Shown here piece after piece: positions 1 to 38,742 of a DNA stretch of 38,742 bases. Where the stretch lies: positions 1 to 38,742 of IMG/VR virus record IMGVR_UViG_3300032373_000046. One strand, given 5' to 3'. Under the pieces are notes generated by a model. It did no database searches and had not been told where the DNA came from. It saw only the letters and a program-made list of their open reading frames with translations. The DNA is from a virus. Taxonomy: Duplodnaviria > Caudoviricetes. Position numbers and translations under genes: made by a program. Position 1 is the first letter of the stretch. Every line of letters begins with the position of its first letter.

Positions 1-127
1 GGGTTTGACTGAACTATTCCCAAGCATGGTTTCCAAGCGCGAGCCTAAAAAAGCAACCGTGATCCCCATTAAACATAATTGGAACTGATATGGCACAGAC
101 AAAAGAAAAGCGGTTAGCAGATGTTTA
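1..127. repeat. Terminal direct repeat, copy 1 (circular assembly overlap); contains the terL 3' end and portal 5' end
   Basis: 1-127 is identical to 38616-38742; 127 is a common assembler k-mer; unit length 38615 bp. Confidence 0.95.
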
Positions 128-2147
128 TGAGGATGCGCGAAGTAACTTCAATTGCATTCAATCATCAGTTCGAGACGTGCGACAGCAGTGTTTGGAGGAT
201 CGGCGGTTTGTCTCTGTTCCCGGCGCTATGTGGGAAGGAAGGCTTGGTGATCAGTTCGAGAACAAACCTAAGATCGAGATTAACAAGATCATGCGGTCGC
301 TTATTCGCATTTACAACGATTACCGCAACAACCGTATAACGGTAGACTTCACCAACAAGGACGGTAGCGAGAAAGAAGACTTGGCCTCTGTTTGTGATGG
401 GCTGTTTAGGGCCGATGCACAAGACAGCAATGCGGAAGACGCAACCGACAATGCGTTTGAAGAGGGAACAGCGGGGGGTTTTGGTGCTTGGCGTTTAATC
501 TCCGAGTATGAGGATGAATATAACGACGAAGACGATTACCAGCGCATTAGGTTCGAGCCGATATATGATGCTGATAGTTGCGTGTTCTTTGACCTTGATG
601 CGAAGAAACAGGACAAGTCCGATGCTAAGTATTGTTTTGTTCTGTCATCCACTACCGTTGAGGCTTTCAAGGAAGAATGGGGTCAAGACCCTGCATCGTG
701 GCCAAAGGAAATCGAGAGCAAAGAGTTTGACTGGACAGACGGACCGACTGTTTATGTGGCTGAGTATTACAAGGTCGAGGAAAAGACTGAAACTGTTTAC
801 ATCTTCACTTCTCTGACCGACGAGGAAATAAGGCACACGGCAAAAAGCCTGGAAGATGCAGGCGGCGAAGATGAATTGCTTATCCAGGGTATTACGCTAG
901 AGAAAACCAAGCGCGTTAAAACCCGCAAGGTTCACAAGTATATCATGTCCGGCGCTGGCATTCTTGAAGACTGCGGTTTCATTGCTGGAAAGTGTATCCC
1001 GATCATCCCGTTTTACGGCAAGCGATGGTACATCGACAACATTGAGCGCTGCCAAGGCCACGTAAGGCTGGCCAAAGACCCGACCCGTTTGCAGAACATG
1101 CAAGTATCAAAGCTTGCTGAGATTGCAGCGCTTTCAGCTACGGAAAAGCCTATCCTTACACCGGGTCAAATCCTTGGTAACGAAAAAACCTGGGCTGAAG
1201 ACAATATCACAAACAACCCGTACTTATTGATTAACCCAACGGAAGACGGGCAGGGAAATGAAGTTCCGCTAACAGCCTTAAACTATACACGCTCACCAAA
1301 CATACCTCCGGCGCTTGGCGCAATTATGCAGATCGTAGCTAACGACTTGCGGGAAATACTCGGCAATGAGGGCGGTGATGAGATTGTTTCCAACATCAGC
1401 GGCGAAGCGATTGAGCAAATCCAAACCCGTCTCGATATGCAATCGTTCATGTATATTTCCAACATGGCCAAGTCATTCAAGCGTTGCGGTGAGGTGTGGT
1501 TGAGCATGGCACGCGAGCTTTACGTTGATGAGGGCCGCAAGATGAAATCCATCGGCGTGAAGAATGATGTTAGTTCCATCGAGATAGGCCAAGTGTTTAT
1601 TGATGTCGATGGCAAAGAGGTGAAGCGCAACGATCTAACCGAGGCTTCGTTTGATGTGAATGTTTCGGTAGGTCCGTCTTCTGAAAGCAAGCACAGCGCC
1701 CTTAACAAACAACTGCTAGCCATGAAGCAATTCACTACGGACCCTGAAACCATTCAAGTTATTGACGCACTGTTGATGATGAACCTTGAAGGCGAAGGCG
1801 TTGAGGAAACCAAACAGTTCTGGCGCAATAAGCTTTTGAGAATGGGCGCTGTTGAGCCGACGCAAGAGGAACAGAAAGAGATTGATGAAGCTGCGGCCAA
1901 TGTTGAACCTGATCCTAACGCTGAGTTCTTGCAGTCCGAGGCAGAGAAAAATCTGGCCGATGCTGCCAAGGCAGAAGCAGACACGGCGCAGTCAATAGCT
2001 AAAACTGATAAGACGAAGGCTGAGACTGTGGAAATCTTGGCTGACGTGGACCTGAAAGACCAACAGGTATTTGAGAAGAAAATGGAATTACTAGAGGGAA
2101 CCGCTGGCCCTATCAGCGAGACAGACGGAGGCACAAATGTCGCTTGA
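90..2147 (+). CDS. Portal protein, P22-like
   Basis: 685 aa directly after terL on the circle; motifs EINKI..S, GGFGAWR, IPIIPFYG, GHVRLAKDP.RLQNMQ.S typical of P22-type portals; long acidic helical C-terminus. Confidence 0.92.
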   Translation: MAQTKEKRLADVYEDARSNFNCIQSSVRDVRQQCLEDRRFVSVPGAMWEGRLGDQFENKPKIEINKIMRSLIRIYNDYRNNRITVDFTNKDGSEKEDLASVCDGLFRADAQDSNAEDATDNAFEEGTAGGFGAWRLISEYEDEYNDEDDYQRIRFEPIYDADSCVFFDLDAKKQDKSDAKYCFVLSSTTVEAFKEEWGQDPASWPKEIESKEFDWTDGPTVYVAEYYKVEEKTETVYIFTSLTDEEIRHTAKSLEDAGGEDELLIQGITLEKTKRVKTRKVHKYIMSGAGILEDCGFIAGKCIPIIPFYGKRWYIDNIERCQGHVRLAKDPTRLQNMQVSKLAEIAALSATEKPILTPGQILGNEKTWAEDNITNNPYLLINPTEDGQGNEVPLTALNYTRSPNIPPALGAIMQIVANDLREILGNEGGDEIVSNISGEAIEQIQTRLDMQSFMYISNMAKSFKRCGEVWLSMARELYVDEGRKMKSIGVKNDVSSIEIGQVFIDVDGKEVKRNDLTEASFDVNVSVGPSSESKHSALNKQLLAMKQFTTDPETIQVIDALLMMNLEGEGVEETKQFWRNKLLRMGAVEPTQEEQKEIDEAAANVEPDPNAEFLQSEAEKNLADAAKAEADTAQSIAKTDKTKAETVEILADVDLKDQQVFEKKMELLEGTAGPISETDGGTNVA

Positions 2148-2973
2148 AGACCAAGAAGTTGAAACAGAAGTTGAAGAAGTCGAGGAAGTTGAAGCGGAAG
2201 ATACCGCAGAAAATGACAACCTTGATGATGAATCGGAAGGCGAAGAGGAAGGTGAAGAAGAGGAAACCATTGTCCTAATCGGCGATGAAGAGCCGGAGGA
2301 AAAACAGGCCGCGCCCGATTGGGTTAAGGAGTTGCGCCGTGAATATTCTGAGCTGAAAAAAGAAAACAAGGAACTCAAGAAAAAAGTCGTCGGCGAAGAG
2401 GTTATTGAGCCAAGCCCCAAGCCCAAGCTTGAAGACTTCGATTATGATCCCGACAAGTTCGAGGCAGCCTATGATAAATGGGTTGATGAAAAGCGGGACA
2501 TTGACAACAAGAAAGCCCAGGCTGAGAAGGCAAAGAACGCACAGCAGGAAACCTATCAGGCCAAGCTCAACGCTTACAACGAACGCAAGGCAAAGATGCC
2601 GGTCAAAGACTTTGACGAAATGGAGGCTATCGCTGCTGATGCCCTTAGTGATGTGCAGCAGGGATTAATTGTTAGCGCCGCGAAGTCTTCAGAGACTGTG
2701 ATGTACGCGCTTGGCAGCCACCCTGAGAAACTAGCCGCCCTTGCCGCGATCACTGATCCGGTTGAATTTGTAGCTGAGACTGTACGAATGGAAATGACTA
2801 TGAAAACCACCACACGAAAGAAACCCGCACCAGAGCGCAAACTAACACCGGGAAGCGCCCCACTATCAGGCGGCAAGGACAGGATGCTTGAAAAGTTGGA
2901 GGAAGAAGCGGCCAAGACAGGCGACCGCTCGAAGGTTCAAGCTTACATGAGAGAGAAGCGCAACGCGGCATAA
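2137..2973 (+). CDS. Scaffolding protein
   Basis: Acidic N-terminus, coiled coil, PKPKLEDFDYD motif, between portal and coat. Confidence 0.8.
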   Translation: MSLEDQEVETEVEEVEEVEAEDTAENDNLDDESEGEEEGEEEETIVLIGDEEPEEKQAAPDWVKELRREYSELKKENKELKKKVVGEEVIEPSPKPKLEDFDYDPDKFEAAYDKWVDEKRDIDNKKAQAEKAKNAQQETYQAKLNAYNERKAKMPVKDFDEMEAIAADALSDVQQGLIVSAAKSSETVMYALGSHPEKLAALAAITDPVEFVAETVRMEMTMKTTTRKKPAPERKLTPGSAPLSGGKDRMLEKLEEEAAKTGDRSKVQAYMREKRNAA

Positions 2974-2981
2974 TGTTTTGG

Positions 2982-3010
2982 TTGCAATAAAATTACGAAT
3001 ATAGTAATAT
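2982..3010 (+). promoter_or_regulatory. Putative sigma70-like promoter upstream of coat gene
   Basis: TTGCAA-N17-TAATAT in an AT-rich intergenic gap. Confidence 0.55.
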
Positions 3011-3118
3011 ACACATGGTTTCGCTGACCTAATCAGCCGTTGAGGCCCGCCATCCTGCCAATCCAATTGGATGAGTCCGTAAGAAAATCCTTATAAACTC
3101 ATTCAAATGGAGGCCGTA

Positions 3119-4384
3119 ATGGCTAATGCTTTTTCCAAAGAGGAAATCGTATTTTTCGACGAACAGGTCGAGAAGTTCAACGATCAGCTCGTAATGTCAC
3201 GAGTTGTAAATAAATTCAACATTGATAGCGAACTCGCAGAACGCACCGGCGACCAATACTGGCGACCGCAGCCGTACATCGCACAATCTTTCGATGGTTT
3301 GGATCAGACCGGAAACTTTGGCGACAATACGCAGTTGTCTGTCCCTTCCACTATCGGCTTTTTGAAGTCGGTTCCGTGGGAAATGGACTCCAAAGAAATG
3401 CGCGATGGCCTGCAAGAAAACCGCATTGCCGCTTCAGCCGCACAAAAACTATCTTCTGACATTAACGTCGCAACTATGGGTGTGGCTGCTGATCAGGGAA
3501 CGATTGCTGTTAAGCGAAGTTCTGCCGCAACCGGATATGATGACATTGCGGAAGCTGACGCATTGATGAACGAACTTGGTGTGAGCATGGAAGATCGTTA
3601 TCAGTTCCTATCAAGCCGAGACTATAACAGCATGGCTGGAAATCTTGCCGCTCGCCAAACCATGACAGGCAAACCAACGAACGCATATGAGCGGTCATAT
3701 GTTGGTGAGGTTGCTGGTTTTGATACGCACAAGCTGGACTATGCAAATAGCCTTGTTGCCGCTGCCGGAACAACCGTAACAATCAACGGTGCTAACCAGT
3801 ATTATACTCCGGTATCTACAGTAACCACAGCAAACGGCACGAATAATGTCGACAATCGTTACCAGACTATTACCATTGCTGTTGGTGGCGGGACGGTCAA
3901 AGTTGGCGATACATTCACCATTGCCGGTGTTAACGCTGTTCATCACATTACAAAAGGCGATACAGGGCAGCCTAAGACCTTCCGCATTCACTCTATTGTA
4001 ACTGGTGCCGGTGGTTCTGGAACAGTGCAGATTAGTCCGCCTATCATTTCCAATGGTGGTTCTACTGATGCAGAGGCTCAATACCAGAACGTGACTGCAA
4101 CGCCCGCAAACGGCGCGGCAATTACATTCCTGAACACCGTGACAGCCTCTGTGAATCCGTTCTGGCATAAGGACGCGATGGAGCTAACGCCTGGCCGTCT
4201 TGCCGTGCCTAGCGATTCCGGTGCGCAAGTTCTGCGGTCCACGTCTGAGCAAGGTTTAGAGCTTGTCTTCCAAAAGCAGTTTGACATCAACACCTCTAAA
4301 ACCAAGTTCCGCTTGGACACCTACTTTGGTGTAACGATGCTCCAGCCTGAAATGGCCGGTATCATGCAGTTTAGCCAAACTTAA
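3119..4384 (+). CDS. Major capsid (P22 gp5-type coat) protein
   Basis: MANAFSKEEIVFF start with GGAGG RBS at 3109-3113; WRPQPYIAQS and RLDTYFGVTMLQPEMAGI motifs of P22-type coat proteins. Confidence 0.92.
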   Translation: MANAFSKEEIVFFDEQVEKFNDQLVMSRVVNKFNIDSELAERTGDQYWRPQPYIAQSFDGLDQTGNFGDNTQLSVPSTIGFLKSVPWEMDSKEMRDGLQENRIAASAAQKLSSDINVATMGVAADQGTIAVKRSSAATGYDDIAEADALMNELGVSMEDRYQFLSSRDYNSMAGNLAARQTMTGKPTNAYERSYVGEVAGFDTHKLDYANSLVAAAGTTVTINGANQYYTPVSTVTTANGTNNVDNRYQTITIAVGGGTVKVGDTFTIAGVNAVHHITKGDTGQPKTFRIHSIVTGAGGSGTVQISPPIISNGGSTDAEAQYQNVTATPANGAAITFLNTVTASVNPFWHKDAMELTPGRLAVPSDSGAQVLRSTSEQGLELVFQKQFDINTSKTKFRLDTYFGVTMLQPEMAGIMQFSQT

Positions 4385-4390
4385 CCAATA

Positions 4391-4414
4391 AGCCCCCGGT
4401 TACGGCTGGGGGCT
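4391..4414 (+). terminator. GC-rich hairpin after coat gene (possible terminator or mRNA stabiliser)
   Basis: AGCCCCCGG-ttacgg-CTGGGGGCT stem; no clear U-tract. Confidence 0.45.
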
Positions 4415-4427
4415 GTAAGGAATACCC

Positions 4428-4715
4428 ATGACCGTAATGCTCTATAAGCACCCCGGACCCCATAAAATCCACGGTGACAAGTTCGATTATACCATTGTCG
4501 ATGAAGATGCTGTTGAGGGCGCTTTGTCTGATGGATGGTTTCTAACCACCACTGAAGCGCTCAAGCCTAAGAAGGAAAAACCTTCAAAGGAAGACAACGC
4601 GCCACCGACCCGCGCTGAAATCGAAGCCAAGGCAACAGAGCTTGGCATTAAGTTTCGCTCGAACACAAAAGACGCAACGCTCTTGAAGAAAATCAAGGCG
4701 GAACTGAATAAATGA
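4428..4715 (+). CDS. Small virion-module protein with C-terminal HeH/LEM-like helical motif
   Basis: AAGGA RBS; C-terminal TRAEIEAKATELGIKF...TLLKKI pattern; follows coat gene. Confidence 0.65.
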   Translation: MTVMLYKHPGPHKIHGDKFDYTIVDEDAVEGALSDGWFLTTTEALKPKKEKPSKEDNAPPTRAEIEAKATELGIKFRSNTKDATLLKKIKAELNK

Positions 4716-5500
4716 GCTGGACAAAGAGAGAACTTGTAAAGGCTGCGTTTCGCAAGTCGGGGCTTGGTGGTGTATTCGCTAACCTGACAGCTTCGCAGTT
4801 GCAAGACGCTCTCTTTGATCTTGATTCAATGATGGCTCAGTGGTCTGAAAAGGGCATTAACTTAGGCTATGTTACGCCAGTTACACAGGGCGGAAGCAGC
4901 CTTGATGATGCTTCTAACGTGCCAACATGGGCAAACGCCGCCATTTATCTAAGCCTCGCCCCTATTATCGCCGCTGACCTTGGCAAGCAAATAATGCCGG
5001 GTGTTCTACAGGCCGGACGAAGCGCCTACAACACCATGATCCGCACAATGGCGCAGCCTATAGAAATGCAGTATCCAAACACAACGCCTTCAGGGCAGGG
5101 CAACAAGGGCTGGCGATACTATGATGACGCGTTCCTGCGCACACCCCTCGATGTTCCCTTGGTTGACCCGCTCAATACAGGGTCCGCAAGTCTTAACCGG
5201 CAATACTCATCACCCGATGCAACTGGATTTAATGTTGCAATCACGGACGGCCCCGACAGTGTCTATCTGGTTTTAACGCCTGACGCTGCTTATGCGGCTG
5301 GCACCATAACATTGCCCGCTGTGGCGAACGCTTCTGACAATCAAGAGGTTCTTGTGATCAGTAGCCAAGCGGTAACGGCCTTGACTGTGGCAGCAAACGG
5401 CGCGGTTAGCGTTACGGGCGCACCTAATACCTTGGCTGCAAACACACCCTTTAGAGTTCGGTTTGACGCCTCAACAAGAATTTGGACCCTCGTAACATAG
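4712..5500 (+). CDS. Head-tail adaptor / DNA stabilisation protein (P22 gp4-like) with extra C-terminal beta-rich domain
   Basis: MSWTKRELV..A, LDSMMAQW...GI.LGY, LA..IA.D.GK, P.T.PSG.GNK motifs; position after coat. Confidence 0.8.
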   Translation: MSWTKRELVKAAFRKSGLGGVFANLTASQLQDALFDLDSMMAQWSEKGINLGYVTPVTQGGSSLDDASNVPTWANAAIYLSLAPIIAADLGKQIMPGVLQAGRSAYNTMIRTMAQPIEMQYPNTTPSGQGNKGWRYYDDAFLRTPLDVPLVDPLNTGSASLNRQYSSPDATGFNVAITDGPDSVYLVLTPDAAYAAGTITLPAVANASDNQEVLVISSQAVTALTVAANGAVSVTGAPNTLAANTPFRVRFDASTRIWTLVT

Positions 5501-5509
5501 GAATTTAAT

Positions 5510-5971
5510 ATGGCTGGCATTCAAAAAGTAACCGATAGCTATCAATCTGACGGTGTGGTTAATGTGCCACCTATCGGATCGACATTTGACGCAACCACAA
5601 ACGATAGCAACAAAACCTTCACTGTTCCCGGTAATGAATTGTGGAAGCTTAACTTTGCCCAAGTGGTGCTTACAACAGATGCAACGGTTGGCGACCGAGT
5701 TGTTACGCTGGTTATCAGCGACAGCGCAGGCAATACCCTGGCGACTATCATCGCTGGGGCAGTTCAAGCGGCAAGCGCGACTGTGACCTATACATTTTGG
5801 GGCGGCTTGATCCGCGAGACAAGCGTAGTCAACGGGGAATTGCAAAGCCCTATTCCTGCCGACATTTACCTACAGGGCGGCGCAACACTGCGGTTTTATG
5901 ATAGCGCGGCTATTGCAGCGGCTGCCGATGACATGACGGTTTCGTTTCAGTACCAAAAATTCACGGTTTAA
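5510..5971 (+). CDS. Putative virion structural protein
   Basis: 153 aa, Thr/Ala/Val-rich beta composition, AGGA RBS, inside tail module. Confidence 0.55.
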   Translation: MAGIQKVTDSYQSDGVVNVPPIGSTFDATTNDSNKTFTVPGNELWKLNFAQVVLTTDATVGDRVVTLVISDSAGNTLATIIAGAVQAASATVTYTFWGGLIRETSVVNGELQSPIPADIYLQGGATLRFYDSAAIAAAADDMTVSFQYQKFTV

Positions 5972-5974
5972 CTT

Positions 5975-7375
5975 ATGCAAGTTCCCATCCTTAACGGAAT
6001 ATACACCGATGAGGCCGGGGACTTTCGCACGTCTTACCCTCGAAATTATATTCCGGTGCCTAAAAAGCAGGGCATATCTAACGGATATTTGCGTCCGGCT
6101 GATGGTATTGTCTCGAACGGTACTGGACCTGGCATTGATAGAGGGGCATTCAACTGGAAAGGCACTTGTTACCGCGTAATGGGAACAAGCCTTGTTTCTA
6201 TCGCCAGTGACGGCACCACAACCACAATCGGCACTATCGCAGGCACAGACCAAGTGACCATGCATAATTCATTCGATTACCTGTCAATCTCAGGTGGGGG
6301 AAATCTTTACCTATACAACGGGTCAGCCATCCAACAAAATGTAGACCCTGACCTTGGCACTGTGTTGGATCACATTTGGATTGATGGGTATTTCATGACA
6401 ACGGACGGCACCAGCTTGGTTGTTACTGAGCTGAACGACCCGTTTGCAGTTAATCCTCTAAAGTTTGGCAGCTCAGAGGTTGACCCTGATCCGATCAACA
6501 GAATTTTAAAGATACACGACGAAGCCTATGCGCTTAATAGATACACCATTGAGGTGTTTACAAACATAGGCGGCAGCCTGTTCCCGTTTCAAAGAATTGA
6601 AGGCGCGCAAATAGAGCGCGGAACTTTGGGAAAGAATTGCGCTTGTGTGTTTCTTGATGCTGTTGCGTTTGTAGGCGGTGGCAGGCGTGAAGCCCCTGCT
6701 ATTTGGCTGGGGTCTGGTTCCAATACCGGGAAAATATCAACCAGGGAAATTGATCAAATATTATCGGAGTATTCGGAAAGCACGCTTGCGACCTCTCTTC
6801 TGGAAACCAGAGTTTACGAAAATCACAAGCATCTAATGTTACATCTTCCAGATCAAACCCTTGTTTATGACGCCTCTGCGTCTCAGGTGCTTGGCCAATC
6901 GGTTTGGTTTACCCTCACCACAAGTATAACAGGGAAAGGCCAGTACAGGGCAACTAATCATATATGGTGCTATGACAAATGGCTGGTCGGCGATCCTACA
7001 AGCACAAGTCATGGTTATCTTGATGACACAATTGGCAGCCATTACGGCAATGAGAACGGTTGGGAGTTCGGGACAATCATTGGATACAACGAGGGTCGAG
7101 GGGTTATCTTTCACCAGCTAGAGCTTGTTGCCTTGACCGGTCGGGCTGCTTTGGGTGTGAACCCTACCGTATGGACAGAATACTCCCTAGACGGTGAAAC
7201 ATGGAGCATGAGGGCTGGTGTTTCCACTGGCCTTCAGGGCGATAGAGCTGCGCGTTTGGTGTGGTTTCAGCAAGGCATGATGCAAAACTACAGGATGCAG
7301 CGTTTTACCGGCACCAGCGAAAGCCAAATGGGCATTGCAAGGCTTGAGATACAAGTCGAGGCTTTGGCAGCGTAA
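5975..7375 (+). CDS. Tail hub / packaged-DNA stabilisation protein (P22 gp10-like)
   Basis: 466 aa; MQVPILNGIY...FRTSYPRN, GYLRPADG, SEVDPD, YSLDGETWS motifs. Confidence 0.88.
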   Translation: MQVPILNGIYTDEAGDFRTSYPRNYIPVPKKQGISNGYLRPADGIVSNGTGPGIDRGAFNWKGTCYRVMGTSLVSIASDGTTTTIGTIAGTDQVTMHNSFDYLSISGGGNLYLYNGSAIQQNVDPDLGTVLDHIWIDGYFMTTDGTSLVVTELNDPFAVNPLKFGSSEVDPDPINRILKIHDEAYALNRYTIEVFTNIGGSLFPFQRIEGAQIERGTLGKNCACVFLDAVAFVGGGRREAPAIWLGSGSNTGKISTREIDQILSEYSESTLATSLLETRVYENHKHLMLHLPDQTLVYDASASQVLGQSVWFTLTTSITGKGQYRATNHIWCYDKWLVGDPTSTSHGYLDDTIGSHYGNENGWEFGTIIGYNEGRGVIFHQLELVALTGRAALGVNPTVWTEYSLDGETWSMRAGVSTGLQGDRAARLVWFQQGMMQNYRMQRFTGTSESQMGIARLEIQVEALAA

Positions 7376-8379
7376 TGGTTGACCCTACCACTCCAACACG
7401 TCAAGATATTGAACAAATATCCTCCGATGGGAACGGAAAGATAAACTTTCGTGTTGTTCGGGCTTTAGAGCAATTGTTTCAAAAAGCCTCCGTTACGCTG
7501 CCAGATGAAATATCATCTCTGATTTCAGCGTCAGAGGGGCAGGCGCAACAAACAAGCTTAGATGCCGATTACATAGATTTTTCGCCCAACGGCCCGCAAG
7601 AAATGAAGGCGCGTCGTGCCAAGTGGTCTAGTGGTAGCGGGACGGTTAATTTAAGCCTTACAGATGACAATATATTGCAACTTGGGCAGAAGTCACAATA
7701 CCGCGTTGAAAACAATAGCGGCGCTTTAATTGAGCGCGGTAAAGTTGTTGGCATTAACGGGGCAAACAGTAACGGATATTTTGGGATTAGCCTTTACACA
7801 CCCGGCAGTGCGGTTGACCATTCCAATGAACTCTTGGGGATTGTCGCTGATGACATAGCTAATGGTGAAATGGGTTATGTAACGAAGTTCGGCATTGTCT
7901 TTGGTGTTGACACGTCATCTTGGACGGCAGGAACGGCACTATACGCTACAACTTCAGGATTACTCACCAACACGCGACCTACAGCCCCCACGCTTAAAGT
8001 TATTGTTGCTTATGTGTCCGTTCAAGACGCTACGGACGGCATTCTGCATGTAAAACCCTACCTAGGGGCGGCAGTATCAAGATTGCATGATGTTAATGCA
8101 CCATCACCGGCTAACGGCCATATTTTGATATGGAACAACAGCAATTCACGGTATGAGGCGGCGGCAATATCAAACGGCAATGGAACCACCGCTATAAATG
8201 GGGCTGGCTCTATTCAGATAGACCTTAATCTAGCGGCAGGAACTGGCATAAGCATAACAGGAACCACCACGAAAACCATCACCAACACCGCCCCTGCGGG
8301 CGGTGCAAGCGGCAATTTCACCACCGTTGACGGGAAAACTGTCACGGTGGTGGGCGGATTAATCACAACGATTGTATAG
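7375..8379 (+). CDS. Tail needle/fibre-like virion protein
   Basis: Follows gp10; Gly/Thr-rich; LHDV...P.NG.IL.W fibre repeat and C-terminal FTTVDGKTVTV.GGLIT motif. Confidence 0.6.
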   Translation: MVDPTTPTRQDIEQISSDGNGKINFRVVRALEQLFQKASVTLPDEISSLISASEGQAQQTSLDADYIDFSPNGPQEMKARRAKWSSGSGTVNLSLTDDNILQLGQKSQYRVENNSGALIERGKVVGINGANSNGYFGISLYTPGSAVDHSNELLGIVADDIANGEMGYVTKFGIVFGVDTSSWTAGTALYATTSGLLTNTRPTAPTLKVIVAYVSVQDATDGILHVKPYLGAAVSRLHDVNAPSPANGHILIWNNSNSRYEAAAISNGNGTTAINGAGSIQIDLNLAAGTGISITGTTTKTITNTAPAGGASGNFTTVDGKTVTVVGGLITTIV

Positions 8380-8381
8380 AT

Positions 8382-8717
8382 ATGACAACCACAACAACAC
8401 AGCTTATAGCGCCGACACAAATTGCAAATTCGCAGGCCACGCAATACACCGCCACTAACGCGACGGCAAAGATCGGCAAGTTCACAGTCACAAACACGTC
8501 AACGAGCGCGGCTGATTTTAGTTGTAATCTGGTTTCAAGCGGCGGATCGCCTGGAAGCAGCAACTTAATTATTGATGCCAGGGCAATATCTCCCGATGAA
8601 ACATATAACTGTCCAGAGCTTGTTGGTCACACGCTTTTGACTGGTGATTACATATCAACACTGGCTAGTGCTGCAACATCTTTAACAATAATGGCGTCCG
8701 GTATAGAAATAACTTGA
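8382..8717 (+). CDS. Small virion protein
   Basis: 111 aa Thr/Ser-rich; ETYNCPELVGH motif seen in P22-like tail modules. Confidence 0.6.
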   Translation: MTTTTTQLIAPTQIANSQATQYTATNATAKIGKFTVTNTSTSAADFSCNLVSSGGSPGSSNLIIDARAISPDETYNCPELVGHTLLTGDYISTLASAATSLTIMASGIEIT

Positions 8718-8742
8718 TTTTTGTAACGAAAAACGTAATAAT
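8714..8742 (+). promoter_or_regulatory. Putative promoter upstream of ejection-protein genes
   Basis: TTGATT-N16/17-TAATAAT in intergenic gap; ACGAA spacer core shared with promoters at 2982 and 36162. Confidence 0.45.
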
Positions 8743-8794
8743 TGGGTAGCTGAGTAATTTGCTCCCAGCGGCATAACCTATTCATGGTGGTTAA

Positions 8795-9247
8795 ATGTCG
8801 CAAGCTGAACAATCAATCAGAGATAATTTAGAACAGGTTTTTGGCCTTCCGGCTGACGCTGTTGACTATCTGTGTGATCTGTTCTCAGCCATTCAATTAT
8901 TTGATGACTTTGCCGATAAAGACACAGTATCCCGCCCGGTATTGGACCGCGTTATATGGGATTTGTTTGTCAAGATGCCCCAAAACCCCTTTTACGTTCG
9001 CAACAGCTTCCAGCTTTCCGCGCTTCTTTCAACTCAAATCCTAAAATGGCAGGCGTCCGACAGGTTAGAAGTGTCCGGTAACGCTAGTGAAAAATCATTC
9101 ATGTGGCGTGCTGGGTTTTATGACGTGGTTTTATTTGTTGTTGGTCTTTGCCGGGGGCGTGAATTTGCTGAAAAACATTCAACAATGGTTTGTGACCTTT
9201 ACGGGGAAAGTTTGGAAGATTATATGAAAGAGTTTTCAAATGCCTGA
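8795..9247 (+). CDS. Hypothetical all-helical protein with DDxxD motif, upstream of ejection genes
   Basis: 150 aa; QLFDDFADKD; overlaps next start. Confidence 0.65.
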   Translation: MSQAEQSIRDNLEQVFGLPADAVDYLCDLFSAIQLFDDFADKDTVSRPVLDRVIWDLFVKMPQNPFYVRNSFQLSALLSTQILKWQASDRLEVSGNASEKSFMWRAGFYDVVLFVVGLCRGREFAEKHSTMVCDLYGESLEDYMKEFSNA

Positions 9248-9890
9248 TCCGGTAACTGGAGTTTTGGGGGCGGTAAGCGTTGGCAGCTCTTTGCTGTCTT
9301 CTCGGTCTGAAACAAGAGCTATTGATCGGGCAACGGAGGCTCAAGTGGCCAGTTCTGATGCTGGCATAGCTGCGGTTGAAGCGGCTCGGTTGCGCCAAGA
9401 GGAAATTCTAGCTCCCTACGTAGCAGCCGGAACGGGCGGTGAAGGTGTTACGGGTTCGCTTCAGGCCACGCAAGCCCTGCTAGGGCTATTAGGTGAAGAG
9501 GAGCAGGCGAACGCCATATCCGCCATTGAAAGCGGTGCTGAGTTTCAGGCTCTTTCACGGCAGGGCGAGGACGCTATTTTACAAAACGCCTCTGCTACTG
9601 GCGGATTGCGCGGCGGTAATGTTCAGGGCGCTTTAGCTCAATTCAGGCCAGCTTTGTTAAATCAAACCATTGATCAGCAGTTCAGACGACTTGGCGGGTT
9701 AAATCAAATCGGTCAAGCCTCCGCCGCTGGTGTAGGCGCGGCTGGTATTAATTCTGGTGGAAGCATTGCTGAACTATTGCGCCAACAAGGCGAGGCGATA
9801 GGCAGCGGAGCCATTGCCAGGGGTCAATCGCAATCTGATCTGATCAGTGGAATAGGCAAGGGCGTTGGCCTGATTGCTGGAGGGTTTTAG
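9240..9890 (+). CDS. DNA ejection protein (P22 gp7-like)
   Basis: Ala/Gly/Gln-rich; GEDAILQNASATGGLRGGNVQGALAQF motif. Confidence 0.82.
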   Translation: MPDPVTGVLGAVSVGSSLLSSRSETRAIDRATEAQVASSDAGIAAVEAARLRQEEILAPYVAAGTGGEGVTGSLQATQALLGLLGEEEQANAISAIESGAEFQALSRQGEDAILQNASATGGLRGGNVQGALAQFRPALLNQTIDQQFRRLGGLNQIGQASAAGVGAAGINSGGSIAELLRQQGEAIGSGAIARGQSQSDLISGIGKGVGLIAGGF

Positions 9891-9891
9891 C

Positions 9892-11232
9892 GTGGTAGAT
9901 TATAGGTTTGCAAAAAATGATCCGTTTGATTCCGTAATTCAGGGTTTTGGCACAAGCCAAGCCTTACGTGCTGGACGGCTACAGGAAAAGCAGGCGGAAA
10001 TTGAAGCTAAACGAGCTGCTGAAGCGGAGGCTAACCAGCAAAGAATTATCTCAAATCTGGTTAACAATAAAAACAGGACTGCGGAAGATATTTTCGAGGC
10101 TTCCATTATTTTGCCAGAGAGTATGCGGAAGGGCATGCTTGCCGGGTTTCAGGCAATGGGCGAGGAAAAGCAACGCAATCAAATATCATTTGCTAGTCAG
10201 GTCTTGTCGTCAATCAATGCGGGCAAGCCTGAGATCGCCGGGGATTTATTGGAGCGCAGGGCTTTAGCTACTGAAAACTCAGGCAACGATCAAGAGGCTC
10301 AAGCGTTTAGGGATATTGCCAAGCTTGTAGAAAACGACCCTGAGTCTGCGTTTCTGTCATTTGCAACGCAACTCGCCACACTACCAGGCGGAAAAGATGC
10401 TGTTGCGGCTGTTCTGGATATTCGAGAAGAACAAAGAAAAGTACAGCTACAGCCTGCCAAGGTATCAGAAAAAGCGGCAGCGTTAGGGCTTACCACAGCA
10501 CAAACCGCGAAAGCTGTTGCGGAGGCCAAAAAAGCTGAGGCAATGATTGCAAAAACCAATGCTGAAGCCGGAAAGGTCGCGCTAGAAGCAGCTGAAATTA
10601 AGATGAAATTGGCTGCTGAAAGCTCCGATTATGCCAAGCTGGGCGAGCAGGGCAAAAAACTTGTAAACGACGCGGTTGATGCCTCTATTAACTCTGCAAA
10701 CCTTGCTGAACAATATGGAACGCTTGCCGGGGAAATTGAGCAGGAGATAACGTCCGCTGGTTCAGGCGCGGCAGCGGCTGAAAAGATTAAAAAGATTTTT
10801 GGTAATCAGGATAATATTTCTCGCTTGAGGTTGGACTTTAAGCGGATGAAAAACTCTGCCGTTCTTAAAATGCTGCCTCCTGGTGTTGCGTCCGACAAAG
10901 ATATTGAGATTGCACAAGGCGCATTCCCTGAAGAAACGGACAATCCCGAACTTATTGCAAACTTCCTGCGCACAATGGAGCGCCTGCAAAGAGCCGAGGC
11001 GATCAACAACCGTAATCGCTCGGAGTGGGTTGAGCGTGTTGGTTCACTTGGCGAGGCCAAGCGGGACATCTTGATTGGCGAAAAGGCCATTCCATCAGGA
11101 ACAAGCTTTATTGATTACACAACAGGGGTGATTGAGCAACTGATGCCCACTGAGGGGGTTGAAGAGGAAATTGAAGAGCCGGATATTGAGGCGCTTTTAT
11201 TGAAATATGGGGCAGGCGATGGCAACCCCTGA
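9892..11232 (+). CDS. DNA ejection protein (P22 gp20-like position)
   Basis: GTG start after GGAGG at 9879; helical, Ala-rich; LPPGVASDKDI motif; between gp7- and gp16-like genes. Confidence 0.7.
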   Translation: MVDYRFAKNDPFDSVIQGFGTSQALRAGRLQEKQAEIEAKRAAEAEANQQRIISNLVNNKNRTAEDIFEASIILPESMRKGMLAGFQAMGEEKQRNQISFASQVLSSINAGKPEIAGDLLERRALATENSGNDQEAQAFRDIAKLVENDPESAFLSFATQLATLPGGKDAVAAVLDIREEQRKVQLQPAKVSEKAAALGLTTAQTAKAVAEAKKAEAMIAKTNAEAGKVALEAAEIKMKLAAESSDYAKLGEQGKKLVNDAVDASINSANLAEQYGTLAGEIEQEITSAGSGAAAAEKIKKIFGNQDNISRLRLDFKRMKNSAVLKMLPPGVASDKDIEIAQGAFPEETDNPELIANFLRTMERLQRAEAINNRNRSEWVERVGSLGEAKRDILIGEKAIPSGTSFIDYTTGVIEQLMPTEGVEEEIEEPDIEALLLKYGAGDGNP

Positions 11233-13108
11233 AGAGCTTAAAAAAGCATTAATAGCTGCTGATAAGGCCGGTGATGTTGAGGCTGCGAAAGCTTTGGCTG
11301 CTGAACTGTCTCGCATTCAAGCAGAGCCCTTGTCTGCTGATTTGTCAGATGAACAGGTAGAGCGCACCATTGGCCAGAGGCTACTCAGGCAATTAGGTTT
11401 AACGGGGCGGGCTGTTATTGAAGGCGGCGCAAACTTTGTCGGATTGTTTTCCGACCCCGTTAACGCAATTACAAATCTAGCGATTAGCCCTGCAACGGAT
11501 TTTCGGTTTGGTCGTGTTGGTGATGCAGCCGCTCAAGCTGCTGATGATTTGGGCTTACCACAAGCCGAAACCCCTACGGAACGAGTGGTGCAGTCAGCTT
11601 CCAAGGCCGTTGTAGGCGGTGCTGGTTCGGTTGGTGTTTCCCGGTTAGCGGCCTCAAAAATTGCAGAGGGTGGCGGTCGCATGGCGGCTGAAATAATGGC
11701 AGCACAGCCAGCGGCTCAACTCTCTGGTGCGGCTGGTTCGGGTGCGGCTCAACAAACTGTGGCAGAAGCGGGAGGTGGTCAGGGTGCGCAACTATTGGCA
11801 GCCCTTGCTGGTGGTGTAGCTGGGGCAAGGACTAGCATTAAACCAACAAATACCCCTAAAATTGCTGATGAGTTTAACCAGGTAAAAGATACCGGCGTTA
11901 AGGTTTTAACCTCTGACATTATCACGCCTGAAACCTTTGCTGCCAAGTGGCTACAGCGTACCGGCGAAATGATACCCATTGCGGGAACGGGAAAAGTGCG
12001 TGAAGCCCAGCAAGCCACTAGAATTGACGCAATCAAGGATACACTTAGAAACTTTGATGCAGATGACTTGACGGTTAGGGCAATTGATGATGTTGCCGAC
12101 GATCTCTTGAAAACCAGATCAGCTAAAATAGACAAGCTGTCCAAGCTAAAAAACGGTGTTATTGATGGTCTGGAAGATGCGGGCGCTGTTCCTGTTGAAA
12201 AAACCATTGCTGCCATTGATGATCAGATAGCAAAAATTGATGCAATTGGTCTTGATATAAACAAGCCTGTTGTCAACATTTTAACAGATTTTAAAACCGC
12301 ACTTGCCGATAAAGACCTCGTAGCGGTTGAAAGCATTCGCAAGGCACTTGGTAAAGCCTTTGATGGCGACAACTTCACAAATGTAAAGGATACGGGCGAC
12401 AAAGCCTTGAGGGCTATATATGGGCCTCTCAGGCAGGACATGGAGGCATTTATAACGGCAAGCGGTAAACCCCAGGACGTAACCAAATGGAAGGTTGCCA
12501 ACAAAGAACTATCCAAGCTTGCTGGTGAGTTGAAAAAAGGCACTTTGAAAAGCGTGCTGAATAATGCCGAGGCTTCGCCTGAAGACGTTAAGAGACTTCT
12601 GTTCAGTGCCAAGCCAAGCGATGTTAGGGCTTTGTACAAAAACCTTTCACCAAAAGGCCGCGCAAGTGCAAGGGCTGCTGTATTGCAGGAATCCCTTGAA
12701 AAAGCTGGTGAACAGATAAGCCCTGAGAAGTTTGTAAATCAGTTGAAGAAACGCGCTGATCAAGTCGGTGTATTCTTTAGTGGTGATGATCTCAAGACAG
12801 TCAAAGGGCTCACCAAGGCCATCGACATGACGCGGCAGGCATCAAGGGCTGCTGTTTCGCCCCCTACTGGCGTGCAGGCTGTGCCAGTGCTTGGAACGGC
12901 TGTTCTTGCTGATGTGTTTGGTTCAGGGGGTGCGGCGGTTGCAAGCCTTGGAACCATAGGGGGAATGGCGAGACTGTACGAATCCGCACCAGTCAGGAAC
13001 TTACTCATAAAATTAGCAGATTCCTCGCTAACGGAACCAGAAGGCGCGGCAATCCTTAAAAGAATTATAGCCATCGCTCAAACAGAGGACGAAGACAATG
13101 GGAACTAG
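11219..13108 (+). CDS. DNA ejection protein (P22 gp16-like)
   Basis: ~630 aa Ala/Gly-rich; RQLGLTGRAVIEG, GLPQAETPTER, ARLYES.PVRN.L motifs. Confidence 0.78.
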   Translation: MATPEELKKALIAADKAGDVEAAKALAAELSRIQAEPLSADLSDEQVERTIGQRLLRQLGLTGRAVIEGGANFVGLFSDPVNAITNLAISPATDFRFGRVGDAAAQAADDLGLPQAETPTERVVQSASKAVVGGAGSVGVSRLAASKIAEGGGRMAAEIMAAQPAAQLSGAAGSGAAQQTVAEAGGGQGAQLLAALAGGVAGARTSIKPTNTPKIADEFNQVKDTGVKVLTSDIITPETFAAKWLQRTGEMIPIAGTGKVREAQQATRIDAIKDTLRNFDADDLTVRAIDDVADDLLKTRSAKIDKLSKLKNGVIDGLEDAGAVPVEKTIAAIDDQIAKIDAIGLDINKPVVNILTDFKTALADKDLVAVESIRKALGKAFDGDNFTNVKDTGDKALRAIYGPLRQDMEAFITASGKPQDVTKWKVANKELSKLAGELKKGTLKSVLNNAEASPEDVKRLLFSAKPSDVRALYKNLSPKGRASARAAVLQESLEKAGEQISPEKFVNQLKKRADQVGVFFSGDDLKTVKGLTKAIDMTRQASRAAVSPPTGVQAVPVLGTAVLADVFGSGGAAVASLGTIGGMARLYESAPVRNLLIKLADSSLTEPEGAAILKRIIAIAQTEDEDNGN

Positions 13109-14918
13109 ATCAATAGAGCCTCCATTTGAGTTTTTCTTTGATGAAAAAGGAAAGGCGCTTGAAGCGGGATATATTTATATAGGTACGGTTAATCTTGACC
13201 CTGTAGCCAACCCGATAAGTATATATTGGGATGCTGCATTAACAATTCCCATTACGCAGCCTATTCGTACTGTGGCTGGGGTTCCTAGCAACAACGGTGC
13301 TGCCGCCACCATTTACGCTGCTAGTGATTATTCAATTGAGGTTCGAAATAAAAATCAGGTGATGGTTTATGAAAGCCCTAGCGATAATCAACGGGTGTCC
13401 CCAAGCATTATTAACTACACCAACTCTAAGACCGGAGCGGTATCTCGCACACTGCAAAGTCGCTTAGAAGATTACACGTCCGCAAAAGATTTTGGTGCTC
13501 CTACAGGCGGGGATGACAGCGCTGCGCTACAGGCCGCGATAGACGCTACCCCGGCTGGTGGCAAGCTGTATCTTCCCGTTGGCACATACGCAGTCGCAAC
13601 AGGCTTAACCCGTTCAACACCTATTTCCATTATCGGCGATGGCATTGAGGGCAACGGCGGCACTGTAATTAGTTACACTGGTTCCGGTGTGGCGATGACG
13701 TTTGACACATCGCAGAACGGTTTATTCCTTTCTAATTTCCGCATTGCTGGCACATCTTCTGGCACAGACGGCATTCTTATAAAGGACGGCTTCAACAATA
13801 TCATGTTGTTTCACATGGTAAGCGAGGGTTTTTCTGCCGGGAACGGACTGCGATTAAACGACACATTCGACATTACAATTATTGGCGGGGCGATTAGGCA
13901 AAACAGCATCAACATTAATACAGATATTGGCGATACATTCGGGACTGTGAACGCGGTTAGCATGTACGGTGTAGGGCTGGCGGATGCGGGGACTAAAGGC
14001 GTTGTTGTTAATTCTGGTGCAGGTTGGGTTATAGACCGGTGTGATTTTTCTGGACTGGCTACCAACGCGATTGGTATTGATTTTGCTCCGGGGTTAGCGC
14101 CTAGCGCTTCAGCTAATTGTAGGGCAATGGACCTTACAGCCAACTTTTTCGAATCTGCGACCGGCGCTACAAATTGTCAGGCGGTGCGCATAGGTGCCGG
14201 GGCTACAGTGTCCGCGAGTCTAATATCACACATTACCATTGATGGTTCTAACGAATTTGATGTTGGCGGCGATCAGATTTCTATGGATGTTTGCCGCGCG
14301 GTATTTGTCCAGGGGAATGCGCACGGAGCCTTAGAATCCGGTAAAAAGAACCTTGTTGCGACCGCAAATAGTGTTGATCCAGATTATGATATTGTTCCGT
14401 TCAATAGTTCAAATATTACCGATAATAGTGTAACAAAAAGGTTCTCCGGCAATGATAGAATGTTTGTTGCAGAGCATTCTGGCAACTATACAAGTCCTGA
14501 ACGATCCGCTGTATTAGTGCATCCAACTGCTAACTTAGCCAACAAAACTGGTGACGGCACGGTCTTTACGATGGAATACGGCACTGAAGTTACCGATACA
14601 CAGGGCGAGTTCAACACAAGTACATTTGTTTTTACAGCGCAAAAAAGCGGCACTTATCGCTATGATCATGCTACGACCGCTAACAACGCTGCCGGGTTAA
14701 CATATGAGCAAATTCGGCTGGTAACATCTAACGACACTTTCGATCTTTATTTTGGAAAAGACGAGGTGAGCGGCACTCTTACACAGTCTGGCGGCTTGGC
14801 TGTTTATATGGACGCCAACGATACATCAACCATCACTTGTGAGATCGGCGGACTTGGTGGTGTCACGGCTGGCTTTGTGGCGAGCGGTACGTTCCTTTCA
14901 ATCACTTACGTAGGATAA
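13098..14918 (+). CDS. Tailspike / receptor-binding protein: head-binding domain, beta-helix, C-terminal C1q-like domain
   Basis: N-terminal F.D..GK.LE.GYIYIG...DP...PI.IYWD; KDFGA..GDDSAALQAAID..LYLP.GTY beta-helix start; C-terminal GEFNTSTFVFTAQKSGTYRY. Confidence 0.85.
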   Translation: MGTRSIEPPFEFFFDEKGKALEAGYIYIGTVNLDPVANPISIYWDAALTIPITQPIRTVAGVPSNNGAAATIYAASDYSIEVRNKNQVMVYESPSDNQRVSPSIINYTNSKTGAVSRTLQSRLEDYTSAKDFGAPTGGDDSAALQAAIDATPAGGKLYLPVGTYAVATGLTRSTPISIIGDGIEGNGGTVISYTGSGVAMTFDTSQNGLFLSNFRIAGTSSGTDGILIKDGFNNIMLFHMVSEGFSAGNGLRLNDTFDITIIGGAIRQNSININTDIGDTFGTVNAVSMYGVGLADAGTKGVVVNSGAGWVIDRCDFSGLATNAIGIDFAPGLAPSASANCRAMDLTANFFESATGATNCQAVRIGAGATVSASLISHITIDGSNEFDVGGDQISMDVCRAVFVQGNAHGALESGKKNLVATANSVDPDYDIVPFNSSNITDNSVTKRFSGNDRMFVAEHSGNYTSPERSAVLVHPTANLANKTGDGTVFTMEYGTEVTDTQGEFNTSTFVFTAQKSGTYRYDHATTANNAAGLTYEQIRLVTSNDTFDLYFGKDEVSGTLTQSGGLAVYMDANDTSTITCEIGGLGGVTAGFVASGTFLSITYVG

Positions 14919-14922
14919 GAAT

Positions 14923-15129
14923 ATGAAACTAGAAATAGATGTAACCCAAGAGCAACATGACTGTATTGGCAAAGGCTTGCGTGACGGCTTTACACCTGAA
15001 GAATGGCTACAAAGCGCATGGGATGGAAAGGCCAATAGCTGTAAAAAGCGCGCCCTATCAAGCGTTGCTGCCGTCCCTGATGAAGTACCAGTAGAGGTTT
15101 ACCCAAAAAGAAGAGCCGCACTAAAATAA
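14923..15129 (+). CDS. Hypothetical protein (possible tailspike chaperone)
   Basis: 68 aa, AGGA RBS, directly after tailspike. Confidence 0.55.
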   Translation: MKLEIDVTQEQHDCIGKGLRDGFTPEEWLQSAWDGKANSCKKRALSSVAAVPDEVPVEVYPKRRAALK

Positions 15130-15279
15130 CGAAACGGCCCCGCCAGTACTAGGCATACCAGCGGAGCCTGACCAAGACCACTACGTACATAGTGGCATGG
15201 CTGACCCACCGATAACCGGATTCAGCGTGCCGCGTCAAATAAAGCGCTCAATTTGAGCTATTTAAAAAACGAGGCACAT

Positions 15280-15537
15280 ATGACAGACAGCAGTAAGGCG
15301 TTGCAAATGAGCCAAGAGAACGCGCTAGCCATTGCCGGAATTAAGGCTTGGATGGAGGGCCACGACAAGCTGTGTGAAGAACGCACAAAAAATCTGGAAA
15401 AGGGAATGGACGAAGTTCATAAAACCTTAAAACTTCTTTTAAAGATTTCAACATACGGCGGCGGCGCTGTGCTTGCGCTGCTTTTGAGTGCTGTAGTTTT
15501 CCTTCTGACACACCCCGAAGTTTCTCTCATCAAGTAA
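15280..15537 (+). CDS. Holin/antiholin-like protein (coiled coil plus C-terminal TM helix)
   Basis: ATG after GAGG (alternative TTG at 15253); H.K.CEER coiled coil then GGGAVLALLLSAVVFLL; head of lysis cassette. Confidence 0.6.
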   Translation: MTDSSKALQMSQENALAIAGIKAWMEGHDKLCEERTKNLEKGMDEVHKTLKLLLKISTYGGGAVLALLLSAVVFLLTHPEVSLIK

Positions 15538-15548
15538 GGAGTTTTACC

Positions 15549-15656
15549 ATGATTGAGGTAATAGTAACCATCATTCTAACCACCGGAATATGGGCAATTT
15601 TATGCCGCAGGTTCCCAAAGTTAAGGGCGAAGGTGTTCGGAGACAATGAAGCCTAA
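15549..15656 (+). CDS. 35-aa single-TM peptide in lysis cassette
   Basis: Not in ORF track; AAGGAG RBS at 15536; MIEVIVTIILTTGIWAILCRRFPKLRAKVFGDNEA. Confidence 0.6.
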   Translation: MIEVIVTIILTTGIWAILCRRFPKLRAKVFGDNEA

Positions 15657-15870
15657 CGCAACAAACAGCAGGAAAATGGCGTGGTTCGGGGCTGTTTCCG
15701 TCACTGTGATCATGCTGCTGTCCTTGTGGCTACTGAGAAGTGATAGCGTGCCAATTATTGTTGCGGGTCTCCCTATACAGGGGCTTCTTCTGACAGGCCA
15801 TGCCTACATTGCCAATAAGCGAGAATCCGAACATGAAAGGTTTTCAAATGAAACTTCAGAGATTGACTGA
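15646..15870 (+). CDS. Putative holin (two TM helices)
   Basis: NSRK then two hydrophobic segments and a charged C-tail; overlaps endolysin start. Confidence 0.65.
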   Translation: MKPNATNSRKMAWFGAVSVTVIMLLSLWLLRSDSVPIIVAGLPIQGLLLTGHAYIANKRESEHERFSNETSEID

Positions 15871-16273
15871 TAGCGGGCAGGAAACAATGGGCCGTTTGGA
15901 AGTTAACGGCTCGCGGTTCTGCAACACTTTAGAAGATACATACAGGGATATTAAAATCCCCGGTGATACCCGCATCCCTGCTGGAAAATATAAAGTCATC
16001 CCTCGTTTTTACGGTAAGTTTTTTGAAGCCTACAAAAAGCGTTGGAATCATCGTTTCGGCTTGGAATTGGAAAACGTACCAAACTATACACATGTTCTAA
16101 TTCACACCGGCAATAATCACCTACACACGGCTGGTTGCATTCTTGTCGGCTCTGCCGGTACCAAAGACAGCTTAACGGGCTCTCGTGGCGCTTATTCACG
16201 GCTATATGATGAAATTTCACCAGCGGTTGAGGTGGGAGATTGCTGGATTGAAGTCTGTGACGAGGAAAGCTAA
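15848..16273 (+). CDS. DUF5675-family protein, probable endolysin
   Basis: ATG after GAAAGG; TMGRL, FCNTLED, TRIPAGKY, LIHTGN...HTAGCILVG His/Cys motif; between holin and spanins. Confidence 0.8.
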   Translation: MKLQRLTDSGQETMGRLEVNGSRFCNTLEDTYRDIKIPGDTRIPAGKYKVIPRFYGKFFEAYKKRWNHRFGLELENVPNYTHVLIHTGNNHLHTAGCILVGSAGTKDSLTGSRGAYSRLYDEISPAVEVGDCWIEVCDEES

Positions 16274-16902
16274 TGCCTTGGATTGCTCTAGGTCTAGCTG
16301 TTGCCATTGTTTTTGGCTATCTGGATTGGAGCCGGACGCAATGGATACAGCGCGCAACTGAGGCAAACATAGCGGCCCAGGTTAACGCAAAGACAATTGA
16401 TTATCTAAATGACACTGCCGAAATGTCTAAGGCATTTAATGCCGCTCTGGCAGAAAAGGAGGCAACCCATGCAAGGCAACTTGGCAAAAAAATATCAGAA
16501 ATCAACCAGCTACGCCTCACCGCTGACAAAATGGCTAAACTCGATCCGATGGGTTTTGGTGATGACTACCACGTCCGTCTTGCTCGCGTCATGTGCCGCA
16601 TTCAAGCCGGCACCAATCGTGACGACCGCGCCACCTGTAATAATGCTCCCGACGAAGCCTATCTCTCCGACATCGCCTTTACCATCACCGTTACGGCAGA
16701 AACAGCCGAAGTCTGGTCAGAACTCTGTGACGACGGACAAAGAGACTTTTGCGACTGGTCGCTAACAGGCAGAACACCACAAGGCGCGCTGACCGAACTA
16801 TCATGGCTTGAAGCAGTTGATGCATATGCGTTAAGGCAGGGTGATCAGATTGATGGTTTTCATGGTCTTATTGAGAAGATTACACAGTCAGAGCCAAAAT
16901 AG
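16273..16902 (+). CDS. Inner-membrane spanin (Rz-like), unusually long
   Basis: N-terminal TM anchor, coiled coil, follows endolysin, contains an embedded lipoprotein ORF. Confidence 0.7.
   Translation: MPWIALGLAVAIVFGYLDWSRTQWIQRATEANIAAQVNAKTIDYLNDTAEMSKAFNAALAEKEATHARQLGKKISEINQLRLTADKMAKLDPMGFGDDYHVRLARVMCRIQAGTNRDDRATCNNAPDEAYLSDIAFTITVTAETAEVWSELCDDGQRDFCDWSLTGRTPQGALTELSWLEAVDAYALRQGDQIDGFHGLIEKITQSEPK
16469..16765 (+). CDS. Embedded outer-membrane spanin (Rz1-like lipoprotein)
   Basis: Strong AAGGAGG SD at 16456-16462; lipobox LLAS-C (Cys codon at 16592); Pro-rich mature part; +1 frame inside the i-spanin. Confidence 0.68.
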   Translation: MQGNLAKKYQKSTSYASPLTKWLNSIRWVLVMTTTSVLLASCAAFKPAPIVTTAPPVIMLPTKPISPTSPLPSPLRQKQPKSGQNSVTTDKETFATGR

Positions 16903-16993
16903 AAAATCCCATTACGACTTGGCAAAGAAATATTGTTGACCTAAATATTTTGTGATACTTCTGCCGCGAACCTAATCAATAGGCAGAGAATTT

Positions 16994-17710
16994 ATGGAAA
17001 TTATCGGACGCAATTTGAATTGGGCAACCGGACCTATCCGCACCTACCTCAGAAAACAGACTGTTCTTTGGCCGCTTACAGCATTCCTAAAAAAATATAC
17101 CGTTCCCACATTCAATGCTTCTGATTTGCGGGTAATGCGCTGCTTGTATTGTATGGAAGAAACAAGCCATCTTGGTGGTGATATTGCAGAGTGCGGCATT
17201 GGAAGCGGTTATTCTCAGATATATATTCTTTCCTACTTAAATGAGTCGACAGACACTAGAGATTATCACGGCTTTGATACGTTCGAAGGCTTTCCTTTTA
17301 TTGATAAAGAAGACCTAGAAGGGATACCAGATCACCGCCGAGGCGTGTCTGTCGTGGGGCGTTATAAAGAATACCCGATTGCATATCATCAAAAGAGGGT
17401 GAACAAGTTAGGCATGGTCAATCGTGCCACCTTGCACAAGGGGCTTTTCAACGACACAATTCCAAAACTACCCGAAGATTTAAAATTCTCTTTTGTTTTT
17501 ATGGATTGCGACCTGTATCAAAGCTATCGCTCTTGCCTTGACAGTATGTATGATCGTGTTCTCTCTGGCGGCATTATCTTGTTTGATGAATACGAGCACA
17601 CTGTTGATTGGCCGGGCGCGAAAAAAGCTATCGATGAATTTTTTGCGGACAAAACGGAAAAGCCCGAGCCGTTACCTTTCGGCACAAGCTGGGTGGTGAG
17701 AAAAGTTTAA
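16994..17710 (+). CDS. TylF/MycF/NovP-family SAM-dependent O-methyltransferase (moron)
   Basis: GDIAECGIGSGYS, GFDTFEGFP, KGLFNDTIP, FVFMDCDLYQS, GGIILFDEY, WPGAKKAIDEFF; extended -10 TGTGATACT at 16951-16959. Confidence 0.88.
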   Translation: MEIIGRNLNWATGPIRTYLRKQTVLWPLTAFLKKYTVPTFNASDLRVMRCLYCMEETSHLGGDIAECGIGSGYSQIYILSYLNESTDTRDYHGFDTFEGFPFIDKEDLEGIPDHRRGVSVVGRYKEYPIAYHQKRVNKLGMVNRATLHKGLFNDTIPKLPEDLKFSFVFMDCDLYQSYRSCLDSMYDRVLSGGIILFDEYEHTVDWPGAKKAIDEFFADKTEKPEPLPFGTSWVVRKV

Positions 17711-18108
17711 TAACTGTCCACTGTTTTCTGAAATTCACCTTCGTGCGCTGAACGTATATTTTCAACTTTGCCAGCGTTTAAAATTCTCGGGTCAAGCGTG
17801 TGCTCCAAATGCTGCATGATGATTGAAGAATGTCCATGCTTTTGGGCGTGCCGTATTAGGGCCATGAACGCTTTATCCATTTTAATCTCACCGTCTTCAA
17901 TGCACTCTGACAGATGCATTAAAAGCTTTATGGTGTCTCCACAGCCTTCAGGAACGCTAAGAGTGTGTGCAGTAACCCCATCATTTCTGGCCTCAGTCAC
18001 AGCAAGCATTCCCATGCCGTTATCGAAGCAATCCCTGCGCGCCTCTATTAACAATGGGGCTACCCTGGTGTCATAAAATTCCTCGCGTTCATCCGTCACT
18101 ATTTTCAT
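17707..18108 (-). CDS. Hypothetical protein
   Basis: 133 aa; convergent with TylF gene; overlaps upstream small gene. Confidence 0.6.
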   Translation of the reverse strand: MKIVTDEREEFYDTRVAPLLIEARRDCFDNGMGMLAVTEARNDGVTAHTLSVPEGCGDTIKLLMHLSECIEDGEIKMDKAFMALIRHAQKHGHSSIIMQHLEHTLDPRILNAGKVENIRSAHEGEFQKTVDSY

Positions 18109-18271
18109 GAGATTTCTTTCTATCTATGATCAATCCGATAAAAACACCGGAGAGCAAGGTTAACACCCAAGGTAAAACGGGCATATCTGTATAGTAAGCC
18201 CCAATAGCCGCCGCCATACACAGTAGAGCCATCCCTAAATAGGCGAGCATTTCAATTGTTTGAATTGTCAT
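18089..18271 (-). CDS. 60-aa two-TM membrane protein next to attP
   Basis: ATG at 18271; two hydrophobic helices; candidate leaderless promoter TTGTCT-N16-TATTAT just upstream. Confidence 0.55.
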   Translation of the reverse strand: MTIQTIEMLAYLGMALLCMAAAIGAYYTDMPVLPWVLTLLSGVFIGLIIDRKKSHENSDG

Positions 18272-18295
18272 TTCACAATAATACACTGTTTTAAA

Positions 18296-18477
18296 GGTTA
18301 GACAAATTCCAAATAGCTCAACGGTTTCAACGGTGCCTTTCGGGGTGGTTAGACAACCTAAGCCATTGAAACACAGTGTTTGTGATAGTCCTCCCGGGAT
18401 CGCCATTTAAAAAATAAGCTATTGTAATATAGTGATTATTTTGTCTTTTTGTCTAACCCGGCTCGAAGGTTAGACAA
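18296..18477. mobile_element. attP region: core matching a tRNA 3' end plus four arm-type repeats
   Basis: TCCTCCCGGGATCGCCA at 18389-18405 (T-stem 3' half, acceptor 3' strand, G, CCA); GGTTAGACAA at 18296, 18347, 18468 and inverted at 18449; abuts integrase 3' end. Confidence 0.8.
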
Positions 18478-19530
18478 TTTACCTTCTGCAATTCCAGCTA
18501 TTTGGGCCTGGTTTACATCCCTTGTATAGTGCTCAATTTCACTCAATGATTTATGCCCGGTGATGGATGCTATTTCATGCGGTGTGCACCCTGCCTCTGC
18601 AAGCCTTCTAGCTGCCGCTTTTCTCAAACCGTGAGCGCTGCAATGTTTCAATCCGGCCTCATCGCACCACTTGCGAAATCGGTTTCCAAAGCCTTTTGCA
18701 GAGAACGGCGTACCATGCTCAGTAACTATGAATGTCATGTTATCTTTTGGCAGTGATGCAAGTAATGCTTGGTGCAACGGTATCCATAGATAAGTGCCAG
18801 TCTTTTGCTGGCGCACACGAATCATCGAGCCTTTAAGGTGCTGCCTACCCATTTTCACTACATCACACCGCCTCTGTGCCGTGTACAGCAGTAAGTCAAA
18901 GGTTAACCGGGCTTTGGTGCCGGTAGGATGCTTTGCCTCATAGGTCGCTATTTCTCCCTCGGTCCAAGTGTGGTGTCCTGCGGTTTTCTTTCTATACATT
19001 CGCACATGGTCGCAGGGGTTGTCTTCCCTCATGCCAATCTCTGCTGCGAACCTCATTAATATACGGAGTTTCTTAAACAAATTATTAGCCGCCTGCGGTC
19101 TATCTGACATTTTAGCCATGATTGCCTGAATATGCTTACGCTCTATTCCCTTCGCTGGCTTGTCGCCATGTTCGGCAAGAAATTTTTCAATGATAATACG
19201 GTATGTGTTTTTGGTGGTGTCGGCCAAATCGAGGAAATATGGCGACCGATAGTAAAGCGAAACAAGGGCTTTCATACTGCCTGGTATAACTTTAGCCTCA
19301 CCTATCTCTGGTCGCTGACCTGATACACAATAATCATATTCTTGCTGAAACTCTGGCGTGCCAAAGGAGCTTTGGAAGTAGTAACTAAACGCGCCTTTTC
19401 TATACCGATACCGCCGCTTTCCGTGGCGATCAGGGAAGGCGCTAACACGTTCTGGCAATCCATTCCGTTTAAGTTTCAAGTACGGTGTCCCACTCTTGAG
19501 AATCCTTGCTGGCATTAACAGGCGATCCAC
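18436..19530 (-). CDS. int: Tyrosine integrase (true start probably TTG at 19479)
   Basis: Catalytic residues in TAQRRCD (R), QQKTG (K), HGLRK (HxxR), TGHKS (H), EHYT (Y). Confidence 0.95.
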   Translation of the reverse strand: MDRLLMPARILKSGTPYLKLKRNGLPERVSAFPDRHGKRRYRYRKGAFSYYFQSSFGTPEFQQEYDYCVSGQRPEIGEAKVIPGSMKALVSLYYRSPYFLDLADTTKNTYRIIIEKFLAEHGDKPAKGIERKHIQAIMAKMSDRPQAANNLFKKLRILMRFAAEIGMREDNPCDHVRMYRKKTAGHHTWTEGEIATYEAKHPTGTKARLTFDLLLYTAQRRCDVVKMGRQHLKGSMIRVRQQKTGTYLWIPLHQALLASLPKDNMTFIVTEHGTPFSAKGFGNRFRKWCDEAGLKHCSAHGLRKAAARRLAEAGCTPHEIASITGHKSLSEIEHYTRDVNQAQIAGIAEGKLSNLRAGLDKKTK

Positions 19531-19651
19531 ACACTATATCTATCTTGCCGCTTGGATCAATAGAGACACGTTGCACTGCAACACCGGCAGCTTGAACGCC
19601 TTTAACAGCGCGCTTCACGTCAACCTCTTTAAATTTGGCCGGTGCCGTCAC
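19469..19651 (-). CDS. xis: Putative excisionase / recombination directionality factor
   Basis: 60 aa overlapping int start; F...DVKRAVK...AAG..V.R..I...G.I and C-terminal EWD pattern common upstream of alphaproteobacterial prophage integrases. Confidence 0.6.
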   Translation of the reverse strand: MTAPAKFKEVDVKRAVKGVQAAGVAVQRVSIDPSGKIDIVCGSPVNASKDSQEWDTVLET

Positions 19652-19661
19652 TCAATACCCT

Positions 19662-19754
19662 TTATTTAAACGTGTCCAATTTCCATATCCAAAGGCCAGC
19701 AACCCACATTAAGGTTGCTCCAATCACTACCCATTGCCAGAAGTCATGATCCAT
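19662..19754 (-). CDS. 30-aa membrane peptide (array unit 1)
   Basis: Not in ORF track; MDHDFWQWVVIGATLMWVAGLWIWKLDTFK; AAGGA RBS and array motif upstream. Confidence 0.6.
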   Translation of the reverse strand: MDHDFWQWVVIGATLMWVAGLWIWKLDTFK

Positions 19755-20310
19755 TGTCTGTGTCCTTTGACCGGCCCTTTTTGTCACCTCTCAAGGCTTG
19801 CCACATCGCTGACACATATTTGGCCTGGTGGATGGCATCAGCTAGGGCATCATGTTTCACGCCTTCAAACTCAAAATCTTCTTTGCTAATGATGCCTTCT
19901 GCACAATCGACAATGGTGCGAACATCGCGTACATTCCAGAAGGTCCAAGGGATACGCATTTCGTGTTGGCGATAAAGGTCTTCCAACATCGAGATGTCAA
20001 ATACAGCGCCGTTACCCCAAACAACCGCACCCACTGATAAGAATTCGGTGAGCAGCTCCAAAGCTGATATTTGGCTCGTACCGAAATCTTCGAGTAACGC
20101 TTGGCGGGCATCCTCGCTTTGGGTGAGCCACCACTTCACAGTGGCAGGGTCTATGGCGCGACCCTCACAAGCACTTTCAAAATCAAGTTTGTCATGCAGG
20201 GTGCGACCTGTTTCCCCTGTTTCAGGATCAAAAAATACTGCCCCGATTGAGAGAATGGGCGCTTGTGGTGAAGTGCCTAGCGTTTCCAGATCGATCATTA
20301 CGTGTTTCAT
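19744..20310 (-). CDS. 3'-5' exonuclease, DEDDh family (array unit 2)
   Basis: MIDLETLG, ILSIGAV, WGNG..FD, RDVRT, HDALADA.HQA motifs. Confidence 0.88.
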   Translation of the reverse strand: MKHVMIDLETLGTSPQAPILSIGAVFFDPETGETGRTLHDKLDFESACEGRAIDPATVKWWLTQSEDARQALLEDFGTSQISALELLTEFLSVGAVVWGNGAVFDISMLEDLYRQHEMRIPWTFWNVRDVRTIVDCAEGIISKEDFEFEGVKHDALADAIHQAKYVSAMWQALRGDKKGRSKDTDNGS

Positions 20311-20555
20311 TTTTCGTCTCCAGAATTAAGCGGGCCTTTAATGGCACCCTGAAGCTGCTCAAGGTAATTGAATTTCGGCAAGTCAACCCAGTCGGGTTCA
20401 TTTTCCCCTTGCTCGTACATGTAACAGGCATCGCAGACGAGCTGGCCGTTATGGATGCGGAACTCATCTTCAGGGTAAGAAGACTCGGTAGCGCAAGTTG
20501 CATCGCGACAGCTAAAAAGCGGTGTCGGCAAAGAATTTAATTTGGGTACGCTCAT
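20307..20555 (-). CDS. Small Cys-containing (possibly Zn-binding) hypothetical protein (unit 3)
   Basis: CRDATC...VCDACY; AAGGA RBS; motif upstream. Confidence 0.65.
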   Translation of the reverse strand: MSVPKLNSLPTPLFSCRDATCATESSYPEDEFRIHNGQLVCDACYMYEQGENEPDWVDLPKFNYLEQLQGAIKGPLNSGDEK

Positions 20556-20767
20556 TTCACCAAGTCCTTTGACCGGGGTTGTTTGTCATAAAATTCGTTT
20601 TCTAATGCGGCGGTCATCCGACTACGCACCGCACCCTTTGGCAAAAGCGTGAAACCAGCCTTAAGAGCCGCTATTCCTAGATGAACTCGCAAGATTGAAA
20701 ACTGACCTCGCACACGAATGATCGCAATCCGATAACAGTGCTTAATCTCTATCGCCGCTGCTTTCAT
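20552..20767 (-). CDS. Hypothetical protein (unit 4)
   Basis: AAGGTG RBS; ATGA-coupled at both ends. Confidence 0.6.
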   Translation of the reverse strand: MKAAAIEIKHCYRIAIIRVRGQFSILRVHLGIAALKAGFTLLPKGAVRSRMTAALENEFYDKQPRSKDLVK

Positions 20768-21069
20768 AGCTGATCACCTTGGCGGGGTTTGTTGGTCCGT
20801 TCTACCGTGATAACAAAATCACCAAATTCTCCAGCCGCGTCACTAACCTGATCAAGTCGATATTCGGCGCTCCCTGCGTTGCAATCATTCACCAGCCGAA
20901 GCAGCGAAATGATGGCGGCACCAGCAAGCAAAGTCTTAACATTGGCGTCACGTTGATTGATCTGTTCCGCTGTCACAAGAAGGTGTCGCGTAATATCAGC
21001 CACTAGCTTGTCAGGCGCTTCTGCCCAAGACAGATCGCGTTCATCATCAGAAAGAATTAGCTCACTCAT
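20764..21069 (-). CDS. Hypothetical protein (unit 5)
   Basis: GGAG RBS; ATGA-coupled. Confidence 0.65.
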   Translation of the reverse strand: MSELILSDDERDLSWAEAPDKLVADITRHLLVTAEQINQRDANVKTLLAGAAIISLLRLVNDCNAGSAEYRLDQVSDAAGEFGDFVITVERTNKPRQGDQL

Positions 21070-21344
21070 CGGCTGTCTCCATCAAGGCGGCCTATAATGA
21101 CACTCTGGCCGTCTGCAAGGGGCAGGGTTATTTTGGAAGCGCCTGAGTGCTTCTGTAATGCTGTAACGGACACCCTGACCTGCTCTTCAAGCACAACGCG
21201 GGTTTGCTCCCATTCGTCATCTTCAATGTTGATTGGCACCCCATGTTTTTCCAGATAGTCCAACCAGTGTTCGTGCTGCTCATTGGTCAACTGACCGTCA
21301 AACAGCAGTGGAACGACGTTGCTTTCTCCGTTCTCGGACATCAC
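21066..21344 (-). CDS. Hypothetical acidic protein (unit 6)
   Basis: GGAGG RBS, GTG/ATG start. Confidence 0.65.
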   Translation of the reverse strand: MMSENGESNVVPLLFDGQLTNEQHEHWLDYLEKHGVPINIEDDEWEQTRVVLEEQVRVSVTALQKHSGASKITLPLADGQSVIIGRLDGDSR

Positions 21345-21387
21345 TTTTCCTCCGTGACAGGCGTTGGGCGTTGTTTGGCGCTGTTTC

Positions 21388-21750
21388 TCATGGTGCTTTC
21401 TCAGCGGCCCGCAAGTCTGCTACTTCGTCGGCAAGAGAAGCGTTTTTTCCTGTAATGCGGTCTTCAACCGCTCGCTGTAGATCAATGATGCCATTCGGGC
21501 ATGTATTCGCCATTCGTAGGGCGCATATCACCATGTCCGCGACGTACTTTTGCACTGCCTCATGCTCAAATTCATGGCCGCCATGTTCGGCTTTATCGAT
21601 TACCGTAGCCAGCCCGCCGCAAGCCTTGACGATATGCAAAAGACCATGATCAAAGTCTTTATGTGTCTGCGGGTTGGCGCGAAAATCACGGTGATAATGC
21701 GCGGTCCAAGGCAGGCTTGATTGCAGTTCCCGTATGGTTTTATCGGTCAT
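21388..21750 (-). CDS. MazG-like all-alpha NTP-pyrophosphatase-fold protein, degenerate (unit 7)
   Basis: Start at MTDKTIRELQ after GGAG; pattern LLHIV..CGGLA...VADMVICALRMA...IDLQRAV..RI resembles MazG helices but lacks canonical EXXE. Confidence 0.45.
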   Translation of the reverse strand: MTDKTIRELQSSLPWTAHYHRDFRANPQTHKDFDHGLLHIVKACGGLATVIDKAEHGGHEFEHEAVQKYVADMVICALRMANTCPNGIIDLQRAVEDRITGKNASLADEVADLRAAEKAP

Positions 21751-21934
21751 TTTCATCTCCAGAATTAAGCGGGCGTTGTTTGGCAGGTTCTTCGATACCC
21801 AGTTCATCAAGTAACTCTTGCCTGCCTTCCTGCTTCCACTTTTCAGCATCGTCAGAAAGGCTGACGGTTAAGCCGGGCCATCTGCTTTCTATGTCAGACT
21901 TGAATGCCTCGAACTCAGTTCTATCAACTGCCAT
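21740..21934 (-). CDS. Hypothetical protein (unit 8)
   Basis: Start at MAVDRTEFE after GGAGG RBS. Confidence 0.6.
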   Translation of the reverse strand: MAVDRTEFEAFKSDIESRWPGLTVSLSDDAEKWKQEGRQELLDELGIEEPAKQRPLNSGDENDR

Positions 21935-22268
21935 TGTCGCCTCCGTCCGTTGATGGGCGTTTGTTGGACGGTGCTGCGTCATAGATGCAGATTTCCGCCA
22001 TATCTTCTTCAAGGGTTCCATAAACCGCCTGAATATCGATCTGCTGCTCACGCGGAAATTGATGGCCTTTCATTTTATGAAATGCGTGAATTGAACCAGA
22101 CAATCGATCTTTCTTGCCATAGCCTTTTGATAGCGTGACACGGCGACCGGGCGTGCAAGTGTCTGCATTCCATCGAGGGCCATGTAGCCTGATTTCCGAA
22201 AGCTTTGATCCGTCGGCGAAAGCTTCATAGTATTGCGTTTTGAGCGGTATAAAGAGGGGCTTACGCAT
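21924..22268 (-). CDS. ASCH-domain protein (unit 9)
   Basis: Start at MRKPLFIPLK; L...YYEAF.DGSK.SEIR matches the ASCH GxKxxExR signature. Confidence 0.72.
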   Translation of the reverse strand: MRKPLFIPLKTQYYEAFADGSKLSEIRLHGPRWNADTCTPGRRVTLSKGYGKKDRLSGSIHAFHKMKGHQFPREQQIDIQAVYGTLEEDMAEICIYDAAPSNKRPSTDGGDNGS

Positions 22269-22548
22269 CGGCGTTATCCTTTGGGCGTTGTTTGGCATCT
22301 ACCTCTTGCCATAGTTTCTGCAAGCAGCTTTGGTATCTAGCTTCGTCATTAAAAAAACCAGAACTTGAATATCTGTGCTGTTTACAGGGTGGTTCGGGGT
22401 GCATGTAAGAATAAAGCAGCCAATATCCACCACCGAAATAGAGTGCGCCAATTATCAAAAATGGAGCGGTGTTTGCTGTTTTGGATGCGGTCCATATTAA
22501 TACCAAGATCGCACCGATCAGATACAAGAAGAAGGCTATCATAGCCAT
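22261..22548 (-). CDS. Two-TM membrane protein (unit 10)
   Basis: Two hydrophobic helices then a Cys pair; AGGAG RBS. Confidence 0.65.
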   Translation of the reverse strand: MAMIAFFLYLIGAILVLIWTASKTANTAPFLIIGALYFGGGYWLLYSYMHPEPPCKQHRYSSSGFFNDEARYQSCLQKLWQEVDAKQRPKDNADA

Positions 22549-22757
22549 TATTTCTGCTCCTGATTAGATGGGCGTCTTTTGTCACTTCCTGAAAACATCC
22601 AGTTAATTATCTTGACCATTGTATATTGATCAGCGGCTTTACCATTTTCGAGGCGGCACATTGTTGAAGGCAAAACGCCAATTTCTTTTGCAAGATCGCG
22701 TTGGTTTAAGTCGTTCATGGTTCGATACAAAACCAGTAGTTTTCCGACCTTATTCAT
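22548..22757 (-). CDS. XRE-family HTH protein (unit 11)
   Basis: LNQRDLAKEIGV.PSTMCRLENGK. Confidence 0.85.
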   Translation of the reverse strand: MNKVGKLLVLYRTMNDLNQRDLAKEIGVLPSTMCRLENGKAADQYTMVKIINWMFSGSDKRRPSNQEQK

Positions 22758-23041
22758 GTCTGATTACCTTGTGGGGGTTGTTTGTCACCTGTGAACATTT
22801 CAGGTTTTTGCTTGAGCCGGACTCCTGTCCACGGATAACTCATGTCTACGAGTACGATGTCAGGGTCTCCGCAAAGCTGCCCAAACCAAATAGCTGTTTG
22901 CTCTGTCTCTGTGGCGTCAAAAACAGAGAACCTACCGGCCTTTAATGCAGCAGACTTGACCTCTTCATAAGAAGCCGCGTCGTCGCAAGTGGTGAAGCAG
23001 TCCACCACCCCCAAGCTAACTTTGGTCGCTGGCTTATGCAT
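22754..23041 (-). CDS. Hypothetical protein (unit 12)
   Basis: AAGGAG RBS; coupled to neighbours. Confidence 0.65.
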   Translation of the reverse strand: MHKPATKVSLGVVDCFTTCDDAASYEEVKSAALKAGRFSVFDATETEQTAIWFGQLCGDPDIVLVDMSYPWTGVRLKQKPEMFTGDKQPPQGNQT

Positions 23042-23321
23042 CGGTGTCTCCTTTTAGCCGGCGTTGTTTGTCACTTTTCAAAGCATCCAGATCGGCAAGC
23101 CTGCCAATCATCACTTGTTTGCTTTTTTCAAGTTGTTCAATCTCTTTGACGAAATGGTCCCGAACCGTTGAAATCGGGATCGGGCAAACAGCACAGTTCT
23201 GGCAAATTTCTTCTGCCTCTTTCTCGCTGTACAAACCCGCGTCACGAATATGAACGGTGTACCCCTGCGAGTTCGGGCGATAATACACGCCGCGCTTTTT
23301 CAGTAGGTATTGTTCAACCAT
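23034..23321 (-). CDS. Conserved phage hypothetical protein (unit 13)
   Basis: YYRPNSQGYT....AGLYS..EA motif recurrent in phage accessory proteins; GGAG RBS. Confidence 0.68.
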   Translation of the reverse strand: MVEQYLLKKRGVYYRPNSQGYTVHIRDAGLYSEKEAEEICQNCAVCPIPISTVRDHFVKEIEQLEKSKQVMIGRLADLDALKSDKQRRLKGDTDA

Positions 23322-23396
23322 TGTCAGAACTCCGGGGTTGTTTGGCAGGCTTCGGTAAATCCAAAAGCTTGCCGTATTTCATTGCACCGCGATTGA

Positions 23397-24221
23397 TTAG
23401 ACATCGAACGCCTCCTGTGAAAAACAGGCTGCAGACTGGTTTTTGCCCTTGGAATAACAGGCTACAGACTGGTTTTTTGCTGCTTCGCCAAATCTCTTGG
23501 CCATCCATGTTGGAACGCCGTTTCCGATAGCGGTGTAAACCTGTTTGTCCCAATCGCTTTTCGTCCCGTCGAACCAATCGGGGGCAAAGGTCCACTGATA
23601 AGGAACTTGATCTAAGCCCATTGCGCGGGCGCATTCACGTATTGTGAGTTTCCGGCCAAAGTGGCGGCTGGCGCGCCGCGTATCGGTCGCGCACCCTTTG
23701 TATTCAGAGCCTGTTATGCAGGGCGGTAAGTTCCGTTCGCGGTAGTGAGGCTTGAAAGGGAAATCTGTTTCAGGTGCCGGGTATGTACCACCCACAATGC
23801 GTTGCCTGTTGTGACGGGCTTCTTTCCATTGTGCGGCATTCCAGGCAGTACCCCAATCATTGCCCTTGTTACCCTGTAGTTTGATGTTTTCAACCCACAG
23901 CGCCTGCAAATGCGGATAGCGCCCCATGAGGTCTAATGACCATTCTAAAAGGTCTTCTGCAAATTCACCTTGCGCTGGACCTTGAGTGCGCGCCGAACTT
24001 CTTTTCTGGCATGGTGGAGACGCCCAAACGGCATCAGCCCAATTGATGATTTTCGCCGCTTTCTCTGAGCGCACATCATCCAAAAGGCATGGCCCATATC
24101 CGAGAAACTGACCTAGATAATGTGCGACAGGGTTAAGCTCGACACCGTGGCAAATATGCCCGGCTTGCTCCAAACCCCAACGGGCGAAACCCGCGCCATC
24201 AAAGAGAACGGCAATACGCAT
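23397..24221 (-). CDS. DNA (cytosine-5)-methyltransferase, orphan
   Basis: Motif I LFDGAG, IV SPPCQ, VI VENI, VIII RQR, IX TIRECAR, X IGNGV. Confidence 0.85.
   Translation of the reverse strand: MRIAVLFDGAGFARWGLEQAGHICHGVELNPVAHYLGQFLGYGPCLLDDVRSEKAAKIINWADAVWASPPCQKRSSARTQGPAQGEFAEDLLEWSLDLMGRYPHLQALWVENIKLQGNKGNDWGTAWNAAQWKEARHNRQRIVGGTYPAPETDFPFKPHYRERNLPPCITGSEYKGCATDTRRASRHFGRKLTIRECARAMGLDQVPYQWTFAPDWFDGTKSDWDKQVYTAIGNGVPTWMAKRFGEAAKNQSVACYSKGKNQSAACFSQEAFDV
23423..23477. repeat. 22-bp direct repeat pair, 33-bp period, in the MTase 3' end at the head of the array
   Basis: AACAGGCTGCAGACTGGTTTTT (23423-23444) and AACAGGCTACAGACTGGTTTTT (23456-23477). Confidence 0.85.
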
Positions 24222-24255
24222 TACAAATTACCTTTCGTGACAAACAGGGACGCCA

Positions 24256-24573
24256 TTATTCTGACCCTCCGATTAACTGGCCTATCGTCGGCCCTTTGAA
24301 TGTCGTGATGGGGAGCGCGCCAACAATTTCTTCGTCGGGGAAAACCGGCGTTTCGCTCCATTCCAATTGAAAATTAAAACCCATTGAGCCGTCAGGATTG
24401 AAGGTCCATTTTCCTGCGTTCGGGATATGAACATGGGGCAATTGGTCAACCAAATCGAAGACCTGTTTTTTCGTGCACCGGCACATTCTCGATAACTCTG
24501 AAATCCAGATCGGACCGCAGGCTTTTACAATGCGGGTTATCTTTTCACCGCGTTCAACAGATGACCGGCTCAT
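24256..24573 (-). CDS. Hypothetical protein, possible winged-helix DNA-binding domain
   Basis: GPIWISELSRMCRCTKKQVFDLVDQL is HTH-like. Confidence 0.55.
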   Translation of the reverse strand: MSRSSVERGEKITRIVKACGPIWISELSRMCRCTKKQVFDLVDQLPHVHIPNAGKWTFNPDGSMGFNFQLEWSETPVFPDEEIVGALPITTFKGPTIGQLIGGSE

Positions 24574-25103
24574 GATGATGCCAGCTTTAGAAAAGAAGTG
24601 CCAACCTGCTTGGCCTCTGTTAGCTCTTTGTAAGAGTTTTTTTTGTCTTCCATCGTGTAAACAGCACTCTCAAGGTTGTCGATTACATAGCCGGGGCCGA
24701 TATTAACAATCGCAATCGCGTGGTATACCCACTCGTATGATTGAGGATCGCGGGTGTATCCAACATAAACCGCAGCCCTTCCCGCAAGGCGAGGGTATGT
24801 TTCATTAAACAGGTTGACCGCAGCTATAGCCCAATCTTCACAGTCGCCAATGCCGTTGACCCGACAATCCTGCCAATAATCAGGCTGTCCATAATATTCA
24901 GAATCAAAGTTTTCACCGCCCGCCAAATATCCTTGCTCGCACTGTGCGGCTATTTTCTTGCGAATGTTTTTGTTTAGCTCGCTTCGTGAGGGAACTTCGT
25001 GCGAAAGCGGGTCAATATATTCAGGCTCGGTACTCTTGCGACCACCCAAGAAACTCAGGCCAGCTACAACAAGTATCAGTGAAATGATTAGTATGCGTTT
25101 CAT
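24570..25103 (-). CDS. Membrane-anchored transglutaminase-like cysteine protease (BTLCP / peptidase C93, LapG-like)
   Basis: N-terminal signal/TM; DYWQ, GDCEDWAIA (Cys), HAIAIV (His), VIDN (Asp). Confidence 0.75.
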   Translation of the reverse strand: MKRILIISLILVVAGLSFLGGRKSTEPEYIDPLSHEVPSRSELNKNIRKKIAAQCEQGYLAGGENFDSEYYGQPDYWQDCRVNGIGDCEDWAIAAVNLFNETYPRLAGRAAVYVGYTRDPQSYEWVYHAIAIVNIGPGYVIDNLESAVYTMEDKKNSYKELTEAKQVGTSFLKLASS

Positions 25104-25618
25104 GGTAAATGACTCCAGGTATGCCCTTTTCGAATATTCACCACCGTCCCAACTGAAAGCCCATACTCTGAGGCTATATCTGCAAGCTTCTTTCCTGAGC
25201 GTTTTATGGCGATGGCTTTAGAGCGGGTTAATTTACTATTTGGGTTTCTGCCGCCGCGTTGCGCGGTGCCGTGTTTTAGCTTGTCCGCGTGATTTTCTTT
25301 TCGTGTAGCCCAGCGCAAATTTGATGCAGCGTTAAAGTGCCTGTTGCCGTCAATGTGTGCTACTTCATGAAATGGTGACGGGGCGCTCCCAATAAACGCT
25401 TCAGCAACCAGACGATGTACAGACATACGCTTAACCCCACCAGAGCCATGCAGTCCAATGCGCACATATCCGTTTTTCTCAACAGCCAAACGCAATATTC
25501 TACCAACTTTACAGAAGTTGTTACCGCCCGGCTTTGATCGACGAACGCGCCCTAGGTTGCTAACCTCATAACAATCAAACCCTGGGGCCGCGCGCCATTC
25601 TTCAGAATGGAATTTCAT
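25100..25618 (-). CDS. NUMOD4-HNH homing endonuclease
   Basis: EEWR..PGF..YEVSNLGRVR (NUMOD4); VHRLVAEAF, HIDGN...N...NLRW.T..EN (HNH); C-terminal HTH. Confidence 0.9.
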   Translation of the reverse strand: MKFHSEEWRAAPGFDCYEVSNLGRVRRSKPGGNNFCKVGRILRLAVEKNGYVRIGLHGSGGVKRMSVHRLVAEAFIGSAPSPFHEVAHIDGNRHFNAASNLRWATRKENHADKLKHGTAQRGGRNPNSKLTRSKAIAIKRSGKKLADIASEYGLSVGTVVNIRKGHTWSHLP

Positions 25619-26015
25619 CTGAATAATCCTGAGCTTGGGTCGCCTGATGTTCTCTTTGTGGTTGAGAACTGTCCAAAAGTTTTAACTCGCCTCTAAACTT
25701 CTGAAGACAAATCTCCGTTGAGTATTTATCTGCGCCGGATTGATTGGTCCATTTGCGGGTTTGTAGCTGACCCTCAACGTAGACTTTGGAGCCTTTTTTC
25801 AGATAATTCTGCGCAACCTTGGCAAGGTTTTCGTTGAAGATAACTACGCGGTGATATTCGGACTTACTTTTGCGCTCGCCGCTCTGTCGGTCTCTCCAAT
25901 TCTCAGAAGTGGCTACAGTAATATTGACTACCGATCCGCCGTTTTGCATGGTTTTGACTTCTGGGTCACGAGTCAAATTACCAACAATTATGGCCTTGTT
26001 CACGCTACCTGACAT
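25602..26015 (-). CDS. ssb: Single-stranded DNA-binding protein
   Basis: [33 protein letters not shown], acidic DEIPF tail; alphaproteobacterial type. Confidence 0.96.
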
Positions 26016-26457
26016 ATGATCTTCCTGACTTTATTGCTGTTACAGTTCCGTAATTTAAGTCCATTGTTTTTGATATTTCGCTTGGCGCAGACCCAGCCAA
26101 TAATCGACGTCTGACCTCTTGAATTTCATGCTCTTTGAGGTGCTTCCTGCAACCTCCATCAGCGCGACCCTTTTTGCGGCAGTCCTGCATATTTTCTGAT
26201 CTGGTTCCCAAGAAAAGATGATGTGGGTTTACGCACCAGCGGTTATCGCAAGTATGGCAAACGTCCAGCCCATCAGGCGCATATCCGCGAAACAAGATGA
26301 AAGAGGCTCGATGTGCCCCCGTTGTTTTTCCATCAAGATTGAAAGAGCCATATCCGTTACCCTTTCCGCCGCCCAACCAAGGCCAGCACTCGTCTTCATT
26401 GAAGTTCTTAAAATCAACTTTTGACATAAAACGTAAATGTGAGTTTGGCGCGCTCAT
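26005..26457 (-). CDS. HNH endonuclease
   Basis: CWPWLG....[29 protein letters not shown]. Confidence 0.9.
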
Positions 26458-26771
26458 TATGTCCTCGCTGCTGCTCTATGGTTTGCTTCGGCGTTTTGCC
26501 ATTCCATTTGTTTTGCTTTTAAATACTCAAGACGGCCTCTAGCCCTGTTAGCAGCCGCTGTGGTATCGACCATCTCTTGAATGTAGTTTCGCCACTCAGG
26601 GGACGCCTTAACGTCTCTCTCGGCCCTGTTGTAAGCAAGGTCACCCCGCTCTTTGATCTTTTGAGCCAAGAAAGCGGTTTTCATTTCGGTACGAAAGTCA
26701 GCGGCAGCCTTTTTGTCGCTCCAGTCATCCCATGCAATATGAATTTGCTCTGATAAAGGGGCGTTGCTCAT
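26457..26771 (-). CDS. Helical recombination-module protein (possibly UvsY-like mediator)
   Basis: 104 aa coiled coil, AE..V.AS.EW pattern; between erf and ssb. Confidence 0.5.
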
Positions 26772-27478
26772 TTTTTGGCCTCAAATTCAGCAGCTTGTTT
26801 CAGCTCTTTCCTTCGCTGTGAAAATTCTGACCGTAAACCTGGGGTGAACTCGTCAAACCTCCTTTCACCATCCAAAAAGCCGGGGCAATCATGTGAGGCT
26901 TGATCAACAAAAGCCTTGAACTCAGGGCTATCCTTCACAGCATCCAGATCGGCAACACATTTTGCATCTTCAATCTGCGCGGTAATTTCTTTAGCGGCCT
27001 TTGACAGCTCGCCCTTATTCATCGGGCCTTGCCAATTCGGATCGCGGCTATTCTTCGGTGGATAACGATTACTTACAGTCACAGTGGCTGTGCTATCGCT
27101 CTCTAGGCGCTGTTCGTTGTCATCTTCGGGGCATATACCCAAAAGCTGCATATAGCCGTATCTGCGGGCGTATGTGAGCGCTGCGCCGTACCCTTGAGGA
27201 TTTACCCCTTGGTGTTCAACATTGGTGTATACTTCAATCCACTGACCGGACGCATGGAAAAGCCTACTAACCATTGACTTGTCGTGGTGGCTTTGAACAA
27301 CATAAAGGTCGTTGTAGTGCAGCGCCTGCTCGGTTTTATCAATAATCTCAGGGAAGGGCGCGTATTTATATTTGTACTTTTTGGTGTCGACCTCGCAAGA
27401 CTTGATTATAGTTCCGAAGCTTGGCCTTGCAGCCACTAGAGCGGCGGTTATTTCACCGATGTTTTCTGATGTTCTCAT
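26768..27478 (-). CDS. erf: ERF-family single-strand annealing protein
   Basis: YKYA....I, L.HASGQW, PQGYGAALTYARRYG....LGI..EDD signature. Confidence 0.9.
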   Translation of the reverse strand: MRTSENIGEITAALVAARPSFGTIIKSCEVDTKKYKYKYAPFPEIIDKTEQALHYNDLYVVQSHHDKSMVSRLFHASGQWIEVYTNVEHQGVNPQGYGAALTYARRYGYMQLLGICPEDDNEQRLESDSTATVTVSNRYPPKNSRDPNWQGPMNKGELSKAAKEITAQIEDAKCVADLDAVKDSPEFKAFVDQASHDCPGFLDGERRFDEFTPGLRSEFSQRRKELKQAAEFEAKK

Positions 27479-27678
27479 GAGGCGTTCCGATAGTTTTGTT
27501 GAATGTCGATCAACTTAATTGCGAGTTCATTTAGCTTGTCTGCGGCTTGGGAAATCTCGAAACAATGCTCTGCTATCTTCTGTATTCCGCCTGATTTGGC
27601 GACGTCACACAAATGATCAACATTGTTTACAATTGCGGATACGTCATTGGGTACATCTTCAAGATCAATCTCGGTCAT
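27475..27678 (-). CDS. Hypothetical protein
   Basis: 67 aa, ATGA-coupled at both ends. Confidence 0.6.
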   Translation of the reverse strand: MTEIDLEDVPNDVSAIVNNVDHLCDVAKSGGIQKIAEHCFEISQAADKLNELAIKLIDIQQNYRNAS

Positions 27679-28043
27679 TGGTTTTCCCCCGCATAAAATT
27701 CACGCGCATATGCTTTCACCATGTCGATTAACAGCCGGTCGTCTTTGGCTAGAACACCACGCCAGAACTCAGGGGCGCTCATTTGCCCGCGTTGGCTATG
27801 TGATGTTAGGTGCAAGCTGTTTAAAACTGGCAACACCTCGTTATCAGGTGCCTTTATTGCCGTTCCCAACACACCTATGTGCATAGGAACTATAGGGTCG
27901 TCATGCGTTCCCGACTGGCCTGTAATGGCGCACAAAAACTCACCAGACCTAATTCGATCAAGCCACTTCTCATTGCGAACAACACCATCTTTGACGCGCT
28001 TGTGGCTGTAGTCTTTCGATATGGGGGTGACTTCGTTCATCAT
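27675..28043 (-). CDS. DUF968-like / HNH-like putative nuclease
   Basis: RNEKWLD.IR...CAITG...H....G...KAPD..V.P....H...H pattern. Confidence 0.55.
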   Translation of the reverse strand: MMNEVTPISKDYSHKRVKDGVVRNEKWLDRIRSGEFLCAITGQSGTHDDPIVPMHIGVLGTAIKAPDNEVLPVLNSLHLTSHSQRGQMSAPEFWRGVLAKDDRLLIDMVKAYAREFYAGENQ

Positions 28044-28264
28044 TCACCCCTTGCTTTGCGCCAAAGTTCTTTCAGCGCTGCTTTGTCGTCTCCTGCGTTT
28101 CCAGGGGCTAACCACTTGTGGTGCTTGCATCGTCTACCCGGAGCAACTAAAGAAGCCGTTCCAAACGCAACTTTACAGTCAGGACACTCATGCCAAAAAG
28201 TTCTAAGTTCGCGCTTGTATTCTTTATGCTCGCGCCAATAATCGCCCATGTCACCCATCAGCAC
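28040..28264 (-). CDS. Small Zn-finger-like hypothetical protein
   Basis: MGDMGDYWRE, CPDC...CKHH. Confidence 0.6.
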   Translation of the reverse strand: MLMGDMGDYWREHKEYKRELRTFWHECPDCKVAFGTASLVAPGRRCKHHKWLAPGNAGDDKAALKELWRKARGE

Positions 28265-28473
28265 ACGCTCCCTGCAAACTGGCAGTAGAGGCCACTAAGG
28301 GCAATAATCAGCCCCGCTAAACCGCCAAACGCGATGTACAAGCTGGCCTTACCGAGCCATTTCATGAACGGGGTCCACCATTCCGCGAAGTTCCACCGTT
28401 GCCCAAGCTCAACCGCATGTGGTTGCGGAAGGCTTGAGCGCTGGTGAGAAAACCTTTGTTGATGGCTGTTCAT
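28258..28473 (-). CDS. Small membrane protein
   Basis: C-terminal TM helix; ATGA-coupled to upstream gene. Confidence 0.55.
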   Translation of the reverse strand: MNSHQQRFSHQRSSLPQPHAVELGQRWNFAEWWTPFMKWLGKASLYIAFGGLAGLIIALSGLYCQFAGSVC

Positions 28474-28772
28474 TCGGCTGCCCTCATACCCTGAAGGCTT
28501 TTCGCGTCGTCTATCTCATGGCGCAGCGTGTAAATTGCGTTACCGTCAAGGTCTTCAAATAAGTCGGACACGGCACCTTTTAATATGACTTTTGCGCCCT
28601 CGCTGAAATTGCTGTTGTCGAGGCCCGCGCTGAGTATGGCTTTACAGGCGCTGATCACGGTTACATACTCGTCGTATTCGCGCTGTAGGGTTTCAGCCAT
28701 CTCGCCAGACATAGGGTTAGGCCGTTCCTCTTGCAGGTTATATGCTCCGGTATCTGGCATTTTATTCTCCAT
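28470..28772 (-). CDS. Hypothetical protein, first gene of PL operon
   Basis: 100 aa; GAGGA/GGAG RBS near two possible starts (28772, 28760). Confidence 0.65.
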   Translation of the reverse strand: MENKMPDTGAYNLQEERPNPMSGEMAETLQREYDEYVTVISACKAILSAGLDNSNFSEGAKVILKGAVSDLFEDLDGNAIYTLRHEIDDAKSLQGMRAAE

Positions 28773-29105
28773 CCTCGTTAAGGCGTGGGGGCTGAACCTG
28801 TTTCATATGGGTGGTGGTTCGCCCCCTTTGGCCCGTTTCCACATCTGCTCGGAAAGATGTTGAGTGGCGCTTTACCGACTGTGCACATTTCGATAAAGTA
28901 GGACTTGCAACTTAATGCCGGGGTTTCACGCTTTCGCCTACTAACCCACAGCTCCCTATTTTTCCTTTTACACCTCTACGTGAGGCCACCAACTCAACAC
29001 CTATCGAAACAGATGTGGTTTATCCCGCGCCCTGTGTTCATGCTGCGCATGTGGTTGGGCTTGTTGCGGTGCAGCGGGTCTGCGCTTACGGCTCGTCGCT
29101 GCTGA

Positions 29106-29167
29106 TGAAAACTATATTGCCAAAATCGCAATAATTAGTCAAGCATTTAAATTGCCAAAATCGCAAT
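29106..29167 (-). promoter_or_regulatory. PL promoter with two operators (OL)
   Basis: TTGACT-N17-CAATAT on minus strand, predicted start ATCAGC at 29106; identical ATTGCCAAAATCGCAAT at 29116-29132 and 29151-29167. Confidence 0.8.
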
Positions 29168-29203
29168 TAATTGCATAAATAAAAAGAAATGTGTTTTCTG
29201 AGG

Positions 29204-29866
29204 TTAAACTTCAGAGTGCATAGATCCTATGACTACGGCCCATATTTCGAGGTCAGGCGCACCGGCGCTGTGGTGTTCAATGTCGCCGTTGATGATTTTC
29301 TGAGGTTTGTGTTTTGGGTTGTTTGACTTGGGGGTTAGAATTACCGCTGAGCCGTCTGTTGAGTATTCTTTAACGGTAACTTCAAACAAATCACCCGCAG
29401 CGCGTCTTTTTATTACAACTCGGTTTCCTGATTGTAAGTCGCGGGGATAATCAGATAGTTGCTGACACACCAAAACAGAGCCGGACGGATAAACTTTATC
29501 CATGCTATCTCCGAGAACACGAAGTCCAAAAGGGTGTTGGTATTTTGTCAGCTCACCAAATATAGGAACGCACTCCGATGTTTCGAGTTCAAACGCTTCT
29601 ATAAATGCACCGGCCTGCACGTTGCCAATTAAAGGAGCCCTTACCTGTGTTTCCTCTACAAGTTCTATTATTGTACTATGGTCAAAAGATGGCGTCAAAG
29701 TATCGTTAAAAAATAGGCGTATTTTGTCTGCTTCTTCAGACTTTATTAAACGCTTGCCCTTGAGTATCTTGTTGACGACTGAAGGGTCTAGATCAAGATA
29801 CCGCGCAAGTTCGACTTGTTTTCTTCCAGTGGCCGCCAATTGCTTTAATATGTAATCTCTATTCAT
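29204..29866 (-). CDS. cI: CI-like repressor (HTH plus S24 autopeptidase)
   Basis: KQVELARYLDLDPSVVNKILKGKR HTH; VQAG cleavage site; GDSM Ser and TVK Lys dyad. Confidence 0.92.
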   Translation of the reverse strand: MNRDYILKQLAATGRKQVELARYLDLDPSVVNKILKGKRLIKSEEADKIRLFFNDTLTPSFDHSTIIELVEETQVRAPLIGNVQAGAFIEAFELETSECVPIFGELTKYQHPFGLRVLGDSMDKVYPSGSVLVCQQLSDYPRDLQSGNRVVIKRRAAGDLFEVTVKEYSTDGSAVILTPKSNNPKHKPQKIINGDIEHHSAGAPDLEIWAVVIGSMHSEV

Positions 29867-29875
29867 GGCCGCACC

Positions 29876-29960
29876 TTTGCGAATTTAGCAAACCATGTAA
29901 ATTGTTATAATGGCAATAAACAGCTTTACTTAAACTTGCGATTATGGCAATATTGCAAGC
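29876..29960 (+). promoter_or_regulatory. OR operators (three) and PR promoter
   Basis: TTG(C)-N7-GCAA sites at 29876-29892, 29901-29917, 29935-29951; TTTACT(29925)-N17-CAATAT(29948). Confidence 0.8.
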
Positions 29961-30209
29961 ATGACAAATGTAGCAAGACATATAATTTCCAAATTTGGTG
30001 ACGGTGACTTCAAGGTCGGCGTGCCAGTAGTGGCAGGCATCCTTGGGTTAGATGTGACCAGAGTTTACCGCATGACATACCCTAAAAACAAAGGTGGAAC
30101 TGGCGGACTTGTTCCTGCCCAGCACCAACAACCTCTATTAGAACAGGCGAGGGTGCGCAGTGTTGATTTGCGGCCTGAAGATTTTTTCACACCTATCGCC
30201 GCCGAGTAG
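29961..30209 (+). CDS. cro: Cro-like regulator
   Basis: Divergent from cI; VAGILGLDVTRVYRM HTH; GGTGG.VP...Q and L.PEDFF motifs. Confidence 0.8.
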   Translation: MTNVARHIISKFGDGDFKVGVPVVAGILGLDVTRVYRMTYPKNKGGTGGLVPAQHQQPLLEQARVRSVDLRPEDFFTPIAAE

Positions 30210-30317
30210 CCCTTTGGGGGCTGGGGCAACATGTTTTGAGTACCGCCCCTACAGGTAGCCAACGAGGCAGAAGGCCACCTGATGAAACAAATATAGCGAA
30301 ACGATTGGGAGAATGAA

Positions 30318-30806
30318 ATGTTGAAGAACACAGAACATAACAAGATTGTTGCAGATGCCTTGCGCCCGTATCTTTGTGGCGCGGAGTCTGAGGCTAGGGC
30401 GGCTGAAGTGCTCGGTTGTTCTATTTCCAAGGTGCGCAAGATGATTAGCGCCGCTGACTGTGAGCGCACTAAAACAGGAATGTGCGAGGCGAGGGCGCTT
30501 GTTGCGTCTGGTCTGGTTCCTGCTGACGCTTTCAATCACATATATGGCGGCGTTGGTATTGGCGGCATGCACAGCCTTGATGGTTTTGTTGAGTGTCCCC
30601 TTGAGGTTATGCGCGATGTTCACCCCGCGCTTGGTGACATGGCAGAGGTGTCCCTGGATGAACAATTTACACATACGGAAAAATACAGAAGCGAGCCAAA
30701 GATCAGGCGCGCCCATGCAGCTTTGACAGGATTTCTAAACTTTATTCACAAAACGAAAAACGTTTGTACGCCAGTGTTTCGCAGGCATAGGCACGCAGCA
30801 GAATAG
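30318..30806 (+). CDS. CII-like transcriptional regulator
   Basis: Follows cro; SEARAAEVLGCSISKVRK HTH; helical C-terminus. Confidence 0.55.
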   Translation: MLKNTEHNKIVADALRPYLCGAESEARAAEVLGCSISKVRKMISAADCERTKTGMCEARALVASGLVPADAFNHIYGGVGIGGMHSLDGFVECPLEVMRDVHPALGDMAEVSLDEQFTHTEKYRSEPKIRRAHAALTGFLNFIHKTKNVCTPVFRRHRHAAE

Positions 30807-30909
30807 GCCGCTTACAGCGCAGAGTTTTACTCCTTTGCGTTGGTGGTTGAAAGCACGTTTCCCGGTATCGTGTGGCTGATAAACCGGGGTTAATTTGAAA
30901 GGAAAGAAC

Positions 30910-30987
30910 ATGAGTACAGGGACATTGATTGAAGGATACGGCGGTCACATCGATCAAGAATGGCTGATCGATCAAGAATGGCTTTAA
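30910..30987 (+). pseudogene. 25-codon ORF with internal tandem duplication, probable gene remnant
   Basis: GAAAGG RBS; MSTGTLIEGYGGHIDQEWLIDQEWL; ATCGATCAAGAATGGCT at 30949 and 30967. Confidence 0.35.
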
Positions 30988-31027
30988 CTAATTACGGGAA
31001 GAAGGTCTTAGGACTGTAAACCGTGAT

Positions 31028-31214
31028 GTTGGTAGGCGCGGCGCTGAAAGTAGAAGCGCATTCTGTCCGAGCGGGTTTGCGTAGTGACGCGAAAGCGGAG
31101 AGGGTTCGATCCCCATCTGAGCCGAGGTTCGGTTTAATTCCGGTTCGATTCCGGGAGCACGAAGGACAGAAGATTAGACGTAATAGCCTCAGTAACGCGG
31201 GGCCACCTACCAAC
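31028..31214 (+). ncRNA. Putative tRNA-like structured RNA with large internal multi-hairpin insertion
   Basis: GTTGGTAGG/CCTACCAAC terminal helix; TTCTGTCC/GGACAGAA inner helix; two GGTTCGAT T-loop hairpins. Confidence 0.55.
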
Positions 31215-31616
31215 TAATCCATTGCCCCGGCCTGAAAAGGTGGCGGGGCATAAGGGGTACCAGAAACGGAAAAGCAGAGACACCTCGAAAAAAGGAGGCG
31301 GGTTATGAAAACGAGCAGGGAAAGCCTGCGGGGATGGTTGATCTGAAAAGCGTTACGCCGGGGGCGTTCCCCAATCCCGGCATCTTTATTGTTGTGTGCC
31401 GTGAGCCAGTCCTAGATCGCTGGTGTCGCTAGGGGCCAAAATCAAGGTGAAGCCTCGGAAGTGGTGGATTGGTGAAGTCGCGGCATTCAAGAGTAAAGAA
31501 ACACAGAGTTAGGTGTGCCGTGGTCGTTCGTTGTGAGTTTTGAAATTTTAACCCGTCCATTGGACCCGAGAACATTTCAATATTTTACGCTGCGGCACAC
31601 CTATAAGGAGTTGAGA

Positions 31617-31934
31617 GTGAAGGACAAAGTAAAGCAGGGCAGACGCAACCGCATCAACGGCGCAGACCTTGAGCGCAAGGTTGTTAACGTCGCCAAAGAA
31701 CATCACCTAGACGCTCAACGCATTCACGGTACTGGCTTACACGCAAAAGGCCATGATGACGTTGTAATCAAGTCTGTGCTGTACGGCGACGTTTCGGTTG
31801 AGTGCAAATATCGCCAGAAAATAGCCCTTTTGTACGACATTATTGGCGAGAACCGCATTGGGGTTGTCCAGGCGGCACGAAAAGAGCCTCTCGCTGTTGT
31901 TCCCCTCAAAATGTTTATGGAGTTACTTCAATGA
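31617..31934 (+). CDS. PD-(D/E)XK nuclease, Holliday junction resolvase-like
   Basis: GTG after AAGGAG; NR..G...ER.V, G..D.V, VECK motifs. Confidence 0.72.
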   Translation: MKDKVKQGRRNRINGADLERKVVNVAKEHHLDAQRIHGTGLHAKGHDDVVIKSVLYGDVSVECKYRQKIALLYDIIGENRIGVVQAARKEPLAVVPLKMFMELLQ

Positions 31935-32128
31935 AAGCATGGTTAATAAAGTTACTTGGCGGCTATCCAGACAAAGAAGTCCATTTCTCTGTTTTGGCAG
32001 CAGACGCTAACGAGATGCGCAACGATCTCATCAATCTGAAGACAAAGCACAGCAACGACAGCCATGTAAAAATATCGGCTGTTAACAAGCTGATTAAAAA
32101 ATACACCCCCAAAGCATTAAAGGGGTAG
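31931..32128 (+). CDS. Hypothetical protein
   Basis: Start at MKAWLIKLLGG; GGAG RBS; ATGA overlap. Confidence 0.55.
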   Translation: MKAWLIKLLGGYPDKEVHFSVLAADANEMRNDLINLKTKHSNDSHVKISAVNKLIKKYTPKALKG

Positions 32129-32131
32129 GGC

Positions 32132-32416
32132 GTGCCATTAAGCTTTGAACAAGCCTGGAACATGGCGGAATCCCACTGCAATCATTGCAGGGAAAAGGGC
32201 CAAAACCCTTATGACGTTATACGCGGCGTTTCCAACACATTACCCGCTGGTTGGGAACTGGCCAAACTGGTTGTTACGGTGGCAGCATGGAAAGAACAGT
32301 CGATAGAGTTCAATGTGAGGGATTGCTTTCAGGTTATCGCCAGAAACGAAGACCAGCCTAGAACAATAGAGCTTGGCGATCCTGAAGAGGCATATCGAAA
32401 GGCGTTCGGTAAATGA
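32132..32416 (+). CDS. Hypothetical protein
   Basis: 94 aa, GTG start, in PR operon. Confidence 0.55.
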   Translation: MPLSFEQAWNMAESHCNHCREKGQNPYDVIRGVSNTLPAGWELAKLVVTVAAWKEQSIEFNVRDCFQVIARNEDQPRTIELGDPEEAYRKAFGK

Positions 32417-32528
32417 ACAAGCTTATCAACACCACAAACAACCACCCTGTCATCACATATAACGCGCTGGGGAGGCTTCTGAGCAATTTCCGGCCCGTAC
32501 CACCAAAGAAACAGAAGAGGGCGGCTTA

Positions 32529-33353
32529 GTGGCAAAGTTTCCGTCCATGCCTGTTTTTACTGACGCATATATTGCTGACACTACTCACCTCTCTGCCGAG
32601 GAGCATGGGGTGTATTTTTTATTGCTTGTTTGCGCATGGCGTTCGCCGGGATGCAGACTGAAAAAAGATGACACTCAATTAGCAAGAATGGGGCGTGTTA
32701 CCCCGGCGAAATGGCGCAAGATTAAAGACACTATTTTAGCCTTCTGGAGTGAGTCTGACGGCTACATTAAACAAAAAAAACTCACAGAAATTTACGAAAA
32801 AGTTCAAAAAAATGTTGAACAAAAAAAACAAGCAGGAATTGCAAGCGCAGAAGCTAAAGCATTGAAAGATAAGGAAACGTCTTCAACGGCTGTTGATGAA
32901 CCGCCGCAACGGCCTGCCAACGGCCAGCCAACTAACCAAAACCAAAACCAAAGTATTACCCCTATACCTACTAACGTAGGTAAACCCCCTACCAAGGAAA
33001 AAGCCGATGGGAAACGTGCAAGCAGGATCACAGAAGATTGGTGGCCAAGTCCAGAGCTTGCTCGATCAGTCGCGGACAAGGAAGGTTTCACCCTCGAACA
33101 AATCGAGCACGAAGTCTACCAGTTTAGAAACCACTGGCTTGCAGCGAGCGGTAAAACTGCTGTCAAGCGATCTTGGGATGCGGGATTTAGAAAGTGGTGT
33201 GGCCAATCTTATTGCGACAGCCGACAGGGAGTATCCGGGGCAGGAAGGCGAGGAGGCGGCAGCCAGGGAGCTGTGCAGTCTGCTGAAAGCTTCGAAAAAG
33301 CTGCCCGCCAATTGCAAACAGTGGGGACCGATAGTGCTGCATCAATTGCTTGA
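32529..33353 (+). CDS. Replication initiator, YdaU/DUF1376 family
   Basis: MP.FTDAYIADTTHLSAEEHGVYFLLL..AW N-domain; Q/N linker; C-terminal FRNHW....K..WDA.FRKW domain. Confidence 0.85.
   Translation: MAKFPSMPVFTDAYIADTTHLSAEEHGVYFLLLVCAWRSPGCRLKKDDTQLARMGRVTPAKWRKIKDTILAFWSESDGYIKQKKLTEIYEKVQKNVEQKKQAGIASAEAKALKDKETSSTAVDEPPQRPANGQPTNQNQNQSITPIPTNVGKPPTKEKADGKRASRITEDWWPSPELARSVADKEGFTLEQIEHEVYQFRNHWLAASGKTAVKRSWDAGFRKWCGQSYCDSRQGVSGAGRRGGGSQGAVQSAESFEKAARQLQTVGTDSAASIA
32882..32982. other. Putative lambdoid replication origin inside the initiator gene
   Basis: CAACGGC iteron-like repeats (32884, 32907, 32918), AACCAA tandem run, palindrome TACCTAC-taac-GTAGGTA; preceded by A-tracts. Confidence 0.55.
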
Positions 33354-33645
33354 CGAAAACGAAAGCGGGCGCAAAGCGCTTCGGTTGGCTTCCATGCTAG
33401 GGCATTTCCCACAGCAAGAGCAAAGCCCAGCGATTGCAGACATGATCACAAGAGATTATATGCGGGCTGTTGCTGAGTTTCCGGCCTACGCGGTTGACGC
33501 TGGTGTGTTCAGTATCCTGATGGGCGACTGTAAGCGACGGCCAACGATGGCGCAGCTTGTGGAAGCTTGCAAAACCTATAGCTGGCGATACCGCGCCCTG
33601 AAAGACCACATGAAAGCGATCATGAAGAAATGGGGCGAGATATGA
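33334..33645 (+). CDS. Replication accessory protein (helicase-loader position); start uncertain
   Basis: Frame open from 33007; DY..AV.EFP.YAV..G.......KRRPT.AQL...C pattern typical of genes after phage initiators. Confidence 0.55.
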   Translation: MLHQLLDENESGRKALRLASMLGHFPQQEQSPAIADMITRDYMRAVAEFPAYAVDAGVFSILMGDCKRRPTMAQLVEACKTYSWRYRALKDHMKAIMKKWGEI

Positions 33646-33800
33646 ACAAAAGCTGCCCCACGGTTGAGGAAATAAACGAACAGGTTGTTCAACTGATGAC
33701 AACTGAGAAGATGGCACAGAAAATTGAGGCTTCGCTTTTGAAGCGCGGAATATTAATCGAGCGCACAAAGACGGGCGTAATTTGGAAGAGGGTAGGGTGA
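33642..33800 (+). CDS. 52-aa protein resembling the CysRS C-terminal domain
   Basis: Not in ORF track; ATGA/TGATG coupling at both ends; AQKIEASLLKRGILIERTKTGVIWKR. Confidence 0.55.
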   Translation: MNKSCPTVEEINEQVVQLMTTEKMAQKIEASLLKRGILIERTKTGVIWKRVG

Positions 33801-34078
33801 TGTCTAACATGCCATTCATGGACCTATACGACGAAACGCAACGTCGAATAGCCAGAATTAAGGAAAGAAGCCTGTATTTATCAGGGCAAAATGATATGGC
33901 GCATTTGTCGCAGCTATTGGCTAATCCCAAGACATGCAACTGTTGCTATTGCACGAGGCATCGACCGTCCTTGGCGGAACAGCAGCACAGCGCTTTTGCA
34001 CAAAGCACCACCTCGGCAAACGCAGTTTACCATGCTGGAGGGGCTACTTTGTCAGGGCTTTTGGGAGGTGTTTTATGA
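33800..34078 (+). CDS. Hypothetical protein with CxCxxC motif
   Basis: TGATG-coupled start MSNMPF; CNCCYC; Gly-rich hydrophobic tail. Confidence 0.55.
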   Translation: MSNMPFMDLYDETQRRIARIKERSLYLSGQNDMAHLSQLLANPKTCNCCYCTRHRPSLAEQQHSAFAQSTTSANAVYHAGGATLSGLLGGVL

Positions 34079-34395
34079 CTAACATAGAAGAGAAGGTGGC
34101 TCGGGCTTTGTTTTATGACCAATTCCAACACCACGCAAATTGGTCAGAAGATGATTACAACGCAGAATACAACGTATGGCCACTAAAGGCTAAGTACGCC
34201 ATAGAAGCCCACACAGCAGCCCTAACCGAAGCGGGCTATGTAATTGTACCAGTAGAGCCTACGGAGGTGATGTTGGAAGCTGGAGAAGAAGCGGCGTTTA
34301 ACTGTCTTGGCCACGAAGTTTTCTTGAGTGACTGCCTAATAGTAAACAAAGCCATGATTGAAGCCATGATAGCCACACCAGATGAGGGGAAGTGA
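34075..34395 (+). CDS. Conserved phage nin-region hypothetical protein
   Basis: GGAGG RBS; IEEKVARAL and GYVIVPVEPTEVMLEAG...KAMIEA motifs. Confidence 0.7.
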   Translation: MTNIEEKVARALFYDQFQHHANWSEDDYNAEYNVWPLKAKYAIEAHTAALTEAGYVIVPVEPTEVMLEAGEEAAFNCLGHEVFLSDCLIVNKAMIEAMIATPDEGK

Positions 34396-34808
34396 TGTAC
34401 TATCAAAATTCACAAGCGGCATTTTTATGCGGTAACGTGCCTAAACGCTGGACAACTTTTTACGATAAGCGTGACAATTGCATTGGAGTTAAGGCTACTG
34501 CGGGCATAACGCTGGGATGGAACGAGGTTAATGGCTCGGCTGTTGATGTTGATTGCATAACCACTATGGCTGATGGGACATCAAAAGCTACGGTTGCTCG
34601 CATTGTAACTGGAGTAGACGGTGAGAAGATACTTGAAGATCAAGCCTTGGGCTTACAGAGGCTTTGCGCCGCCATGAGGCCAGCGCAACCTAAATGGAGG
34701 GGTTGCGAGAATACCTTACAGGCTCAGATTGGCCTATCTGCCAGCAACCAGAGAAATGCTTCGGCAGGATCGTATTTTGGCGGTATTATTCCAGGTATAT
34801 TTTCATGA
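34392..34808 (+). CDS. Hypothetical protein
   Basis: 138 aa; GTGA/ATGA coupling. Confidence 0.55.
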   Translation: MMYYQNSQAAFLCGNVPKRWTTFYDKRDNCIGVKATAGITLGWNEVNGSAVDVDCITTMADGTSKATVARIVTGVDGEKILEDQALGLQRLCAAMRPAQPKWRGCENTLQAQIGLSASNQRNASAGSYFGGIIPGIFS

Positions 34809-35188
34809 AGAACCCCATGACCCTACCTGATAAAGCAATAGAGGCTGTTTCTAATTTAATTTATCCATTGTGGCTAACGGTTTTTAGTGAGATCAAGGCT
34901 AAAGAGATGGCAAGATCAGTTGCTGACGGTGCCATTCAAGCCGCCATAAACTCCCTATGGACACCATTCGACCCACAAGACCCTGAGACATGGCCAAAGA
35001 GCGAATATGCGCCTAGTGGCGATGCGTGGTTGTATAGGTATAAGACACGATTTGGCATTCGTTGCGGCAGTAGCTGTTTTATAAACGGGAAATTCCGTGA
35101 TTATGCTGAAGATGAAGTAGCTGATCACGTATTTGTTCCAATCGACTACATGGACCCCATCCACATAACCCCTACGGAGACAGAGTGA
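34805..35188 (+). CDS. Hypothetical protein
   Basis: Start at MKNPMTLPD; WTPFDPQDPETWP motif common in phage proteins. Confidence 0.6.
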   Translation: MKNPMTLPDKAIEAVSNLIYPLWLTVFSEIKAKEMARSVADGAIQAAINSLWTPFDPQDPETWPKSEYAPSGDAWLYRYKTRFGIRCGSSCFINGKFRDYAEDEVADHVFVPIDYMDPIHITPTETE

Positions 35189-35442
35189 TGACAGACAAAC
35201 CAGCCTTAGTAAAAATCACTGCGCACAAGCCTAACGATTGCAACAGCGGCCTATGGTACGTTTGGCACTCTGATGTTTTTGGTGTGGTGGGGCTTTGTTC
35301 AAAAACCACCGATGGCCTGATGGAAGCGGTAATCCAGTCTTTGCCGAAGGTGATCAAGACAAATGATGCTGATACTTTTAAAAGATACGACAATCTCGTC
35401 GTGGAGTTTTGCTTTCAACACACGTTGACCTTTCGCCGATGA
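35185..35442 (+). CDS. HicB/DUF1902-like protein
   Basis: SGLWYVWHSDVFGVV....KT.DGLME.V...LP.VI resembles the HicB-type partial RNase H fold. Confidence 0.5.
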   Translation: MMTDKPALVKITAHKPNDCNSGLWYVWHSDVFGVVGLCSKTTDGLMEAVIQSLPKVIKTNDADTFKRYDNLVVEFCFQHTLTFRR

Positions 35443-35633
35443 ATAACCCCTACAACGGAAGACACTGCAAGGACTGTGTGCATTCGTCGGAGTATAAGGA
35501 TTGCCGCGCATCGTCTGAAGTTGACCCGTTTGATGGTTCCGCTGTTAGGCATCTAAATTGGCTGTGCTTTTCAGCTCGCGGTTTATCTTCGACATGCGGA
35601 CCTGAGGGCAAACTATACGAGGCAAAGGAATGA
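35439..35633 (+). CDS. Small Cys-rich protein
   Basis: CKDCVH...C...C..AR....CGPEGKLYE. Confidence 0.62.
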   Translation: MNNPYNGRHCKDCVHSSEYKDCRASSEVDPFDGSAVRHLNWLCFSARGLSSTCGPEGKLYEAKE

Positions 35634-35672
35634 AAGCGTGGCGGTAGTTTTTAACAGTTCGGAGTATTGAGT

Positions 35673-35891
35673 ATGAAGAAAGCACCTGTAAGTGATCACG
35701 CATTACTCAGATACCTGGAGCGCGTTGTTGGTTTGAATATTGATGATTGCAAGCGCCACATGGTTACGCCAGAGATAGCGGATGCAATCAAGGCCGGGTG
35801 CAAAAGTATCCGCCAAGGCGGCAACACGTACATCATTGATGGTGGCAAAGTCATTACTGTGATTGACGGGACAGGCAGCTATCGCGATTAA
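35673..35891 (+). CDS. Conserved phage protein with HALLRYLER motif (possibly RelE/DUF4258-like fold)
   Basis: GGAG RBS; VSDHALLRYLERV.G..I...VITVI. Confidence 0.65.
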   Translation: MKKAPVSDHALLRYLERVVGLNIDDCKRHMVTPEIADAIKAGCKSIRQGGNTYIIDGGKVITVIDGTGSYRD

Positions 35892-35970
35892 ATGAAGATT
35901 GTTTAACAACATGAATTTGTGCTAATATTACGCGGGGCATAAACGAGGCGTTAAATCATGGTGACGTTTA

Positions 35971-36117
35971 ATGCTAGACACTTCACTCATTCTCTACAGC
36001 GTAGGCATAACCGCGCTAATCTATATCGTGATAGTATCAGATAACTTCTCAACATGGCGGCAGAGACGGATGGAGCGCCAGAGCTTTTACCTCAACGGAC
36101 GGTGGCATAGTTGGTAA
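35971..36117 (+). CDS. 48-aa single-TM peptide
   Basis: Not in ORF track; MLDTSLILYSVGITALIYIVIVS... after GGTG. Confidence 0.4.
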   Translation: MLDTSLILYSVGITALIYIVIVSDNFSTWRQRRMERQSFYLNGRWHSW

Positions 36118-36161
36118 ATAACCGAAAAACGTAACTTTCCCCACATATAACCATCATTAGC

Positions 36162-36189
36162 TTGCAAAACTTACGAAAACTGTTATTAT
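36162..36189 (+). promoter_or_regulatory. Putative late promoter upstream of packaging genes
   Basis: TTGCAA-N16-TATTAT with TTACGAA in the spacer. Confidence 0.55.
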
Positions 36190-36220
36190 TAACCTAGTTT
36201 TGGTTAAGTGAGTTTTGAGT

Positions 36221-36676
36221 ATGACTGTTATTGCGTGGGACGGCAAAACCCTTGCGGCTGACAAACAGACAAACGGCGACGGCACGATTGGCCGAACCAC
36301 AAAGATTTTCAAAGCAGATAATGGATCGATTCTAGCTTTTTGTGGAATGGCTGGACATATACCTGTATTACTTGAGTGGTATAATGACGGTCAGAAAAAA
36401 GAAGACTGGCCAAAGTTTCAATCAGAAGATGGCTGGACTGGAATAGTAGAAGCCTCAAACGGTGTAGTTAGAGAGTTCGAGCAGCACCCACTCCCAATGA
36501 CACTAGAGGATAACTTTTATGCCTGGGGGTCAGGCGGAAGTTTTGCAATTGGCGCAATGGAGCACGGAGCTTCTGCAATAGAAGCTGTGGACGTAGCGTG
36601 CAGGCGATCAGCAACATGCGGTGGCGGTTGTGATAGCTTTGATAGTCTGTCAGTTGAAATCAAGGCCGCTGAGTAA
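36221..36676 (+). CDS. Ntn-hydrolase (proteasome beta/HslV-like) fold protein
   Basis: M-TVIAWDG..LAADKQ, KIF, CG.AG, AWGSGG.FA.GAM..GASA.EAV..A......GG motifs; Thr follows the initiator Met. Confidence 0.75.
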   Translation: MTVIAWDGKTLAADKQTNGDGTIGRTTKIFKADNGSILAFCGMAGHIPVLLEWYNDGQKKEDWPKFQSEDGWTGIVEASNGVVREFEQHPLPMTLEDNFYAWGSGGSFAIGAMEHGASAIEAVDVACRRSATCGGGCDSFDSLSVEIKAAE

Positions 36677-37227
36677 TGGCCACAAAGCTCACAGATAAAC
36701 AGCAATTGTTTTGTGAGGAATATCTGGTTGATCTTAATGCATACCGCGCTGCTGTGGCTGCTGGATATAGTGAAAAGACCGCAGCCGTTATCGGATATGA
36801 GAACCTAAACAAACCTTACATCGCAGAATACATAAGAAGTTCCCTCGAAAAGCGCCTTAGTGGCCTGGAGATATCTCAAGAGCGTGTACTCAATGAAATT
36901 GCCCGCGTTGCATTTGGTGATGTGCGAAGCCTGTTCAATGAAGATGGTAGTTTAAAGCTAATCTCTGAGCTTGATGACGATGCGGCCCGATCAATTGCTG
37001 GGTTTGATGTCGTGGTTAAAAGCTTGGGCGACGGTGAAGTCGAACATGTAGCCAAGGTAAAGAGCGCAGACAAAATGCGCGGGTTAGAAATGCTCGGCAA
37101 GTATCTGGCTCTATTCACAGAGAAGCATGAACACTCAGGCCCGAACGGTGGCCCGATACAGAGCGAAATCAAACCCTCCGAAACTCTCAAGCATTTACTC
37201 GACGGCATAGCCGGGAGGAAAGGGTGA
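36676..37227 (+). CDS. terS: Terminase small subunit
   Basis: LTDKQQLFCEEYLVDLNA..AA..AGYSEKTA..IG.ENL.KP; DK...LEMLGK.L.LF. Confidence 0.95.
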   Translation: MATKLTDKQQLFCEEYLVDLNAYRAAVAAGYSEKTAAVIGYENLNKPYIAEYIRSSLEKRLSGLEISQERVLNEIARVAFGDVRSLFNEDGSLKLISELDDDAARSIAGFDVVVKSLGDGEVEHVAKVKSADKMRGLEMLGKYLALFTEKHEHSGPNGGPIQSEIKPSETLKHLLDGIAGRKG

Positions 37228-37367
37228 TGCCTGAAGGTCGTGAAAGTAAAATATGGGTTAAATTAAGCACCGGCGAAACGGTGAACTTTCCTATCGGAAT
37301 GAGCGTTATTGATGTTGAAAAAGAATGTGACCGCCTAGAGGGGGAAGCTATTGCAAAGCGTAGCTGA
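37227..37367 (+). CDS. 46-aa ORF between terS and terL
   Basis: Not in ORF track; GGAGG RBS; TGATG-coupled to terS; overlaps terL start. Confidence 0.5.
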   Translation: MPEGRESKIWVKLSTGETVNFPIGMSVIDVEKECDRLEGEAIAKRS

Positions 37368-38703
37368 ACAGGTTGCGGCTTTGCCCGCTAGTGATCGTGA
37401 TGCGGTGTTAGCCTCATTCTCCGAGGATGAATGCGCCGACCTTCTATATGATTGGAGAGGCTTTCTTGCCAGACCAGACCAGATTGCCCCTGAAGGTGAT
37501 TGGGATATATGGATAGCGCTTGCGGGTCGTGGTTGGGGTAAGACCAGAACCGGAGCTGAGTGGGTAAAGGAAAAGGTCGCCAACGGTGAAGCAAAGAGAA
37601 TTGCGCTGGTAGCAGAAACCGCAGCCGATGCGCGGGACGTACTTGTCGAGGGTGAAAGTGGCATTCTCTCACTATACCCTGAAGGTGAAAAACCATTATA
37701 CGAACCATCCAAACGCCGTGTTACGTGGCCTAATGGCGCGGTTGCTACATTGTTCAATGCGACAGAGCCTAGCCAGCTTCGCGGGCCTCAATACGATCTT
37801 GCTTGGTCAGATGAGATTGCCAAGTGGCGCTATGCCAGAGAAACATGGGATCAATTACAGTTTGGTTTGCGTCTAGGCGATAACCCGCAACAGATTGTTA
37901 CCACCACCCCAAGACCGATTGAGATTGTGAAGGCTATCGTTTCGGGTTCAGAGGGAAGTGTTGTTGTTACCAAGGGCCGCACCAAAGACAATGCAGCTAA
38001 TCTGGCTAAGAAGTTCCTCGACAAGATCACCGCTAAATACGAAGGCACGCGATTAGGCAGGCAAGAACTTAACGCTGAAATACTTGGTGATATTCCAAAC
38101 GCGCTTTGGACCTATGCACAGATTGACGCCAGCCGTGTAACAGAAGCGCCGGGGCTTGGCCGCATTGTTGTTGCTGTTGATCCTGCCACTGAAAGCAGCG
38201 GAGTTGATGACGGCGACCACGATAAAAACGGCATTGTTGTTGTTGGATTGTCTTTGGACGGCAAAGAGGGCTACGTGCTCGAAGACGCAAGCCAAGGCGG
38301 AACACCCCATGAATGGGCAACGCAAGCCGTGGCGATGTACGACAAGTGGCAGGCCGATGCAATTGTTGCCGAGACTAATCAGGGCGGCAAGATGGTTGCT
38401 CATACAATCCGCACAGTAAGAAACAATATCCCCATCAAAGAAGTTCGGGCGACACGCGGCAAGCACATTAGAGCAGAGCCGGTTTCGTCTCTGTATGCGC
38501 TGGGTCGTGTTCACCATGTAGGTGCCTTCTCTGAACTTGAAACCCAAATGACATCAATGACAAGCCACGGATATGAGGGTGAAGGCTCACCCGACCCATT
38601 GGATGCGTTGGTGTGGGGTTTGACTGAACTATTCCCAAGCATGGTTTCCAAGCGCGAGCCTAAAAAAGCAACCGTGATCCCCATTAAACATAATTGGAAC
38701 TGA
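37351..38703 (+). CDS. terL: Terminase large subunit
   Basis: Walker A AGRGWGKT, Walker B AWSDE, TTTP coupling motif, nuclease VVAVDP and SPDPLDALVW. Confidence 0.95.
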   Translation: MQSVAEQVAALPASDRDAVLASFSEDECADLLYDWRGFLARPDQIAPEGDWDIWIALAGRGWGKTRTGAEWVKEKVANGEAKRIALVAETAADARDVLVEGESGILSLYPEGEKPLYEPSKRRVTWPNGAVATLFNATEPSQLRGPQYDLAWSDEIAKWRYARETWDQLQFGLRLGDNPQQIVTTTPRPIEIVKAIVSGSEGSVVVTKGRTKDNAANLAKKFLDKITAKYEGTRLGRQELNAEILGDIPNALWTYAQIDASRVTEAPGLGRIVVAVDPATESSGVDDGDHDKNGIVVVGLSLDGKEGYVLEDASQGGTPHEWATQAVAMYDKWQADAIVAETNQGGKMVAHTIRTVRNNIPIKEVRATRGKHIRAEPVSSLYALGRVHHVGAFSELETQMTSMTSHGYEGEGSPDPLDALVWGLTELFPSMVSKREPKKATVIPIKHNWN

Positions 38704-38742
38704 TATGGCACAGACAAAAGAAAAGCGGTTAGCAGATGTTTA
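38616..38742. repeat. Terminal direct repeat, copy 2
   Basis: Identical to 1-127. Confidence 0.95.

Follow-up and report, generated by a model that had tools for sequence, protein, structure and literature searches.

A short motif at thirteen consecutive gene junctions of a temperate phage as a candidate joint for single-gene exchange

An uncultured temperate phage (Duplodnaviria; Caudoviricetes) carries the same short word, a 16-base motif, at 13 consecutive junctions of small unrelated genes. We regard it as moderately probable that this motif is a boundary-sequence joint for homology-driven exchange of single genes between related phages, in which translation is kept coupled. The window, meaning the whole stretch of DNA analysed, is the 38,742-nucleotide IMG/VR record IMGVR_UViG_3300032373_000046.

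The motif array

An earlier note on this DNA had described 13 same-orientation copies of the motif, each placed before a start codon. All 13 strings were found, each once and all on the minus strand, with a gap of 10-23 nt to the following start (10-20 nt if the GTG at 21344 is the start); the positions given in that note are the lowest (last) base of each 16-mer. The array and its surroundings are made up as follows.

26768-27478, minus: ERF single-strand annealing protein, PF04404 above cut-off; candidate recombinase
23397-24221, minus: C5 DNA methyltransferase (MTase), heading the array
23324-23404, minus: ORF of 26 codons holding copy 1 in another frame; start overlaps the MTase stop
23314-23382, minus: ORF of 22 codons holding copy 1 in the motif frame; no clear ribosome site
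23332-23347, minus: motif copy 1, between MTase and unit 1
23034-23321, minus: unit 1, 95 aa, no assigned function
23058-23073, minus: motif copy 2, tail of unit 1
22754-23041, minus: unit 2, 95 aa, no assigned function; three distant relatives, tail absent
22772-22787, minus: motif copy 3, tail of unit 2
22548-22757, minus: unit 3, 69 aa, XRE-type helix-turn-helix, below the Pfam cut-off
22569-22584, minus: motif copy 4, tail of unit 3
22261-22548, minus: unit 4, 95 aa, hydrophobic N-terminus; no family
22282-22297, minus: motif copy 5, tail of unit 4
21924-22268, minus: unit 5, 114 aa, phrog_625; 574 relatives at E<=0.001
21954-21969, minus: motif copy 6, divergent, tail of unit 5
21740-21934, minus: unit 6, 64 aa, no family
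21770-21785, minus: motif copy 7, tail of unit 6
21388-21750, minus: unit 7, 120 aa, phrog_27761; retains its own stop
21341-21391, minus: 16-codon mini-ORF; ATG overlaps the unit 7 stop, stops at the unit 8 start
21365-21380, minus: motif copy 8, within the mini-ORF
21066-21341, minus: unit 8, 91 aa, no family
21087-21102, minus: motif copy 9, the weakest, tail of unit 8
20764-21069, minus: unit 9, 101 aa, no family
20782-20797, minus: motif copy 10, divergent, tail of unit 9
20552-20767, minus: unit 10, 71 aa, no family
20573-20588, minus: motif copy 11, tail of unit 10
20307-20555, minus: unit 11, 82 aa, no family
20331-20346, minus: motif copy 12, tail of unit 11
19744-20310, minus: unit 12, 188 aa, 3'-5' exonuclease (PF16473)
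19771-19786, minus: motif copy 13, exonuclease tail; starts where most homologues end
19662-19754, minus: unit 13, hydrophobic peptide of 30 aa; final array gene ahead of the putative xis
18436-19470, minus: tyrosine integrase, not of the integron type
18296-18477, no strand assigned: 10-base repeat TTGTCTAACC, four copies, one inverted, at the integrase end

Unit 1 has a distant relative in gene 74, which lies beside xis/int of Azospirillum phage Cd. Language-model features suggest, as a lead only, that unit 7 may be MazG-like, and a sub-threshold NCBIfam match of the same unit (17 bits against 300) was taken as chance. In PADLOC, the units drew generic exonuclease and HTH matches only, and nothing that singles one out as a defence gene. 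The genes had been called promoterless, with which the lack of any minus-strand sigma70-like promoter call within 19662-23347 agrees.

When the whole genome was scanned with a leave-one-out position weight matrix (PWM), as the earlier note had proposed, 10 of the 13 copies scored above every non-training site, while three were outscored elsewhere: the copy at 21969 by 4 sites, that at 20797 by 14 and that at 21102 by 104. Within the pre-start window only, the chance of such a score is about 0.0007 (21969), 0.003 (20797) and 0.035 (21102), as judged from some 3000 random windows. The motif was said to be absent from the other junctions of the operon, and this holds more widely: the 17 other leftward junctions of the genome score from -18.0 to 0.6, none of them like the motif copies, and a single one of 32 rightward starts reaches a PWM score of 9.4. 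The largest family of 14-mers in the array has 8 members, as against 2-3 members in 25/25 Markov shuffles and in 7/7 other blocks of the genome. The distal copies do tend to be more divergent, the direction that had been claimed, but the trend falls short of significance (rho -0.51, p 0.078).

The motif is set in the coding tails of genes

The motif precedes each start, as reported, but it is not intergenic. At 11 of the 13 junctions, the annotated upstream gene stays open as far as the motif and continues across it, the frame being the same every time; by simple arithmetic, the chance of a common frame in these 11 copies is (1/3)^10. A twelfth copy has the common frame within the ATGA-coupled 16-codon mini-ORF, which, judged from its sequence, may be translated as an "empty" unit. 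At copy 1, both the 22-codon and the 26-codon ORF are candidate translated frames. The MTase and unit 7 lack the motif in their own tails, and a mini-ORF junction follows each. In the motif frame, the read-through stop overlaps or adjoins the next start at 13/13 junctions (-2 to +8 bases from the ATG), whereas stops in the two other frames are spread over -36 to +273 and -25 to +360. The upstream frame through the motif never matches the frame of the next gene.

All 13 copies have a wobble C at motif position 4, where 4.9 would be expected, and likewise at position 13, where the expectation is 3.7; the encoded residues, in contrast, differ between copies (D/A/V/S/T; K/N/I; Q/R/K/I; R/P/G). Because wobble positions are conserved and residues vary, the constraint acts on the nucleic acid. 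Purine-rich words resembling ribosome sites lie 3' of the motif, in the variable linker, and not within the motif itself.

Between the motif and the ATG, 8 of the 78 copy pairs are alike at z>3, although the genes are unrelated; beyond the linker, such similarity is seen in 0/78 pairs after the ATG and in 2/78 upstream of the motif. Copies 7 and 12, which belong to unrelated genes, have 36 nt in common at 86%, copies 11 and 13 have 25 nt at 84%, and copies 3 and 10 have related linkers. No hairpin is shared across the 13 junctions. A motif-like tail peptide was flagged in 2/119 exonuclease homologues, with basic tails elsewhere, and in 0/150 homologues of unit 5; on these protein comparisons, the motif-bearing tails seem to have been added onto the genes.

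Searches for relatives that carry the motif

Among viral contigs, 27 and 42 single-match loci were found, none with three same-strand PWM hits at >=13. Bacterial genomes gave 66 single-match loci and no array, with a search pattern that fits only 2/13 copies; nine Xenorhabdus matches among them have one repeated context in common, again with no array. In 14 of 64 metagenome parts (at least 120 loci), the sole array has the window's own length and coordinates and is not independent, and an 18-base linker pattern gave 0 matches. Fifty capsid, exonuclease or integrase records hold at most one motif match each at 2 mismatches.

Protein searches gave a similar picture. For sibling loci, the integrase returned 1 locus at 24% and ERF none, the exonuclease returned 28 loci, all without the motif, and unit 1 found only itself. 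Of 10 unit proteins searched, only that of unit 7 had a further sequence, on a different contig of 1233 bp. A blastn comparison with cultured phages gave short SSB and exonuclease matches only. In the assembled contigs of one DNA run, which may be the source run, a single contig spans the array with no joints, which is uninformative on rare circles; no RNA run was listed as a carrier. No breakpoint was seen at the motif, since the searches found no second motif-bearing genome.

An analogous array in capsid-related phages

Relatives of the capsid (60% capsid identity) have the same junction design with a different word, and this clade lends the swap reading for the window's own phage indirect support, by analogy. 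Here, 96/97 copies of the word are open upstream in one frame. Of the recurring genes, 12/14 upstream and 12/14 downstream ones have at least two different partners (DNA clustering of 93 junctions in 61/66 loci, with the duplicates L432 and L448 removed and junctions near a locus end or with a flank stop left out). Past the ATG, identity of 92-100% drops to about 28% in the space of 10 bases, and ribosome site and ATG both belong to the conserved stretch. The enrichment of swaps is uncontrolled, since loci were picked by the word and breakpoints at other junctions were not counted. With a positive control in place, 0/8 of the analogue records have a detectable tyrosine or serine recombinase (PF00589, PF00239); a detectable ERF is present in 1/8, and Rad52 or RecT in 0/8.

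The claim that the units are one-gene modules, each bounded by a recombination-prone joint, has indirect support, from linkers that end at the ATG, from the fixed frame and from the swaps in this clade.

Known systems and alternative explanations

The joint resembles the lambdoid boundary sequences treated in PMC3029335, short shared sequences at gene boundaries that have been proposed as a substrate for general recombination. An example given there is Island3 gene 67/68, where the inserted gene has the upstream gene's last 18 residues and their DNA. Short homology at the boundaries of unrelated genes is found here too, and a general recombinase is encoded (ERF, PF04404), its use at the motif being putative. 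The phage joint differs from the lambdoid and Island3 cases in that it recurs at 13 consecutive junctions, in that it consists of 16 conserved bases plus linker subfamilies, and in that it is frame-locked, supplying a stop and the next ribosome site. Another likeness is to the PeSLs of the T4-type phages RB49 and phi1, repeats before orphan genes in variable regions, with modular shuffling through recombination between copies; these are described in PMC2839356 as intergenic elements of lytic myoviruses that combine a sigma70 promoter with a stem-loop terminator, whereas the motif here lies inside coding tails with no promoter and no hairpin. A literature search, largely without subscription papers or supplements, gave no description of such a frame-locked array.

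It is possible, though rather unlikely, that the 16-mer acts chiefly at the RNA level, as a signal for initiating or controlling the next gene, with swapping as a by-product; variants would be a C/A-rich enhancer, a standby site, a target of a small RNA or of a phage or host protein, or a signal like the start-associated sequences (SAS) of cluster K mycobacteriophages. Its single orientation, its position 10-23 nt before starts next to the ribosome site and a core conserved better than that site all fit, as does a C/A-rich centre predicted to be unpaired (>=0.79) in 9/13 copies. An RNA signal needs no fixed reading frame, however, and one is observed; the initiation regions are no more open than those of 15 other junctions (0.52 vs 0.49, p 0.49), the motif is missing from the core genes of this operon, and an Rfam search of the window gave no match. 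The SAS are likewise asymmetric, oriented repeats just before starts, and their function is unproven according to PMC3203893; they overlap the position of the ribosome site, occur genome-wide and stay with the same gene families, while the motif here sits in a single block, 5' of the ribosome site and in the previous gene's frame.

The earlier note had proposed a recombination site used by the adjacent integrase, among other options. That a dedicated site-specific system (Int, a host Xer protein or another recombinase) cuts at the motif and inserts, excises or shuffles one-gene cassettes is improbable. There is strict orientation, one site per gene and a location next to xis/int; positions 4, 5, 13 and 14 are invariant, GC-rich ends flank an A/T-rich 6-base centre, and the head of the array holds an inverted look-alike (24238-24253, score 11.7). 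Against this, the motif shows neither a palindrome nor inverted arms, and there are six different hexamers at the centre of the 13 copies. Ordinary tyrosine recombinases do not tolerate a variable centre of their site. A single crossover point also leaves unexplained the linker, common to unrelated genes up to the ATG. The integrase scores 18 bits against the integron-integrase model TIGR02249 (cut-off 265). Its likely arm sites in attP, the TTGTCTAACC repeats, are a different word, and the match of the motif to them was rejected as no better than random. Of 24 integrase-related loci (28-53% identity), none has more than one PWM match and the array is absent, a weak test given such distant relatives. 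In the analogue, swaps occur where neither PF00589 nor PF00239 is detectable. The site-specific version of the proposal is unsupported.

The small, promoterless, unrelated genes with one site each do recall integron attC arrays and the CALINs known from phages (PMC9892861). The junctions, however, have no attC fold (DNA folding z -1.8 to 1.4 at 13/13, in line with the hairpin having been reported as lacking), no paired core sites (both consensus patterns together at 0/13 junctions) and no IntI; there is no room between genes, and most genes have no stop of their own before the site. A non-integron cassette recombinase that plugs modules into the frame-locked array, each cassette giving its neighbour's stop and coupling, with 24238-24253 as entry site, is similarly doubtful.

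Quite improbable is an asymmetric repressor site that blocks elongation at junctions, like the L5 stoperators of cluster A mycobacteriophages, which according to PMC3029335 are short, asymmetric, transcription-oriented sites, the repressor's own operator, spread through the genome. The motif shares orientation, asymmetry and junction position, and has a few bases in common with the operator half-site of the phage. Yet this phage has six separate, palindromic 15-base operators at OL and OR; a CI-operator match was rejected with matrix scores at background (spacer 3: mean -10.2, random -8.8; spacer 4: mean -6.9, random -8.8 with sd 5.3). The motif is restricted to a single 3.6-kb block with none at promoter regions, and fixed frame and common linkers are left unexplained. 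Finally, a shared C-terminal peptide, approximately [AD]-K-Q-[RP]-[PR], selected as a degradation or targeting tag, would fit the same frame in all annotated genes but is very improbable, as the fixed bases are wobble bases and the residues change, the 16-codon mini-ORF carries it as well, and homologues are without it.

A model for exchange at the joints

In the boundary-joint reading that we favour, a joint of 30-40 bases, made of motif core, ribosome-site linker and ATG, would be set in the end of each gene. General homology-driven recombination at these joints would exchange single accessory genes between related phages. A crossover at any two joints would create a new pair that keeps the stop, the ribosome site and translational coupling; as any crossover pair would stay coupled, swaps would survive selection and keep renewing the joint. 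The entry of new genes would be a rare event, by joins at the ATG and motif that are illegitimate or use microhomology; once bracketed by joints, such genes would spread.

A candidate enzyme is the phage ERF, whose gene lies upstream within the array's own operon; alternatives are the annealing protein of a co-infecting phage or host RecA. The option of ERF with microhomology, one of those in the earlier note, is the best fit, although ERF itself is not singled out (1/8 analogous records). PMC3945230 reports that an Erf works efficiently on diverged DNA and quotes 23-27 bp as the minimal pairing segment of Red-beta. No two copies have more than 19 identical nt in a row, and only 5/78 pairs reach at least 14, which is below that segment, so exchange between the present copies would be inefficient. 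In this phage the best conserved part of the joint is the 16-mer, 5' of the ribosome site, unlike in the analogue, where conservation takes in that site and the ATG; the core may thus bind something in its own right.

Implications

It has long been an open question how temperate phages exchange single genes so cleanly at gene boundaries, and according to PMC3029335 boundary sequences are not findable at most mosaic joints. Here, in contrast, 13 joints in a row carry one. The fixed frame amounts to a simple design rule, by which the joint closes one gene and opens the next, so that swapping can neither fuse two genes nor break translational coupling. In the capsid-related clade, about 60 loci show neighbour changes at such a word, which makes the rule checkable in sequence. 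If the core were the target of a recombinase, the array would join integrons as a second gene-cassette system of natural origin.

The motif is locked to the frame of the upstream gene

All 13 minus-strand copies of the 16-base motif described in the earlier note (array 19662-23347) were found, the coordinates given there marking the last base of each copy. In a leave-one-out PWM analysis, ten copies beat every other site in the genome, and the three weak ones have P values of about 0.0007, 0.003 and 0.035 within a 26-position window before the start codon. The motif is, as had been claimed, absent from the other junctions of the operon, with 17 other leftward junctions scoring at most 0.6; among 32 rightward starts, a single one scores as high as 9.4. 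A near-identical 14-mer family has eight members in the array, versus two to three in 25 shuffles and seven other genome blocks. The proposal that divergent copies are distal holds as a trend, but only at p = 0.078.

The motif is not intergenic: in 11 of 13 cases it lies within the final codons of the upstream gene, in a single frame throughout, encoding tails such as DKQRR, AKQRP and DKKGR. Copy 8 lies inside a 16-codon ORF in this common frame, the ATG of which overlaps the stop of unit 7, and copy 1 has two candidate ORFs, of 22 codons in the common frame or 26 codons in another. The stop of the motif frame falls between -2 and +8 of the following ATG in 13/13; in the remaining two frames the first stop is anywhere from -36 to +360, and no copy (0/13) is in frame with the downstream gene. 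Two motif positions carry a wobble C in 13/13 each, versus 4.9 and 3.7 predicted from codon usage, and because this C is fixed while the residues change, the constraint acts on the nucleic acid.

Between motif and ATG the sequences fall into subfamilies common to unrelated genes (z > 3 in 8/78 pairs), the best pair sharing 86% over 36 nt ahead of the MazG-like gene and the exonuclease (units 7 and 12). Similarity continues past the ATG in 0/78 pairs and extends upstream to a small degree in 2/78. The tails are missing from homologues: a loose tail pattern flags 2 of 119 exonuclease homologues, both through basic runs elsewhere. A few exonuclease homologues terminate in G-D/E-K-K/Q, resembling copy 13 in its first half, and such ends could mark a microhomology entry point.

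Neighbors change at an analogous junction word

A capsid search led to ten near-complete relatives, one of which (G026; locus L277, 4640-6280) has four consecutive genes linked through another word, which encodes LAEIKGESHE/D in frame and comes with an ATGA overlap. This word differs from the motif in sequence, is longer and takes in the ribosome site. It matches 68 viral loci, 4 belonging to records also recovered by the capsid search; with two duplicate loci and untestable junctions dropped, 93 junctions in 61 loci present 69 distinct contexts. Upstream genes seen at least twice have differing downstream partners in 12/14 cases, and downstream genes seen at least twice have differing upstream partners in 12/14, counts that cover word junctions only, in loci chosen by that word. 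When the upstream gene is shared, identity is 92-99% before the word, 100% within it and 26-38% from ten bases past the ATG; when the downstream gene is shared, identity is 23-29% farther than 20 bases upstream. For nearly all word copies (96/97), one frame is open over the 50 codons before the word. Neighbors are often changed at the word across this clade of 33-41 kb capsid relatives (L277/G026, L398-L465). In none of eight analogue records was a tyrosine integrase or resolvase domain detected, by a search that does find the integrase of the window; ERF was detected in one of the eight, and neither Rad52 nor RecT in any.

A second genome with the same motif was not found in scans of viral sequences, genomes and part of the metagenomes, collections from which very close records may be missing. 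In a viral contig with an exonuclease (L081, 2468-6431, minus strand), a 14-mer resembling CAGTAAAACAGGAA occurs six times and is possibly another junction motif.

Phage setting

The window is an entire virus record of 38.7 kb, with terminal repeats, and PHROG matches (portal, scaffold, capsid, head closure, ejection proteins) give it the layout of a P22-like temperate podophage. The host is probably a member of the Alphaproteobacteria, since the closest integrase relatives are mostly in phages and genomes of that group. A single sequencing run, with the label microbial mat, contains this DNA and is its possible source. No lysis genes were recognized in the 68 proteins scanned.

Features of the phage genome
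Leftward operon: ERF, SSB, two HNH genes and C5 methyltransferase (PHROG/profile matches)
29204-29866: repressor gene
29117-29166: OL, two palindromic 15-base operators (TTG-N9-CAA type), left of the repressor gene
29877-29967: OR, four such operators (six in all), right of the repressor gene
Ending at 18436: tyrosine integrase
18296-18477: four copies of TTGTCTAACC, two forming an inverted pair within the last integrase codons
28839-29018: inverted arms of 27 bases (81%), separated by 126 nt and lying in the leftward operon's untranslated leader; may form a structured RNA involved in antitermination
23414-23477: tandem duplication, 33 bases, in the methyltransferase tail immediately before the array
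24238-24253 (plus): look-alike of the motif in inverted orientation, ranking fifth among non-training sites (score 11.7); may be a chance occurrence
16994-17710 (plus): moron-like methyltransferase gene ending the late operon, beside attP, facing the leftward genes
24570-25103 (minus): transglutaminase-like cysteine peptidase, hydrophobic N-terminus (PF06035, below cut-off)
36215-36676 (plus): HslV-family peptidase
21388-21750 (minus): unit 7, MazG-like by language-model features (score 0.92); as a lead only, a possible nucleotide-depleting counter-defence gene

The six operators make up a clean immunity region, and the TTGTCTAACC repeats are probable attP arm sites. The inverted look-alike sits inside an 11-codon mini-ORF that links the gene ending at 24256 to the methyltransferase start, at the junction immediately before the array.

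Alternative readings of the motif

Because the core, and not the ribosome site, is the best-kept part of the junction, there is room for four other readings, all partly compatible with each other and with a joint for gene exchange. That the core is an RNA-level signal is unlikely: the initiation regions after it are no more open than at other junctions of the operon, and Rfam matches no family anywhere in the window, 28839-29018 included. A well-kept core would also suit the target of a dedicated, non-integron cassette recombinase, which is quite improbable given that 24 integrase-related loci have at most one PWM match each and that the motif does not match the 10-base integrase-end word above background. 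The window's integrase scores far below the integron-integrase cut-off, and, in keeping with the earlier note, no attC-like fold was found at the array junctions and no minus-strand promoter was called within the array. A stoperator-like site could likewise keep its core, but the motif does not match the six operators above background, making this very improbable. A peptide tag is highly unlikely, as residues change under a constant wobble C and 0/150 relatives of unit 5 have a motif-type tail.

A proposed boundary-sequence joint for gene exchange

It is fairly probable that the motif is a boundary-sequence joint for gene exchange. Each unit would span ATG to motif and rely on the joint both for its own stop and for the ribosome site that follows, so that a crossover between any two joints, within one phage or between two, would give a complete stop-start couple. 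Such products would survive and thereby renew the joint; out-of-frame crossovers would leave fusions or uncoupled genes. The frame, the stops and the shared linkers are observed; exchange at the joints, selection and the enzyme are what we infer from them. The earlier note's observation is confirmed, and its interpretation of the motif as a recombination site for single-gene units is partly supported, by the fixed frame, the linkers shared up to the ATG and the neighbor changes of the analogue; its dedicated-enzyme version lacks an integron-type integrase, an attC fold or matching integrase-end repeats.

The joint would work like the boundary sequences put forward for lambdoid mosaicism and like the Island3 gene 67/68 case (PMC3029335), and the proposed exchange resembles PeSL shuffling, but the array motif has neither the promoter nor the stem-loop of a PeSL (PMC2839356). 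The array is not an integron/attC system (PMC9892861), nor is the motif a stoperator (PMC3029335) or a strict SAS (PMC3203893). No description of a frame-locked array was found in the literature covered, namely open papers.

The maximum identity run between present copies, 19 bases, counts against exchange at the joints because it falls short of the 23-27 bp given for Red-beta (PMC3945230); RecET reportedly joins 5-13 bp at a low rate (PMC2327257). Partners in sibling phages may match the joints better than the array copies do, and the low identity among the latter would protect the array against collapse.
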